From Candidatus Marinacidobacterales bacterium (GTDB lineage: Bacteria > Acidobacteriota > Vicinamibacteria > Marinacidobacterales > DATDRI01), in the NCBI GenBank assembly GCA_965226495.1, contig OZ245365.1, positions 4,288,001 to 4,352,000 of the forward strand: a stretch of 64,000 bases of DNA. Reading direction: 5' to 3'. Of this stretch, positions 1 to 64,000 are shown piece by piece. Numbering within the stretch: position 1 is the stretch's first letter; each line of letters starts with the position of its first letter. A program made the translations under genes and the position numbers. Below the pieces are notes generated by a model, which worked only from the letters and a program-made list of their open reading frames with translations, had not been told where the DNA came from and ran no database searches.

Positions 1-297
1 GTCCGCGAAATAGGCCAGTGTGCACGCGTGGAGTGGATCTCCTGCATGGGAAAAACCGGAATGGATTATATCACAACGATCGACACTCACTACCTCACGA
101 CTCTCCTTCTCGAAGAACGTGAGCTCGATCTCGGTTCCAACCTCTAGACTTCCACCAAATTTCGAGCGAGGTCGCCGCGCGCCTTTGGCACGGCCCTGGA
201 TCTTCCCATGCTGGCGGGTCAGGAAGACGACCAGTTTATCCGCCTCACCGACTCGATAGGTGCGAAGAACGAGCGCTTCGCTGTGACGAACGGGCAT
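1..297 (-). CDS. recO: DNA repair protein RecO (5' part; runs off window edge)
   Basis: Manual translation from ATG at 297: MPVRHSEALVLRTYRVGEADKLVVFLTRQHGKIQGRAKGARRPRSKFGGSLE, the typical RecO N-terminal OB fold; lies downstream of mgtE/era. Not in the ORF track. Confidence 0.92.
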   Translation of the reverse strand, partial: MPVRHSEALVLRTYRVGEADKLVVFLTRQHGKIQGRAKGARRPRSKFGGSLEVGTEIELTFFEKESREVVSVDRCDIIHSGFSHAGDPLHACTLAYFAD

Positions 298-304
298 GAC
301 TCGC

Positions 305-1666
305 TCAGACGAAGCGCCCGAGAAAGTACGCTCCAAACCCGAGGAAAAACAAGAATCCGAAGACATCCGTGGCGGTGGTGACGAAAACCGAGGATGCTAG
401 GGCGGGATCCACGTTGAGCGCACGCAACGCCAGGGGAACGAGCGTTCCCATTACCGCCGCTACCAGAAGGTTTCCTACCATGGCCAGGCCGAGGACCAAA
501 CCGAGCACCGGGCTGCCTTTCCAGAAGAAAGCGACCAAGGCCACCAGCACCCCGATCACGATTCCGTTGATGAGACCGACCAGCATCTCCTTGACCAGCG
601 CCTTCCGGCTGTTCGACCAACTCAGCTCCCCCAGAGCCATCCCGCGAACCATGACGGTCAGCGTTTGGGTGCCAGCGTTGCCCCCCAGAAGCGGCACGAT
701 GGGCATGAAGACGGCAAGGACGGCGAATTGCTGAATGGCGCCTTCGAAGAGACTCACTACGAGCGCAGCCAGGAAAGCCGTAGCCAGGTTGACCGCAAGC
801 CATGGAATCCGCATCCGGACCGAGGTCCGGGGTGAACTGAACACTCTTTCATGGACGTCCAAGCCAGCTAAGCGATAAATGTCCTCGGTGGCCTCTTCTT
901 TGATGACGTCGATGACATCATCAACGGTAATCAGCCCGACCAGCTTGTTTTCCTCGTCCACGACGGGCATGGCCAAGATGTTGTACGAATCGACGAGCCG
1001 GGCAACGTCTTCCTGGTCGGTGTCGGTCCGGACGCTGATGACGGCCGGGACCATGATGTCCTTGAGCCGCCTCTCGGGCCGCTTGAGCAAGAGCTGGCGC
1101 AGAGAGAGGACACCCACCAGGTGGTTCCTATCGTCCACCAGATATATATAGAAGGCCATCTCCACCTCACCCATAGTTTGGAGCCGGGTGATGGCCTCGC
1201 CTACCGTGGTGTCCTCGGGCAACGAGAACACGTTCGGGTTCATGATACGGCCGGCGGTCTGCTCTGGATGCTGGAGTAGGTCCTGAACTTCTGCGGCGTC
1301 TTTCTGCCGCATGGCACCGAGGATCTCCTCCCGGAGCTCCGCCGGGAGATAGCCTACGAACTCTGCCGCATCGTCCGGATCCAGCTCCTGGAGAAGCTTC
1401 GAGATCTCCTCGGGCGACATGTCGAGCAGCAGCTCGGCACCGCGGTCGACGCCCAGCTCGGAAAGGGCTTCGCTGGCTAGACTGAGATCCCTTTGAACGA
1501 GAAGCTCGAAGGTAGACTTACGGAAATTTTCGTGAAGCTCGCCGAGGAGCTCAGCGATGTCCGAGGGGTGGAGCTTGCTCAGGATGTTGTAGGCGTTGGG
1601 TGTAGCACCACGCCCCACGAGCTTCCGGACCGTCTCGGCGAGTAGAGGGGTCTTGGTCAGAGGCAT
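305..1666 (-). CDS. mgtE: Magnesium transporter MgtE
   Basis: MgtE_N helical repeats, CBS pair (TAGRIM..., MPVVDEENKLVGLITVDD), TM motifs RIPWL, GGNAGTQ, DPALASSVFVTTATDV; start moved to MPLTKTP. Confidence 0.95.
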   Translation of the reverse strand: MPLTKTPLLAETVRKLVGRGATPNAYNILSKLHPSDIAELLGELHENFRKSTFELLVQRDLSLASEALSELGVDRGAELLLDMSPEEISKLLQELDPDDAAEFVGYLPAELREEILGAMRQKDAAEVQDLLQHPEQTAGRIMNPNVFSLPEDTTVGEAITRLQTMGEVEMAFYIYLVDDRNHLVGVLSLRQLLLKRPERRLKDIMVPAVISVRTDTDQEDVARLVDSYNILAMPVVDEENKLVGLITVDDVIDVIKEEATEDIYRLAGLDVHERVFSSPRTSVRMRIPWLAVNLATAFLAALVVSLFEGAIQQFAVLAVFMPIVPLLGGNAGTQTLTVMVRGMALGELSWSNSRKALVKEMLVGLINGIVIGVLVALVAFFWKGSPVLGLVLGLAMVGNLLVAAVMGTLVPLALRALNVDPALASSVFVTTATDVFGFLFFLGFGAYFLGRFV

Positions 1667-1817
1667 CGATACAACCCGATGGGAGGCATTCAGACATGAG
1701 CGCGCCAGTTTACCATACAGGGTAGGGCTTGGCCAACTTTGGTGGCCCCTATGCCGCTCTTCTTGTATGATGAAATCACTCTTCCGACAATTCTTGTTTC
1801 CCGGTAACGGAGTAACC

Positions 1818-2822
1818 GTGATCGATTCCTGGCGCAAGCAGCTCGACTCCCCGTGGCTCGGCCCGATATTGGGCGTGCTAGCCGGTCTGACGTACGGACT
1901 CGTCGCCCGATTTGCCTTCTCGATCTCTGCGATCATGGGCGTCTGGGGAATCATGACCCTGGGCTTCATCTTCTGGCTCCCCATGGCTCTCGGCGCATTG
2001 ACTGTTTTCATCGCGCAGAGGAAAGCCGAGAGGACGTGGGTCGTTTCGATCTTCCTGCCCTGGGTACCGGCACTGCTAGGTATCGGGTCCGCCGTACTTT
2101 TGGGCTGGGAGGGAACGATTTGCGTCGTCATGGCGTTGCCGGTTTATCTGCTCATGGCCAGTCTGGGTGGATATCTCGTTTGGCTCGGAACACGCCACAT
2201 TCTCCCGTCGGCCCCCAACACCGTTCTGGTGGCAACGCTCGCCCTCTTGCCCTTCCTCTCCGCGCAAATTGAGCAGAACTTCGAGCTGCCCATTGCGCAC
2301 CGGCAGGTAGAGACCGAGATCCTGATCGAGGCCTCCCCGTCGAGTGTTTGGCAAAACATCATTCGGGTACCAGCCATCGAGGATAACGAGCAACGCACTC
2401 TCTCGTTTCATGTGCTGGGATTTCCTAAGCCCATCGAGGCCACTCTCAGCCACGAGGGAGTCGGAGGTATCCGACACGCGAGCTTCGAGGGTGGACTGGT
2501 CTTCGTCGAGACGATCACGGTGTGGGAGCCCGAGAGGGAGCTGGCCTTCGGGATTCAGGTCGATCCGGAGATGGTTCCCGCAACGACATTGGATGAGCAC
2601 GTGGTGGTCGGTGGGCCTTTCTTCGAGACGCTGGACGGCCGCTACCGCATCGAGCCCATGGAGGATGGCGGAGTCCTACTTCACCTGGAGAGTACGCACC
2701 GCCTATCTACACGCTTCAACTTCTACTCCCGCTGGTGGAGCGATCTAATAATGAGGGATATCCAGAACTACATTCTGGTGATCCTCAAGAAGCGGTGTGA
2801 GGAGCAGGAGCGAGGAATCTGA
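1818..2822 (+). CDS. Membrane protein with N-terminal TM helices and C-terminal SRPBCC/polyketide-cyclase-like domain
   Basis: Several hydrophobic segments including 'EGTICVVMALP', then 'VETEILIEASPSSVWQNI...GFPKP...GVGGIR'; GTG start after GGAG. Confidence 0.7.
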   Translation: MIDSWRKQLDSPWLGPILGVLAGLTYGLVARFAFSISAIMGVWGIMTLGFIFWLPMALGALTVFIAQRKAERTWVVSIFLPWVPALLGIGSAVLLGWEGTICVVMALPVYLLMASLGGYLVWLGTRHILPSAPNTVLVATLALLPFLSAQIEQNFELPIAHRQVETEILIEASPSSVWQNIIRVPAIEDNEQRTLSFHVLGFPKPIEATLSHEGVGGIRHASFEGGLVFVETITVWEPERELAFGIQVDPEMVPATTLDEHVVVGGPFFETLDGRYRIEPMEDGGVLLHLESTHRLSTRFNFYSRWWSDLIMRDIQNYILVILKKRCEEQERGI

Positions 2823-2832
2823 GTATTCACAA

Positions 2833-3138
2833 TTAAGCGCCCACCCGTTCGAGCGGTCGAACTTCGCGCTGAATCTTCGCCGATTTCTTTCTCTCGGTTT
2901 CCTCCAGGTCGTAGTCCATTTGGAGCCCAAGCCAGAAGCGGCTCGACGTCCCAAAGTAGCGCGACAACCGGAGGGCCGTATCCGGTGTCACCGAACGCTT
3001 CCCCAACACGATTTCGTTGATCCGCCTCGGTGGAACACTGATTTCCCTCGCTAGACGGTTCTGGCTAATCCCCAGGGGCTCAAGAAACTCCTCCAACAGC
3101 ACCTCACCAGGATGTACATTCGGCAACTTCTTCGCCAT
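2833..3138 (-). CDS. higA: HigA-family antitoxin (HTH), orphan
   Basis: HPGEVLLEEFLEPLGISQNRLAREISVPPRRINEIVLGKRSVTPDTALRLSRYFGTSSRFWLGLQ signature. Confidence 0.93.
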   Translation of the reverse strand: MAKKLPNVHPGEVLLEEFLEPLGISQNRLAREISVPPRRINEIVLGKRSVTPDTALRLSRYFGTSSRFWLGLQMDYDLEETERKKSAKIQREVRPLERVGA

Positions 3139-3150
3139 ATTCAACCCCTA

Positions 3151-3180
3151 TTATCGATGATAGTCGACGATCTCGTCATA
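3151..3180 (-). pseudogene. C-terminal remnant of a HigB toxin gene
   Basis: Minus strand reads TAT GAC GAG ATC GTC GAC TAT CAT CGA TAA = YDEIVDYHR*, the typical HigB C-terminus, immediately upstream of higA; no upstream coding region. Confidence 0.7.
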
Positions 3181-3195
3181 TAACGTCAACCGTTA
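3181..3195. promoter_or_regulatory. Palindromic operator TAACG-N5-CGTTA (putative HigA box)
   Basis: Perfect inverted repeat directly upstream of the higB remnant and higA. Confidence 0.55.
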
Positions 3196-3200
3196 CAAAA

Positions 3201-3253
3201 TCACTCGGTCCGGGCCGAGTCCTGAAGCAAGCGACTGGGCCCGGACGGAGTGA
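3201..3253. repeat. 21-bp inverted repeat hairpin (REP-like)
   Basis: tcactcggtccgggccgagtc ... gactgggcccggacggagtga; 2 mismatches in 21 bp. Confidence 0.55.
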
Positions 3254-3498
3254 CTCGCCACGATGCCCTAGAACGTCACCCCCCAGACCGCCGTCTGGCT
3301 CGCTTCAGACTGGCAACTCCGTTGAATAACGGCCGAAACTGGGCGGGTAGCGGCGCGTCCGGACAAGTTACGCCCACAGCACTCTAGAAACCCGTACTTC
3401 TACGGATAGACCTGACCCTCGCGATCGAGTAAAAGAAGCCACGGTCGGGGACCGGCCATGGCAACCCCGTGACCGACAACCCAAAGAAAGAGAACCAA

Positions 3499-4948
3499 AT
3501 GAGGAAGAGGCTCTTTGTTAGATCTATTTTGGTTGCGGTGCTATGCGTCGGGGGCGTGGGTTTTGACCGGACACCCGCAGCAACCCGAAGTTCCCGAGCC
3601 TCCCGAGATCGAGGGTTTCGATTTCGAGAAAGATCCCGACATGTTTAAAGCCGTCGCCACCGGCGGCGTGCCGATGGGTCGTTGGAAGGAAGGTCTGCTT
3701 TTCGACGGCATCGAGCCCATGCCGTGGCTCGCCAGTGCCGCCAACTGGTTTCCCGGCACCGAAGAGGTACAACCCGAGGAGATCCGCGTGACCTTCATGG
3801 GTACCGCGCCGATGATCCGACCCGGCCAGATGAACACCTCGGTTTTTGTCGAACTGGGTAATGGCGACAGCTTGATCTTCGACATCGGCGAGGGCTCGGT
3901 CCCCAACTACATCGCCGCCGGCATTCCCCTCAACAAGATCAACGACATCTTCATCACCCACTTGCATGTCGACCACTTCGGATCGCTTCCGTACGTCTAT
4001 GCGTTCGGAGCCTGGTCCGGGCGATGGCACGAGCCACTGCGCGTGTACGGCGCGTCAGGGCGAGGTCCGGAGGACGGGATCTCCCACATGATCAAGGGCA
4101 TGAAGATGATGATGAAGTGGCACATCGACGCCTTCAGCGTCTTTCCGATCAGCGAAGGCTGGGATATCGAAGTCAACGAGTTCGACTTCCAAGACGACGG
4201 TGGCGTCATCTACGACAAGAACGGCGCCAAAGTCACGCATTGGCGACGTTCGCATGCCAAGGACGGCGCCTCCGGCTATCGACTCGACTGGAACGACATG
4301 TGCGTCGTTTGGACCGGCGACGGCCGCCCCTCGGAGCTCGACATCAAGTACGCCAAAGGCTGCGATCTCTACATTACCGAGACCCAGGCTGAGTTGATGT
4401 CGATCAGCTCGGGCGTGGCAGGCGTTCCGCCATTCGTCGGTCGCTACACGATCGACACCCACCATACGCCGACCTATGCGCTGGGCTATTTGTGCAACAA
4501 GATTCAACCTCGACTCTGCATGAGCACCCACATGCAGCACGATCCCTACCAGGACGCCGAGGTCATCGCCGAGGTCCGGGAACACTGGGATGGACCCTAC
4601 CATCCGGGAGCTCCGGACATGGTGGTCGTCAACATGACCAAAGACAAAATTTGGGCGCGCGACGGGGTCATTGCCGACTATCCCAACAACAAGGCACCGA
4701 ATGCCGACCTCGCGATCGAGAGGTTCGGTGGCCTCATCGTGCCGAAACCGCAGTACTCGAGAGCAGACCTTCAGGAGCAGTTCATCCGCGATGCCCAGAT
4801 CGATCCGAAGCTGTACTATCCCGAGGGCTATATGCCTCACCTGATGGAGGAGTGGCCGACCGACAAGGACCTGTACCTTCCGGAGCCACTCGTTCCCGAT
4901 TCGATGAAACCGCAAACGCTGAAGAAGAGGAGGGCGGAGAGTCAGTAG
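3499..4948 (+). CDS. MBL-fold metallo-hydrolase, RNase Z/AtsA-like (GntH-like); signal peptide out of frame
   Basis: THLHVDH motif, GDG, HH; ATG at 3499 encodes the signal-like MRKRLFVRSILVAVLCVGGVG in a different frame from the main ORF 3515-4948. Confidence 0.8.
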
Positions 4949-5041
4949 CTCGCAGCCGGACGGGTCACCGAGAATCAATTTCCTATTCGACGATACGGCC
5001 CGTTCGGCTAATCATTTGCGACATAAGGGAAGGAAGAAACG

Positions 5042-6481
5042 ATGCACGCATCCACAGCTCAGCCAAGTTGGTCGGTGAGCAGCATGACGGCGTGGTGTGC
5101 GCTAGTGTTGCTCTCGTCAGTAACGACAGCGGGCGTTGGGACGGCTCAACCTGCCAAACCCAACATCGTCTACATCTTGGTCGACAATTGGGGATGGGGA
5201 GATATCCGGATCCAGGGTGGATCGGTGCCAACTCCCCGAATCGACGAGCTGGCGGGCGAAGGCCTGCGCATGACCAACTTCAACGTTGAAAGCCAGTGCG
5301 TCCCGACACGCTCGGCGATCATGACCGGGCGGCTGCCGATTCGCTCGGGAACCCAAAGCGTGACGTACGGGCTTCCCTACGGTATGGCGCCGTGGGAGGT
5401 CACCCTGCCGGAGCTACTCTCGGACGCCGGTTACTCCACCGCGGCGTTCGGCAAGTGGCACCTTGGCGACATCGAGGGCCGTCTGCCGACCGACCAGGGG
5501 TTCGACGTCTGGTTCGGTATCAAGAACACGACCGACGAGGCCGGCTACTCATCGACGCCGCAATACGATCCCGCAGTGGTCCCGCCGCCCTACATTTGGG
5601 AAGCAGTCAAAGGTCAACCCGCTGAGAAGGTACGGCCCTTGGATCTCGATACTCGCAAGACCCTCGATCGTGAGATCGTCGTGCGGTCCGAGGCCTTCAT
5701 CGCCGAGCAGGCGCGCGGCGCCAAGCCGTTCTTCCTGTACACGTCGCTGACCCAGATCCACCCCCCACTCGGCCATCATCCGGATTTCGACAACGCCTCG
5801 CGGGTCGGCATCTATGGGGATATCATCATGGAAGTGGATTACAACGTGGGGCGGATCTTGGATGCGCTCGAGGAAGCGGGCGTAGCAGCCAACACCATCG
5901 TGATCCTCTCCGGGGACAACGGCGCCGTGACCGACGGGATCGGCGGTGGGTCGACCGGACCCTGGCGCGGCGGCTTCACCGGCTACGAAGGTGGGCTGCG
6001 GACGGTCGGCATGATCCGCTGGCCGGCCCAAATCGAGCCCGGCCGTGTTTCGGATGAGATCTTCGCTGCGCTCGACTGGATGCCAACGCTCGCTCACTTG
6101 ATTGGCGAGGAAGCTCGGATTCCAGACGATCGTCCGATCGACGGGATCAATCAGGCCGACTTCATCCTCGGTAAGCAGCAACACTCTAACCGAGAGCACG
6201 TCCTGTGCTACATCGGATCGGATCTCGTCTCCGTCAAATGGCGGAGCTTCAAGATCCACCTGAAGACCTACGAGAGCCTCTGGGCCCCGGCACAGGAGTA
6301 TCAGTTCCCGCCGGTGTACGACGTGGCCAACGATCCGGGAGAGGCGAACAATCTGATGAAGTTTTCGCTTTTCTCCCACTCTTGGGTCTACGGCCCGATG
6401 GGTAGAATTCTGGGTGAGAAGGCGAGGAGTATGGCCGAGTACCCGAACATCAAGCCGGGCGAGGAGTTCGACGGGTACTAG
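5042..6481 (+). CDS. Secreted arylsulfatase (Cys-type formylglycine sulfatase)
   Basis: KPNIVYILVDN, CVPTRS (CxPxR), GKWHLG, DNG motifs; N-terminal signal peptide. Confidence 0.93.
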   Translation: MHASTAQPSWSVSSMTAWCALVLLSSVTTAGVGTAQPAKPNIVYILVDNWGWGDIRIQGGSVPTPRIDELAGEGLRMTNFNVESQCVPTRSAIMTGRLPIRSGTQSVTYGLPYGMAPWEVTLPELLSDAGYSTAAFGKWHLGDIEGRLPTDQGFDVWFGIKNTTDEAGYSSTPQYDPAVVPPPYIWEAVKGQPAEKVRPLDLDTRKTLDREIVVRSEAFIAEQARGAKPFFLYTSLTQIHPPLGHHPDFDNASRVGIYGDIIMEVDYNVGRILDALEEAGVAANTIVILSGDNGAVTDGIGGGSTGPWRGGFTGYEGGLRTVGMIRWPAQIEPGRVSDEIFAALDWMPTLAHLIGEEARIPDDRPIDGINQADFILGKQQHSNREHVLCYIGSDLVSVKWRSFKIHLKTYESLWAPAQEYQFPPVYDVANDPGEANNLMKFSLFSHSWVYGPMGRILGEKARSMAEYPNIKPGEEFDGY

Positions 6482-6894
6482 GACACTCCCGGGGCGCCGA
6501 CTTATCGATCACCAGGTTCGGAGGCATGCTGGTCCCGGAACCTCCATACTGGCAAAGGGGGCTGCGGCGTTAGGACGCGTCGCGTGTCCGACGCCAGCTC
6601 CCTTCGGCCCCCCCCAACCCTTCCTCGAACTAGTGGAGTGTGGTGGCCTGCGATGCGGCAGCGAAACAAACTCGCAAAAACACTTGACAGGTTTTGCCAG
6701 GCCATTTTGGAAAACGACTAGCCACTAACGTAGATACCTTCCGGAAACCGGAAGCTCCCCTCTCCCGTCCTGTCTCAATGATTGACTTCTTTCTTTTGTC
6801 TCTACGCGTTTGCTTCCGTCTGACGCCGGATGAGACCGCATAAATACTCGTTGCTATATTGTGAGAAGGACTATCGAAAGAGGGGGCAACGGCC

Positions 6895-7995
6895 ATGATC
6901 GACAGATTAAGAAAATACTTCGAGACACTTGAAGGTCTCTCAACCGAAGAGCTCGACCACTCGGCCGAAAGACTGGTCCGCGCCGAGAAACGAAACGTGG
7001 CGCTCGTCATCGCTCACATCGCGGAGATGTCGAGAAGAAAGGGCCATCTCGAGCGCGGCTACCAGAATCTGTTCGACTATTGCACTACGCGCCTGAAGCT
7101 GAGCGAAGGCTCGGTCGCGCGGCGGATTCAGGTGGCCAACGTCGCAGTGCGTTTCCCTCAGATACTCGTTGCGTTGGCTGAAAACCGGGTGAGCCTCACC
7201 GTCGCCGGTCTCCTCGCGCCCGTCCTCAAAGACAACAACGTGGACAAGCTTATCAGCGATTGCACCGGAATGACCAAACGCGAAGCCGAGGAGCACCTCG
7301 TCGCGCTCCGGCCAAAGCCCGTCTTTGCGGCCTCGATTCGCAAGACACCTTCTCGGCCGGACAAAGCTCCGGTGGTCCAGGAGACTACCGGCCCGTGGCA
7401 CGCTCCCCAAGTGTCGCCGAGTATCCTCGAGCCGGCGAGGCCGGAGCTCTTCAATTTCCGCTTCTCGGCCGACCGGAAGTTCAAAGAGAAGTTCGAGCGT
7501 CTAGCGGAAGTCCTCGGGGTCGGGAACCCCTCGCAACACATGGCCGAGATCATGGAGCAAGCTCTGGACATCGCGCTAGACAAAAAGGATGTGAAGAGAA
7601 AGCGAGCACGACGGCTCGAAAGAGAGGCAAGGGGAACTGCCGGGTCTCCCAAAGAAAAACCTTGCCCGGGCGAGGTTTTCGCGAAATCCCGCTACATCCC
7701 TTCAGAGGTTCGCGAGCACGTCCACGAGAGGGCTGGTCATCAATGTGAATATGAAGGTCAGGACGGGACCCGGTGTCGTTCGCGAACCGGACTCCAAATC
7801 GAGCACCTGCGGCCCTTCGCTTTGTATCGCTGCCACGACGAGAGACTTCTCCAGCTTCTCTGCCCTCCGCACAATCGTTTGAGAGCTGAGCGGACCTTTG
7901 GTGCCGCGTTCATCCAAGGGAAGATCGAGGCCTCTCGGCGGAGGCGCTCGCCGAGACCTCAGGCTCCCTTGGACACTTTGCCTTTGCCCGAATAG
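6895..7995 (+). CDS. DUF222-like N-terminal domain plus C-terminal HNH endonuclease
   Basis: GYQNLFDYCTTRLKLSEGSVARRIQVA N-terminal motif; RYIPSEVR...QCEY...RC...LQIEH...LLCPPHN HNH-type C-terminus; RBS AGAGGGGG. Confidence 0.8.
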   Translation: MIDRLRKYFETLEGLSTEELDHSAERLVRAEKRNVALVIAHIAEMSRRKGHLERGYQNLFDYCTTRLKLSEGSVARRIQVANVAVRFPQILVALAENRVSLTVAGLLAPVLKDNNVDKLISDCTGMTKREAEEHLVALRPKPVFAASIRKTPSRPDKAPVVQETTGPWHAPQVSPSILEPARPELFNFRFSADRKFKEKFERLAEVLGVGNPSQHMAEIMEQALDIALDKKDVKRKRARRLEREARGTAGSPKEKPCPGEVFAKSRYIPSEVREHVHERAGHQCEYEGQDGTRCRSRTGLQIEHLRPFALYRCHDERLLQLLCPPHNRLRAERTFGAAFIQGKIEASRRRRSPRPQAPLDTLPLPE

Positions 7996-8023
7996 CACCG
8001 GTGTTCCGGACCCCTCCCCCGGC

Positions 8024-8063
8024 TTGACATGTGATTTTGATGAAAGCATACTAATCACATGTC
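8024..8063 (+). promoter_or_regulatory. sigma70 promoter of leaderless vapBC with overlapping inverted-repeat operator
   Basis: TTGACA (8024-8029), 17 bp, CATACT (8047-8052), ATG 6 nt later; inverted repeat GACATGTGATT (8026-8036) / AATCACATGTC (8053-8063). Confidence 0.8.
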
Positions 8064-8289
8064 TACCATGATTCAGATACGCAACGTACCTGACAAGATC
8101 CACCGGACGCTCAAATCGCGGGCGGCACTGGCGGGGATGTCGATGTCGGAGTACATCCTTCAAGAGCTCAAGAAGTCACTGGAGCGGCCAACTCGCGAGG
8201 AACTGCTCGACCGGCTCGCGGCGTTGCCGGAGCCTAAGCTCCGTCCCTCGCCGGCCGAGTTGATCCGTGCCGAACGAGATCGGCGGTGA
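8059..8289 (+). CDS. Ribbon-helix-helix antitoxin (FitA/VapB-like)
   Basis: IQIRNVPDKIHRTLKSRAALAGMSMSEYI RHH signature; GTGA overlap with the PIN toxin gene. Confidence 0.88.
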   Translation: MSTMIQIRNVPDKIHRTLKSRAALAGMSMSEYILQELKKSLERPTREELLDRLAALPEPKLRPSPAELIRAERDRR

Positions 8290-8681
8290 TCGTCCTCGAC
8301 GCCTCGGTAGCAGTGGAGCTCCTACTGAATACGCGGCTCGGCAAGAAACTGGCCAAGCGTCTTCGGTCTCCTGACGTGTCGCTCCATGCTCCCCACCTCA
8401 TCGATCTCGAAGTAGCGCAGACGCTTCGTAGATACGTTGCGGACCGCACGCTCGCCGAAGAAGAGGGTCGGCTCGCCTTGCAGCACCTCGCAATGCTTGA
8501 CCTGCACCGTTACCCACACGATTCCTTGCTTCGACGCATCTGGGGCTTGAGAGATAACTTGACCGCCTATGACGGAGCATACGTCGCTTTGGCCGAAGCG
8601 CTGGGAGCTACACTGGTGACTGCCGATGGCCGCCTGGCAAGAGCACCAGGGCTCAAGGCTGACGTCGAACTACTAAAGTGA
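8286..8681 (+). CDS. vapC: VapC PIN-domain toxin
   Basis: IVLDASVAVE, DLEV, NLTAYDGAYVALAEALGATLVTADGRL. Confidence 0.92.
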   Translation: MIVLDASVAVELLLNTRLGKKLAKRLRSPDVSLHAPHLIDLEVAQTLRRYVADRTLAEEEGRLALQHLAMLDLHRYPHDSLLRRIWGLRDNLTAYDGAYVALAEALGATLVTADGRLARAPGLKADVELLK

Positions 8682-8690
8682 AAGGAAGAC

Positions 8691-8710
8691 AATCTCGTCC
8701 GGGCGAGATT
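8691..8710. terminator. Hairpin between convergent vapC and era
   Basis: aatctcg-tccggg-cgagatt inverted repeat. Confidence 0.4.
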
Positions 8711-8727
8711 GCCGGGAAAAAAGCGGT

Positions 8728-9618
8728 TTAATTGCGGGGGGGATCCATGCCCAGCTCCGTTAGCATCCGGCGATTCTCCCGCCAATGCTCGCGCACCTTG
8801 ACATGAAGTCCGAGGTAGACGTGCGTGTTGAGGAATTGTTCCAGATCCACGCGGGCTGAGGAGCCGATCTTCTTCAGCATGCTGCCCTGTTTCCCCACCA
8901 GAATACCCTTCTGCGAGTCCCGTTCAACCAGAATGGAGGCCTCGATGCGAATGAGCTCTTCTCCGTCTTCCCACGAATCGATCCGTACCGCGGTCGCGTA
9001 GGGAACCTCCTCCCGTATGAAAAGGATTATCTTCTCGCGAACGATTTCGGAGGCGAAGAACCTCTCGGGCTGATCGGTCAACGTGTCCTCGGGAAAAAGA
9101 GGCGGCCCCTCCGGCAAGTGCTGTTCGAAGAGCTCGACTAGGCGGTCCACGTTGTCTCCGGTCAGGGCGGAGATGGGAACGATTTCGGTGAAGTCGTGGG
9201 ATTTCCGGTAGTTCTCTATGACCGGGAGCACATCCGTCTTCGGGACTTGATCCACTTTGTTAATGACCAAGAACAGTGGAACCCGGACCTTCTTCATGAG
9301 CTCTAGCACATATCGATCGCCACCGCCGAAAGACTGCGTAATGTCTATCATCAGAGCGACGAGATCCACACGGCTGAGGCTGGAGACGGCGCTTTTCACC
9401 ATCAGTCGGTTCATCTGATGCTGGGGCTTGTGGATGCCGGGGGTATCGAAGAACACGATCTGACCGCGGGACGTATTGGCGACGGCCAGAATGCGATTGC
9501 GAGTGGTTTGAGGTCTGGGAGTAACGATGGCGACCTTTTGGCCCACGACTCGATTGATGAGCGTGGACTTCCCGACGTTGGGGCGCCCGACGACACTAAC
9601 GAATCCGCTATGTGACAA
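8728..9618 (-). CDS. era: GTPase Era
   Basis: GRPNVGKS, PQTTR, DTPG, NKVD, KH domain with SQKGILVGKQG. Confidence 0.97.
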   Translation of the reverse strand: MSHSGFVSVVGRPNVGKSTLINRVVGQKVAIVTPRPQTTRNRILAVANTSRGQIVFFDTPGIHKPQHQMNRLMVKSAVSSLSRVDLVALMIDITQSFGGGDRYVLELMKKVRVPLFLVINKVDQVPKTDVLPVIENYRKSHDFTEIVPISALTGDNVDRLVELFEQHLPEGPPLFPEDTLTDQPERFFASEIVREKIILFIREEVPYATAVRIDSWEDGEELIRIEASILVERDSQKGILVGKQGSMLKKIGSSARVDLEQFLNTHVYLGLHVKVREHWRENRRMLTELGMDPPRN

Positions 9619-9627
9619 CGAAAGATC

Positions 9628-10869
9628 TCACGCGGTCCCTTCCTGACGAAGGCGGATTCGAACCTTGTTGATTCTTTGACCCTCGGCGTCGACCACTTCG
9701 ATGGTCAGCCCCTGATAGTCGATCGCCTCCCCGGACTGCGGCACTCGGCCCAAAGCGGCAAGCACGAAGCCCGATACCGTATCGAAACCCTTTCCGTTGA
9801 CGTCGAGATCGAGCTTTTCCTTGAGCACATCGACATCGGCCCGGCCGCTCACCAAGAACACCCCGTCGCCCTCGCGTACGAACTCTTCCCCGACCTCCTC
9901 GTCGAACTCATCGTGAATCTCGCCCACGATCTCTTCGAGAATGTCCTCGACCGTCAGGAGCCCCGAGGTCCCCCCGTACTCGTCTACCACTATGGCGATA
10001 GTAGAACGGCTGCGCTGGAACTCTCGCAGTAAGTCGGAGACTTTCTTGGTCTCGGGTACGAATTTCACGGGTCGGATGAGTGAATCGATGGGTTCTTCCG
10101 CCGTTCCATCCGCGTAGGACAGGACGTCAATCGCATGAACGAGGCCCGCGATATGGTCCAAGTTTTCCTCGAAAACCGGAATCCGCGAATACTTCTCGTC
10201 CATGAATAGCTGACGAAGCTCAGCGAGATTGGCCTCACGGCGCACAGCCACCATTTCCGGACGAGGCGTCATGATCTCCCGAACGACCTTGTCGCCTAGA
10301 TCCACGATCGACTGCACCATGCGGCCCTCGTCCCCTTCGAGGATCCCTTCTTCCTCCCCGGTCTCGATGAAGGCCTGGACTTCCTCTTCGCTTACGCCCT
10401 CGTCCTCGGTTTCCTCCTCGTCCTGAACGAACGCCCGAACCAAGTGGGACAGAGGACGACTGATGGGCCAGATCATCGCGTGATAGATTCGAAACGCGGG
10501 AAGTAAGGCCAAAAGGACACGCTCCGGACTGCTCCGAGCGATAAAATTCGGCAACACCTCACGGAAAATCAAGTAAGCCGGCAGCATCGTCAAAAACGCC
10601 AGAACGAGTGCTTGTGCGGGGCTACGGTCGATGTAGAACTGAGTGAGCAAGACCGTTGCCGCGATGAGGCCGCCTTGGATACCGATGCGAAGCGGCAGCA
10701 AGAGCCGCATGGGATCTTCCAGGCAACGATCCAGAAACTCGGTCTTCCAACTTTCCTCGCCGTATTGCCGGATGGTGATCTTGCTGAAGTAGTGGAAGGC
10801 GACATCAATAGTAGACAAGAAGAGCGCCAAAATCAGAAGGCACGAGATCCCGGTCAGCGTCAGGTCCAT
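9628..10869 (-). CDS. Hemolysin/CNNM-family protein (DUF21-CBS-CorC)
   Basis: N-terminal TM helices, VREIMTPR, YSRIPV, VVDEYGGTSGLLTVEDILEEIVGEIHDEFD, CorC C-terminus. Confidence 0.92.
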   Translation of the reverse strand: MDLTLTGISCLLILALFLSTIDVAFHYFSKITIRQYGEESWKTEFLDRCLEDPMRLLLPLRIGIQGGLIAATVLLTQFYIDRSPAQALVLAFLTMLPAYLIFREVLPNFIARSSPERVLLALLPAFRIYHAMIWPISRPLSHLVRAFVQDEEETEDEGVSEEEVQAFIETGEEEGILEGDEGRMVQSIVDLGDKVVREIMTPRPEMVAVRREANLAELRQLFMDEKYSRIPVFEENLDHIAGLVHAIDVLSYADGTAEEPIDSLIRPVKFVPETKKVSDLLREFQRSRSTIAIVVDEYGGTSGLLTVEDILEEIVGEIHDEFDEEVGEEFVREGDGVFLVSGRADVDVLKEKLDLDVNGKGFDTVSGFVLAALGRVPQSGEAIDYQGLTIEVVDAEGQRINKVRIRLRQEGTA

Positions 10870-10884
10870 CGCTCTCTCAGCATC

Positions 10885-11433
10885 TTAACGGCTCGCTCGA
10901 CGGTGTGTAATCCCGTACTTCCGTCTCATGCGGTACTCGATCCGTCTCATCTCTCCATGGTCGGACTCGTGATCGTATCCGAGTAAATGAAGTAATCCGT
11001 GCAGTGCAAGAACTCGTAGCTCGCGCGGCAGTGTCGATCCTCGCCGGCGAGCCTGCCGGCGGGCGGTCTCTACCGAGATCACAATGTCACCGAGGTAGTC
11101 CGCTTCGTCGGAGAAATCTCCATCGCGAGCGGGAAAGGACAAAACGTCGGTCGATCGATCGTAGCCACGGAACGTGCGGTTGAGATGCCGCATCCGCTCA
11201 TCTCCCACCAGGACGAGGCTTGCGGAGGCTCCGGCAGGGGCCACTTCTCCTGCTACCTGGCTGAGAAACGTGCGGAGCGGACGGCCGTCGACTTTTATTC
11301 GACGTTGAAGATTCTTGAGGAGCAGCATAGGCGTCCCGTTGCGTGATGTCGTGGACCGGGCATGCGGTTTCGTTATTGGATGTCCGATCTCGGGGGCCTT
11401 GGGGGCCTGGTCCGGCTCTCCGCTGGTACTCAT
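10885..11433 (-). CDS. ybeY: rRNA maturation endoribonuclease YbeY
   Basis: TDVLSFP, LGDIVIS, HGLLHLLGYDH; ATGA overlap with the upstream gene (alternative start 11328). Confidence 0.95.
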   Translation of the reverse strand: MSTSGEPDQAPKAPEIGHPITKPHARSTTSRNGTPMLLLKNLQRRIKVDGRPLRTFLSQVAGEVAPAGASASLVLVGDERMRHLNRTFRGYDRSTDVLSFPARDGDFSDEADYLGDIVISVETARRQARRRGSTLPRELRVLALHGLLHLLGYDHESDHGEMRRIEYRMRRKYGITHRRASR

Positions 11434-13742
11434 CGGCTATCTTGAACCACTACCGGCTCGACTCGCTTTTCGAAGTCGAAGCCTGGGTAGCTCACCCGAT
11501 GGTGGTAGATACCCATGAGCACCCGCAGGAAGCTCTGCGAGATTCCTTCCAAGTCACGCAGGGTCAGATCACATTCATCGAGCTGCCCATCAAGGAAGAT
11601 GTAGTCGATGATCTGACGGATTACACCCTTGAGACGAGCGGGGCTCGGATCTTCGAGAGTTCTCGATGCCGCCTCTACCGCGTCGGCGATCATAATAATG
11701 CCGGCTTCCTTCGTCTGCGGCTTGGGTCCTGGGTAGCGAAACTCCGCCTCCATCACTTCGCCAAGCGCGGGATCGTGGCTTTCCTTCGCCTTCTCATAGA
11801 AGTAAGTGATGAGCTTGGTGCCGTGATGTTGGGGGATGATATCAACGATCTCGGGGGGAAGATGCATCTCCTTCCCCATCTCGACGCCTTCCTTCACGTG
11901 GCTGGCGATAATGAGCGCGCTCATTTGGGGCGAGAGTCGATCGTGTCGATTGGCTCCTCCGTACTGGTTTTCTACAAAATAGTCCACTTTACGAAGTTTG
12001 CCGATATCATGGTACAGAGCGGCCGTGCGGCAGAAGACGGCGTTTGCTCCAATCGACTCCGCCGCAGACTCGGCTAACGATCCTACCACCACGCTGTGGT
12101 GGTAGGTGCCCGGCGCCTCGAGAGCCAGTTTTCGCAGTATCGGAATGTTGTTGTTCGAAAGCTCGAGGAGCTTGATGTCCGTGGTGCGATCGAAAAGCGA
12201 TTCAAGCGCGGGCAGCACGAACGAAACGACAATCGCCACTCCGGCGCCACTAAGAAGAGCGCAAAGCAGATCGAAACCGAAAGTGGCGACCGGTTCGAAA
12301 CGCTCGGAGAGAAGATCGATGCCGAGCACGATCACCAGATTGACGCTGCCGACAAAGGCACCGGTTTTGATGAGCGCCGTCCGTTGCTTGTACTGAACCA
12401 TCCCCAGGATTGCCCCGAGGCAAGACAGAAGGCTGAAGACACCGAGCTGCAGATTTCCCGTCATGAGTCCATGTGCGACGGAAAAAACCACCGAAGCGAC
12501 CAGCGCGGTAGAGGCGTTCTCTAGAAGTGAGATGAGGACGGCTACCGCGGCGAGCGGAACCAGGTACTGGTAGGAGGAAACGTTGTTGAACGGTGGCGTG
12601 ACGATCTGCTCCCCCACCGTGCTGAATACGAAGAACAACACTCTCGCTAAGGCGAGTTGAAAGACGATGACCAACCCGACCAAAGCAAAGCTCCGGCGCT
12701 TCCAGGAAAGGGTAGGACGGACGGGCCTCAAGAGCTGCCAGAGGCAGTAGAACAGGATTGCGGATAGGATGAAGGCCCCGACGACCCCCGCCAACTGCCA
12801 CCTCTCACCCGCAGCGTCAGAAAGAACTTCGAGCTGCCGCAACACGCCCTCATCGATCTCATCACCCGCCCGAACGATGGCCCTTCCTTTCCTAATGTGG
12901 AAAAAAACAGGCGCCACTTCCTCTCTGGCCGTTCTTCGGAGCTCTTGGGTCTCTGCGAAATTGAAAGTCAGCGTTGGCTGGATGAACAGTGCGCCCAATC
13001 GTGCAACTCTCTTTCGCAGCGTCGGCTCGAGATCCGTAAGAAGGGCCGCCCGTTCCTCTAACTGTTGCTGCGCCTGGTCAACCGTGAAGACTCGAGAAAA
13101 ATCCCGTACAAGGGTCCCGGTATCCGATATCTCGTCCCGACGCGTGATCGGCTGACCCGCCGCGAGCAACCGGTCTTTACTCTCAACGATTTCCCTTTGA
13201 AGCATGTTGGCAACGATGTCCCCCAGCGCTTGCTCGATCTCGGGGCTAAACACTTGCTCGAGTAAGAAGGTGAAATCTGCTTCGGTCAACGGGACTTCGA
13301 AGGCCGCTCGGACATCGTTGAACAGCGCTGAAAGCACCGCTTCCTCGGGGGATTTTTCCTCTTCGAGCCCCCGACCTAGCTCGAAACCCGTCGCAATTTC
13401 CGTTCTCGCAGAAATGGCGGCCCGGTTATTGAAGTCGTAGACCTCGGGCACCTCCGCCTCGGCCTCATCGCGGCGCGCACGGGTCGTGTCCTCGTCCTCG
13501 TAGCTGAAGTCGTACGGCGCCTTCAGATCGACCGTGGCAATCGTCCCCGGCTCGTAACGGGGCGGCCGAACACTCAGACCGGGAGCGATGAGGAGGGTGA
13601 GCAGGATGCTGAACCCCAAGCCCCACGGTAAGGGTGAAGAAAAAACGAGCTCTAGCAGCTCGCGGCGGCGGAACCGACCCTTCGGGCGGCGAGCCTCTTT
13701 CTTCGGACCGTTCTCTCCGTTCTTGGGGTTCAGAGCAGGCAC
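11430..13742 (-). CDS. 7TM-HD (HDIG) membrane phosphohydrolase, PgpH-like
   Basis: Extracellular domain, 7 TM helices, APGTYHHS, YHDIGK, YFVENQ, QHHGT, ADAVEAASR; start uncertain (GTG 13742 chosen). Confidence 0.9.
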   Translation of the reverse strand: MPALNPKNGENGPKKEARRPKGRFRRRELLELVFSSPLPWGLGFSILLTLLIAPGLSVRPPRYEPGTIATVDLKAPYDFSYEDEDTTRARRDEAEAEVPEVYDFNNRAAISARTEIATGFELGRGLEEEKSPEEAVLSALFNDVRAAFEVPLTEADFTFLLEQVFSPEIEQALGDIVANMLQREIVESKDRLLAAGQPITRRDEISDTGTLVRDFSRVFTVDQAQQQLEERAALLTDLEPTLRKRVARLGALFIQPTLTFNFAETQELRRTAREEVAPVFFHIRKGRAIVRAGDEIDEGVLRQLEVLSDAAGERWQLAGVVGAFILSAILFYCLWQLLRPVRPTLSWKRRSFALVGLVIVFQLALARVLFFVFSTVGEQIVTPPFNNVSSYQYLVPLAAVAVLISLLENASTALVASVVFSVAHGLMTGNLQLGVFSLLSCLGAILGMVQYKQRTALIKTGAFVGSVNLVIVLGIDLLSERFEPVATFGFDLLCALLSGAGVAIVVSFVLPALESLFDRTTDIKLLELSNNNIPILRKLALEAPGTYHHSVVVGSLAESAAESIGANAVFCRTAALYHDIGKLRKVDYFVENQYGGANRHDRLSPQMSALIIASHVKEGVEMGKEMHLPPEIVDIIPQHHGTKLITYFYEKAKESHDPALGEVMEAEFRYPGPKPQTKEAGIIMIADAVEAASRTLEDPSPARLKGVIRQIIDYIFLDGQLDECDLTLRDLEGISQSFLRVLMGIYHHRVSYPGFDFEKRVEPVVVQDSR

Positions 13743-13761
13743 TCTATCAATTCCCTTCTCG

Positions 13762-14760
13762 CTACCTTGGATCTTCGACCGGCTCTGGAGTGGGGCGGTT
13801 CGACGGCTGTTTGGCCTTACCGTTGGTGTGACGCTCATAGGCCAAGATGATCGATTGAACCAAACGGTGACGGACAACGTCGGTCTCGTCGAAGTAGGCG
13901 AAGACGATACCGGTGATGTCAGAGATGATATCGATGGACTCCACTAGCCCGCTGGTCTTCCCAGGCGGGAGATCGATTTGGGTGATGTCGCCGGTCACTA
14001 CCGCTTTGGAGCCAAACCCGATGCGAGTCAAGAACATTTTCATTTGTTCTGACGTGGTGTTTTGTGCTTCATCCAAAATAATAAAAGAATCGTTGAGCGT
14101 GCGACCTCGCATGAAGGCGATGGGCGCAATCTCGATCGACCCTCGTTCGATCAGGCGGAGTACGCGCTCGGCATCCATGAGATCGTAGAGAGCATCGTAG
14201 AGGGGACGCAGGTACGGATTGATCTTCTCTTGGATATCACCCGGGAGAAAGCCCAGCCTCTCTCCCGCTTCCACCGCCGGACGCGCGAGAATGATTCGGT
14301 TGACCCGCTTTTGGTTGAACGCAGCGACGGCCATCGCGACGGCTAGATAGGTCTTGCCGGTTCCGGCAGGCCCGATGCCCATGACGATGTCATTCGATTC
14401 AATAGCCTGCAGGTATCGAAGCTGGTTGGCACTTCGCGGGATGACCGTCTTATTCGTCGAGGGGTGAGCGATTCTGCTCCCGAAGAACTCGCGGAGAGAA
14501 ACCTGCGGATCTTCCTTTATCAATCTGAGTGCGATTCGAAAGTCGCCCGAGGCAACCTTGTGACCTTCCTCGATCAAACCCGAGAATTGTTTAAAGATGT
14601 TCTCCACGAAATCGACTTGTTCGGGCTCGCCATCAACCATGAGTTCATGGCCCCGAGCCACAATCTTGACGTTCAGAGCGTTCTCGATGGATTTCAGGTT
14701 CTCGTCTTGAGTACCAAAAAGCGCGAGGGTTCCTTCCCCTGGGATGGTGACTTTCTTCAT
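13762..14760 (-). CDS. phoH: PhoH-family ATPase
   Basis: [35 protein letters not shown]. Confidence 0.96.
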
Positions 14761-14954
14761 ACGGTGAGCGGCATTACCACCTTGCAGAATACTCCTTTGG
14801 GGACGGGGCTGCCTCCCGTCTAGACGGCACGATTCTTCCCTAAATTAGGCCAAAATTAGGCAATGGGAAATTCAAGAGGCCGGGAAGTGTGGAAAGAAAG
14901 GGCCAGAACGGGACAACCAAGAGCCCGATTAAGGTGAATCATCTCCTGAAAAAG

Positions 14955-14984
14955 ATGCTAGCACGGGCATCTAAACCCCGTCAA
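14955..14984 (-). promoter_or_regulatory. Putative sigma70 promoter for the phoH operon
   Basis: Minus strand: TTGACG, 18 bp, TAGCAT with a TGn extension. Confidence 0.5.
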
Positions 14985-15029
14985 ATAGCCCTGAAGATCG
15001 GGACAGCGACTGGGCTGTGAACGGTAGGT

Positions 15030-15095
15030 AAATCGGGGACAGGCAGCCCTTTTCCGCTTGAGCTAGAAGACGAAGAGGGTGCCAGTCCCCAATTT
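15030..15095. repeat. REP-like inverted repeat (GGGGACAGGCA...TGCCAGTCCCC)
   Basis: aaatcggggacaggcagccct ... agggtgccagtccccaattt; intergenic, just after a stop codon. Confidence 0.65.
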
Positions 15096-15106
15096 ACAGG
15101 TCTCCA

Positions 15107-17209
15107 CTAGGCCTTGTAGATGTTACACATGAGCCCTTTGAGGTTGGTTGCACCCATCCCAGGGTCGAGGGGCGGCCCATCCATCGTCAGGACATTAATA
15201 TTGGATTCCTTCCAGCCGTAGTCGGGAGGGCCGGCCTCCGGATACCACCACCCGTACTCCGCGCTGACGACTCTCGGGTGAATCCCGTCGAAAAGCTTCG
15301 CCCGGAACTTGACCTTACCTCTCGGCGATTCGATGTACACCCAGTCTCCATCGCGGATCTTCCTTTCGCTGGCTGCATCGGGGTGGATCTCCACTAGCGG
15401 GTCTCGATGCTTCTTCCTCAAGTACTCGGACTGTCTATGCTCCGACCCGAAGAACTCGAAGATCCGGTGTCCGGTGGTAAGTACTAGCGGGTACTGCGAA
15501 ACGAATTCCGCATCCGCGTTTGGGCTCTCGGGAGGCTCTACGTAGTCCGGCAACGGGTCGTATCCCCACTCCTCGTATTGCTTGAGATAGAGCTCCAGTT
15601 TCCCAGAGGTGGTCCGGAAACCGTCCCGCTCATGTTTCCTATACGTCATCGGCGACCCGAGATACGGCATCTGTTTGAACTGTTTCCACGTGAGGCCGGC
15701 GGGCTCGAGGATGTAGTCGAACGAGCCTTCGACGTCGTCCCAAAAGAACTCTTCGAAACCTAGCTTCTTTCCCAACTCATTCAGAATTTTATGATCGGAC
15801 CAAGCTTCACCTCGTGGCTCCACTACCTTGTTGCGGGGGAAGACATGACCGTGGATCTTCCAATAATCCGCGATATTGTCGTGCTCTAGCCAAGTAGCCG
15901 CAGGAAGCACGATGTCCGCAAGCTCGGTCGTGGGTGTCCTGAAGATGTCGGTGGCGACGAAGAACTCTACCTTTTGCAGGGCATCGTAGACACGGTACGC
16001 GTTTTCCCTCGCCGTCAGGAGATTGCTGGCGAACATCACCAAAGCGCGAACTTTGTACGGTTGTTCTTCGAGTATCGCGTCCCAGACCACATGAGGCGTA
16101 ATCCGGCTGATGTAGGCGCCGAGCTTGTAGCGATCGCCGCCCAACATCTTGGCTTTTTGCGTCTCTGGGAGTTTGTCGAAGAAGGAAAAAGTGGCGCGGG
16201 GAAGGACCGGAGGAAGACCGAAGATGGCGTTGCCACCGGGGACGTCCAGGTTGCCGGTGAGCGCGACCATATATAGCAGCGCCCGATCGGCGTCGACGCA
16301 ATTGACGTTCTGCTCGATCCCAACGCCCCATTGAAGGGCTGCCGGCTTGGTCGTGGCGTAGAGTCGCGCCGCCTCGATGATCTTCGACGTCGGGACCCAT
16401 GTGATCCTTTCCACCTCCTCCGGCGGGAATCGCTCGACCCTCTTGGAAAGCTCTTCGAAACCCACGGTGTACTTCTCAACGAACTCGCGGTCGTATAAGC
16501 CCTCCTTGATAATGACGTGGAGCATGCCGAGCGCCAGTGCCGAATCGGTGGCGGGGCGAATTTGAAGCCAGAGATCGGCGCGCTCGGCCAAACTGTTCCT
16601 TCGGGGATCGACGACGATGAGCTTGGCGCCTTTGGCCAACGTGTTAGCCATGTTGATCGCCTTGTTCTCGTCAGGGTTCGAGATCAAATGGTTGCTTCCC
16701 CACGCGAGCACGCACTGGGGGTCGCCGCCATAGTCACAAAGCGGAAGCTCCGTCCCCATGACTCGTGATATCGCGACTCTCGGGATGTAGCACATGTGGC
16801 CGGGAGACATGATGTTCGGGGTCCCGTAGAGATTGGCCAAGCGATAGAGAAAACGGTGGAAGTCCCGCCCGGTTCCATGCCCGAAGACGGTGGCCTCGGC
16901 GCCCGATTCTGTCTTGACCTGGTCGAGTTTCTCCGCGATACCGGTGAGAGCTTCGTCCCAGGAGATACGCTCCCACTTCCCTTCTCCTCTCGCCCCGGCG
17001 CGCTTCATCGGGTGAAGCAATCGGTCCGGGTGCTCCTGAAGCTCGAAGGACGCGTACGCCTTGCTACACGTATAGCCTTTGCTGATGGGATGCTCCCAAT
17101 CGGGCTCGAGTCCGACCGCCTTTCCGTCGTGGACCTTCACATAGACACCGCAACCCCCATGACCGCAGGAGCGGCAAACCGTGCGTACTTTCGAAGAGCC
17201 CTTATCCAT
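15107..17209 (-). CDS. Mo/W-bisPGD oxidoreductase, acetylene-hydratase-like clade
   Basis: CRSCGHGGC...C 4Fe-4S motif, GEGKWERISWDEAL, HMC (putative Cys metal ligand), TTELADIVLPAA, C-terminal Molydop_binding domain; no Tat signal. Confidence 0.88.
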   Translation of the reverse strand: MDKGSSKVRTVCRSCGHGGCGVYVKVHDGKAVGLEPDWEHPISKGYTCSKAYASFELQEHPDRLLHPMKRAGARGEGKWERISWDEALTGIAEKLDQVKTESGAEATVFGHGTGRDFHRFLYRLANLYGTPNIMSPGHMCYIPRVAISRVMGTELPLCDYGGDPQCVLAWGSNHLISNPDENKAINMANTLAKGAKLIVVDPRRNSLAERADLWLQIRPATDSALALGMLHVIIKEGLYDREFVEKYTVGFEELSKRVERFPPEEVERITWVPTSKIIEAARLYATTKPAALQWGVGIEQNVNCVDADRALLYMVALTGNLDVPGGNAIFGLPPVLPRATFSFFDKLPETQKAKMLGGDRYKLGAYISRITPHVVWDAILEEQPYKVRALVMFASNLLTARENAYRVYDALQKVEFFVATDIFRTPTTELADIVLPAATWLEHDNIADYWKIHGHVFPRNKVVEPRGEAWSDHKILNELGKKLGFEEFFWDDVEGSFDYILEPAGLTWKQFKQMPYLGSPMTYRKHERDGFRTTSGKLELYLKQYEEWGYDPLPDYVEPPESPNADAEFVSQYPLVLTTGHRIFEFFGSEHRQSEYLRKKHRDPLVEIHPDAASERKIRDGDWVYIESPRGKVKFRAKLFDGIHPRVVSAEYGWWYPEAGPPDYGWKESNINVLTMDGPPLDPGMGATNLKGLMCNIYKA

Positions 17210-17234
17210 TGAGTTCACTCGTCGTCACTGGTCA

Positions 17235-18758
17235 TCACTGTTTTGGCGGTCTTTTCTCTTGCTCACCTGTTGAATCTGATGCACCCTGACCAATATAGCC
17301 GAGCGCTTCCAATCGGCGTCGGGTTTTTTCGTCCAGCTGCAACTCGTTCTCCGTGTACGTTTGCATAGCCGACGCCTCGCATCGGGCCAACCAGGATTGT
17401 GCGAAGTCTATCATCTTCGCGGCCAGCTCAGGTTTGGCCGCGCTTACGTCTTCGCTCTCGCCTGGGTCGCGTCCCAGATCATAAAGCTCGAGGGATTCTG
17501 TCTCCGCATTCCAGATGCCCTTCCATTCTCGCTGGCGAATCGCCAGGTTGAGATCCCCCCGATTTTCTTTGTGGGGTCGGTAGTACTTTTTCCTGTTGTG
17601 GCGCATCGCGGTCACGCGCATCGAGTTCTCGTCGGCGCCGCCTTCGGGCGTCTCTTGAATCAGGGGGAGCAAACTCCGTCCTCGAAAGCCATCTGCCAGC
17701 TCGGTACCGCCCAGGTACTCAACGATGGTGGGCGCGACGTCCAGCAGCGCCACGGGATGCGACACACGCGTGCCGGCGAACTCGTTGCCAGGAAAACGAA
17801 TGACGAGCGGCACGCGAATGAGCTCTTGATAGACGGATTGATCGTGCTGCCAACTTCCGTGCTCGCCCAGTTCTTCACCATGGTCGGCGAGCACAACGAA
17901 CAGTGTGTTATCCCAGACTCCGGCTTCCTCTAGAGCACGGACGATGCCTCCCAGCCGGTCGTCGGCCTCGGCTACCGTGGCGTCATAAAGCACATCGATT
18001 CGAGGTCCGAGCGCCTTCAAGCGCCGAGCGAGCTCGTCCTGTTTCGCGGTGTTGTCGACCGTACCGAGCGCACGCCTCTCGTCGTAGTCGATGCGCGTCA
18101 GGCGGCGGTAGAGTCGATACGCCTTCTCCACCTCCTGGCGAGTTTCCCGCGACGCTTCCCCGAATCGTTCGACGAAAGTCTGATCGGCCCGATACGGATT
18201 GTGAGGCTCGGTGTTGTGAATGTAGAGAAAAAAGGGTTCGACTGGCCCGGGATCGAATGTACCTAGCCAGGCATTCACAGCCTCGTCATCCACCTGCATA
18301 TCCATAGCCTGAGCGACGTCATACCCCCGCTCGAGCCCGCTCAACGTCCCTCCGTACGGGTTGGCGAAGAATGACGCCGTGTTGTAACCCGCCTGCCCGA
18401 GTCTCATCGGTAAGGTGCGGGCAGTCGCCGCCACCTTGTCTCCGTCAATTAGAACGTTGTGCTCACAAGGCAAGGCGGAGAGAAAGAGAGAGACAACCGA
18501 GGGAAGCGTCCAAGGAGCGGGAGCGCTCGCGTCCTCGAAGAGGACTCCGTCCGAAACGAGGGAGTCGATGTACGGAGAGGTGGGCTTGGCGTATCCGTAG
18601 GCGCCGAGACGATCCGCCCGCAGCGTGTCGATTAAGAAAATGACGACGTTCGGAGTGCGAGAGGGAGTGACCGCTCCATCCCGGGGGGGGTCGGTGGTAC
18701 CACACGCAAAGGCGAATAGTGCGATGCCAAAAGCTAGTCCGAAGATTCGTTTCCCCAT
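17235..18758 (-). CDS. Sulfatase-like lipoprotein
   Basis: Lipobox FAFAC, PNVVIFLIDTLRAD, APWTLPS, ADHGEE, LEALGYI. Confidence 0.85.
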   Translation of the reverse strand: MGKRIFGLAFGIALFAFACGTTDPPRDGAVTPSRTPNVVIFLIDTLRADRLGAYGYAKPTSPYIDSLVSDGVLFEDASAPAPWTLPSVVSLFLSALPCEHNVLIDGDKVAATARTLPMRLGQAGYNTASFFANPYGGTLSGLERGYDVAQAMDMQVDDEAVNAWLGTFDPGPVEPFFLYIHNTEPHNPYRADQTFVERFGEASRETRQEVEKAYRLYRRLTRIDYDERRALGTVDNTAKQDELARRLKALGPRIDVLYDATVAEADDRLGGIVRALEEAGVWDNTLFVVLADHGEELGEHGSWQHDQSVYQELIRVPLVIRFPGNEFAGTRVSHPVALLDVAPTIVEYLGGTELADGFRGRSLLPLIQETPEGGADENSMRVTAMRHNRKKYYRPHKENRGDLNLAIRQREWKGIWNAETESLELYDLGRDPGESEDVSAAKPELAAKMIDFAQSWLARCEASAMQTYTENELQLDEKTRRRLEALGYIGQGASDSTGEQEKRPPKQ

Positions 18759-18812
18759 CCAGTACCCGCCGTCAATCTACACGGCCAGCCGTGGGGCGTT
18801 CAAACGGGAAAT

Positions 18813-19448
18813 CTAGTGTCGGCTCTCGGCCCACGCCTTCCAACTCTCGGACACTTGCGGCACACTCAGGAGTCGGCTCGCCTCGCCCCGGTCCCGCGTT
18901 AGAATGCGGAACACGTCCCCAATGGTGAGGCCATGGTCGGGCCGTGTGACCACTCGTATCTCATCACCCGCGCCCAGTTCTCCCTCCTCGCGGATACGCA
19001 GATACGTACCCGGCCGCCCGGCGGCGACAAAGCGGCGTGGAAAGAGCGAGTCTCCCATACGGTGGGCGAGCTTCCAGCAGGGCACACGGGGATCGGAGAC
19101 TTCGAGCAAGACGCTACCCACTTCCCAGCGTTCGCCGACTACGGCGTTCGTGATATCGATTCCCTCGGTGGTGAGGTTTTCCCCAAACTCGCCGACCTCG
19201 AGCGGGCGGCCGATCTGCGACTCCCACCATTCCTGGTCTTCGACCGCGTAGGCATAAACCGCCTTGTCTGCACCACCGTGAACCCTTCGGTCGGCTTGAT
19301 CGTCCCCTTGGAGATTGACGCCCTGTACCCGCACTCGACCCGGTACCGGATGCTTCCAAATGGCACTCGTGGCACGCTGGCCTCGGTGATCGAACTCACG
19401 AACGCCGCCCACATTCACGGAACGCACTTGACCCGTCGCGTAGATCAT
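18813..19448 (-). CDS. MOSC-domain protein (YiiM-like)
   Basis: GDDQADRRVHGGADKAV, FGENLT, PRVPCWKL, 3-alpha tail; RBS AAGGAGGTGA. Confidence 0.9.
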   Translation of the reverse strand: MIYATGQVRSVNVGGVREFDHRGQRATSAIWKHPVPGRVRVQGVNLQGDDQADRRVHGGADKAVYAYAVEDQEWWESQIGRPLEVGEFGENLTTEGIDITNAVVGERWEVGSVLLEVSDPRVPCWKLAHRMGDSLFPRRFVAAGRPGTYLRIREEGELGAGDEIRVVTRPDHGLTIGDVFRILTRDRGEASRLLSVPQVSESWKAWAESRH

Positions 19449-19519
19449 TTCTCACCTCCTTACAGTATAGCCCTTGGCGGCGGCCCCGAATCGGGGACCG
19501 CCGCACGCGCTACTCCGGC

Positions 19520-20543
19520 TCACGTGCCGGACTTCACATTCCTGGCGAGGAAATCGCGAATCAGACTAGTAATGAGGGCTCCATCTTCCTCGAGCGCGAA
19601 GTGACCGGTATCGATGAGATGAAACTCCAGGTTCTCGAGGTCGCGCTTGTAGGGGTGGGCACCTTCCGCTGGAAAGATCGGGTCGTTCTTTCCCCAAGTA
19701 ATGAGGGTCGGTGGCTGATACTTGCGGAAGTACGCCTGCCACTCGGGATAGAGAGGCGGGTTGGTTCCATAGTCGTAGAACATGGCGAGCTGTTCCATAG
19801 TCGTAGAACATGGCGAGCTGAATCTCTTGGTTGCCCTCTCGATCCAAGAGACGTTGATCGATGTGCCAGTTGTCGGGGCTGATGGTCTCGACGTTGCGGA
19901 TGCCGTGCGTGTACTGCCACTTGGTCGCGTCGATGGTGAGAAGTCCCCGGAGCTTGTCGCCGTTCTCAGCTGTCTTGTCTTGCCAATACGCCTTGATGGG
20001 ATCCCAGAACTCCAGCAAGCCCTCGTCATAGGCGTTTCCATTCTGGATGAGGAGTGTATCCACCCGCTCGGGGTGTTTGGCGGCCAGGCGAAAACCGATC
20101 GGTGCACCGTAGTCCATGAGGTACAGACTATAGGAGTCGAGGCCGAGCTCGACGGTAAGTTTCTCGACGACATCGGCCATTCGGTCGAAGGTGTAGTCGA
20201 ACTCATCGACCGACGGCATGGGGCTGTTCCCATACCCGGGGTAGTCAGGCGCCACGACGTGGTAGCGATCCGCCAAGGCGGGAATCAGGTTCCTGAACAT
20301 ATGAGAAGACGTGGGGAACCCGTGCAGCAGCAACACCGTGGGCGCGTCGGCAGGACCCGCCTCGCGGTAAAAGATGTCGAGCCCATCGATGGCGACGGTC
20401 TTGTACAAGACGCGAGCGACGTCGGTGGTGTCGAGTGACTCGGCCCGAGTGCGGGTAGTTGACGAGAGTGCGACGATCCCCGCCGACACCATAACGGTGG
20501 CGAGAAGGGTTGCGATCCTCGTTCGCGAAAGTATTCGTTTCAT
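19520..20543 (-). pseudogene. Secreted alpha/beta hydrolase frameshifted by a 28-bp tandem duplication
   Basis: [24 protein letters not shown]; ttccatagtcgtagaacatggcgagctg occurs twice (19765-19792, 19793-19820) and splits ORFs 19566-20804 and 19520-20233. Confidence 0.8.
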
Positions 20544-20574
20544 GACCTTTCTCCTTTCAAAACCGGGCCGCTTT

Positions 20575-21609
20575 TCACGCCGCCCATGGTAAAAGCACCA
20601 GGTTTCCCTTGACTTGGTTTGCTGCAATGAGCCGGTGGGCCTCCGCGGCCTCGCGCAAGGGAAGTACGCGATCGAGAACGGGCCGGATATGACCCGCTCG
20701 CACCTGCTCGATCCCCCACCGATAGTCGGCGACGTCGCCAGACACCGTTCCGCGCAGTTGCTTCTGGGGGAAGAAAAAGCTCCTGACATTGAAAGTCGCC
20801 TCATGGCCCGTTACGAATCCAGCAACAACCACGATGCCGCGGAGCTTGACGGCCGCGGCGGACTGAGCCACGAAATCCCCGCCCAAGTAGTCAACGGCCA
20901 CGTCGACTCCCCGGCCATCCGTCCACTGCCGAACTCGCTCGACAAGGTTTTCCTTGAGCGTGTCGATGACGAGGTCGGCACCGAGAGTCTCCGCAAACTC
21001 GCCTTTGGCGTCGTCGCGGACCGTCGTCGCCACTTCCGCTCCCAAAGCCTTGGCCACTTGGATGGCGAGAGTGCCGGTAACGGAGGACCCGGCGGTGATC
21101 AGCACACGGTCTCCCTCCTTCACTTCCCCGACGACTCTCACGGCACGGACTCCGGCTGGCATCACGGTCGGGAGGGTTGCTAATTCTTCGGGCGAGAGGC
21201 CGCTGTCGTCCCTGAGGGTCCAGCGGGCAGGCACTCTGATGAATTGGGCGTAGGTGCCCCAGGCTCCCATTCCCGTGAGGCGCCAGCTGGGCGCCGAAGC
21301 CATCGGCGAAGCGTCGACGTTTTCTTCCTCCGTGGGGTAACCGGACATCGGTACCACCCGGTCCCCGATCTCGAACCCGTCGACGCCTTCGCCGATGTCC
21401 GCCACTTCCCCGACCGCGTCCGACCCCAAGACGTGAGGCATCGGAATGTCTTGGGTGACCGAACCCTCGCGCAGATAGTGGTCCAGGCGGTTGACGCCGG
21501 CGGCGAGGATCTTGACCAAGACGTGGCCCGGCCCCGGACGAGGAGTTTCGACGTCCTCGTAGCGAAGCACTTCGGGCCCTCCGAACTTCCGCATGACCGC
21601 GGCTTTCAT
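20575..21609 (-). CDS. MDR-family NADPH:quinone oxidoreductase / Zn-independent alcohol-dehydrogenase-like protein
   Basis: [36 protein letters not shown]. Confidence 0.88.
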
Positions 21610-21664
21610 TCCTGATTACCTCCGTACCGAAGAACTCTGTTGCTGTCCCACGGTCGTCATATAG

Positions 21665-21708
21665 GCAATGGTTGTGCCCGATCGATCATCTGGCGTAACT
21701 AACTGATA
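21665..21708 (-). promoter_or_regulatory. sigma54 promoter and IHF site for the MDR-hydrolase operon
   Basis: Minus strand GGGCACAACCATTGC (GG-N10-GC, 21665-21679); TATCAGTTAGTTA (21696-21708) matches the IHF consensus WATCARNNNNTTR. Confidence 0.75.
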
Positions 21709-21737
21709 CCACTAGGATTGGGTCGGTAGCCACGCAG

Positions 21738-21797
21738 GCGAAATCTCGCGGATCAGCGAGATTTCGCGTTGACAGGGCGCGAGATCTCGCGCATACT
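21738..21797 (+). promoter_or_regulatory. Three GCGARATYTCGC palindromes (putative UAS) overlapping the activator's leaderless sigma70 promoter
   Basis: GCGAAATCTCGC 21738, GCGAGATTTCGC 21756, GCGAGATCTCGC 21779; TTGACA 21769, 17 bp, CATACT 21792; GTG start 21805. Confidence 0.75.
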
Positions 21798-21804
21798 CTG
21801 AACC

Positions 21805-23448
21805 GTGACAGACAGAGGCCGCGGCGATGGGTCGGAGTTCGAATCGCTCAAGCAGATCCTCCTCGACATGGCTCACGAGCGCTCGTTGCCCGCTCTCTTG
21901 AGTCTTCTCGCTGAGCGGTTGCGGAATCTGCGAGAGGTTGCTCTCGCCCGCATCTGGTTGATCCGGCCCGGCGACCTGTGTGCTACTTGCCCGGCCCGAC
22001 CGGAGTGCCCAGACCAAACCCGTTGCCTACACCTCGTCGCCAGCGCCGCCCGCCAAATAAACCCGGACAGCGGAACCGATTGGTTCCGAATGGATGGGTC
22101 CTACCGCCGGTTCCCCCTAGGAATTCGGCATATCGGAAATATCGGAGCGACAGGCGAGCCTCTGTCGCTGGATGACACCGCCGCCGACCACGAATGGTTT
22201 GCTCGCGGCGATTGGCTGAAGAAGGAGGGCGTCAAGAGCTTCGCTGGGCAGCCCCTGATATTCCGAAGCGAGATTCTAGGAGTCCTGGGTGTCTTCCGGC
22301 GTGCCCGCTTCGACGATCAGGAGTTCATGTGGTTGCGCGCCTTCGCCGACCACGCCGCCGCCGCCATCGCCAACGCGCGCGCCTTCGAAGAGATCGAAAG
22401 TCTCAAAAAACAGGTCGAGCTGGAAAACGAGTATCTTCTGGAGGAGGTCAAAGCCGCACACGCCTTTGGACACCTCGTAGGATCGAGCCCGCCGCTCCTC
22501 CGAGTCATCGAGCAGATCGAGATGGTCGCACCGACCGATAGCAGCGTATTGATACTGGGTGAGTCAGGCACCGGAAAGGAGTTGATCGCCCGGGCCATTC
22601 ACGACCGAAGCAAACGGAGTGGGCGCCCGATGGTCAAGGTCAACTGCGGGGCAATCCCCAAAGAGCTGTTCGAGAGCGAGTTCTTCGGACACGTGAGGGG
22701 TGCGTTCACGGGGGCGTTGCAAGATCGAGTGGGCCGCTTTCAACTCGCCGACCACGGGACGTTGTTTCTAGACGAGGTTGCCGAAATTCCGTTGGACCTT
22801 CAGAGCAAATTGTTGAGAGTCTTACAAGAGGGCACGTTCGAGCGCGTGGGCGACACAAGAACTCGAAAGGTAGATGTTCGAGTCATCGCCGCGACGAATC
22901 GAAGCATGGAAAAAGACGTCACCTCGGGGCGCTTTCGCGAAGACCTGTATTACCGCCTGAACGTCTTTCCCATAACTGTCGCTCCGCTCAGAGAGCGCAT
23001 CGAAGACATTCCCGCGCTCGCTGCGGACTGCCTGCAAAAGGCTTCCAAACGGTTGGGAGTGCAGCCACCCAAGCTGAAACAGAGCCACGTGCAGACTCTA
23101 CAGAGTCACGACTGGCCGGGGAACGTGAGAGAGCTGCAGAACGTGATCGAACGCGCGATCATTACCGCTCGCTCTGGCGTTCTCAAATTCGACTTGCCCG
23201 AGATGGCGGGTCGCGACCGCCAAGATACAGAAACCTCGGGCGGACAGAGGAAAGGGCAAGAGATTCTAAAGGATGAGCAGGTCAAGCACCTTGAACGCGA
23301 AAACATCCTCGCCGCCCTCGAGCAAACGAGTTGGAAGATTTCGGGAACCGGAAGTACCGCAGAGGTATTGGGGTTGAGTCCTTCGACCTTGAGGTCCCGT
23401 CTCAAGGCGATGGGTATCCATACCGGCCAAACGCGCCGGCGTATGTGA
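21805..23448 (+). CDS. GAF-domain sigma54-dependent transcriptional activator (FhlA/Fis-like)
   Basis: GESGTGKE, ESEFFGHVRGAFTGA, FLDEV, WPGNVRELQN, C-terminal HTH. Confidence 0.95.
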   Translation: MTDRGRGDGSEFESLKQILLDMAHERSLPALLSLLAERLRNLREVALARIWLIRPGDLCATCPARPECPDQTRCLHLVASAARQINPDSGTDWFRMDGSYRRFPLGIRHIGNIGATGEPLSLDDTAADHEWFARGDWLKKEGVKSFAGQPLIFRSEILGVLGVFRRARFDDQEFMWLRAFADHAAAAIANARAFEEIESLKKQVELENEYLLEEVKAAHAFGHLVGSSPPLLRVIEQIEMVAPTDSSVLILGESGTGKELIARAIHDRSKRSGRPMVKVNCGAIPKELFESEFFGHVRGAFTGALQDRVGRFQLADHGTLFLDEVAEIPLDLQSKLLRVLQEGTFERVGDTRTRKVDVRVIAATNRSMEKDVTSGRFREDLYYRLNVFPITVAPLRERIEDIPALAADCLQKASKRLGVQPPKLKQSHVQTLQSHDWPGNVRELQNVIERAIITARSGVLKFDLPEMAGRDRQDTETSGGQRKGQEILKDEQVKHLERENILAALEQTSWKISGTGSTAEVLGLSPSTLRSRLKAMGIHTGQTRRRM

Positions 23449-23460
23449 CTGGAGTCGACT

Positions 23461-23913
23461 ATGACGGGTTCATATCTTGCTCAAGATGAGAACTATATGC
23501 GCCGCTGCATCGAGCTCGGGCGCGCGGCCTCGACGGAGGGAGAATCCCCTGTCGGGTCGCTCGTCCTGCGCGACGGGCGTGTCATCGCCGAAGCCAGCGA
23601 GGCAACCATGAGGGACTTCGATGTGACCGCGCACGCGGAGATCCTCGCGATCCGCGGAGCCACACGCGCCGCCCGTTCTGCCGATTTGAGTGGGTGTACG
23701 CTCTATACGAACGTTGAGCCTTGTGTTCTCTGCTCGTACGCGATCCGAAAATCCCGAATCGACAGGGTGGTCATTGGCATCCCCGCCGGCGCGTTGGGAG
23801 GCCTCAGCTCGAGCTATCCCATCCTCCGCGACGCGGACATTTCATCCTTCGGAGCCCCGCCCGCCATCACCCAAGGGGTTTTAGCGAGCGAATGCGGAGA
23901 AGCTATCTCTTAG
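23461..23913 (+). CDS. Zn-dependent nucleoside deaminase (TadA/guanine-deaminase-like)
   Basis: HAE and EPCVLC motifs. Confidence 0.88.
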   Translation: MTGSYLAQDENYMRRCIELGRAASTEGESPVGSLVLRDGRVIAEASEATMRDFDVTAHAEILAIRGATRAARSADLSGCTLYTNVEPCVLCSYAIRKSRIDRVVIGIPAGALGGLSSSYPILRDADISSFGAPPAITQGVLASECGEAIS

Positions 23914-25222
23914 AACGCCGGCTGGGCCGGGAACCGAGTTCCTTGGGTAGGCTGGCGCCAGCGTTTTTGCCCCCGCCGCTCGCCAAGTCCGCCAGATCGA
24001 TACCGGTCGCGTTCTTCATTTGCTCGAGCATCACCACCGCGCTCCGGGTGAGGTTCTTGACGTAGTTGGACATGCCCTCGCCGTCGCCGCCATCGAGAAT
24101 GGTCAGCTTGTCGATGTGCAAGTTCTCGGCGATGACCCGGGTCACCTTGTCGAGAAGCTCGGGCAGCATCCGGATGAGAAAAAGCTCCCGCGTGGCGCCA
24201 TCTTCCCATTGAGCCCGCATCAACTCCACGGCCTCCGCAGTGGCTTTTCCATTTTCGAGAATCCTGGCCGCCTTGCCTTGAGCTTCGAGAAGCATCGCCT
24301 GGCTCCGAGCCTGTGCGGGGACGACGGTGTCGGCCTGCTCGCGCTGGATGCTGAGCTCGGCGCGCTTGCTCTCGAGATCGATCTGCTCTTCCGCACGCGC
24401 GATGTCGCCGGCGACCTCGGACTTTTGCTCGGCCCGGTTGGTTTTGGCTTGTAAGTCGGCACGCTGCACCGCGAGGGCGTTTTCTTCCTTGACGATCACC
24501 ATGTCGGCCTGGATCTCGGCCTCACGGCCCTTACGTCGTTGCTCGGCCGCCACCTGCCGAGCTTCGGCATCCGCTTCCGCTTCCGCGATTTGCGCGTCGC
24601 GACGGACCACGGCGTTGCGCTGCCGGCCGATCGCTTCCATGTAGCCCTGATCGTCGGAGATGCTTTGGATCTCGAAGATGTCGAGCACGATGCCGAGTCG
24701 GCTCAAATTGGTGCGCGCCCGCTGAGCCACTTGATCGGCAAGCTCGAGCCGTTGCGCGTTTGCCTCTTCGGGGCTGACCGCGGCCACCACTCCACGAAGC
24801 GAGCCTTCGAGAGTCTGCTGTGAGGTCCGAACTATCGCGTCGCTGCCTTTCCCCAAGAAACGCTCGATGGCGTTTTCCAGTCCCTCCTCCGAGCGTCCGG
24901 CAAGCTTGACGTTGGCCCGCGCCTCGATGGTGACTGGAATCATCCCCTTGCACATCGCCTTAGGAAGACGGAGCTCGATGGGGGTCGTGGTAAGAGAAAG
25001 CCGGGCCACCGATTCGAGAAACGGCCACTTGAACCCGCGGCCGCCGCGGAGGACCCGATAGCCGACCCTCGCGCCGTCCGGCAAGCGGCGCCTTCGGCCG
25101 GACAGGATCACGATCTCGTTCGGCTGGCAGATGACGATGTTCGTCTTGATAAATGTAAGCAGTAGGATTACAGCAAGAACCCCCAGCCCCACTGCAATAC
25201 CAATAATTTGTGCTTGATCCAT
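23903..25222 (-). CDS. Flotillin/SPFH-domain protein
   Basis: N-terminal TM helix, SPFH domain, Ala/Glu-rich coiled coil (AEAEADAEA). Confidence 0.9.
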   Translation of the reverse strand: MDQAQIIGIAVGLGVLAVILLLTFIKTNIVICQPNEIVILSGRRRRLPDGARVGYRVLRGGRGFKWPFLESVARLSLTTTPIELRLPKAMCKGMIPVTIEARANVKLAGRSEEGLENAIERFLGKGSDAIVRTSQQTLEGSLRGVVAAVSPEEANAQRLELADQVAQRARTNLSRLGIVLDIFEIQSISDDQGYMEAIGRQRNAVVRRDAQIAEAEADAEARQVAAEQRRKGREAEIQADMVIVKEENALAVQRADLQAKTNRAEQKSEVAGDIARAEEQIDLESKRAELSIQREQADTVVPAQARSQAMLLEAQGKAARILENGKATAEAVELMRAQWEDGATRELFLIRMLPELLDKVTRVIAENLHIDKLTILDGGDGEGMSNYVKNLTRSAVVMLEQMKNATGIDLADLASGGGKNAGASLPKELGSRPSRRSKR

Positions 25223-25253
25223 TGCTCTAACCTCTCGGTGTCGAAACGCACCC

Positions 25254-26691
25254 CTACACGCCGTAATACAAAGAGAACTCGCTCGGGTGCGGGCGCAAAC
25301 GAATAAAGTCGATCTCTTGTTTGCGCTTCAGCTCGATCCAGGTCTCGATGAGATCGGGCGGGAACACGTTGTCCTTGAGGAGGAACTCGTGGTCCCGTTC
25401 TAAAGCTTCGATCGCCTCGTCCAGTGAACCGGGTGTTCTCGCGATCGCATCACCTCGTTCCGTGCCGGCGAGCTCGTAGATGTCTTCGTCGATGGGCTCG
25501 GGCGGTTCGAGCTTCTTCTGGATACCATCGAGACCGGCCATGAGGATCGCAGCAAAAGCGAGGTACGGATTGCAAGACGGATCCGGCGTGCGAAACTCGA
25601 TACGCTTGGCGGCGGGGCTCGTCGCGAACATGGGTATCCGGATGCAGGCACTTCGGTTTCGCTGCGAGTAGACGAGGTTCATCGGTGCCTCGTAGCCCGG
25701 CACGAGTCGACGGTAGGAGTTCGTGGTCGGGGCGACGAACGCGCAAAGCGCTGACGCATGCCTTATCAGCCCACCGATGAAGTGGCCCGCCATCTCGCTG
25801 AGATCGGCATAACGGTCCGTCTCATAAAAGAGGTTGCGGCCGTCCTTCCAGAGGCTCACGTGAACGTGCATGCCGGAGCCGTTCTCCTCGAAGAGCGGCT
25901 TGGGCATAAAAGTCGCAGTCTTGCCATAGCGGTGAGCGACGGTTTTGATCACGTGCTTGAACTTGATCGCGTTGTCGGCCGCGCGCAAGAGGGTGCCGAA
26001 ACGGAAACCGATCTCGTTTTGTCCAGCGGCGGCGACTTCGTGATGATGGAGCTCGACGTCGATGCCGACTTCCCTCAAGATCGTGGACATCTTCGAGCGC
26101 AGGTTCTGGTAGGCATCGACCGGCGAGGCCGCGAAGTAAGCCAGCTTGCGCCCTGCCCGGTGGGCGAGATTAGGCTCGCCTCCCTTACCCGTATTCCAAA
26201 AAGCGCCTTCGCTATTGACGAAATAGTAGCCGTGCTGCGTCGCCTGGTCGTAGCGCACATCGTCGAAGACGAAGAACTCGAGCTCGGGACCGAAAAAGGC
26301 ATCGTCGGCGATCCCCATTGACCGCACCAGGCGCTCGGCCTTGCGGGCCACACCACGGGGATCGCGGCTGTACGGCTTGAATCCGGCCGGATCGATGACG
26401 TCGCAAAAGACCGAGATCGTGGGATCGTCGAAAAACGGATCCAGAAACATCGAGCCCGGATCCGGTAAGAGCTTCGATATCGCTCTCGTTGATCTTCTGG
26501 AAACCGCGCACCGATGAGCCATCGAACCCGACTCCTTCTCGGAAGGAGCCTTCGTCCACGCCCTCCACCGGAAAGGTCAGGTGTTGCTGCATGCCGAATA
26601 GGTCGACGAACTTGAAATCGACGAACTGAATGCCCTTGTCGCTAATGGTTCGAAAGACGTCGCGGGCAGTAGTGACGCGCGTTTTGCTCAT
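25254..26691 (-). CDS. glnA: Glutamine synthetase type I (apparent 1-nt frameshift near 26476)
   Basis: FDGSSVRGFQKINESD, GPELEFF, HHHEVA, FMPKP..NGSGMH, NSYRRLVPGYEAP; removing one base from GAT ATC GAA restores D-M-K-L-L-P-D. Confidence 0.93.
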
Positions 26692-26711
26692 CTTAATCTA
26701 TCGAGTTCCTG

Positions 26712-27050
26712 CTACTGTACGGTCCGCTCTCCCCGTTCACCGGTGCGAATGTTGATTACGTCGTAGAGCTCGGTGACGAAGATGATCCCGAAGCCGCCGC
26801 TTTCTTGTCCACCCCGTACGATCGCGTCGATGGCTCTCTCCACCATTTCTTCTTTGAGCGGGAGCTCGATGCGGATCTTTTGGAAGAGAGACACCTCGTG
26901 AGGAACGCCGCGAAAAATACGCACCTCGGCGCCCTCGGGGGCGGTGCCGAGGATGTTGGTGCAGGTCAAGTGCTTGATCTGCGCCTCGAACAAGGCGCTT
27001 TTCACCGCCGGAAACTGTTGCGGCTGGATGACGGCAACGACCATCTTCAT
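26712..27050 (-). CDS. PII-family nitrogen regulator (GlnK position, divergent sequence)
   Basis: MKMVVAVIQP..., KIRIE, IRTGERGE; 112 aa, between amtB and glnA. Confidence 0.88.
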   Translation of the reverse strand: MKMVVAVIQPQQFPAVKSALFEAQIKHLTCTNILGTAPEGAEVRIFRGVPHEVSLFQKIRIELPLKEEMVERAIDAIVRGGQESGGFGIIFVTELYDVINIRTGERGERTVQ

Positions 27051-27069
27051 GACATTCCTACTCTTCGGG

Positions 27070-28410
27070 TCACTCGGTCGTGAAAATCTGGAAGCCGCTG
27101 TACGACTCCATACCGTGCTCTGCGATGTCCAGACCCCGCAGCTCATCTTCTCGCGAGACGCGGAGGCCAATGACCGCATCGATGGCACGGAAGACGACCC
27201 ACATGGCGATAGCGGTGAAACCGAGACAGGCCATGATGCCCAGCGACTGGATGCCCAACTGCCCGAAGCCGCCACCATAAAAGAGTCCGTTGCTCGGCGC
27301 CCCGAGCGCCTGTTGGCCAAACAAACCCACCGCCAGCGTGCCCCAAATCCCGCAGAGACCGTGCACCGGGAAGGCGCCGACTACATCGTCGATCCGGAGC
27401 CGGTTGAGCCAGTCGATGCCGTAGACGACCAGGATACCGGCGGCGATGCCGATGTAGATCGCGGCGCCGTCGCTGACCACAGCGCAGGGAGCCGTGATGC
27501 CCACCAGGCCGGCCAAGGTGCCGTTGAGCGCGAGGGCAAGATCGGGTTTGCCGAACTTGAGCCATGCCGTAAACATCGCCGCCGCGGAGCCCGCCGCCCC
27601 AGCCAACGTCGTGTTCATCGCGATACGCCCGACCGCCAACGGATCCTCCATGCCGAGTGTGGAGCCGGCGTTGAAGCCGAACCAGCCAAAGAAAAGAATG
27701 AACACACCGAGGGTCACCAACGGCATGCTGTGGCCGCCGATGAAGCGGGCCGAGCCGTCGGGGTTAAACCGCCCGATGCGCGGCCCCAGCATCCACGCGC
27801 CGACCAGAGCGGTCACGCCGCCCACCCCGTGCACCACCGTGGACCCGGCGAAGTCATGGAAATTCAATCCTGCGAGCCAGCCACCTCCCCATACCCAATG
27901 ACCGACGACCGGATAGACGAACGCCGTGATGAGGAACGAGTACACCAGGTACGACACGAACCGCATGCGCTCGGCCACCGCGCCAGAGACGATCGTGGCG
28001 GCCGTTCCGGCGAAAACAGCCTGGAATAACCAGAAGACGGGCAGCGGGAGGGTCTCCAACGGGGACGCGTCCATGCCCATGAGGAACCAGCCGGAGGTGC
28101 CCACGATGAGCCCCCCGGTGCCGTACATGATGGCGTAGCCGAACGCGTAGAAACCCAGGATCGCGAAGCAGAAGTCCAGCAGGTTCTTCATCAGGACATT
28201 GGCCGCGTTCTTCGCTCGGATCAATCCGGCCTCGACCATCCCGAAACCCGCCTGCATGAAGAACACCAGGATAGCGGCGAGAAGCACCCAGAGTGTGCTC
28301 AAGCCATCGTAGCTGGGCTCCGCCGCGGGGGCAGCTTGGGAGGCAAAAGCGCCAGAAGAGGCCAGCGCCCCCAGAAGGACCGCTAGCCCGACAAAACTCT
28401 TGCTTTTCAT
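27070..28410 (-). CDS. amtB: Ammonium transporter
   Basis: FFMQAGF, SGAVAER, DFAGSTVVH, GWFGFNAGS, IDDVVGAFPVHG. Confidence 0.96.
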   Translation of the reverse strand: MKSKSFVGLAVLLGALASSGAFASQAAPAAEPSYDGLSTLWVLLAAILVFFMQAGFGMVEAGLIRAKNAANVLMKNLLDFCFAILGFYAFGYAIMYGTGGLIVGTSGWFLMGMDASPLETLPLPVFWLFQAVFAGTAATIVSGAVAERMRFVSYLVYSFLITAFVYPVVGHWVWGGGWLAGLNFHDFAGSTVVHGVGGVTALVGAWMLGPRIGRFNPDGSARFIGGHSMPLVTLGVFILFFGWFGFNAGSTLGMEDPLAVGRIAMNTTLAGAAGSAAAMFTAWLKFGKPDLALALNGTLAGLVGITAPCAVVSDGAAIYIGIAAGILVVYGIDWLNRLRIDDVVGAFPVHGLCGIWGTLAVGLFGQQALGAPSNGLFYGGGFGQLGIQSLGIMACLGFTAIAMWVVFRAIDAVIGLRVSREDELRGLDIAEHGMESYSGFQIFTTE

Positions 28411-28704
28411 CGACGTCCCTCGTGTGTCAAGAGAGATGCGAACCGACCATCAACGTCCGCTATGCAAACTGCGGAATCTTATACCCATCTCGCTTGACGA
28501 TGTCTAGTATCTGCGATGCGAAAGACTGGCAGGGCATGCGTAGAGCCGAATTTGTTCGGATGGGTCCGATCTGCTAGCCTCGTTCAACTTCCCACCTGCC
28601 GCCTCGGACGAGAAGACCAACTTGGTGTGGACGTCGGCGAGCAAAAAACGGGCAGAGCAGGAGCGAAGAGTCTGAGTCTGAGTCCGAGCCCAGCCGCAAT
28701 TCTA

Positions 28705-29607
28705 ATGAGTAGTCCACGAGTCGAGTTTGATGTGTGGGGTGCCCGGGGTTCCCGTAGCCTCGTTCCGCCCGCCTCGACCATTGGCAACAACACGTCGTGC
28801 TACTCCGTCCGTCGGGGCGAAGACCTGTTCGTGCTCGACGGTGGACGCGGTCTGGGTGCCCTGGCCTCAGCGATGGCCGCGAAAGAGCGCTTCGAATCCG
28901 TCAAACGAGTGCATCTCTTCGTCAGCCACGCTCACATGGACCACTGGGAAGGACTCAAGGATACGGACTGGTTTTGGCAACCACAAAATGGCTTGGAGCT
29001 GAGCGTCTTTGGAAGACCGGAGGCTCTCCGCACGATCCGGAAAGCCTACGGTCATCCCTCCTATGTTCCCATGGAGGTGTTAGCCGAACGGACTCTGGGT
29101 CAACTTCGCTTCGTTCCGCTTCCGGTACGATCTCGTCGTACGCTTCGAGGTTGGACGTTGCAATCCTATCCATTGAATCACTACAGCGGAGGAGGAAAGA
29201 AGAAACACAAGCTGGACACGATCGGATTGCGACTTTCAATGAAAAACGGGCCGACCATCTGCTATCTGTGTGACCACGAGCCTACCGAAGGAACGCGACC
29301 GTTAGAGCTCCGGATGCTGGCCACTGCCCACCTAGCCGTCATTGATGCCCACTTCCCCGACATCGACGACCACGCGTTCGGGCACGGCTCGATCGAGCAT
29401 GCCGCCGAAACGGCCAGACAGTTCCCCCGACTTCTGGTGCTTGCCGGCCACTACGCGCCGATGCTGTCGGATCGCCAGATCCGAGACGCCAGCCAACGAC
29501 ACGGCGAGGGACTTCCCAACTTTCGCCTTGCCGTGGAAGGGACGAGCTTCTGGTGGGATGCAAAGAAAATGGTGTTTCGAGAGCGGCGACCGAAGAGGCA
29601 ACAGTAA
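28705..29607 (+). CDS. MBL-fold metallo-hydrolase (WGxRGS type, phosphodiesterase-like)
   Basis: WGARGS, GNNTSC, SHAHMDHWEG, CDHE, GHGS. Confidence 0.85.
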   Translation: MSSPRVEFDVWGARGSRSLVPPASTIGNNTSCYSVRRGEDLFVLDGGRGLGALASAMAAKERFESVKRVHLFVSHAHMDHWEGLKDTDWFWQPQNGLELSVFGRPEALRTIRKAYGHPSYVPMEVLAERTLGQLRFVPLPVRSRRTLRGWTLQSYPLNHYSGGGKKKHKLDTIGLRLSMKNGPTICYLCDHEPTEGTRPLELRMLATAHLAVIDAHFPDIDDHAFGHGSIEHAAETARQFPRLLVLAGHYAPMLSDRQIRDASQRHGEGLPNFRLAVEGTSFWWDAKKMVFRERRPKRQQ

Positions 29608-29609
29608 CT

Positions 29610-29650
29610 ACTGGCCTTGTTTGACTGTTCAGTCTGTGCAGGGGTATTTT
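29610..29650 (+). promoter_or_regulatory. Kinase-associated promoter module, copy 1
   Basis: ctggccttgtTTGACTgttcagtctgtgcaggggTATTTT, nearly identical to 32372-32410. Confidence 0.6.
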
Positions 29651-29666
29651 CACCCTTAACGATAAT

Positions 29667-29922
29667 GGCTTCCTTCCTTTTTTCCCTCTCCCCTTGTGGG
29701 ATAGGAGGGCGTCAAGGAATGCCGTGCTGCTATCAACGACGTCAGACCTTTATACCCTCTCCCCATTTGGGGAGAGGGTAGGGTGAGGGGCTCTGATGTC
29801 TCTCGACCCCGGCACCAAGCTGGGTCCAACAATTCTTAGTTTGACGAGGCCCGTGTGTGAACTTGCCTCGTCGCTCGATCTCCCCCGCTCCCCGTTTACG
29901 GGGAGAGGGATGGGGTGAGGGG
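29667..29922. repeat. Cluster of CCCTCTCCC...GGGAGAGGG..GGGTGAGGG palindromic REP-like units
   Basis: Units at about 29683, 29755-29790 and 29882-29922; same family as 49793-49892, including the shared ggcttccttcc flank. Confidence 0.75.
29796..29827 (+). pseudogene. 5' stub of a kinase gene (MSLDPGTKLGP)
   Basis: atgtctctcgaccccggcaccaagctgggtcc matches the start of the kinase at 32430 (atgtcactcgaccccggcactaagctgggtcc). Confidence 0.7.
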
Positions 29923-29946
29923 CCACTCCTCGGCCATGGAAAGCAA

Positions 29947-32367
29947 ATGTTAGAAGCAGGAGCACGACTCGGCTCTTACGAAATTGTGGCGAGCATTGGT
30001 GCCGGCGGAATGGGAGAGGTCTATCGAGCTAAGGACCTCAAGCTCGGCCGGGATGTGGCCATCAAAATCCTGCGAGAGGATCTTGCCTTGGATCCGGAAC
30101 GCTTGAGGCGTTTCGAGCAAGAAGCCCACGCAGCTTCCTCTCTCAACCACCCGAACATCGTCACTATTCACAACATCGGCGAACATGAAGGTACTCGCTA
30201 CATCGCCATGGAGTACGTAGAGGGAAAGACGCTCCGAGAGATGCTTGGCGGAGAGCCGTTGCCGAACAAGAAGCTTCTCCAACTCTCCACGCAGATTGCG
30301 GATGGACTTGCCAAAGCGCACTCCGCGGGAATCGTTCACCGGGACCTGAAGCCAGAGAACCTGATGGTTACCAACGACGGGTTCGTCAAGATTCTAGACT
30401 TTGGAATCGCCAAGCTAACGCCTCAGCTCTACGAAGCCAGCTCTGAGGAGAGTTCTTCGTCAAGGGTTGGGGGCACACTGGCGAAGGAGGGTACGACTCC
30501 GGGTGTGGTGATGGGAACGGTTGGTTACATGTCTCCAGAACAGGCGAAGGGGCTGCCATCGGACTATCGCTCCGACCAGTTCGCTCTAGGTACCGTCCTC
30601 TACGAGATGGCGGCAGGAAAGCGGGCCTTTCGCCACGACACACAGGGAGAGACGCAGGTCGCGATCATCCGGGACGAGCCAGAAGCCCTCACCCAACTCA
30701 ACCCCAACCTTCCTGCGCCATTTCGCTGGATTGTCGAGCGGTGCCTAGCAAAGGCTCCAGAAGAGCGGTACACGTCGACCCAAGACCTTGCCCGCGAATT
30801 ACAGAACGTACGAGACCATCTCGACGAAGTTTCCTCGTCGACAGTCGTCGCTAAACCTCAACTTGGCCACCGACGGGCGGGCATACTTTCCTTAGCCGCG
30901 TTGCCCATCATTGTGCTCGCCCTGGTTGTCGGATTGAACGTCGGCGACTTACGGGAGCGGCTGTTCGGTGGAGCAACTCCAGGACGCATTGAATCCATCG
31001 CTGTTCTGCCACTGGAGAATCTCTCAGGCGACCCCGAGCAGGAGTACTTTGCCGATGGGATGACCGAAGCGCTAATTGCGGACTTGGCCAAGGTGGGCTC
31101 CATCAAGGTGATCTCACGGACCTCGGTGATGCAGTACAAAGGAGTCAAGAAGCCGCTCCCAGAAATCGCTCGAGAGTTGGGTGTGGATGCGGTTGTCGAA
31201 GGGTCGGTTATGCGTTCCGGGGATCGCGTACGGATCACCGCCCAGCTCGTCGATGCGGCGACCGACCAACATCTCTGGACCGAGAGCTACGAACGGGACC
31301 TGCGCGACGTCCTCGCCTTGCAAAGTGAGGTGGCACGGGCCATCGCGAAAGAGATCAACATCAAGCTAACCCCTCAGGAGGAGTCACTCCTGACCAGCGC
31401 TCGTCCCGTCGACCCCGAGGCCCATGAGGCCTATCTCAGGGGACGGTATTCCTGGAACAAGCACGGTGAAGAAGACCAGAAGAAAGCCGTCGACTATTTC
31501 GAGCGGGCGATCGACCAAGACCCCGACTACGCTATTGCCTACGCGGGACTGGCCGACGCCTATGCCATGCTTGGATTTTGGGGAATTACTCCTCCTGCGG
31601 AGGCGATACCGAAAGCGCGCGCCGCGGCGCAGAAAGCGCTCGAGCTGGACGAGACGCTTGCCGAAGCGCACACCCCGTTGGGACTCATCAAATTCTATTT
31701 CGACTGGGAATGGTCGGCTGCCCAGGCAGAGTTTCGGCGTGCCCTCGAGCTCAACCCGAGCTATGCGCTCGCTCATGACTGGTACGCCGTGTATCTGGCC
31801 GCGGTGGGGCGACTCGATGAAGCCCTGGCCGAAATAAAGCGCGCCAAGGAGCTCGACCCGCTGTCCCTCAGGATCAACGCAGCTCTGGCGTTTCAATTCC
31901 GGCTCTCACGCCAGTACGACCGATCCATCGAACAAGCGCAGAAGGTGCTCGAGATGGATCCAAGCTATTGGCTGGCGCAATTGACCCTCGCGACCGCTTA
32001 CCGCGCGAAGGGGCTAGATGAGGAAGTAGTTCATGAAGCGTATAGAAAACAGTACGTCCTAGCCGGAGATAGTGAGCGCGTGGAGGCCATGGATCGCGGC
32101 TACGCCGAGTCGGGCCCTCGAGGCGCCGTGTGCGAAGCAGCCGAAGTGTTGGCAGCACGATCCAAACTCAGGTACGTTTCCTCTACCGACATCGCCTTGA
32201 GCTATGTTCACTGCGAGAGGAGCGACGAAGCCTTTTATTGGCTTGAAAAAGCATACGCGGAGCGTGATCCCTTCTTAACCCTTCTTGCCGTTGACCCCGA
32301 TTGGGATCCCATTCGCTCCGATCCCCGTTTCCAAAAGTTGGTGCGGTTGATGAACTTCCCCGAGTAA
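29947..32367 (+). CDS. Ser/Thr protein kinase with TM, TolB_N-like and TPR domains (paralogue 1)
   Basis: GAGGMGEVY, VAIK, HRDLKPEN, DFG, YMSPE; SIAVLPLENLSGDPEQEYFADGMTE; TPR repeats. Confidence 0.95.
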   Translation: MLEAGARLGSYEIVASIGAGGMGEVYRAKDLKLGRDVAIKILREDLALDPERLRRFEQEAHAASSLNHPNIVTIHNIGEHEGTRYIAMEYVEGKTLREMLGGEPLPNKKLLQLSTQIADGLAKAHSAGIVHRDLKPENLMVTNDGFVKILDFGIAKLTPQLYEASSEESSSSRVGGTLAKEGTTPGVVMGTVGYMSPEQAKGLPSDYRSDQFALGTVLYEMAAGKRAFRHDTQGETQVAIIRDEPEALTQLNPNLPAPFRWIVERCLAKAPEERYTSTQDLARELQNVRDHLDEVSSSTVVAKPQLGHRRAGILSLAALPIIVLALVVGLNVGDLRERLFGGATPGRIESIAVLPLENLSGDPEQEYFADGMTEALIADLAKVGSIKVISRTSVMQYKGVKKPLPEIARELGVDAVVEGSVMRSGDRVRITAQLVDAATDQHLWTESYERDLRDVLALQSEVARAIAKEINIKLTPQEESLLTSARPVDPEAHEAYLRGRYSWNKHGEEDQKKAVDYFERAIDQDPDYAIAYAGLADAYAMLGFWGITPPAEAIPKARAAAQKALELDETLAEAHTPLGLIKFYFDWEWSAAQAEFRRALELNPSYALAHDWYAVYLAAVGRLDEALAEIKRAKELDPLSLRINAALAFQFRLSRQYDRSIEQAQKVLEMDPSYWLAQLTLATAYRAKGLDEEVVHEAYRKQYVLAGDSERVEAMDRGYAESGPRGAVCEAAEVLAARSKLRYVSSTDIALSYVHCERSDEAFYWLEKAYAERDPFLTLLAVDPDWDPIRSDPRFQKLVRLMNFPE

Positions 32368-32371
32368 ACCA

Positions 32372-32410
32372 CTGGCCCTTTTGACTTTTCAGTCTGTGCA
32401 GAGGTAATTT
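32372..32410 (+). promoter_or_regulatory. Kinase-associated promoter module, copy 2
   Basis: ctggcccttTTGACTtttcagtctgtgcagaggTAATTT. Confidence 0.6.
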
Positions 32411-32429
32411 AACGTTCTAAGGGCTAGCT

Positions 32430-34904
32430 ATGTCACTCGACCCCGGCACTAAGCTGGGTCCCTATGAAATCCAGGCACCCATCGGCGCGGGCGGCATGGG
32501 CGAAGTCTACAAAGCGAAGGACCTCAAGCTCGGCCGGGACGTAGCCATCAAAATCCTGCGCGGGGATCTTGCCGGGGATCCCGAACGCTTGAGGCGCTTC
32601 GAGCAAGAGGCCCGCGCGGCTTCATCTCTCAACCACCCGAACATCGTCACCATTCACGACATCCGCCTTCGCAAGGCTTCCGCCTCCGCGCAGCTTCGGC
32701 GGGACAAGTCGGCGGGACAAGTCGGCGAAGAAGGCGATATCGACTACATCGTCATGGAGTACGTCGAGGGCACGACACTCCGAGACATGCTTGGCGGAGA
32801 GCCGTTGCCGAACAAGAAGCTTCTCCAACTCTCCACGCAGATTGCGGATGGACTTGCCAAAGCGCACTCCGCGGGAATCGTTCACCGGGACCTGAAGCCA
32901 GAGAACCTGATGGTTACCAACGACGGGTTCGTCAAGATTCTAGACTTTGGAATCGCCAAGCTAACGCCTCAGCTCTACGAAGCCAGCTCTGAGGAGAGTT
33001 CTTCGTCAAGGGTTGGGGGCACACTGGCGAAGGAGGGCACGACTCCGGGTGTGGTGATGGGAACGGTTGGTTACATGTCTCCAGAACAGGCGAAGGGGCT
33101 GCCATCGGACTATCGCTCCGACCAGTTCGCTCTAGGTACCGTCCTCTACGAGATGGCGGCAGGAAAGCGGGCCTTTCGCCACGACACACAGGGAGAGACG
33201 CAGGTCGCGATCATCCGGGACGAGCCAGAAGCCCTCACCCAACTCAACCCCAACCTTCCTGCGCCATTTCGCTGGATTGTCGAGCGGTGCCTAGCAAAGG
33301 CTCCAGAAGAGCGGTACACGTCGACCCAAGACCTTGCCCGCGAATTACAGAACGTACGAGACCATCTCGGCGAAGTTTCCTCGTCGACAGCCATCGCTAA
33401 ACCTCAACTTGGCCACCGACGGGCGGGCATACTTTCCTTAGCCGCGTTGCCCATCATTGTGCTCGCCCTGGTTGTCGGATTGAACGTCGGCGGCTTGCGG
33501 GAGCGGCTGTTCGGTGGAGCAACTCCAGGACGCATTGAATCCATCGCTGTTCTGCCACTGGAGAATCTCTCAGGCGACCCCGAGCAGGAGTACTTTGCCG
33601 ATGGGATGACCGAAGCGCTAATTGCGGACTTGGCCAAGGTGGGCTCCATCAAGGTGATCTCACGGACCTCGGTGATGCAGTACAAAGGAGTCAAGAAGCC
33701 GCTCCCAGAAATCGCTCGAGAGTTGGGTGTGGATGCGGTTGTCGAAGGGTCGGTCATGCGTTCCGGGGATCGCGTACGGATCACCGCCCAGCTCATCGAT
33801 GCGGCGACCGACCAACATCTCTGGACCGAGAGCTACGAACGGGACCTGCGCGACATCCTCGCCTTGCAAAGTGAGGTGGCACGGGCCATCGCGAAAGAGA
33901 TCAAAATCACGCTGACGCCTCAGGAGGAGGCACTCCTGGCCAGCGCTCGCCCCGTCGACCCCGAGGCCCATGAGGCCTATCTCAGGGGACGGTATTCCTG
34001 GAACAAAGAAGATGTGAAGACAGCCGTCGACTATTTCGAGCGGGCGATCGACCAAGACCCCGACTACGCTATTGCCTACGCGGGACTGGCCGACGCCTAT
34101 GCCATACTTGGGCTTTGGGGAATTACTCCCCCTGCGGAGGCGATACCGAAAGCGCGCGCCGCGGTGCAGAAAGCGCTGGAGCTGGACGATACGCTCGCCG
34201 AAGCGCACACCCCGTTGGGACTCATCAAATTCTATTTCGACTGGGAATGGTCGGCTGCCCAGGCAGAGTTCCGGCGGGCCCTCGAGCTCAACCCGAGCTA
34301 TGCCCTCGCTCATGACTTTTACGCCGTGTATCTGGCTGCGGTGGGGCGACTCGATGAAGCCCTGGCCGAAATAAAGCGCGCGAAGGAGCTCGACCCGCTA
34401 TCCCTTAGGATGGACGTGGCTCTGGCGTTTCAATTCCGGCTCTCACGCCAGTACGACCGATCCATCGAAGAAGCGCAGAAGGTGCTCGAGATGGATCCGA
34501 GCTATTGGCTGGCGCAATTGAACCTCGCGACCACTTACCGCGCGAAGGGGCTAGACGAGGAAATAGTTCTTGAAGCGTATAGAAAACAGCACGTGCTAGC
34601 CGGAGACAGCGAGCGTGTGGAGGCCGTGGATCGCGGCTACGCCGAGTCGGGCCCTCGAGGAGCCTACCTCGAAGTGGCTGAAATGTTGGTAGCACGATCC
34701 AAGCTCAGGTACGTTTCCTCTATCGACACCGCCTTAGCCTATGTTTACTGCGAGAGGAAGGACGAAGCCTTTTTTTGGCTGGAAAAAGCATACGCGGAGG
34801 GGAATCCCTTCTTAGCCCTTCTTGCCGTAGAGACCGATTGGGATCCCATTCGTTCCGACCCCCGCTTTCAAGATTTGGTGCGGCGCATGAACTTCCCCGA
34901 CTAG
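32430..34904 (+). CDS. Ser/Thr protein kinase with TM, TolB_N-like and TPR domains (paralogue 2; 20-aa insert)
   Basis: Same motifs as paralogue 1, nearly identical in the middle; extra residues RLRKASASAQLRRDKSAGQV after HDI. Confidence 0.95.
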   Translation: MSLDPGTKLGPYEIQAPIGAGGMGEVYKAKDLKLGRDVAIKILRGDLAGDPERLRRFEQEARAASSLNHPNIVTIHDIRLRKASASAQLRRDKSAGQVGEEGDIDYIVMEYVEGTTLRDMLGGEPLPNKKLLQLSTQIADGLAKAHSAGIVHRDLKPENLMVTNDGFVKILDFGIAKLTPQLYEASSEESSSSRVGGTLAKEGTTPGVVMGTVGYMSPEQAKGLPSDYRSDQFALGTVLYEMAAGKRAFRHDTQGETQVAIIRDEPEALTQLNPNLPAPFRWIVERCLAKAPEERYTSTQDLARELQNVRDHLGEVSSSTAIAKPQLGHRRAGILSLAALPIIVLALVVGLNVGGLRERLFGGATPGRIESIAVLPLENLSGDPEQEYFADGMTEALIADLAKVGSIKVISRTSVMQYKGVKKPLPEIARELGVDAVVEGSVMRSGDRVRITAQLIDAATDQHLWTESYERDLRDILALQSEVARAIAKEIKITLTPQEEALLASARPVDPEAHEAYLRGRYSWNKEDVKTAVDYFERAIDQDPDYAIAYAGLADAYAILGLWGITPPAEAIPKARAAVQKALELDDTLAEAHTPLGLIKFYFDWEWSAAQAEFRRALELNPSYALAHDFYAVYLAAVGRLDEALAEIKRAKELDPLSLRMDVALAFQFRLSRQYDRSIEEAQKVLEMDPSYWLAQLNLATTYRAKGLDEEIVLEAYRKQHVLAGDSERVEAVDRGYAESGPRGAYLEVAEMLVARSKLRYVSSIDTALAYVYCERKDEAFFWLEKAYAEGNPFLALLAVETDWDPIRSDPRFQDLVRRMNFPD
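32663..32722 (+). mobile_element. Two nested 30-bp palindromic mini-elements inserted in frame
   Basis: Outer copy ccgccttcgcaaggctt|cggcgggacaagt is interrupted by inner copy ccgcctccgcgcagcttcggcgggacaagt (32680-32709); absent from paralogue 1. Confidence 0.8.
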
Positions 34905-35929
34905 CGACGGGGCGCCTTCAGGCTGAACAGTTCGGAAGCCTCTTCAAAACCCTTGGCGTGGCGTTTTCCCACTCGCTTGAACTTAAAGCGTTTTTCAGCC
35001 TTCTCTCGTGTGTCGGAGCAGGCGAGGATAGGACCGGTCTTGTCCGACACAAATTTCTCTATCCGGAAGGCAAGGACCACAGGCTCCCCCACCATGGACA
35101 GGCCCTTCCGGCGTTCACCCCCGAAACTGTCGATCATCACCGGCCCTGTCGCCAGGGCCCAGTCTATTTTCAGAGGGAAATTCTCGATGGACCAGATGCT
35201 GTCGTCATCGGCGATCTCGAGGGCGATTTCGTGAAGGGCTAGGGCCGCATGGCACGCCCGTTCGGCGTGATTCGTCTCCGCGCGCTCATCCTCTTCCCAA
35301 AAGGCGAATATGGCATCACCTTGATATTCCTTCACGGTTCCGCCAAGATCATTCACCGTCTGCTCCAGCCGTGCAAAAACCCGTTCGACGCACTTCTGCA
35401 GTTCCTCCGGAGGAACCTTTTGCACCAGCATCGTGTAATCGCGGATATCGCCCACTAGCGTGGTCACGTAGCTGACCTTGGAGGTACCAACGGTCGCGTT
35501 TGATTCGAAGGCCTGGTCTATCTGGGGGATTTCCTCGGCCAGAAGGACAAGCTCCAGCTCGTCGCTCACCTGGATCGTTTGTCCCACCTTCAGTTGGAAT
35601 TCCAGGTTGGGTACGAGGCGGCGCCCATCAACTCGCGTCCCATTTCGGCTGACGTCGCGGACCACGAAGCTACCGTCTTGATTGCGGGTCACGGAACAAT
35701 GACGTGAGGAAACCGTCGCGTCGTCCACAAGGAGCACACCCGGCGCGAGCACCTGGCCAGACTTGTAACGGCCCACGTCGATTCGTTCGTAGAAGCGAAA
35801 GCGTTGCTCCTGGTCGGTGCCCAGATTGCGCACCAGGTCCGCAGGCGCCGGCCCGATTGTAGCCGGCGGCTCGTAATACACCGGGGCGAGCGAGACCCTT
35901 CCCTCCTCGGGCTGGTCGGATTGGGTCAT
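34901..35929 (-). CDS. FHA domain plus class III adenylate/guanylate cyclase
   Basis: FHA motifs GR, VSSRH, SRNGT; cyclase motifs GDIRDYT, KEYQGDAIFAFW, VGEPVVLAFRIEK; start uncertain (up to 36028). Confidence 0.85.
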   Translation of the reverse strand: MTQSDQPEEGRVSLAPVYYEPPATIGPAPADLVRNLGTDQEQRFRFYERIDVGRYKSGQVLAPGVLLVDDATVSSRHCSVTRNQDGSFVVRDVSRNGTRVDGRRLVPNLEFQLKVGQTIQVSDELELVLLAEEIPQIDQAFESNATVGTSKVSYVTTLVGDIRDYTMLVQKVPPEELQKCVERVFARLEQTVNDLGGTVKEYQGDAIFAFWEEDERAETNHAERACHAALALHEIALEIADDDSIWSIENFPLKIDWALATGPVMIDSFGGERRKGLSMVGEPVVLAFRIEKFVSDKTGPILACSDTREKAEKRFKFKRVGKRHAKGFEEASELFSLKAPRR

Positions 35930-36096
35930 GCCGGAGACGGCTCCATGGCCTCGCGGTTCCGGGAACGGATCTCGTTGATACTGGGCATCGTGGGCGGTGG
36001 CGGTATCGGAAGAGGGGTTCGCTGTCAATCCAGCACTAGCTAAAGGGAATCGGGTGCCGCCTCACCCTGGGAAGGATAGCACATTCTGGAAAGGCC

Positions 36097-36925
36097 TCAC
36101 GGCAGGAAACGTCCCACTTCCGAGTCGAAAATTTCCTCCGCAGGCACGGTTACATTGTAACGTTCGCGAGCGACCTCCAAGATGGAGCCTGCAAACTGCG
36201 GGTGATCTTTCAGGGCGTTCATCAAATCCGCTTTGTCTAGAACGAACAGATCGCAATCGCTCACCGCGCGGACCGATGCGGTGCGTTCTTGAGAAAAAAG
36301 CAGACCGACCTCCCCAAAGAAATCTCCATCGGTCAACTCGCTAATCGCCCTGCCGCTAGAGTCCAACACCTCCGCCCGTCCCCGACTGATGAAGTACATT
36401 TCGTGACCGACCTCGCCCTTTTCGATGACGTACTCACCCGGGCCGTAGGCGACGGGCTTGAGCATCAGGGACAGGGAATTCAGGAAGACGGTGCTACAAG
36501 ATTGAAACAGCGGCACCCCCTGCAGAACATCCCGGTTGATGACCTCCACCCAGCGCCGCCCGTCGTCTTCGATGAGGTCGAAGGCTTCTCGTGGTCCCCA
36601 CGATCCCGCGGGATAGTTGGGAAAGTCTTTCGCTCTTTCCGAGGCCCAGGAATCGAGAATCGGTTGAGCGATTTCCCAAGCCGTCTCGACCAAATCGGTC
36701 CGTGAAAAAAGCGTCGCGTCGCCGATCATGGTGTTGTACAACAGCGTCTCGTAACCCGTGCCCCTCGACGCTTCGAAGGCCTCCCCGTAGTTGAAACGCA
36801 TGTTGACCTTCTGGAGATGCATCGACGGGCCGGGCGTCTTGGCCTGGAAACGAAGCTCGATTCCCTGATCCGGCTGGATATGAAAAATGAGCTGGTTGGC
36901 GTCGAGGTGAGCCACCGGCGTGTCG
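36097..36925 (-). pseudogene. zwf: 3' part of glucose-6-phosphate dehydrogenase fused to a cNMP-binding domain (5' truncated)
   Basis: NQLIFHIQPDQGI..KTPG, YETLL..GDATLF, YPAGSWGP; then GEVGHEMYFISRG, FFGEVGLL..RTASVRA. Confidence 0.85.
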
Positions 36926-37249
36926 GATAAAGCGGACCCGCGCCTCAACCGACTCCAAACGAAAGCGATGGTGGGAGAGCCAATCTGGGCCGCGAGCAAG
37001 GGCGATCAGGGTGCGATCCATCGACTCATCGTGCGGGGCTTCGATCAGGATGCCGGCGACTACGATAAACGTACCCCGCTTCACTTGGCCGCCGCGGAGG
37101 GCCACGAGCACATCGTCCAGTACTTCATCGACCAAGGCGTCGAGCTCTCTCCGCGCGACCGCTGGGCTGGCACGCCCCTTTGCGACGCCCGCCGCCATGG
37201 GCACGGCCGCGTGGTCCAGCTGTTAGAGAGCCACGGCGCGGTCGAGTAG
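36914..37249 (+). pseudogene. Ankyrin-repeat C-terminal fragment (glutaminase-like), 5' truncated
   Basis: AASKGD, DYDKRTPLHLAAAEGH, DRWAGTPL; resembles the ankyrin tail of ankyrin-containing glutaminases; no convincing RBS or start. Confidence 0.6.
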
Positions 37250-37299
37250 GTCCACTGCGCGGGTTGCATTCCCGACCACGCGCGAGTAATAACCTGGCC

Positions 37300-38406
37300 G
37301 TGCTCCAGTCCGCCTTCTTCCGGAAGTACCTTCTCCCCGGTTTCGTACTTCAATCCATGGTCATCGCCGGTGGTTACGGGACCGGTCGCGAGTTGGTCGA
37401 GTTCTTCTTGAAATTTGGCGCCATCGGCGGGCTCCTTGGCATGTGGCTGGTCTCGGTCGTCATCTGGTGCGCCGTGTGTGCCGTCACGTTCGAGCTGGCG
37501 CGACTAAGCAAGTCATACGACTATCGAACCTTCGCCCGACAGCTCCTCGGTCGTTTCTGGTGGTCCTACGAAGTTTGTTACTTGATCATGATGTTGATCA
37601 TTCTCTCCGTTATTGCGGCCGCGGCCGGGAGCATTGTCCAACAATTGTTCTCCGCTCCCTACTTCGTGGGCGTGGTTCTCATCATGGGGGCGGTGGGCTT
37701 TCTGGTGCTCAAGGGCACATCGCTGGTCGAGCGCGTACTTTCCTTCTGGTCGTTAGTCCTCTACGCCGTCTACATCGTGTTTCTCATCGCGTGCGTTTCC
37801 AAGTTCGGCGACGACATCGCATCCGGCCTCAAGCAAGGGGAGATCAAACCGGGCTGGTTAGGCGGCGGGCTGAAGTATGCCGCCTACAATCTTGGCATGC
37901 TTCCAGTAGTTCTCTTTGCGGTGAGGCACATCGAGCGGCGAAAAGAGGCCTTCATCGCAGGTGTCTTGGCGGGGCCGATCACAATGCTACCTGGGTTCTT
38001 CTTTTATCTCACCATGGTCGGACGCTATCCCGCCGTCGTGTCGGAGACTGTTCCCTCCGTCTTTCTCTTGGAAGAGCTCGGCTCGCGCCTGTTTCTTTTC
38101 GTCTTCCAGATCATGCTCTTGGGTACTCTTGTGGAAACCGGGACCGGTATGATCCACGCCTTCAACGAGCGACTCGCCACAGCCCTCGAGGAGAAAGGCC
38201 GGAAACTGTCGCCCGTATTCCGGCCCGCGGTCGCCGTTTTCCTTCTCTTGTTGGCCAGCGTCGTAGCCCAGGTAGGGCTCGAGAACTTGGTCGCCAAAGG
38301 ATACGGCACGGCGACCTACGGCTTCTGGATCGTGTTCCTTATTCCAGTCTTGACGATCGGGGTCTACAAGATCGCCACCATCAAGGAACCCGTACCCGCG
38401 AAGTAA
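37300..38406 (+). CDS. YkvI-like membrane protein
   Basis: LLPGFVLQSMVIAGGYGTGRELVEFF, about 10 TM segments, LVAKGYG. Confidence 0.8.
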   Translation: MLQSAFFRKYLLPGFVLQSMVIAGGYGTGRELVEFFLKFGAIGGLLGMWLVSVVIWCAVCAVTFELARLSKSYDYRTFARQLLGRFWWSYEVCYLIMMLIILSVIAAAAGSIVQQLFSAPYFVGVVLIMGAVGFLVLKGTSLVERVLSFWSLVLYAVYIVFLIACVSKFGDDIASGLKQGEIKPGWLGGGLKYAAYNLGMLPVVLFAVRHIERRKEAFIAGVLAGPITMLPGFFFYLTMVGRYPAVVSETVPSVFLLEELGSRLFLFVFQIMLLGTLVETGTGMIHAFNERLATALEEKGRKLSPVFRPAVAVFLLLLASVVAQVGLENLVAKGYGTATYGFWIVFLIPVLTIGVYKIATIKEPVPAK

Positions 38407-38482
38407 CTGTCTCCGCATACGTCCCATCGCTTTGCGCTATGATGGATCTACGCAAAGCCAATCGAACCGACTGAAGTCTCCC

Positions 38483-39234
38483 ATGAGCATGCTGCGGCGT
38501 TTTCTACTCTTGGCCCTAGGGGTCTTTCCGATTTGGGCCATGGGTTGTAGTTCTTCCACCTCACCGTCCCCCGCCAACGATCTGGACGCGGCGAGCCACG
38601 TCACCGCGGAGACGGCCGAGCCCCGGGCGGAGTACACCGTCACGTTCGATGCGGCCTGGAGCGCGGCCACGCATCCAGAAGATTTCCCCGGCAACCCCCA
38701 CTTTTCGGGATTGATCGGCGCAACCCATAACAACCAGGTCCGTTTTTGGAATGCCGGGAGAAGAGCGTCGGACGGCATCAAGGCTATGGCGGAGCGGGAC
38801 AGCAACCGCGGAGACCCCTCTCAATGAAGAGATCCGCGCCGCCCAAGCCGATGGTACGGCCGACAAGCTATTGTCGGGCGACGGCATCGCGCGATCGCCG
38901 GCAAGCGTGTCTCTCGATTTCGTGATCCGGCGCGACCACCCGCTGGTCACTCTCGTCTCGATGGTGGCACCCAGTCCCGATTGGTTTCGCGATGGTGGCA
39001 CCCAGTCCCGATTGGTTTGCGGGCGTTTTAAGCCTTCTCGAAGGAGATCAGTGGGTCGACGAGCTCACGGTGGTGCTCTTCGCCTACGATGCCGGCACCG
39101 ATAGCGGAACGACCTACGCGTCGGCCGATCAAGCGACTTCGCCCCGCGAGCCGATCCAGCGACTAGAAGGACGCCCCCTTGCGGTAGGTGGCCAAGTCGC
39201 ACCCGTCGGCACGTTCACCTTCACCCGACACTGA
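38483..39234 (+). pseudogene. Spondin_N-domain lipoprotein, broken by two frameshifts
   Basis: Lipobox AMGC; PHFSGLIGATH, MVAPSPDWF, YDAGTDSG; shift near 38800 and a repeat with 31-bp period (ATGs at 38961 and 38992). Confidence 0.8.
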
Positions 39235-39236
39235 GC

Positions 39237-39682
39237 CTATACCGGCCAGCCGCGCCAGGTTCGGGCCACGCGACCCTCGGAGTCTAGCTCGCTGCCACAG
39301 ATGTAAGTCTTGATGTTGTAGATCTTGCCCTCGCGGATTTTGTCGACGACGGCGAAGTAAAACTGGACGCGACTCCCCGCCGGGCCGCCGTCCTTTGGGC
39401 TCTCGCTTCGGGTGCCGAGACCCTCTGCTTCGAGCACGACTTGGCTATCCTTCGCGAATACGTTCGTAATCTCCCACTTCAGATCGGGAAAGGTGTCGAA
39501 GTACATCTGCATTTCGTCTCGGATCTGATCCTTCCCGCTGCGGGGCTCCTCGCCAGATCGAGATCGACGATGTCACTGGATAGCGTCGAGACCGCCTTGT
39601 CGATATCGTGCTCGGACATCCCTTCTATGTTGGTCCGCACGAGCTCCATGTTTGCCAATTCCTCTTCGGTGAACGCGCTCAT
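39237..39682 (-). pseudogene. SnoaL/NTF2-like protein, frameshifted near 39553
   Basis: MSAFTEEELANMELVR...HDIDKAV and FDTFPDLKWEITNVFA...GKI lie in different frames; one extra base restores GEEPRSGKDQIRDEMQ. Confidence 0.7.
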
Positions 39683-39698
39683 ATCGCCTCTCCTTGCG

Positions 39699-41036
39699 CT
39701 ATGGGGTCGTGGCAGACGGAGACATCGAGCTCTTCCTGCGGTCGCGGAGGATCTTTCCATCCTTGATGACCAAGATGGGTCGAGTCACCACGGTAATGTC
39801 ATCGAGCGGATTGCCGGGCACCACGATCACGTCCGCCAGCTTTCCAACTTCGAGCGTTCCGACCGAGTCGGCCATCCCGGCCGTCATGGCGCCGACATGG
39901 GTCGCGGCCTGAAGCACTTCTATTGCAGAGTAGCCCCACGCCATGAATTGCGTCAGCTCATCGTTGTAGAAGCCTGCGATCTTGTCTTGGTACTGACCCT
40001 CGACGTCGGTTGCGATGGCCATCGGAATTCCAGCCTGGTGCATCTTGCGAAATCGATCTTCGAAGTGCTTACCCGAAAGCTGGAAGCGGTTGTCATCCTC
40101 GGAGGGCTTGTCCCAGCTCTCGCGGGCACCGCGTCGCGATGTGCTGACGGTTGGGACGATCAAAGTTCCCTGCCTCTTCATCATCTCGATGACCTGGGCT
40201 TCGTTCTTCATCGGATAGAGATGCTCAATGATATCGGCGCCTGCCGCGACGGCCCATTCCACCATCATCATGTCCCAGTCCGCGTACCATCCAGAGGCCA
40301 CCGGCTTGCCGCCCTTCCTACCACCCGCGTGAACGGAAATGAGCGCACCCAGGCTATGGGTCGTCTCCACGGCTACTTGCACTTCTTCGGCCGTGAACGG
40401 AGGAGTCACTTTCGTGAAATCGGCCCCGAGCGCAAAATTCTTACGGATGTTCCTCCGCCATTCACCGGGCGAGTCCGACGGGACCATGACTTTCTCGGGG
40501 AGCATCAACTCGAACTCTCCGCCGTGCGCGCCGGTTGACGCCATGACTTGATTCGCCACGACGAGGCGGGGGGCCTCCAGATAACCTTTCTGAATCGCCA
40601 GCTTGAGGCCGATGGCCACGTTGTTACGCCCACCCAGATCGCGAACGAGAGTGATTCCGTTGTCGAGTGCTTGCTGCAAAAGGGCAGCGCCCCGAAGCGC
40701 ACACAACGAATCGTCCTCGAAGTCTCGAGGATGAGGAAGGAAGAACGCGGGATGGGTGTGTGCATCGACCAGACCTGGAAGAACGGTAGTGCCTGGGACT
40801 TCGATAACCTGGGCGCCATCCGGGACCCTTATCTGATTCTTAGGACCGACCTGGGTGATACGGTTGCCTTCGATGACAACCGCATAGCCCGGTTTCGATG
40901 GCGCTCCGGTCGAATCGATCAGCCTCTCTCCGATAACGACGAGCGGCGGACGCGATTCCTCCTGCGCCGGCATAGCCGCGGCACTGACGAGAGCTATGAA
41001 GACCACTAATAAACCTGGCACTCTTGCTGACTGCAT
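39699..41036 (-). CDS. Secreted amidohydrolase-family protein
   Basis: PGLVDAHTH, SVHA, IEH, ATD, GTLEVGKLADVIVVPGNPL; signal peptide; RBS GGAGGA. Confidence 0.9.
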   Translation of the reverse strand: MQSARVPGLLVVFIALVSAAAMPAQEESRPPLVVIGERLIDSTGAPSKPGYAVVIEGNRITQVGPKNQIRVPDGAQVIEVPGTTVLPGLVDAHTHPAFFLPHPRDFEDDSLCALRGAALLQQALDNGITLVRDLGGRNNVAIGLKLAIQKGYLEAPRLVVANQVMASTGAHGGEFELMLPEKVMVPSDSPGEWRRNIRKNFALGADFTKVTPPFTAEEVQVAVETTHSLGALISVHAGGRKGGKPVASGWYADWDMMMVEWAVAAGADIIEHLYPMKNEAQVIEMMKRQGTLIVPTVSTSRRGARESWDKPSEDDNRFQLSGKHFEDRFRKMHQAGIPMAIATDVEGQYQDKIAGFYNDELTQFMAWGYSAIEVLQAATHVGAMTAGMADSVGTLEVGKLADVIVVPGNPLDDITVVTRPILVIKDGKILRDRRKSSMSPSATTP

Positions 41037-41208
41037 TTGGACGTCCTCCTTCGACGTGAGGTTCATATCCCGATGGACCCTCGAGCGGGAGTCTACGTTA
41101 CGAGGGAGATTTCTACAATGAATGGACCCAGCAGTGAGTGCCGATCTCGATGCGGTGAGCAACGGGATCGGCGCTAGTCCTCTAACTCACAACCTCTTGA
41201 CCCAGGGG

Positions 41209-42993
41209 TCAGCCGGACTCTTCCGGCCCCCTTTTCTGCAGCGATAGGCCGAGCTCGCGGAGCTGTTCATCGGTCACCCCGGATGGCGAGCCGGTCATCA
41301 AATCGAAGGCCGAGGTGGTCTTTGGAAAAGCGATGACATCCCGAAGGCTCGTGCCGCCGGTTGCCACCATCGCCAGCCGGTCGAAGCCAACCGCAATGCC
41401 CCCGTGAGGTGGAGCACCGTACTGGAGCGCATCGAGGAAGAAACCGAACTTCATCTGTGCCTCTTCCTCTCCGATTCTCAGCGCTCGAAAAATGCGCGAT
41501 TGGATATCGGCGCGATGGATACGGATGCTGCCGCTTCCCAGCTCATAGCCACAGCCGACGATGTCATAGGCGAGGGAACGAACCGATCCCGGATCCGACT
41601 CTAGCCTGTCTAGATCATCCGGATGTGGCGAAGTAAAGGGGTGATGACTCGAGCCCCATTCCTTTCGCGTCTGGTCCCACTCGAAGAGAGGAAACTCGGT
41701 GACCCAGCACAAACCCCACGTGGACGTCTTTGTGAGATCCTCCCGCTTACCGACTTCGAGCCTCAGGGCTCCCAAAACGACGGAGGCGGCCCTCGGCTCG
41801 CCTGCAATCAGAAGCAGAAGATCGCCCGGTCCACCCTTCGCTTGCGTGAACGCTTCCTTCAAACGCTCCTCGCCGACATGCTTCGCCAAGGGGGAGCTCA
41901 GCTCGGAGTCGGTCCACCGTGCCCAACCCATCCCGGCCGCGCCCTGCGCCTTGGCGATCTTCTCCAAGCCGTCGATATCCTTTCGAGAGTAGCCGGCACA
42001 TCCGGGAGCGGCGAGCGCTCTCACCGCGCCACCGCCGGACAAAACGCCTTCGAACACTTTGTATCCGGAGCCCGAAAAAACCGTAGAGACATCGGAGATC
42101 TCGACGCCGAAACGCAGATCGGGTTTATCGCTCCCGTAGCGGTCCATCGCCTCTGCCCACGTCAACCTCGGAAACGGGGCGCTCGCTGCGATCCCAACCT
42201 CACGAAGTATGGAAACCAACATACCTTCGACAACCTCGAAGACATCGTCCTGTTCGACGAATGACATCTCGATGTCGATCTGTGTGAACTCCGGCTGACG
42301 ATCGGCGCGAAGATCCTCATCCCGAAAGCAGCGCGCGATCTGAAAGTAACGATCGAAGCCGGCCACCATCAGGATCTGCTTGAAGAGCTGCGGAGATTGA
42401 GGTAACGCGTAGAAAGAACCCTTTTGAGTGCGGCTGGGCACTAGATAGTCCCTCGCCCCCTCCGGTGTGGACTTGGTCAGGAACGGGGTCTCTATCTCGA
42501 GGAAGCCCTCTTTTTCCAAGTGGCGTCGCGTCGCCAAGGCCAAGCGGCTGCGCGTCTGGATGTTCCGAAACAGGCTCGGGCGCCGCAAGTCCAGAAAACG
42601 ATACCTCAACCGAAGCTCTTCGCCGACGTTCACCTCATCGTTGGGAACAAAGGGCGGAGTCTTCGACTCGGAGAGAACACGGAGCTCACTGGCTGCCACT
42701 TCAATCTCGCCGGTGGCCAAGCGCGGGTTGACGGACTCTTTGCCTCTCAATACGACGGTGCCGCGTGCCGCGATAACCCATTCCGAGCCCACTCGCTTCG
42801 CCAACTCGGACGCTTCTTGACTCGCTTCCGGTCGCACCAAGATTTGAGTAACTCCCTCGCGATCGCGGAGATCGATGAACGAGATCCCTCCTAGGTCACG
42901 GACACCATTCACCCATCCCATGAGCACGACTTCGCTCCCGGAATCCGAGGCGCTGAGCGCGCCGCAAGAGTGCGTACGCTTCCAACTAGTCAT
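41209..42993 (-). CDS. aspS: Aspartate-tRNA ligase
   Basis: RTHSCG, FIDLRDREG, TPEGARDYLVPSR, FRDEDLRADRQPEFTQID, GAPPHGG. Confidence 0.97.
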   Translation of the reverse strand: MTSWKRTHSCGALSASDSGSEVVLMGWVNGVRDLGGISFIDLRDREGVTQILVRPEASQEASELAKRVGSEWVIAARGTVVLRGKESVNPRLATGEIEVAASELRVLSESKTPPFVPNDEVNVGEELRLRYRFLDLRRPSLFRNIQTRSRLALATRRHLEKEGFLEIETPFLTKSTPEGARDYLVPSRTQKGSFYALPQSPQLFKQILMVAGFDRYFQIARCFRDEDLRADRQPEFTQIDIEMSFVEQDDVFEVVEGMLVSILREVGIAASAPFPRLTWAEAMDRYGSDKPDLRFGVEISDVSTVFSGSGYKVFEGVLSGGGAVRALAAPGCAGYSRKDIDGLEKIAKAQGAAGMGWARWTDSELSSPLAKHVGEERLKEAFTQAKGGPGDLLLLIAGEPRAASVVLGALRLEVGKREDLTKTSTWGLCWVTEFPLFEWDQTRKEWGSSHHPFTSPHPDDLDRLESDPGSVRSLAYDIVGCGYELGSGSIRIHRADIQSRIFRALRIGEEEAQMKFGFFLDALQYGAPPHGGIAVGFDRLAMVATGGTSLRDVIAFPKTTSAFDLMTGSPSGVTDEQLRELGLSLQKRGPEESG

Positions 42994-43517
42994 TTCGAAG
43001 TCGAGGGAGAAGTCGAGAGGTATTTGTTCTTGAGCTCGACGTAGTGCTTCGCCGAGTACACCAGGTGCTCGAGCTCGGCTTCGGTCAAAGACCTCGTCAC
43101 GCGTGCGGGAACTCCGCGAGCCAGACTGCGGGGAGGGATCTCTGTTCCCGGCCCCACGACGGCTCCCGCAGCCACGAGAGACTCCGGACCTACCTTGGCG
43201 CCGTCCAGAACGATCGCTCCCATGCCGATGAGGGAACCCTTCATGATGTGACAACCGTGCAAGATCGCACGATGCCCAACTGTGACATCGTCTTCTACGA
43301 CGGTGGCGTGAGTTCCCTCGTTGACGTGAATCACGGTCAGATCTTGAATGTTCGTTCGTGCGCCTATGCGAATGTAATGAACGTCACCACGTATCACCGC
43401 TCCGAACCATACACTCACATCCTCACCGAGCTCAACGTCTCCAATCACTTGAGCGTTCGGCGCAACAAAGACACGCTCACCGCGCCGGGGGTGCTTATCC
43501 CCGAAGGGCGTAATCAA
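42990..43517 (-). CDS. Gamma carbonic anhydrase-family protein
   Basis: Hexapeptide repeats, RGDV, NIQD, VGH, LHGC. Confidence 0.92.
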   Translation of the reverse strand: MITPFGDKHPRRGERVFVAPNAQVIGDVELGEDVSVWFGAVIRGDVHYIRIGARTNIQDLTVIHVNEGTHATVVEDDVTVGHRAILHGCHIMKGSLIGMGAIVLDGAKVGPESLVAAGAVVGPGTEIPPRSLARGVPARVTRSLTEAELEHLVYSAKHYVELKNKYLSTSPSTSK

Positions 43518-43520
43518 TAT

Positions 43521-44381
43521 TTATCCTCCTTCTACGGAACGAAGCCAGAGGAGACCTCGTGGAAAATCGTAAGTAACGGATAGGTAGCGGAGTACCGGAG
43601 TCCCAAGTACTCCCACCGGCAGCCCGAGGTAGGGCATCTTGTCCATATCGCCGAGCTCGAAGGTCACCTTTTCGGTCGTAAACCCCCCAACCGTCAATTT
43701 TCCGATCTCCACTCCGACCGCCTTCTTCTCGGCCAGGCCCTGCTTGCGGGCCCATTTGGAGTCGAGAAAGTTGATGGGCGCGGTGGCGTCGACGACGAAG
43801 TAGGCCGAGATCGAGCCATTAATAATGACCTCTACATTAATAGTATTGAGCTCTTGTTCGAAGAAAACGCCGCCCGCCGGCACATCCGGGCTTTCTGGAG
43901 AAGGCTCCAGAAGTAAGAGCTCGCGAGGGTAGTGGATCGTGAGTCGGAACGGGTTGAGGAACGCCCTGCCGATCCTACCGTAGGTGGGATATCCGTCGGC
44001 TCGCGTGATGTTGTCCCCTTCCATCAGGAGGGCCCGAATACCCTTGATGCCGACGTTGCCGATTTCGAGAGTGTCCAAATACACCACCGGGAGCTTTTCT
44101 TTCTCGCCTAGATACTCGATCTCTTGGGTCTCGTTTCGGCTCGCGAGCTGCATGCCGCTGCCTTCGATGAGAAAACCATCGAGCAGAACGTCGGGAACCG
44201 ACGGATCGAGGAGAAGTGGGAACCTTTCACTGCCGTTGACCTGCACTGGAACGATCGGCACTGCCAAGTTCGGAATCATCTCGAAACGGATCCAAGTAGG
44301 AGCTTCGGTTTGTGCTCCTGACACCGCCATCGCCGCGAAGACGGCGCAAGCGATGGTGCAGGAAATCTTCTTCTTAATCAC
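43521..44381 (-). CDS. Secreted tandem retropepsin-like (aspartyl protease fold) protein
   Basis: Signal peptide; VPVQVNG..PLLLDPS, GRIGRAFL; INGS..FVVDATA, GVLGTPVL. Confidence 0.7.
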   Translation of the reverse strand: MIKKKISCTIACAVFAAMAVSGAQTEAPTWIRFEMIPNLAVPIVPVQVNGSERFPLLLDPSVPDVLLDGFLIEGSGMQLASRNETQEIEYLGEKEKLPVVYLDTLEIGNVGIKGIRALLMEGDNITRADGYPTYGRIGRAFLNPFRLTIHYPRELLLLEPSPESPDVPAGGVFFEQELNTINVEVIINGSISAYFVVDATAPINFLDSKWARKQGLAEKKAVGVEIGKLTVGGFTTEKVTFELGDMDKMPYLGLPVGVLGTPVLRYLSVTYDFPRGLLWLRSVEGG

Positions 44382-45319
44382 CCGGACGAATCCTTCTTGG
44401 GGTTCGAAATGATCTCGACACCCGTCAGTAGCTCGTCGACTGTCCTTCCCCGCTGGCACTCGAACTGAAAGGTCGTGTGGTTGATGGTGAATTGCTCTTT
44501 CAAGAATTCCTCCGCTTGCTGGGCTAGTTTTTCGGTCTCGCTTACCCTCAGGTCGTCGACATCCAGGTGCGCCGAGAGCGCATACATCCCGGAGGTGATG
44601 CACCAAACGTGCAAGTGGTGCACGCCCCGGATACCCGGGATTCCCCGCAAACCGTCGATCACCTCCTGCATCTTAACGTCGCGCGGTGTCGCTTCGAGCA
44701 AGATTTCTACCGCATCCCAGACGAGACGGAGGGCCCAGAAAAGGATCACCGTGCAAATGACGACCGAGAGAAGAGGGTCGATGACCGTCCATCCGGTCAG
44801 CGAAATGACCACCGCGCCCGCGATGACCGCCACCGAAGAAAATGTATCGGTGAGCAGATGGAAGAACGCGCCTTTGATGTTGAGATCCTTGTGCTTGGCG
44901 CCGCCGAGTATGGCCGCTCCTATCAGGTTGACCACCAGGCCGAGAACCGCGATAAGAAGTAACGGACCGGTGGCGATCGGTACGGGGTTGAAGAAACGAT
45001 CGTACGCCTCGTAAAAGATGACGATCGAAATTACGAAAAGGGTGGCCCCGTTGAAGAGAGCAGCTAGTATTTCCAAGCGATTGAGGCCGTAGGTGCGCCG
45101 GTCGGTAGCCGGCCGCTCGGAAAACAACACCGCCAAGTAGGAGACCCCAAGAGCCAGCAAGTGGGTGAACATGTGGCCGGCATCCGAAAGAAGGGCCAGG
45201 GAGTTAGTGAGAAAACCTCCCACTGCTTCGACGACGAAGGCGGCGCCAGTCAAAACCATCGTCCACATCAGCCGGCGCCGGTTTTGGACGCGGTGGTGGG
45301 TGCTGAATCCGGGGCTCAT
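44378..45319 (-). CDS. Cation diffusion facilitator (CzcD/ZitB-like)
   Basis: SLALLSDAGHMFTH, TYGLNRLEILAALFN, HLHVWCIT, HTTFQFE. Confidence 0.93.
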   Translation of the reverse strand: MSPGFSTHHRVQNRRRLMWTMVLTGAAFVVEAVGGFLTNSLALLSDAGHMFTHLLALGVSYLAVLFSERPATDRRTYGLNRLEILAALFNGATLFVISIVIFYEAYDRFFNPVPIATGPLLLIAVLGLVVNLIGAAILGGAKHKDLNIKGAFFHLLTDTFSSVAVIAGAVVISLTGWTVIDPLLSVVICTVILFWALRLVWDAVEILLEATPRDVKMQEVIDGLRGIPGIRGVHHLHVWCITSGMYALSAHLDVDDLRVSETEKLAQQAEEFLKEQFTINHTTFQFECQRGRTVDELLTGVEIISNPKKDSSG

Positions 45320-45447
45320 GGGAATACTCTCGAGGAACGATAACAAACTTAGTTGTTGACCGGCCAGTGGTTTCTGGTCGGCGGGCCGCCGGGCGGAAGG
45401 AATTGGCTCAGCGAATTGCGGTGCCAAGGGAACCCGCCCGTGGTTTT

Positions 45448-45683
45448 CGGCTCGAGCACAGCCGTGAGCCGATGCGGAGTCGCGTAGTCGATGGAGCATC
45501 AGGCGTGGGGGTGGGGCCCCGCGCCATTAATCAAAGAGCGAGAGCCGCGTCTGGGGGTGGGGCCCCAGGCGACTGATTGATTTCCGCGAGCGCTAATAAC
45601 AGCCTTGAGCCCGAGCGTAGCGCGAGCGGAGCGAGTCGCGAAGCGAGTAGCGAGTGGGGGTGGGGTCCCCGCGAGCGCTGATA
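45448..45683. repeat. Cluster of GGGGGTGGGGYCCC palindromic REP-like elements
   Basis: Units at 45502-45525, 45548-45571 and 45601-45683. Confidence 0.75.
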
Positions 45684-45953
45684 CAGATGAGATTTAGTGG
45701 GAAACAGTCGATGCCGGCTCTTGAAACCAACCGAAGCTCTGAAGTGACTGGATTGCCCTTTGACCCAAGGGCAGTTCGGCATCGGGACGGTCCGCCTGTC
45801 CGGCCTGTCCGGCCTGTCCGCCTGTCCCGTTGATGCCGCCAAGGAAAGGGGTACCTCCCACAGCCATCGCTCCACCAGGAACTCCAAGTAAGCCGAGCGT
45901 GCGAGGACTTCTTCTACTTCTAGCCAGTCGCGCTTCGGTATCGCTTGAGCCAT
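45531..45953 (-). CDS. Orphan ORF downstream of a sigma54 promoter (possible short peptide or sRNA)
   Basis: RBS AGAGGTG before MAQAIPKRDWLEVEEVLARSAYLEFLVERWLWE; the 3' half runs through structured and REP sequence. Confidence 0.4.
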   Translation of the reverse strand: MAQAIPKRDWLEVEEVLARSAYLEFLVERWLWEVPLSLAASTGQADRPDRPDRRTVPMPNCPWVKGQSSHFRASVGFKSRHRLFPTKSHLYQRSRGPHPHSLLASRLAPLALRSGSRLLLALAEINQSPGAPPPDAALAL

Positions 45954-45994
45954 CGCTGCACCTCTTGTCACTTCGTCTTTCACCCATAGGCAAA

Positions 45995-46137
45995 GCAAGA
46001 CATATGCCAGAAGGTGAAAACGGCAGGAAGACAGACTGCAACTCATTGAAAGCAAACGGATTTTAATCCATCTGCAAACGTTAGGTGAGGACCTACGCGA
46101 CGAGCGGGATGTCCCCTTTTTTTTACAGCCAGGGACA
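45995..46137 (-). promoter_or_regulatory. sigma54 promoter, IHF site and palindromic UAS
   Basis: TGGCATATGTCTTGC (46009-45995); TTTCAATGAGTTG (46051-46039); TGTCCC...GGGACA (46110-46137). Confidence 0.75.
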
Positions 46138-46162
46138 AAAAGTTTGCGTATCTTTCAATAGC

Positions 46163-46323
46163 AGCCCTGAGCCCGAGCGCAGCGCGAACGCAGTGAGTCG
46201 CGGAGCGAGTAGCGAGCGGGGAGAGCCTTCAGCCGTCGCGCAGGTACCGGTTGCCGAAGCGACGAGCATGGGGGTGGGGCCCCGTGCAACTGAGAGATTG
46301 CGGTCCCCGCGAGCGCTAATAAA
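46163..46323. repeat. REP-like element with a second element nested in its loop
   Basis: Matches 45601-45683 but is interrupted at about 46222-46301 by another GGGGGTGGGGCCCC unit. Confidence 0.7.
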
Positions 46324-48478
46324 AGCCTTTGCCGGATTTCGCTCTCCGAACCAAGGAATCCGGAGGCTGAAAGCGACTCCCGAAACTTCCTTCTCGGGCG
46401 CGGAGTCTATCCACTAGGACGGAAAGACCTACCGAGTCCGCGTAACGAAGCAGTCCCCCGCGGAAGGGCGGGAACCCGATGCCCATGACCATGGCTAGAT
46501 CGAGCTCCTCCGGGCTTCTCACCACGTTCTCCTCGAGAGCGCGTGCCGCTTCGGTGATCATCGAGTCGACGGAACGTTCCACCGCCTCCTTCGAGTCGAT
46601 GGAACGACGTGTTTCGATCCCGAGCAGCTCGAGCACGTCGGGGGCCGGTCTGGGTTTCTTGTCCTCATAGATATAGAGTCCACTCCCGGTCTTCTTGCCG
46701 AGCCTTTTCGAGGCCGCGAGCTTGCCGATGACTCCTGCCGGCGCCGCCCGATCTCCGTATGCGGCAGCTAATACTTTGCTCGCCTTATCCGCCACGTCGA
46801 TTCCGACTTCGTCCAGCAGGCGAAGTGGCCCCATCGGCATACCGAACTCGACGAGCGCTCGATCGATCCCCTCGATGTCACCCGTCTCTAATAAAAGATG
46901 ACAGGCCTCGTTCAGGTAAGGTCCGAGCACTCGGTTCACCAAGAACCCGGGGCCGTCGGCGACCACGACCGGCGTCTTGCCTAACCGCTTAGCCAAAGCG
47001 ACGAACGCGGCAACCGTTTTATCGCTCGTCGCCTCGCCACGGATCACTTCGATCAACGGCATGCGATCGACAGGGTTGAAGAAGTGGAAACCGGCCATGC
47101 GCTCTGGCAGGCCCAACCCGCTCTGCAAGTCGGTTATAGGAAGCGTCGAGGTGTTGGACCCGATGAGGCAGGTATCGGAGATCTCGGGCTCGAGCTCTTC
47201 GAGCACCTTTTTCTTGATCTTCATGTCTTCGATGATCGCCTCGAGAACGACATCGGCCCGTGAGAAACCGCTCCAGTCCAACGTCGGGCTGATGAGACTC
47301 ATCTTCTTGTCGAGCCCCCAAGCGTTCATGCGCCCACGCTTCGCTCGCCGATCATAGATTCGACGGGCAGCGGCCAAACCAGCTCCCAGAGCCTCCGGAC
47401 GCACGTCCTTGAAACGGACCGGTATGTCCCGCGAGGAGAGAGCCCAGGCCATCCCTCCGCCCATGGTTCCCGCGCCGAGAAGTCCCGCCGCCCGCACTTC
47501 CCCGACTTTAGCGACAGACTCGACCGATTTCTCGACACCCGGGTCCTTTTTCGCCTTCTCGGTCAAGAAGAAGAGATGAACCAAATTCTTCGAGACCGGG
47601 CCGACCAGGAGCTCGCTCAGAGCCTCCGCCTCCAATTCGAACGCTCCTTCGAGCTTCATCGCTAAACCGCGGCGGATGACTTCCAATGCCTTGAATGGTG
47701 CCGGATAGTGTCCCTGACTTCGCGCGAGAACTTTCTTGCGAGCCTGCTGGAAGACGACGGCGCGTCCCAGTGGGTTTCCCTCCAGCAACCAACCGCCGAG
47801 TCCGCGCGCCCTTCGCGCCACCTTCTTTCGAAAACGTCCCTGTCGACGAAGCTTCCGAACCAGCTCCACGGCGTGCTTGTCGATCTCGGTATGCGGCACG
47901 GCTCGATCGATAAGACCGATTCTTGCGGCTTTTTTGGCATCGATGTTTCGACCGGTGAGAATGAGCTCCAACGCCTGCTGTAGCCCCACCAAGCGGGGAA
48001 GACGCGTCGACCCACCCCAGGCCGGGATGATCCCCAGGTTCACCTCGGGAAGCCCCATGCCGAAACGCGGGTGATCGGTCCCCAACCGCCCGTGACAAGC
48101 CAGCGCGAGCTCTGTGCCGCCACCCACGCAAACGCCGTCGATGGCGGCAACTGCTGGAAACGGAAGATCCTGGATTTTTTGGAAGATCTCGTGTCCTACG
48201 CGTGAGGCTTTGATGGCATCTTCTCGACGGGTGATCGCTTGGATCTCCTTGACATCGGCGCCCGCAATGAAGATGCCCTCCTTGGCAGAGCGAATGACGA
48301 CGCCTTCGAGGTCGCTACGCCGCGCGAGATCGCTCAAGGTCTCGGCCAGCGACGTCATCACGGAGGACGAGAGTTTATTGACCTTCTCTCCAGGCAGGTC
48401 CAGAGTTAGCCAGCCGATCCCGTCTTCGACCGTCAGTTCGAGGGCCCCGTTTGCGACCTTCGATGTAGCGGAGCTCAT
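46316..48478 (-). CDS. Fatty-acid oxidation multifunctional enzyme, alpha subunit (FadJ/FadB-like)
   Basis: FIAGADV, GGGTELAL, GLPEVNLG; GAGTMGGG, SNTSTL, HFFNPV, PGFLVNR. Confidence 0.95.
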   Translation of the reverse strand: MSSATSKVANGALELTVEDGIGWLTLDLPGEKVNKLSSSVMTSLAETLSDLARRSDLEGVVIRSAKEGIFIAGADVKEIQAITRREDAIKASRVGHEIFQKIQDLPFPAVAAIDGVCVGGGTELALACHGRLGTDHPRFGMGLPEVNLGIIPAWGGSTRLPRLVGLQQALELILTGRNIDAKKAARIGLIDRAVPHTEIDKHAVELVRKLRRQGRFRKKVARRARGLGGWLLEGNPLGRAVVFQQARKKVLARSQGHYPAPFKALEVIRRGLAMKLEGAFELEAEALSELLVGPVSKNLVHLFFLTEKAKKDPGVEKSVESVAKVGEVRAAGLLGAGTMGGGMAWALSSRDIPVRFKDVRPEALGAGLAAARRIYDRRAKRGRMNAWGLDKKMSLISPTLDWSGFSRADVVLEAIIEDMKIKKKVLEELEPEISDTCLIGSNTSTLPITDLQSGLGLPERMAGFHFFNPVDRMPLIEVIRGEATSDKTVAAFVALAKRLGKTPVVVADGPGFLVNRVLGPYLNEACHLLLETGDIEGIDRALVEFGMPMGPLRLLDEVGIDVADKASKVLAAAYGDRAAPAGVIGKLAASKRLGKKTGSGLYIYEDKKPRPAPDVLELLGIETRRSIDSKEAVERSVDSMITEAARALEENVVRSPEELDLAMVMGIGFPPFRGGLLRYADSVGLSVLVDRLRAREGSFGSRFQPPDSLVRRAKSGKGFY

Positions 48479-48606
48479 TCCCCTAGAACAACTTCCCGTT
48501 ATCCAATCGGAGAGTATAGCAGCCTACACACCTCCAGCGAGGTTCCCTTGCCCGAAAGCGCATGCGGGTGGATAATAGAAGACACGGTTTTTTATCTGTT
48601 GTGGCA

Positions 48607-49785
48607 ATGAAAAAATCCCGCGATTCCCAACGAATGATCAGCCCTATTACGGGCGAGCCGGTCCAGGGTCTGTTCTCTGAAGAGGAACGGACCACCGGTC
48701 TGGCGCGGTTCAAGGAGATCCTCAAAGACCTGGGCTCAGAATTCGTCCAGTGGGTCAAGAACCCCCGCTCGTCCGATGTGGCGCTGAGCCCCCTCACCGG
48801 CGACCGGATGGATGAGCGCCGCTCGGACGAGGATCAGACGAAGGGAGTGGCGCGGCTCTCTGAAATCGCCCGCGATCTGTTCTCGGAGTTCCGCCAGTGG
48901 ATCAAGGACCCGCGCGCTTCTGATCCGGCGCGCAGCCCGCTGACCGGCGCCGCCCGGGCGGACCTCTTCGCGGTCGAGAGCGAGAGCAAACGAGCCCTCG
49001 GATCTCTGGGCGGAGCCTTCGGCGTCTACCTAGGGGTTGCGTTCGTCTACATCCTGTTGCTAGTCGTCCTCCGCTGGATGCCGGACGGGCCGAACCGCCC
49101 CATCGAGGTCAATCTCCCTAACCTCGTGTTCCTGGTCGAGCCGGGACCGGGAGGTGGCGGAGGCGGGGGCGGCAGTGAATCTCCCGAACCGATCTCCGCT
49201 CTGAAAATTGAAGGGGAGGACCAGGCTAAACAGGCCATCGATATCCTCGACGAGGACCAGCTCGTCTTCGAGGAAGAAAAAAAGAAAGAGGAAGAGCCGC
49301 CGGTCGAGGAGGAAGAAGAGAAAAGAGAGATCAAGGCCCCGATCGTGGAAATGTCTCCCGACGATATGGACCAAACGGGGGAGATCGATTCCCCTGAGCA
49401 GCTGGTGGCGTCCGCCGGACCCAAATCGGGCAACGGTATGGGAGAAGGCGTAGGCTCCGGAATCGGCGAAGGTGAAGGCGGAGGCTTCGGTGGCGGGGCG
49501 TATCGATTGGGAACCGGCGTCGTTCCTCCCACGCTTCAACGCCAGGTCCGACCCTCCTATACCGATGAGGCGCTCGCCCGCAAAATTCAAGGAAGCGTGG
49601 AGCTCGAAGTGGTTATCCTTTCCAACGGAACGGTGGGGCCGATCCGGATTATAAGAAGCCTCGATCGTGGCCTGGATCTAAAAGCCATCGAAGCGGTAAG
49701 ACAATGGAAATTCAGGCCGGGCCTCTTTCAAAGCAAGCCCGTGGATGTACTCGCCGTAATTACCGTCGACTTTACTTTGTTGTAA
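48607..49785 (+). CDS. Energy transducer TonB with N-terminal 49-aa repeats
   Basis: TM helix, Gly- and Glu-rich linker, PSYTDEALARKIQGSV..GLDLKAIEAVRQWKFRPG. Confidence 0.88.
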   Translation: MKKSRDSQRMISPITGEPVQGLFSEEERTTGLARFKEILKDLGSEFVQWVKNPRSSDVALSPLTGDRMDERRSDEDQTKGVARLSEIARDLFSEFRQWIKDPRASDPARSPLTGAARADLFAVESESKRALGSLGGAFGVYLGVAFVYILLLVVLRWMPDGPNRPIEVNLPNLVFLVEPGPGGGGGGGGSESPEPISALKIEGEDQAKQAIDILDEDQLVFEEEKKKEEEPPVEEEEEKREIKAPIVEMSPDDMDQTGEIDSPEQLVASAGPKSGNGMGEGVGSGIGEGEGGGFGGGAYRLGTGVVPPTLQRQVRPSYTDEALARKIQGSVELEVVILSNGTVGPIRIIRSLDRGLDLKAIEAVRQWKFRPGLFQSKPVDVLAVITVDFTLL

Positions 49786-49792
49786 GAAGGAA

Positions 49793-49892
49793 CCCCTCAC
49801 CCCAGCCCTCTCCCCAAAGGGGAGAGGGTGACTTTAGTTGAAGTTGGCTTCCTTCCGTTTTCCCTCTCCCTCTGGGAGAGGGTAGGGTGAGG
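49793..49892. repeat. Inverted pair of CCCTCTCCC REP-like units
   Basis: cccctcaccccagccctctccccaaaggggagaggg ... ccctctccctctgggagagggtagggtgaggg, between convergent genes. Confidence 0.75.
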
Positions 49893-49899
49893 GCCGACC

Positions 49900-51462
49900 T
49901 TACTTATATCTGACTCCCCCCTTTACGACCACAAATACGCGCTTCATCGCCCTCATGTCGAGGAGCGGATTTCCCGCCACCACGATCACGTCGGCCAGCT
50001 TTCCCACCTCGAGCGTACCTAGTTGATCGGTTAGTCCGAGAGCCTCTGCCCCGATGCGCGTCGAGGCTTCGATGACCTGCATGGGGCTCATACCCAGCTC
50101 GGCCATGTACTTCATCTCATTGGCGTTCGGATCCTCTTGTTGGAAGTTCAGGTAAGCGGGGGTGTCGGTTCCCATCGAGAACTTCGCTCCCGCGCGGAGG
50201 AAACGACGCATGTTCTCGCGCGAGGTGGCTCGCTTCTTCATCATCTCGTTGTAGGACGGTCCGCGAAGGCCAAACGCATCGTCGCCCGACTCATCGGACG
50301 GCCGAGCCCGACGCTCATAGGTGGGTAGGCCGGACTCATCCGGATGCCGCTTGTTGTACACGAGCTTGTCCCGGTAGCGCATCAGGATGCGGTACTCCTT
50401 GGGCTCCATCGACATGATGTAGGACGTCTCATCCCAGCGATGTGGGTCTTCGGCTCGATTCGCTCCCGCCACCATGACTTCGAGCAGCGTGTCGATGATG
50501 ACTCCGTTCTTGACGTAGGCATCGATGATGTCCTCTTCGATGAGCGCGCTTCCGTAAAAAGGATGCTCGAGGGTATCGATATCGAACGCGGTCATGCGTC
50601 TCAAGCCCTCGTTGTGCCCGCCGCAGTGGACGTCGATGATCTTCCCGTTCTTGTGTGCCTTGTCGATGATGAAGCGAAGCTGCTCGTCGGTGAAATCGTT
50701 TTTGCCGTCGTAGACCTCGCCGGACATATACAGCTTCCAGTAGTTGAACTCGGGGCCGAGAAGCTTGTCGGTGTCTTCCTCGAGATCGTCGATGACGGCG
50801 TAGGCAAACTCGCTGCGCATCCAATCGATGGCATCGGCCGGCGTCTTGGCGGCCTTGGTGTAATGTGCGAAGTGCTCTGGGCTCGTCAACAAAGCACCGC
50901 CGAGGAAGACTCGAGGCCCCGCCATCTCACCACGATCGATGGCTTGTTTGATGGGCAACAACCTCTTCCACGGTCCACTGGTTTGTCTTTGACTTGTGAT
51001 CCCTTGCATGAGGTAGACCCAGGCCCGAAACGGCATCCGTGCGAACGTTTCTTCCCATCTGGCCCTTATCTCGTCCATGGGCAGATCCGCGGTGGGGGCC
51101 GGATAAATGGGGTTGAGTTGGATGTGTTGATTCGAATTAATGAGTCCCGGCATGATGGTCATACCGGAGGCATCGATGATCTCGGCGCCTTCCGGGATCT
51201 GGACCTCTGTCATGGGACCCACCCACTTGATGTGCTCCCCTTCGATCACGACCGCATAGTCTTGTTTGGGAGGAGCCCCAGTAGCATCGATGAAGGTCCC
51301 GCCCTGAATGACAATGGGCCGTTCCGGACGAAACGGTGGCTCCTGCGGCCCGAAGAAGACGGGCGCCTGCTGGGCACTCAAAAAAATCGGCAGCAATAGA
51401 AAACTGGCCGCCAGCCAGACCAGGGGCAATAAAGCGACGATCGAAACAGAAGCTTTCTCCAT
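49900..51462 (-). CDS. Secreted amidohydrolase-family protein (atypical metal motif)
   Basis: MPGLINSNQH, DVHC, LEH, MGTD, GTLEVGKLADVIVVAGNPL. Confidence 0.88.
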   Translation of the reverse strand: MEKASVSIVALLPLVWLAASFLLLPIFLSAQQAPVFFGPQEPPFRPERPIVIQGGTFIDATGAPPKQDYAVVIEGEHIKWVGPMTEVQIPEGAEIIDASGMTIMPGLINSNQHIQLNPIYPAPTADLPMDEIRARWEETFARMPFRAWVYLMQGITSQRQTSGPWKRLLPIKQAIDRGEMAGPRVFLGGALLTSPEHFAHYTKAAKTPADAIDWMRSEFAYAVIDDLEEDTDKLLGPEFNYWKLYMSGEVYDGKNDFTDEQLRFIIDKAHKNGKIIDVHCGGHNEGLRRMTAFDIDTLEHPFYGSALIEEDIIDAYVKNGVIIDTLLEVMVAGANRAEDPHRWDETSYIMSMEPKEYRILMRYRDKLVYNKRHPDESGLPTYERRARPSDESGDDAFGLRGPSYNEMMKKRATSRENMRRFLRAGAKFSMGTDTPAYLNFQQEDPNANEMKYMAELGMSPMQVIEASTRIGAEALGLTDQLGTLEVGKLADVIVVAGNPLLDMRAMKRVFVVVKGGVRYK

Positions 51463-51699
51463 CATCATCCTCCTCACGACATAGACAAACCGCCATGGAC
51501 TATCTCAAAATTGGGCGGCTTGAGCAAGATCCCTTTCCCATGGGTGTGAAGGACAACTGCGCGCAAGAGGCCTAAGAATCCGTGCGGTTGGATCCCCATC
51601 CAAACGCTTGGAGGTACTGTATACCATGGGTTGATCTTCAAAAGTTTGAAATATCTTAACTTACAACAACTTATGGCAGATCGCTCTTTCCAAACGCCG

Positions 51700-51714
51700 T
51701 GGCATCGATATTGC
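51700..51714 (+). promoter_or_regulatory. sigma54 promoter upstream of the TonB-dependent receptor
   Basis: TGGCATCGATATTGC (GG-N10-GC), with an AT-rich IHF-like tract at about 51650-51675. Confidence 0.65.
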
Positions 51715-51965
51715 TCTGTCTTGTGCGAGTGGGTTGTAGCTGTCATCTATATCGGGACAGTCCAGCCTGCGTCGGCGCACTAGGGGCGTTGAGCTAGAGT
51801 CTGACAAGCCCTAAACTTTCTTGACTCCTAGGCCCGTTTTGGGTTACAAGGGCCCTTGGAGCCAGTGTACACCGTGTACCATTGGCCATATCTGAGCAAA
51901 CGCAACGTGTTTGGAAGGGTATGAGCTTTAAATTAGCATTGCTCCCTACTTCAAGGAGGAAGAGC

Positions 51966-54911
51966 ATGAAATCTTGGTGGCCCTCTTCTATAGTATTAGC
52001 TTTATTCTTGGCATTCTTGGCGGCTCCCGCGGGGGCTCAGGTCGGTATGACCGAGATGACCGGAACCGTCTCCGATGGCACCGGCGCTGTCTTGCCCGGC
52101 GTGACAATTACCGCATCGGACTCAACTCGCGGTATTCAACGCACTGCGGTCAGCGGTGGCGACGGCAGGTATGCCTTCACGCAGATGCCGGTCGGGACCT
52201 ACGCGTTCACGTTCGAGCTGGGTGGTTTCGACAGCGCCCAACTGGAAGGCGTAGAACTCAACGTCGGTCAGAGACCGACCATCGACGTCACGATGCTGGT
52301 GGCCGGCGTCGCAGAGTCCATCACTGTGCGAGCCGAAACGCCGGTGATCGAGACGACTCGGTCCGAGCTGTCTCACACGGTTCAGGACGTCCAGGTCGAG
52401 GAGCTTCCCGTCCTCGGGCGAGACTGGTTGGGGTTCGCACTACTCGCACCGGGTGTCAAGTCGGATGGCGCCGAGGGGAGCCAGGACTCGGCACCGGTGG
52501 CTGGCATTGGAATCGGTCGCCAGGATAAGGTCCTCATCGACGGGGCGGACGTCAACAACCGCTCGACGTCGACGGGTATCGACATCAAGATCTCCAAGGA
52601 GACCATCGCCGAGTTCGAGGTCAAGACCAACCAATTCGACGCGCAGCTCGGTCAGAGCGGCACCTCGGTGACCCAGGCGGTGACCAAATCGGGAACCGAC
52701 GCCTTTCACGGAAGCGGCTTCTACTACCGTCGTGATGGCTCCTGGAACTCTCCCGACTTCTTTTCCGGCGAGAAGGACGAGGCGTTCAAGCAGGATCAAA
52801 TCGGCGGCGTCATTGGTGGCCCCGTGGTTCCAAGCAAAGCGTTCTTCTTCGTCAGCTACGAGTGGCAGAATTCGCCGCGCACATGCTCATCGAACAGTGG
52901 GATCGTCGCCATCGACAACCAGCAGGTAGGCTGCGGTGATGAACGGAATCTATGGTTCCTCCGGGGTGATGTTCAGATCACCTCGAACCACCGCGCTGCG
53001 ATTCGCTACAACAAGGCCACGCGACTACGGCCGCATGGCACGGTCGGCGGCGGCACGGTGCCGGGCCACTCGATCGACTTCGATTTCGACTTCGACCGCT
53101 ACAACTTCTCCTTGGACTCGGTTATCGGCGGAAACAAGGTCAACCGGTTGATGTACAACAACCTGAACACCGACCGCTTTTTCTCCAAGCGCGGCGATAC
53201 CCTCCCAGAGTCTCGGGTTCAGGGAGGGATCACGACGGCAGGTCCGACTCAAATTTTCCCGGGCGCTCGGCTCGGAGGCGCTATCGGCTCTGGCTTCGAG
53301 AACCCCGACTACTGGTCCATCCGGGACGACTTCTCCACGTTTTTCTCGAAGGGTGGAGACCACAACCTGAAGTTCGGCGGCTACCTCGAAAGGGCCACGC
53401 TCACGGGCTTCTTCCTCCAGTTTCAAAACGGCGCCTTCACCTACGATCAGGATCCTGCGAACCTTCAGACCTGCTGCACCTCGGAGATCCAGGCCGACTG
53501 GGACACTTCCCAGTTTCCGGAAGCCACCCGCTTCCAGCAGAAATTAGGTGACCCGGACATCGATACCAGCCAGAATTTCTACTCCCTGTATGTCCAGGAC
53601 GACTGGTCGATCAATGAAAAGCTCACCCTCAATCTCGGACTGCGCTACGACCTGGAGAAAGGCTCGCTGTTCAACGACCAACCAGACGCGATTCTCCAAC
53701 CCGAGTTCAGCGACGACACGGATAACTTCCAGCCCCGAATCGGCTTTGCTTATGACCTCAAAGGCGACGCAAAGACCATCATCCGTGGCGGGCTTGGGAG
53801 ATTCAGCTCCCAGGCGTTTCTGAACATCGCGCTCCTGGTGCAACAATCGAATCGCCGGGAGGAGCTCGAGGTGTCGGTCACCAACGACGGGTCGAATCCC
53901 AACTTCAACACCGATCCGCTGCAGGGTCGCACGTTCGAGGACTTCCAGGCCGCCATCGGAGAGATCCCCATCGATATCGCGATTTTCGAACCTGGCACAG
54001 AGATTCCGGATCTGTGGTCTTACACTATCGGAGTCGCGCATGAGCTAGCAGCTTCTATGGCTGTCGAGATCGACTACACCCATCAGAGGACCAACAATCA
54101 GTTCCTGACTCGGGAAACCAATGTCTTCTTCGACGAGGCTAACAACCGGCCGTTTCCGGTGGTGAGCGGAAACTTTCCCGAGCTCGGTGGAGAAGTTGTG
54201 GGCATGGGTCGACCGGATCCGGCCTTCAACTCCATCCGCGAGTTCCGGAACGAGGCCATCGCCCGCTACAACGGTCTCTCCGTCGCCTTCACCAAGCGGT
54301 TCACCAACAACTGGTCCGCGGGTGCGACTTACCTGCTCTCCGGGAACGAAGACAACGCATCCCAGTTCGACCGGCATCCGAGCAATCCGTTCGACATCGC
54401 GGACGAGTACGGCACTTCCCTGCACGACCAGCGCCATCGCTTCACCGCAAACTGGGTCTGGCAGTTGCCCTATGAATTCGTCTTCAGCGGGATCGTCTAT
54501 AGCGCCTCCGGACTAGCCCAGCGTGCTATCTTGAGCGGTGCGGATCTCTACGGTGTGGCTCCGCAATCGCGCGGGCTCATCCCCAGGCCGACCTGCGGTC
54601 TCGAGCCGAGGATCGCCTCCGCTTGCTCCCAACTCGGAATTGCCGACGGCACGCGCATACCGCGGAACTCCATCCGGTCGGACAGCGTCTTCCGAGTGGA
54701 CCTGCGCGTCGCCTGGCGACTTCGCGTCAGTGACGGCGCCGTCTCCATCGAGCCGAGTCTCGAGGTCTTCAACTTGTTCAATCGTGAAAACTACGATCCG
54801 CGGGCCTATGGCACGAACCTGGGAAGCGGCGCCTTCGGTCAGCCGGGCCGATCGTCGAACCTGCCTTACCTGCCTCGCAACATTCAGCTGGGCGCTATCG
54901 TGCGGTTCTAG
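51966..54911 (+). CDS. Oar-type TonB-dependent receptor with carboxypeptidase-regulatory-like N-terminal domain
   Basis: GTVSDGTGAVLPGVTITA, TKSGTDAFHGS, YVQDDW..LTLNLGLRYD, terminal PRNIQLGAIVRF; RBS AGGAGG. Confidence 0.93.
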   Translation: MKSWWPSSIVLALFLAFLAAPAGAQVGMTEMTGTVSDGTGAVLPGVTITASDSTRGIQRTAVSGGDGRYAFTQMPVGTYAFTFELGGFDSAQLEGVELNVGQRPTIDVTMLVAGVAESITVRAETPVIETTRSELSHTVQDVQVEELPVLGRDWLGFALLAPGVKSDGAEGSQDSAPVAGIGIGRQDKVLIDGADVNNRSTSTGIDIKISKETIAEFEVKTNQFDAQLGQSGTSVTQAVTKSGTDAFHGSGFYYRRDGSWNSPDFFSGEKDEAFKQDQIGGVIGGPVVPSKAFFFVSYEWQNSPRTCSSNSGIVAIDNQQVGCGDERNLWFLRGDVQITSNHRAAIRYNKATRLRPHGTVGGGTVPGHSIDFDFDFDRYNFSLDSVIGGNKVNRLMYNNLNTDRFFSKRGDTLPESRVQGGITTAGPTQIFPGARLGGAIGSGFENPDYWSIRDDFSTFFSKGGDHNLKFGGYLERATLTGFFLQFQNGAFTYDQDPANLQTCCTSEIQADWDTSQFPEATRFQQKLGDPDIDTSQNFYSLYVQDDWSINEKLTLNLGLRYDLEKGSLFNDQPDAILQPEFSDDTDNFQPRIGFAYDLKGDAKTIIRGGLGRFSSQAFLNIALLVQQSNRREELEVSVTNDGSNPNFNTDPLQGRTFEDFQAAIGEIPIDIAIFEPGTEIPDLWSYTIGVAHELAASMAVEIDYTHQRTNNQFLTRETNVFFDEANNRPFPVVSGNFPELGGEVVGMGRPDPAFNSIREFRNEAIARYNGLSVAFTKRFTNNWSAGATYLLSGNEDNASQFDRHPSNPFDIADEYGTSLHDQRHRFTANWVWQLPYEFVFSGIVYSASGLAQRAILSGADLYGVAPQSRGLIPRPTCGLEPRIASACSQLGIADGTRIPRNSIRSDSVFRVDLRVAWRLRVSDGAVSIEPSLEVFNLFNRENYDPRAYGTNLGSGAFGQPGRSSNLPYLPRNIQLGAIVRF

Positions 54912-54937
54912 TTAGTTACGAATAGCCCGAGTATTGT

Positions 54938-54972
54938 GAGCCCCGGCCATCGCGGCCGGGGCTCTTTTTTTT
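54938..54972 (+). terminator. Rho-independent terminator
   Basis: gagccccggcc-atcgc-ggccggggctc followed by a T run. Confidence 0.88.
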
Positions 54973-54982
54973 TGGAGTGGAG

Positions 54983-55729
54983 CTACTGTTTGCGAACGAT
55001 AGCTTTGCTGAGCAGCGCATCGGGGTACGCGATTCTGCTGTGTGTGAGTCCGGCATCTATAAGTGCCGCCAGCATATTAATAGTAACGGCAACCGGATCA
55101 ATAACTGGCACGGACAGCTTCATGGCTGCCAGCTTCTCTTGTAGATCTTCGGCAAGAAAAGCAAAACCCGTGCAGCAAATTACTAAGGTGTCGGCATGTG
55201 CTTCAACAATCGCTTTTCTGGCTGCCTCAGCCAGCAATGCCGCCGTTCGCGCGAGATCTGTACTTATTTCCATGACCGGGATGCCAACCACCTGACATGA
55301 CGCCAGACGGGAACTCAGCCCCGCCCTATGTGCTTGTTCCCGGAAATACCGCGCAGAAAACTCACTAGTGACCAGGAGGCTGAATCGACGTCCTAGCAAG
55401 GCCGCAACGTGCATCGATGTTTGGCCGGGTCCGAGTACCGGGATGGACACACTTTCGCGCATCTCTTGTACGCCAGGATCCGCCATGCAATCAACCATTA
55501 TCCCGTCAACATCTTCCTTTTCAGCTTTAACCGCATTCTTGATCAGATTCGGCACCGACAGGCTGAGTGCAGTGAGTGATTCCGTTGTTCCCAACTCTGG
55601 TCCGCTGTCGGGGAAACCTACACTGATGGTCAGATCTTCCCGCGCATAGCGCTGGTTTTTCTGCTGTAACACATTCTCTGACCGATCTTTTGTCGGAACA
55701 AACGCTTTAACTAGTCTGATGTGTTTCAT
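54983..55729 (-). CDS. Asp/Glu/hydantoin racemase-family protein
   Basis: VDCMADPG and ICCTGF catalytic Cys pair; VPVIDP. Confidence 0.88.
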   Translation of the reverse strand: MKHIRLVKAFVPTKDRSENVLQQKNQRYAREDLTISVGFPDSGPELGTTESLTALSLSVPNLIKNAVKAEKEDVDGIMVDCMADPGVQEMRESVSIPVLGPGQTSMHVAALLGRRFSLLVTSEFSARYFREQAHRAGLSSRLASCQVVGIPVMEISTDLARTAALLAEAARKAIVEAHADTLVICCTGFAFLAEDLQEKLAAMKLSVPVIDPVAVTINMLAALIDAGLTHSRIAYPDALLSKAIVRKQ

Positions 55730-55749
55730 TCGACTTCTCCTAAGTGCAA

Positions 55750-57483
55750 CTATCCGACAATCGTCTGTCGGCGTTTTGCTGTGGCTTCCATGTCAACCTG
55801 GAGATCATCTCCCTTGAGGATAACCGCATAGACTTCCTCCGCAGCTTCTCGGCTGACGTATCCGTCACATACATCCTTACGTACGAGATCCGGGTCCCGC
55901 TCGAGGGGATTACCATATCCGCCTCCGCCCCCGGTTCGTGCAACAATCCGCGATCCCTTTTTCAGTAAGATGCCACTGGTTTTCAGCACCTCATAGGGTG
56001 GCTCGTCCCCTGGCGGATGAATGGTGACTTGCGGTATCGATCCAGTATGTCCACCAAACAATCCCCACTGCGGCGTCTTCGTCCGCTCGAAATGGGCCTG
56101 AAAGGTAACGTCTATTAACGCTTCATACTCCTTGATAGTGTTCAAGCCGCCTCGCCACTTGCCAGCACCACCTGTATCTACTCCCATCTGGAGGCGTCTA
56201 ACCAGTATCGGACTACGACTTTCCTGGGTTTCAACAGGGCTGTTGCGAAAATCTCCCGCGACAGAATGTGTAATTGCGCTCACCCCGTCCACACCCGAAC
56301 TGGCACCCCAACCACCGTTCATCGACTCACCACCCATCCAGAATTCTCCCGTATCCGGGTCTCTGCCATAGACCTCAAGATTCCAGGAATCCCCCGGCAA
56401 CCCCGCCACTACTCGATCCGGAATCGCCGGAGCGAGGGCCTTAAAAATCAAATCAAGCAGCATCATAACTGGTATGGGTCGCATGCCTCCGACGGGCTCC
56501 TGTGCCCAGAAAATGGATGCCCGTTCAGCGATCAGATGAACAGGAATGAAACTCCCATGATTTACTTCAGGAACGGGACTTGGATAAAGAAAGGCAAGCG
56601 CCAGTTTTGCCATTGCCTTCGTCGATGGAAGACCGGTGTTGATGTTGCCGGCGTGTTGTTTGTCCGAGCCCCTGGTGTCAACCGTTATTTCATCACCGGC
56701 TATTGTTACCTTTACCCTTACAAGCACGGGAACATCGGTAACCCCATCGTTGTCTATATAGCCTTCTTCTTCATATACACCATCCGGAATACTTGATATG
56801 AATTCCCGGTAGTTGGCCTCGGTTACATCAAATATATCCTGCGTGGCCTGCCTGATGACATCCAGCCCAAAGCGATCAATCAGGTGCAGATACCTTCTCT
56901 CGCCCATTCTCGCAGCGGCAACCATCGCGTTCATATCGCCCATGAGGGTCTTGGGTAATCTGGAGTTCAGAACTAGTAAATCAACGACATCCGAAATGAA
57001 TTCGCCTCCTTGCATGATCCTGATGGGTGGTATGCGGATACCTTCCTGGTAGATTTCGGTCGTCCCCGCCGGATGTCCGGGAGTCGCCGCACCAACGTCG
57101 CTCCAATGGGCTCTTATGGCACCGAAACCGACAGGCCCCCCTTCATAGGCGTACACGCTGACGATATCCACGTCATTTAGGTGAGCCCCGACGGTATACG
57201 TATCATTGACAACAAAAACATCTCCTTCTTTCATGTTGTCCAGGCCATATTTGCCAACGACGGCCTCTACCGCCGCCTCCAGCCCCCCGGTGAAGTAGGG
57301 AGTACCTGGTGCTTGTGCCAGCAATTGCACCTTTTCGTTGTAGATGGAGATACCGTAATCGTGGCTTTCGTAAATGACTGGAGAATATGAACTACGATTC
57401 AACACCGCACTCACGTCATCCGCGATCGCATAAAACGCGTTCCGGATAACTTCTGTCGTAATGGGATCTATTGTCGAGTTCAT
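55750..57483 (-). CDS. Hydantoinase B / 5-oxoprolinase-family subunit
   Basis: SPVIYESHD, GAHLND, HWSDVG, GAGKWRGG, TGGGGGYGNPLERDP. Confidence 0.93.
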   Translation of the reverse strand: MNSTIDPITTEVIRNAFYAIADDVSAVLNRSSYSPVIYESHDYGISIYNEKVQLLAQAPGTPYFTGGLEAAVEAVVGKYGLDNMKEGDVFVVNDTYTVGAHLNDVDIVSVYAYEGGPVGFGAIRAHWSDVGAATPGHPAGTTEIYQEGIRIPPIRIMQGGEFISDVVDLLVLNSRLPKTLMGDMNAMVAAARMGERRYLHLIDRFGLDVIRQATQDIFDVTEANYREFISSIPDGVYEEEGYIDNDGVTDVPVLVRVKVTIAGDEITVDTRGSDKQHAGNINTGLPSTKAMAKLALAFLYPSPVPEVNHGSFIPVHLIAERASIFWAQEPVGGMRPIPVMMLLDLIFKALAPAIPDRVVAGLPGDSWNLEVYGRDPDTGEFWMGGESMNGGWGASSGVDGVSAITHSVAGDFRNSPVETQESRSPILVRRLQMGVDTGGAGKWRGGLNTIKEYEALIDVTFQAHFERTKTPQWGLFGGHTGSIPQVTIHPPGDEPPYEVLKTSGILLKKGSRIVARTGGGGGYGNPLERDPDLVRKDVCDGYVSREAAEEVYAVILKGDDLQVDMEATAKRRQTIVG

Positions 57484-59537
57484 CGTTTTGTCCCGCGTTT
57501 TTGTATTACGAGATTTCCCACCGAATCTAATTCCACCCTGTACTCAGGCGGCACAACCGTGGTACAGGACAACTCATTGATAACCAGGGGCCCTTCCAGG
57601 GCTTCTCCCTCTTTCAGAGTCGATCGATCAAGAAAGCGCGTACTCAGCCGTTTCCCGGAAAAAACCACGAGCCTGGTTTTTTCTGCCGCGGCATCAGCCT
57701 CAGATATCAACGTCCTCGGCTGGCCGCCATCACTCGATGAATTCAGGCCACGCGCTTCAACTCTGATATTTGCCAACTCACCCTGTTCCTCCGGATTGGA
57801 ATGACCGTATTTTTGCATGTACAGGTCATCAAACAGTTTTTTGAATCCTGTCGCCTGTGATGCATGTAAAGGCGCGTCTGCAGGTATCGGTAGGCTTACA
57901 AAGTACTCCTGACTGATATAGCGTATATCCAAATACCTTAGAAAACGCATTCTCTCAGTGGGAACTCCTTCGCCTTGCATCAACTCCGTCAGTTCTGCCT
58001 CGATGCGGGAGAAGCCATCTTGCACTTCGTTCCAGTCCAGACTGTTCAAACGTGTACTGAATGATTTTGACAGGTCGTGACGTATATCTGCATTCAGCAT
58101 ACCCCACGCCGAAAACTCGCCTGCCACATTGGGAACAATCAACTTGTGAATTTCAAGTTCTTCGGCAATCAGCGCTGCATGCATTGGACCAGCACCGCCA
58201 AACGCTATCAACGAGAGTTCTCTCGGATCGATGCCCTTGCTGATGGTCATCGTGCGAATGGCATTCGCCATTTTCGAATTAATGACGTCAAGGATGCCCT
58301 CCGCCATCTTGTCGACCGTCAAGCTAAACTCTCTTCCCAATTCACTCACCACCGAATGGGAGGCCTCCGCATCCAGTTGCATGCGGCCACCCAGAAAGGC
58401 ATCCGGATCAATGCGACCGAGGACAACATTTGCGTCAGTTACGGTAGGTTCGGTCCCACCTCTTGAATAGCAGGCAGGTCCTGGTTGGGCGCCTGCACTC
58501 CGGGGGCCAACACGAAGTGCTCCACCCTCGCTCCATGCAATACTACCACCTCCTGCACCGATGGAATGGATGTCTACCATGGGCGCCAGAATTGGAAAAC
58601 CCTCAAAACTTGTCTCTGAGACAATTGATTCCTTGCCCTCTATGACCAGGCTCACGTCAAAACTCGTCCCTCCCATATCGATGCATATCAAATTGGGTTC
58701 TCCAAGCTGCTTGCTTAGTACACTCGATCCTACGCTTGCGCCTACCGGACCAGACATCAAGGTCAGCAGACCTCTCGATTCGCTCTCGTTCGAGTCCATC
58801 AGCCCGCCGTTTGACTGCATGATGAAGACTTTCTTGTCGAATCCCTTTTCTTCCAGCGCGCCAACCAGTTGCACCAGGTATTTTCTTAATATCGGTGATA
58901 CATAGGCATTGATGACAGTGGTACTTGTTCGTTCATATTCCCGCCACTCCCGGCAAACCTCGTAGGACGGCGTGACAAAAATATCCGGTGCGACACGGCG
59001 AAAAAAGTCTGCCGCTGCCTTTTCGTGAGCGGGATTAACATAGCTGTGGAGGAAGCAGATTGCGACGGATTCAATCCCGGCGTCACGTAATCGAGGCACG
59101 ATGGCCGTCAGATCATCTTCATTCAGTGGAGTAACGACATCGCCCTTTGCATTCAGTCGTTCCTCCACCTCGAACGTAAGCGCACGGGGCACAAGAGGTT
59201 CTGGATGGCAATAGTGCAGATCGTACATCCGGACGCGGTTACTTCTACGGATAACATAGACGTCACCAAAACCCTTGGTTGTGACAAGCGCGGTTCGTGC
59301 ACCTTTTCTTTCAAGAAATGCGTTGAGTGGGGCGGTAGTACCGTTGATAAGGAGTTCAATCCGGCTGTAATCGTCGATAATTTCGTCAAGCGCAATCATA
59401 ACACCGGCAGAATAGTCGTCAGACACAGACGGTGTCTTGGCGAGCAACATACTGTGTTGTTCATCATCGAATACCACCAGATCTGTGAACGTACCGCCTA
59501 TATCTATCCCGACTTTGAGGGAGCTTTGTTTTCTCAT
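57480..59537 (-). CDS. Hydantoinase A / 5-oxoprolinase-family ATP-binding subunit
   Basis: GIDIGGTFTD, EYERTSTT, SGPVG, DMGGTSFD, GAGGGS, FGGAGPMH. Confidence 0.94.
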   Translation of the reverse strand: MRKQSSLKVGIDIGGTFTDLVVFDDEQHSMLLAKTPSVSDDYSAGVMIALDEIIDDYSRIELLINGTTAPLNAFLERKGARTALVTTKGFGDVYVIRRSNRVRMYDLHYCHPEPLVPRALTFEVEERLNAKGDVVTPLNEDDLTAIVPRLRDAGIESVAICFLHSYVNPAHEKAAADFFRRVAPDIFVTPSYEVCREWREYERTSTTVINAYVSPILRKYLVQLVGALEEKGFDKKVFIMQSNGGLMDSNESESRGLLTLMSGPVGASVGSSVLSKQLGEPNLICIDMGGTSFDVSLVIEGKESIVSETSFEGFPILAPMVDIHSIGAGGGSIAWSEGGALRVGPRSAGAQPGPACYSRGGTEPTVTDANVVLGRIDPDAFLGGRMQLDAEASHSVVSELGREFSLTVDKMAEGILDVINSKMANAIRTMTISKGIDPRELSLIAFGGAGPMHAALIAEELEIHKLIVPNVAGEFSAWGMLNADIRHDLSKSFSTRLNSLDWNEVQDGFSRIEAELTELMQGEGVPTERMRFLRYLDIRYISQEYFVSLPIPADAPLHASQATGFKKLFDDLYMQKYGHSNPEEQGELANIRVEARGLNSSSDGGQPRTLISEADAAAEKTRLVVFSGKRLSTRFLDRSTLKEGEALEGPLVINELSCTTVVPPEYRVELDSVGNLVIQKRGTKR

Positions 59538-59646
59538 GGCTACAATATTCTCCTAGTTGTTCAGAATTACGTTGCCTGGTCCTTGGGTACAACCTACCGG
59601 CTCTCCAAGACCGAAGACACGCAAGCCATTTCGGCCGGCACTCGAG

Positions 59647-61248
59647 CTACCGTTTACGAAGGTACTGAAAACGCAGGATCTGATCATTGAAGTGGACGTA
59701 GCCGTCTACGTTCCGCCTGGTCGCCAGGAGGAAGTCGGGCTGTGTGATCCACACCCGCGGAGCTTCTTGGATAATCCTCTGTTGTATTTCGGCGAGAAGG
59801 TCTCGACGGCTCACCGGCTCCAGCTCCGTCCCCGCTCGCTCAATCATCTCATCCAGCACGGGGTTTGAGTAATCTCCGCTGTTCAAAAAAGCCTCACTGA
59901 TATAACCGAGGGTTAGTGGATAAGCAGGATCGGCGACAAACCACAGATTCTGATCCAAGAACAGCCGCAGAGAGCGGGAGGCGCGCTGCTCGGCGTAGAC
60001 GGCGGGAGTGAGTTTGACGATGGTCACCTCGATTCCAATCTCTTTGACCGCCGATTGGACTAAGACGGCAATGGCCTCGTGATCGGGCACACCGCTATCG
60101 AGCGCAAGATCCACCGCGAACCCCTCGGGATAGTCGGACGATGCCAACAAGGCCTTGGCTCTTTGGGGATCGCGTTTCCCAAACGGGTAGTCGCCGGGCT
60201 GGTGTCCGGGAAAACCAACCGGGACCGGTCCGGCGGTCGCTCGCGCCCAACCAAAATAGACATCCTTCATGATCGCCTCGTACGGCACCGCGTACGACAA
60301 CGCGTGCCGAACCTGAACGTCATCGAAGGGCGGCATCTGGCAGTTCATGACCAAACTGACAGTTTGTGTGCTCGGCAGTGAAAGCACTTTGACTCCGGGC
60401 ACACGCGCCATCGAGTCGTTCTCTTCCGCGGAGAGACGTTCCACTACATCCAAATAGCCCGACACCAGCAACATCATGCGATCAGCCGCGGAGGGAATGA
60501 TCTTCAAAACCACCTTGTCGATCGACGGTGCGCCTCTCCAATAGTTCTTGTTGGCCCGCAGAACGATTTCGACGCCTCGGGTCCAGCTCTCCACGAAGTA
60601 AGCACCCGCACCCGCGGTGTTCTGGCGGAGCCAAGTCTCGGCCCATTTCTCTTCGGGCTCGCTTTGGGACCGAACGAGCTCCGGATCTAAGGGTCCGGCG
60701 TTCGGCAAAGTGAGAAGGCGGGGCAACAACGGGCTCGGGCGATCCGTCGTGACCCGCACGGTGTCTTCAGTGATGACCTCCACCGCTTCCGGACCGGGGA
60801 CACGTCCCAAGCTTCGATAGAGGAAGGCGCCGGCCGACCCTTTGACCCCGAAATTTCGATCGAAAACCCGCTTGACCGCCTCGGCGTCAACGTCTTGACC
60901 GCTCGGAAACCGAACCTCCGGTCTCACTTTGAGATTCCAGGTAACGCCATCGGCGGCGACGGTCATCGACTCCAAGGCGGTACCTTCCAGGCGGTCAGGA
61001 ATCCAATGTCGCAGACCTTGTTCATTCATCTCCCATGAATGCATCATGAGCGTCTCGTACGTGTTGATGATGACACCCACCGATCGCGGCGTCGAAGCAA
61101 AGAGACTATCGAAGGTCGCCGCATCGTCCGGCACGCCGACGATGAGCGCGGCCGGGTCGTCGGCGGACATCTCGGGTCTTCCGCAGGCGGCACAGGCCGC
61201 GAGACTGAGGAGAAGGAAGAACCAAGTTGCTCGCCCTAAGCCATTCAT
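59647..61248 (-). CDS. ABC peptide/nickel-type solute-binding lipoprotein (family 5), copy A
   Basis: Lipobox ACAAC; AGAGAY..SWTRG, YWRG, PFDDVQVRHALSYA. Confidence 0.9.
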   Translation of the reverse strand: MNGLGRATWFFLLLSLAACAACGRPEMSADDPAALIVGVPDDAATFDSLFASTPRSVGVIINTYETLMMHSWEMNEQGLRHWIPDRLEGTALESMTVAADGVTWNLKVRPEVRFPSGQDVDAEAVKRVFDRNFGVKGSAGAFLYRSLGRVPGPEAVEVITEDTVRVTTDRPSPLLPRLLTLPNAGPLDPELVRSQSEPEEKWAETWLRQNTAGAGAYFVESWTRGVEIVLRANKNYWRGAPSIDKVVLKIIPSAADRMMLLVSGYLDVVERLSAEENDSMARVPGVKVLSLPSTQTVSLVMNCQMPPFDDVQVRHALSYAVPYEAIMKDVYFGWARATAGPVPVGFPGHQPGDYPFGKRDPQRAKALLASSDYPEGFAVDLALDSGVPDHEAIAVLVQSAVKEIGIEVTIVKLTPAVYAEQRASRSLRLFLDQNLWFVADPAYPLTLGYISEAFLNSGDYSNPVLDEMIERAGTELEPVSRRDLLAEIQQRIIQEAPRVWITQPDFLLATRRNVDGYVHFNDQILRFQYLRKR

Positions 61249-61326
61249 AAACCTAAGCTTACCCCAAGAAGGGTGGCGGTCGCGAACGTTGACTGCAGGG
61301 AGACGTTCGGTTACTTTTCACACATG
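61246..61326. promoter_or_regulatory. Bidirectional leaderless promoter module, copy A
   Basis: Similar to 63063-63143: TAAGCT 7 nt before the SBP ATG (minus strand); TTGACT-17-TACTTT, 6 nt, ATG (plus strand). Confidence 0.6.
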
Positions 61327-61336
61327 AAGAAGGCTA

Positions 61337-61463
61337 CGTCGCTATCTGCAGGCGGGTCTCGTGGGGAAGCGCCGCCGGGCACGGCTCACCAACCGCCGTG
61401 TACGGAGCCGTTCGCACGGTGGTGTGGGAGCTGGGGGCGGGTAACCGCCTCCGGCTAACCGGT
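61337..61463 (+). mobile_element. Group II (class C-type) intron 3' remnant: domains V and VI
   Basis: ACCGCCGTGTACGGAGCCGTTCGCACGGTGGT (61392-61423) fits short DV with CGC triad; DVI hairpin agctgggggcgggtaaccgcctccggct follows; RRYLQAGLV RT-like peptide just upstream. Confidence 0.8.
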
Positions 61464-61469
61464 TTCTGG

Positions 61470-63065
61470 CTACTGCTTACGAAGGTACTGGAAACGCACG
61501 ACCTGATCGTTGAAATGCACGTAACCATCGACATTCTTCTTAGTCGCGAGGAGGAAGTCGGGCTGGGTGATCCACACCTGCGCTGCGTCCTCGATGATCA
61601 TCCTCTGCGCTTCGCGGAGCAGTGTCCGTCGCCTCTCCGGTTCTAGCTCAACCACCGCACGATTGACCATCTCGTCCACCGCCGAGTTAGAGTAGCTTCC
61701 GTGATTGAGAAAGGCTCCGCTCACATATCCAAACCACAGCGGATAGATTGGGTCGTCCACCCACCATAGATTTTGATCCAAGAAAAAGCGTAGGGTGTGG
61801 GAGGCACGCTGTTCCGCATAGACCGCCGGGGTGAGCTTGACGATGGCGGCCTCGACGCCGACTTCTTTGAGCGCCGATTGGAGGAGTATCGCAATCGACT
61901 CGTGCTCCGGTACACCGCTATCGATCTCTAGGTCAACCACGAAGCCATCAGGATAACCGGCCGCAACCAGCAACGCCTTGGCTTTGTCTGGATCTCGCTG
62001 CCCGTATGGGTAGTCGCCGGGCTCGTGTACTGGAAAGCCGACCGGAACGGGTCCGGCCGTGGCCTGGGCCCGACCGAAATAGACATCCCTCATTACCGCC
62101 CGGTAGGGCATTGTATACGACATCGCCCTCCGAACCCGAACGTCATCGAACGGCGGCATCTGGCAGTGCATGACCAGACTGACGGCTTGCGTGCTCGGTA
62201 GTGAGAGCACGCTGACTCCAGGCACGCGCGCCAACGCATCATTCTCTTCTGCGGAGAGACGCTCCACCACATCCAAGTAGCCGGACACGAGTAACATCAT
62301 GCGATCCGCGGCGGACGGAATGATCTTCATAACCACCTTGTCGATCGCGGGCTCACCTCTCCAATAGTGCTTGTTAGCTCGGAGCACGATCTCGACACCG
62401 CGCGTCCAGCTCTCGACGAAGTAAGCTCCCGCACCCGCCGTGTTCTGGCGCAGCCACGTCTCCGCCCATCTCTCCCCCGGCTCGCTTTTCTCCTCCACCA
62501 GTCGCGGATCTAGAATCCCCCCATTCGATAGGATGAGAAGGCGGGGCAGCAACGGGTTGGGGCGGTCGGTGGTGATTCGAACGGTATCTTCGTCAATCAC
62601 TGCGACCGCGTCCGGTCCCGGGATGCGCCCTAGACTTCGATAGAGAAATGCGCCGCCCGAACCCTTGACTCCGAAATTTCGATCGAAGAGAGCTTTGACC
62701 GCTTCCGCGGTCAAAGCATCACCGCTTGGAAACCGAACGCCTTCTCGCACCTCGAGAGTCCAGGTGACCCCGTCGGCGGCGACGCTCATCGAGGCCAAAG
62801 CCGCCCCTTCGACTTTGTCAGGGACCCAATGTTGCAAACCTTGGTCGTTTTCCTTCCACGAATTCGTCATGAGGGTTTCGTACGTATTCATGATCACGCC
62901 GACCGATCGTGGCGTGTTAGCGAAGACGACGTCGAAGGTCGCCGCATCGTCCGGTACACCGACGATGAGCGTCGTCGGATCGTCGGCATCGGACACCTCC
63001 TGAGATCCGCAGGCGAGCAGAGTGAAAAGAAGAACGCCGAAAACCATCACCCGTAAGCCACTCAT
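61470..63065 (-). CDS. ABC solute-binding lipoprotein (family 5), copy B
   Basis: Lipobox LLAC; collinear paralogue of 59647-61248. Confidence 0.9.
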   Translation of the reverse strand: MSGLRVMVFGVLLFTLLACGSQEVSDADDPTTLIVGVPDDAATFDVVFANTPRSVGVIMNTYETLMTNSWKENDQGLQHWVPDKVEGAALASMSVAADGVTWTLEVREGVRFPSGDALTAEAVKALFDRNFGVKGSGGAFLYRSLGRIPGPDAVAVIDEDTVRITTDRPNPLLPRLLILSNGGILDPRLVEEKSEPGERWAETWLRQNTAGAGAYFVESWTRGVEIVLRANKHYWRGEPAIDKVVMKIIPSAADRMMLLVSGYLDVVERLSAEENDALARVPGVSVLSLPSTQAVSLVMHCQMPPFDDVRVRRAMSYTMPYRAVMRDVYFGRAQATAGPVPVGFPVHEPGDYPYGQRDPDKAKALLVAAGYPDGFVVDLEIDSGVPEHESIAILLQSALKEVGVEAAIVKLTPAVYAEQRASHTLRFFLDQNLWWVDDPIYPLWFGYVSGAFLNHGSYSNSAVDEMVNRAVVELEPERRRTLLREAQRMIIEDAAQVWITQPDFLLATKKNVDGYVHFNDQVVRFQYLRKQ

Positions 63066-63143
63066 AAACCGAAGCTTACCTCAAGACAGGTCGCACTGGC
63101 GAACGTTGACTGTAAGGAGAGGTTCGGTTACTCTCCAAACATG
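63063..63143. promoter_or_regulatory. Bidirectional leaderless promoter module, copy B
   Basis: TTGACT (63106), 17 bp, TACTCT (63129), 6 nt, ATG (63141); on the minus strand TAAGCT, 7 nt, ATG (63065). Confidence 0.65.
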
Positions 63144-64000
63144 AGCGAGCGCTACCGGGTCGGGGTCGACATCGGCGGGACCTTCACCGACTTCGTCCTG
63201 TTCGACAAAACGACCGGCTCCCTCCAACTCGAGAAGACCTACACCACGCCGCAGGATCTACGCCAAGGTGTCGAAAGTGGTCTTCGGAGTGCCGGCGTTC
63301 CCTTCTCTGACATCGCTGACCTGGCACACGGAACAACGGTGGGACTCAACACCCTCATTGAGCGCAAGGGAACGGCAACCGGACTCATCACGACTTCTGG
63401 ATTTCGAGACACCTATGAGATAGGACGCGGCGCCCGCGCCCAGCCTTACAATCTATTCTTCCGCAAGCCCGTTCCGCTCGTGCCTCGCGAGCACCGGCTG
63501 GAGGTCAAGGAGCGGATCGGTGCCGATGGAAAGGTCGTCACGGCATTGGATGAAGACGACGTGCGTAGGGTGGCAGAAATCTTTCGACAGGCCGGGATCA
63601 CTTCCATCGCCATCTGCTTCGTGAACTCCTACGCGAACTCCGCCCACGAAGAGCGGGCTGCCGAGATCCTCGCCGAGGTTTACCCCGAGGCACGTGTCTC
63701 GACGTCGCACAGCCTGGCGCGAGAATGGAGGGAGTACGAGAGAACGAGCACGACGTGTATCAACGCGTACATCATGGCGCGCACGGCTCGCTACATGGAA
63801 GACCTCTCGAAGACGTTGGCCGCCGGCGGCTACCGAAGCCCTCTTTTCATAAACCAGTCTTCGGGTGGCCTCGTCTCCGCAGGCACCGCGGTAGAAAAAC
63901 CAGTGATGACGTTGATGTCCGGCCCCGCAGGTGGCGTCGCCGCGTCGGCCTACGTCGGGGGGTTAGACGGGTTCGAAGACATCATCTCTTTCGACATGGG
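63141..64000 (+). CDS. Hydantoinase A / oxoprolinase-family subunit (3' truncated by window edge)
   Basis: Manual translation MSERYRVGVDIGGTFTDFV..., EWREYERTSTT, MSGPAGGV, SFDM. Not in the ORF track. Confidence 0.92.
   Translation, partial: MSERYRVGVDIGGTFTDFVLFDKTTGSLQLEKTYTTPQDLRQGVESGLRSAGVPFSDIADLAHGTTVGLNTLIERKGTATGLITTSGFRDTYEIGRGARAQPYNLFFRKPVPLVPREHRLEVKERIGADGKVVTALDEDDVRRVAEIFRQAGITSIAICFVNSYANSAHEERAAEILAEVYPEARVSTSHSLAREWREYERTSTTCINAYIMARTARYMEDLSKTLAAGGYRSPLFINQSSGGLVSAGTAVEKPVMTLMSGPAGGVAASAYVGGLDGFEDIISFDM

What the first reader, a model, noticed from the sequence alone, without database searches (positions are those of the whole stretch)
32663..32722. Self-nesting 30-bp palindromic element inserted in frame inside a kinase gene
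Seen: paralogue 2 carries 60 extra nt relative to paralogue 1 (HNIGEHEG vs HDI-RLRKASASAQLRRDKSAGQV-GEEG). The insert resolves into two related 30-bp units, CCGCCTYCGC...GCTTCGGCGGGACAAGT, one inside the other. Both sit at the same target, T^CGGCG (AT^CGGCGAAG in the gene; CTT^CGGCGGG inside the outer copy). The element therefore carries its own target site, its 5' CCGCC end is complementary to that target, and its length (10 codons, no stop) preserves the reading frame. Known analogues: in-frame Rickettsia palindromic elements, and HUH/RAYT-mobilised REPs. Inference: a sequence-targeted, non-autonomous micro-transposon that adds peptide loops to proteins.
Basis: partly seen in the sequence, partly recalled or inferred. 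Interest (0 to 1): 0.85.

Follow-up and report, generated by a model that had tools for sequence, protein, structure and literature searches.

The report
Nested 30-base mini-element inside kinase gene
A kinase gene carries two copies, one inside the other, of a 30-base GC-rich sequence that also turns up almost unchanged in bacteria of many phyla, often in frame inside real genes, so it behaves like a very small mobile element whose means of moving is unknown.

Summary
Paralogue 2 (32430-34904) carries exactly 60 extra bases (32663-32722) relative to paralogue 1, in frame and open in all six frames. Contigs of 4 public runs from 4 studies contain it unchanged. It parses as a 30-nt unit inserted into a second 30-nt unit at GCTT^CGGCGG.

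The exact 30-mers are unique in the genome. Their core, CCGCCTYCGC-N2-5-GCTTCGGCGG, is a real repeat: 7 hits here and 0 for the reversed control, and it occurs in 23 of 41 relatives, mostly as about 100-nt inverted doublets after genes.

In 13 of 20 ORFs scanned with Pfam it lies in frame inside or between domains. Nesting at the same internal position recurs in 4 other genomes.

A related genome (G005) has 7 kinases with a unit at the same codon, un-nested, reverse-nested or multiply nested.

I found no flanking RAYT or IS200 gene, no GTAG tag, low copy numbers, and folds no better than shuffles. Best reading: a sequence-conserved, self-nesting mini insertion element with an unknown mobilising agent. 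It is a new variant of the REP/RPE kind.

The parts
32663..32679 (+). 5' part (17 nt) of the outer 30-nt unit: the CCGCC arm, TTC, a short loop and GCTT
   Evidence: When the outer unit is read with its 3' part, its core equals CCGCCTTCGC-AAG-GCTTCGGCGG. That core occurs as an uninterrupted element at G038:C141:92644 and G038:C381:37122.
32680..32709 (+). Inner 30-nt unit, inserted between GCTT and CGGCGG of the outer unit
   Evidence: It is an exact match to the family core pattern (G000:C1:4320680-4320702). The same nesting position is seen in L149, L191, L194 and L209.
32710..32722 (+). 3' part (13 nt) of the outer unit, identical to the last 13 nt of the inner unit
   Evidence: this 13-mer occurs twice in the genome, and both copies are here.
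32430..34904 (+). Host gene, paralogue 2: a Hanks-type Ser/Thr kinase with TolB_N-like and TPR regions (824 aa). The insert codes residues 79-98.
   Evidence: Pfam Pkinase 12-302, E = 7.4e-46. In the AlphaFold2 model the insert falls in the stretch with pLDDT below 50 (83-101), between strands 75-79 and 106-110.
29857..32367 (+). Paralogue 1, which has the empty site (between 30176 and 30177)
32790..33870 (+). Tract 99-100% identical to paralogue 1, read as gene conversion. It begins about 70 nt downstream of the insert.
   Evidence: In 90-nt windows, 87-90 of 90 positions are identical here. The 5' 360 nt give 52-81 of 90, and the 3' kilobase 76-87 of 90.

Best explanation
The 60 nt are two copies of a roughly 30-nt GC-rich mini insertion element. 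Its consensus core is CCGCCTYCGC, a 2-5-nt loop, GCTTCGGCGG, and a tail N1-2-CAAG plus one base. One copy sits inside the other.

Shown:
- The unit belongs to a repeat family present in this genome and its order, mostly as inverted doublets after genes.
- The single unit is present, nearly unchanged and in low copy, in bacteria of many phyla.
- It lies in frame inside genuine genes. All six frames of the consensus and of this insert are open, so any insertion whose length is a multiple of three is readable.
- It recurrently sits inside another unit at GCTT^CGG.
- A unit occupies the same codon of the kinase beta4-beta5 turn in 7 kinases of a related genome, in different nesting states (30, 42, 60 and 108 nt).

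Inferred:
- The unit is inserted as a discrete piece after a pyrimidine (usually T), with at most 1 nt duplicated.
- Because it carries such a site in its own 3' arm (and one on the opposite strand of its loop), it nests in itself and lengthens the peptide loop in steps of about 10 residues.
- Only in-frame, stop-free, loop-located copies survive in genes.
- The agent that moves it acts in trans and is not identified. It is probably not a flanking RAYT.
- In this gene the outer unit may be old, either inherited with a kinase subfamily or spread by gene conversion. The inner unit is a later, separate event.
- The loop is probably neutral for the kinase.
For: - Insert and empty site.
- Real in 4 runs of 4 studies.
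- Family above chance: 7 hits against 0 in the control in G000. 23 of 41 relatives have a match, with up to 52 copies and controls of 0-1. With up to 1 mismatch per arm, 15 against 2.
- Doublet architecture.
The 80 loci listed carry titles from Planctomycetota, Bacteroidota, Patescibacteria, Nitrospirota, Elusimicrobia, Armatimonadota, Acidobacteriota, Alpha-, Gamma- and Deltaproteobacteria, Verrucomicrobiota, Spirochaetia, Chloroflexota and Actinomycetota.
- No shared flanks between phyla beyond the unit itself.
- In-frame genic copies: 13 of 20 ORFs scanned. They include LeuRS, ArgRS, MgsA/RarA, a P-type ATPase, the L7/L12 hinge, an ABC ATPase and a kinase activation loop. A further kinase case is G014 L083.
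- Nesting: 5 of 94 units against 4 of 18,800 random positions. In 4 of these 5 cases the inner and outer loops differ.
- Junction: -1 is a pyrimidine in 91 of 93 units, and in 49 of 50 non-redundant contexts against 0.50 expected (p = 4e-14).
- Same kinase site in G005.
- AU test rejects the five G005 carriers as one clade: p = 0.013.
- The insert lies in a low-confidence loop of the model.
Against: - No copy of either exact 30-mer, and no other unit with the GACAAGT tail, exists elsewhere in this genome. There is therefore no visible donor and no sign of current activity here.
- Copy numbers are low: 2-11 per genome in five genomes of other phyla. In an even sample of the phylum only 12 of 301 genomes have the core (8 of 26 in the same class, 3 of 274 in other classes, plus G000).
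- No empty/filled polymorphism was seen in the 4 runs laid.
- No transposase is linked.
- The units do not fold better than shuffles, so a hairpin-based mechanism has no thermodynamic support.
- The 3' target motif is not general.
- On the N-terminal 105 columns a single origin of all six insert-bearing kinases is not rejected (p-AU = 0.27). The shared kinase site may therefore be one old event plus gene conversion rather than repeated targeting.
- The AU group was named after the tree had been seen.
- L273 and L014 show repeated half-units and a partial unit. These look like slippage or deletion rather than whole-unit insertion.
Confidence: 0.6

Rival explanations
1. One inherited unit expanded locally. 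The A-A'-B-B pattern arose by replication slippage or template switching within a single pre-existing unit, that is, by duplication of its halves, with no second insertion event.
For: - The two 13-mers are identical, and both copies in the genome are here.
- No donor with the same tail exists in the genome.
- G005 L273 shows 4 left half-units and 2 right half-units. L014 and L271 show a 12-nt partial unit. Both are patterns typical of slippage or deletion.
Against: - The two 17-nt 5' parts differ at 4 positions, including all three loop bases, while the 3' 17 nt are identical.
- In L149, L194 and L209 the nested pairs have different loops, and the outer copy is the more decayed one, as expected for separate elements.
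- A tandem duplication of a whole unit would give A-B-A-B. That form is seen elsewhere as separate arrays (L163, L196, L201).
Confidence: 0.2
2. One reading: a REP/REPIN mobilised by a RAYT (an IS200-like Y1 HUH transposase) that recognises the hairpin and inserts at TCGGCG.
For: - The unit has the size of a REP (30 nt), and inverted doublets resembling REPINs exist.
- The genome encodes two Y1 proteins that resemble REP-associated tyrosine transposases: NF047646 at 72.2 and 46.7 bits, both below the 80-bit cut-off.
- Intragenic REPs are on record (PMC3733652, passages read).
Against: - No unit motif lies within 400 bp of either Y1 gene.
- Of 11 Y1 loci in G002, G014, G038, G028 and G032, none is flanked on both sides. 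The single adjacent unit lies 30 nt outside an IS200 copy whose twin lacks it.
- Homologues of the RAYT-like gene are not found, with this query, in the unit-rich genomes G028, G032, G034 and G038. They are found in 8 of 16 f3 genomes, a family in which only 1 of 16 genomes has the core.
- There is no GTAG or CGTC tag.
- There are 7-15 copies here, not hundreds.
- Near-identity of the unit across phyla is unlike the species-specific REPs.
Confidence: 0.12
3. History rival, compatible with a mobile origin. The outer unit was not inserted in this genome. It entered one ancestral kinase, was inherited by paralogue 2 and by the G005 kinases, and was spread or erased among paralogues by gene conversion. 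Only the inner unit is a lineage-specific event.
For: - The unit sits at the same nucleotide position, with the same reading frame (RLR...GGQV), in G000 paralogue 2 and in 7 G005 kinases.
- All six carriers fall in one 12-row clade (support 90/94), and one origin is not rejected on the N-terminal columns (p-AU = 0.27).
- A conversion tract of about 1.1 kb between the paralogues shows that conversion operates here.
Against: - Paralogue 1 and the G002 homologue L025 lack the insert, and paralogue 2 groups with paralogue 1 (100/100 on the whole domain, 83/87 on the N-terminus).
- The whole-domain tree needs 3 changes, and the AU test rejects the five G005 carriers as one clade (p = 0.013).
- No carrier was found with that pattern in the other 39 relatives.
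Confidence: 0.4
4. The insert is a selected protein feature or a chance low-complexity expansion, unrelated to any DNA repeat.
For: It lies in a tolerant surface loop, and the peptide is rich in Ala, Arg and Ser.
Against: - It matches a 20-base-specified pattern that has 0 hits for the reversed control.
- The same DNA occurs intergenically and in unrelated genes in other reading frames and on both strands.
Confidence: 0.02

Closest known systems
Rickettsia palindromic elements (RPE). Ogata et al. 2002 and Claverie & Ogata 2003 were seen only as citations inside PMC3733652; the rest is recalled.
   Same: Both are short repeats with dyad symmetry. Both are found in frame inside many unrelated, apparently functional genes as well as between genes. 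Neither has an associated transposase.
   Different: RPEs are about 100-150 nt (recalled) and confined to Rickettsia. This unit is about 30 nt, is found in record titles of more than 10 phyla, nests in itself at a fixed position, and is only weakly palindromic.
REP / REPIN-RAYT systems, including intragenic GTAG/CGTC REPs (Di Nocera et al. 2013, PMC3733652, passages read; Ton-Hoang et al. 2012, PMC3333891, passages read)
   Same: Both are 20-40-nt GC-rich imperfect palindromes. Both form inverted doublets and lie mostly downstream of genes, with occasional copies inside ORFs. [quoted passage not shown] These may be this unit sitting inside a REP, which I did not check against their figures.
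   Different: This unit has no GTAG or CGTC tag and no RAYT flanked by units. Copy numbers are 2-52 per genome, not hundreds. The same sequence appears across phyla, whereas REPs are species-specific. E. coli TnpA-REP cuts at C^T, whereas the junction here is Y^CCGCC.
IS200/IS605 family and their non-autonomous derivatives (Quentin et al. 2018, PMC6006769, passages read)
   Same: Insertion occurs next to a short preferred sequence with no or minimal target duplication. The element carries its own target-like site.
   Different: No Y1 gene is linked, there are not two distinct end hairpins, and orientation relative to replication could not be tested because there are too few copies.
GC clusters of yeast mitochondrial DNA (PMC4478555, seen only in the search listing and abstract start; details recalled)
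   Same: Both are tiny GC-rich dyad-symmetric mobile sequences with no coding capacity. They appear in AT-rich genomes and occasionally inside genes. The copies of this unit in AT-rich Patescibacteria genes look similar.
   Different: They occur in organelles of one fungal lineage, have an unrelated sequence, and are not reported across phyla.

Membership tests
REP/REPIN-RAYT | Short (20-40 nt) imperfect palindrome | tested here: inconclusive
   The length fits (29-31 nt in 91 of 93 units). Only 5+2 base pairs are predicted, and the energy is no better than shuffles (z = 0.34 and -0.35).
REP/REPIN-RAYT | Conserved unpaired GTAG (or CGTC) tetranucleotide at one end | tested here: not met
   The unit ends are CCGCC... 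and ...(G/A)CAAG(N). GTAG occurs only inside some doublet arms.
REP/REPIN-RAYT | Two units in inverted orientation forming a REPIN-like doublet | tested here: met
   Doublets of about 100 nt are seen in G000, G002, G014, G028 and G038.
REP/REPIN-RAYT | A RAYT gene flanked by the repeat | tested here: not met
   0 of 2 Y1 loci in G000 and 0 of 11 in five relatives are flanked on both sides.
REP/REPIN-RAYT | High copy number (order of 100 or more per genome), species-specific sequence | tested here: not met
   There are 7 exact-core copies in G000, 0-52 in relatives and 2-11 in five genomes of other phyla. The same unit occurs across phyla.
Rickettsia palindromic elements | In-frame insertion in functional ORFs | tested here: met
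   13 of 20 ORFs scanned have the unit inside or between Pfam domains, as does the window kinase.
Rickettsia palindromic elements | Sequence family of about 100-150 nt restricted to Rickettsia (recalled definition) | tested here: not met
   The unit is 30 nt. None of the 80 listed record titles is a Rickettsia.
IS200/IS605-type non-autonomous element | Insertion 3' of a fixed tetra- or pentanucleotide without target duplication | tested here: inconclusive
   Position -1 is a pyrimidine in 91 of 93 units and -2 is A or T in 69 of 93. At most 1 nt is ambiguous at the one empty/filled pair. No fixed 4-5-mer was found.
IS200/IS605-type non-autonomous element | Mobilised in trans by a Y1 transposase | not testable with these tools
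   Only presence and adjacency could be tested, and both were negative.
MITE | Terminal inverted repeats of 15-30 bp and a target-site duplication of 2 bp or more | tested here: not met
   The unit is 30 nt in all, its arms are 5 bp, and the duplication is at most 1 nt.
Rfam RNA families | Match to a curated covariance model | tested here: not met
   No family other than tRNA reached its gathering score on the 10 loci with units or doublets that were given.
Hanks-type Ser/Thr protein kinase (host gene) | Pkinase domain with the HRD and DFG motifs | tested here: met
   PF00069 at 157 bits. HRDLKPEN and DFG are visible.

The most novel reading that the evidence does not exclude
The 30-nt unit is a previously unnamed, pan-bacterial class of mobile DNA, and among the smallest. 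In this reading it is a sequence-conserved module with no coding capacity and no lineage-specific transposase. It spreads horizontally between phyla, including the small AT-rich genomes of Patescibacteria. It inserts after a pyrimidine, targets its own 3' arm, and so builds nested 'onion' inserts that lengthen protein loops in 10-residue steps. It would be moved either by a widely shared host function or by an undiscovered trans-acting enzyme.
Probability: 0.35. Interest if true: 0.85.

Novelty: new variant of a known kind. Interest (0 to 1): 0.7.

Why it matters
If the reading is right, a 30-base sequence without any gene of its own has entered essential genes in very distant bacteria, including tRNA synthetases, ribosomal protein L7/L12, RarA and kinases. 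It can grow protein loops stepwise by nesting in itself.

That would be a simple and general route to indel-type protein evolution. It would also give a natural marker for horizontal DNA flow between phyla.

It poses a concrete question: what moves a 30-mer that carries no transposase and folds only weakly?

For annotation, the unit explains odd Ala/Arg-rich 10-residue inserts (AFAKASADK, RLRQGFGGQ and PPSPRLRRT types) and many spurious small ORFs.

For this gene alone the effect is probably neutral, because the loop lies on the N-lobe surface.

Tried and rejected
- Exact and fuzzy search for both 30-mers in the genome found only the insert itself at up to 7 mismatches, plus one unrelated 6-mismatch hit. 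The 10- and 12-mer counts across the insert are not raised.
- RAYT/IS200 link. None was found.
- Rfam (evalue mode) on 10 loci with units found only tRNAs and sub-threshold noise.
- blastn of a 39-nt stretch holding a unit against PLSDB plasmids and INPHARED phages found nothing beyond partial 20-33-nt matches at E of 0.1 or more. IMG/VR gave 13 stretches, two pairs of which are duplicates.
- Hairpin-loop targeting: 4 of 93 units have flanks forming an inverted repeat of 6 bp or more. Flank shuffles gave a mean of 0.7 and a maximum of 4. This is too weak to claim as a rule.
- Search for a shared larger 'master' element: an all-against-all blastn of 500-nt flanks found only within-lineage clusters (13 Bradyrhizobium-type rows, tandem arrays and a few pairs).
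- Pairs of units 0.7-2.7 kb apart in G000, G042 and G044 enclose no ORF in common, by eye. I did not follow this further.
- RNA evidence: no RNA holder is listed.
- No insert-free allele of paralogue 2 was seen in the 4 runs laid. The 'joints' listed there carry other letters and come from other kinases. Contigs drop rare variants, so this does not show absence.
- Literature: seven searches found no description of this unit. They included the unit's DNA words and the peptide words FAKASADK, LRQGFGGQ and SPRLRRT (0 papers). Supplements are closed. Additional file 3 of PMC3733652, which lists REPs inside ORFs, could hold related cases that I could not see.
- In one search my script failed to label L272 as a carrier. 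The count from that call is superseded. One search used 16 of the 26 rows to save time: the 12-row clade plus 4 outgroups.
- My note 3 gave 9/27 and 3/273 for the phylum sample. The table gives 8 of 26 and 3 of 274.
Full report
THE OBSERVATION. Two tandem genes encode Hanks-type Ser/Thr kinases with TolB_N-like and TPR regions: 29857-32367 and 32430-34904. Pfam gives Pkinase 12-302 with E = 7.4e-46. A DNA alignment shows that paralogue 2 has exactly 60 extra bases after ...CACGACAT, and the gene then resumes with CGGCGAAG. The stretch is CCGCCTTCGCAAGGCTTCCGCCTCCGCGCAGCTTCGGCGGGACAAGTCGGCGGGACAAGT (32663-32722). One T is ambiguous at the boundary. The empty site in paralogue 1 lies between 30176 and 30177.

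The stretch reads as 17 + 17 + 13 + 13 nt. If 32680-32709 is taken out, the two remaining pieces join into a second 30-mer that differs from the first at 4 positions. All six frames are open. Contigs of four public runs from four studies bridge the insert with no difference, so it is real and fixed in the populations sampled.

IS IT A REPEAT? Neither exact 30-mer occurs elsewhere in the 6.34-Mb genome, even at 7 mismatches. The core CCGCCTYCGC-N2-5-GCTTCGGCGG does occur elsewhere: 7 times against 0 for the reversed control, and 15 against 2 with one mismatch per arm.

Most genomic copies are parts of intergenic elements of 100-130 nt. These are made of two units in inverted orientation and lie just after stop codons. 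23 of 41 relatives have the core (f1 6/7, f2 15/17, f3 1/16; the tally includes the unpublished G007), with up to 52 copies in G014 and 24 in G002.

The flanks show lineage-specific larger repeats built around the doublet. They also show nested forms (L074, L067), tandem single units (L077), and one single unit in frame in a kinase activation loop (L083).

BREADTH. The 80 loci listed come from records titled as Planctomycetota, Bacteroidota (including a Niastella isolate), many Patescibacteria, Nitrospirota, Elusimicrobia, Armatimonadota, Acidobacteriota, Alpha-, Gamma- and Deltaproteobacteria (including more than 10 Bradyrhizobium isolates), Verrucomicrobiota, Spirochaetia, Chloroflexota and Thermoleophilia.

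The unit is 29 nt in 75 of 93 cases. Flanks are unrelated between phyla, so the unit itself is the shared thing.

Copy numbers are low: 2-11 in five such genomes. Within the window's phylum the core is patchy: 8 of 26 same-class genomes and 3 of 274 genomes of other classes. Known plasmids and phages lack it. IMG/VR has 13 stretches.

IN GENES. I chose 20 ORFs by length from the 25 listed. In 13 of them the unit lies in frame inside or between Pfam domains:
- Pyr_redox_2
- LeuRS
- the P-type ATPase hydrolase domain
- Pkinase activation loop
- MgsA/RarA AAA
- TPP_enzyme_C
- Glycos_transf_1
- ArgRS DALR
- the L7/L12 hinge
- LTD
- ABC_tran
- an alpha/beta hydrolase
- a DsbH-like protein

The other 7 have a domain on one side only, or the unit lies near an uncertain start. 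The Ala-rich frame and its reverse (the AFAKASADK and LSAEALAKA types) dominate. This fits selection acting on which insertions survive.

NESTING AND JUNCTIONS. In 5 of 94 units, including the window's, the unit sits between ...GCTT and (N)CGGNGG of another unit. For random positions the figure is 4 of 18,800. The four others are in different genomes, titled Acidobacteriota, Acidobacteriia, Opitutaceae and Planctomycetales. In 4 of the 5 cases the inner and outer loops differ, which argues for separate elements rather than local duplication.

Position -1 is a pyrimidine in 91 of 93 units (T in 62, A in none). In non-redundant contexts it is a pyrimidine in 49 of 50 (p = 4e-14). CGG at +2..+4 is only mildly enriched (5 of 50 against 2.8% expected), and GGCG is not enriched.

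THE KINASE SITE IS SHARED. Aligning kinase domains showed that G005 (same family, another genus) has kinases with a unit at the very same codon, HDI^G(E/K) or HDI^TE. A pattern search found 7 such genes in G005, 1 in G000, and none in the other 39 relatives. Their states differ:
- One plain 30-nt unit (RLRQGYGGQV).
- 42 nt, with a partial reverse unit.
- 60 nt, with a complete reverse-oriented unit in the loop (RLRRLSVEASAKAEGFGGQV). On the other strand this is an insertion at CCTT^(C)GGCG.
- 108 nt, with repeated half-units, in a frameshifted gene.
- A gene fragment.

Paralogues 1 and 2 are 99-100% identical over about 1.1 kb starting 70 nt after the insert, but only 58-90% identical before it. 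This indicates gene conversion, so the overall 92% identity overstates how recently they diverged.

Whole-domain trees need 3 changes of state. An AU test rejects the five G005 carriers as one clade (p = 0.013), though the group was named after the tree had been seen. On the N-terminal 105 columns one origin of all six carriers is not rejected (p = 0.27). I therefore cannot decide between repeated hits at this codon and one old insertion followed by inheritance and conversion. The different nested contents are separate events under either history.

WHAT MOVES IT. Nothing was found. Two Y1 genes in the genome resemble REP-associated transposases below the cut-off. Neither they nor 11 Y1 loci in five relatives are flanked by units on both sides, and homologues do not track unit counts.

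There is no GTAG or CGTC tag and no Rfam family. The units do not fold better than shuffles.

Published work describes REPs inside ORFs and RPEs in frame (PMC3733652, passages). It also describes Bradyrhizobium REPs with large GCGG/CCGC loops, which may be this unit. I found no description of the unit itself.

EFFECT ON THE PROTEIN. In an AlphaFold2 model (14-row alignment, mean pLDDT 77.7) residues 83-101 have pLDDT below 50. They lie between strands 75-79 and 106-110, the beta4-beta5 turn of the N-lobe. The insert (residues 79-98) is thus a surface loop and is probably tolerated.

VERDICT. The interpretation as a self-nesting, in-frame mini insertion element is supported in its anatomy and by independent cases elsewhere. 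The RAYT mechanism and the general TCGGCG target are not supported. I file it as a new variant of the REP/RPE kind. The unusual points are its 30-nt size, its near-identity across phyla at low copy number, and its fixed self-nesting site.

Noticed in passing
window 32790-33870 (and the matching part of 29857-32367): A tract of about 1.1 kb is 99-100% identical between the two tandem kinase genes, while their 5' 360 nt are only 58-90% identical. This indicates recent gene conversion between paralogues.
   Followed up: partly
G000:C1:5025150-5025690, minus strand (outside the window): Another kinase carries a different GC-rich repeat of about 75 nt at the same beta4-beta5 position. The repeat contains GGGGGTGGGGCCCCGCGG, and similar sequence is seen beside units in G028 and G038. 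Here it is out of frame with a stop, and the gene has a further frameshift in the HRD region, so it is probably a pseudogene.
   Followed up: partly
G000 whole genome: The kinase family is very large. There were 60 matches at E of 1e-40 or better to the kinase domain and 63 HPN-motif hits. Many lie in clusters around 4.43-4.60 Mb.
   Followed up: no
G000:C1:835981, 1134264, 1420839, 1921201, 2951819, 5911809, 6021045 (+) and 1737436, 5553964, 5747316 (-): Ten identical copies of a sequence context of at least 86 nt came up with the GGCGGGACAAG motif search. They are presumably a multi-copy insertion sequence unrelated to the unit.
   Followed up: no
L088, L094, L100, L107-L110 and others (G014): About 20 of the 40 fetched G014 copies share about 60 nt of conserved upstream flank (...gaatccgtggaagg...caacgcag) and a downstream ggaggcgcagag. 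There the doublet is the core of a longer, recently amplified MITE-like repeat.
   Followed up: no
L146, L151, L156, L165, L167, L171, L182, L187-L190, L199, L208: In Bradyrhizobium and other Alphaproteobacteria the unit sits at GGATTGCTT^ inside a larger palindromic repeat (GTCATTGCGAGCG...). This is possibly the 'large GCGG/CCGC loop' GTAG-14 REPs of PMC3733652.
   Followed up: partly
L123 1393-1989 and L128 493-1088 (G038): Two copies of a 597-bp IS200-type element, 95.6% identical, each with a 156-aa Y1 transposase.
   Followed up: no
L074 50-122 and 194-265; L143: Nested doublets lie directly after two tRNA genes. In L143 a unit is followed at once by what looks like a tRNA gene.
   Followed up: no
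L163 about 6518-6620; L196; L201; L170: Tandem head-to-tail arrays of 2-4 units with a period of 31-33 nt. In L163 they lie inside an ORF, reading PPSPKASAGQG three times.
   Followed up: no
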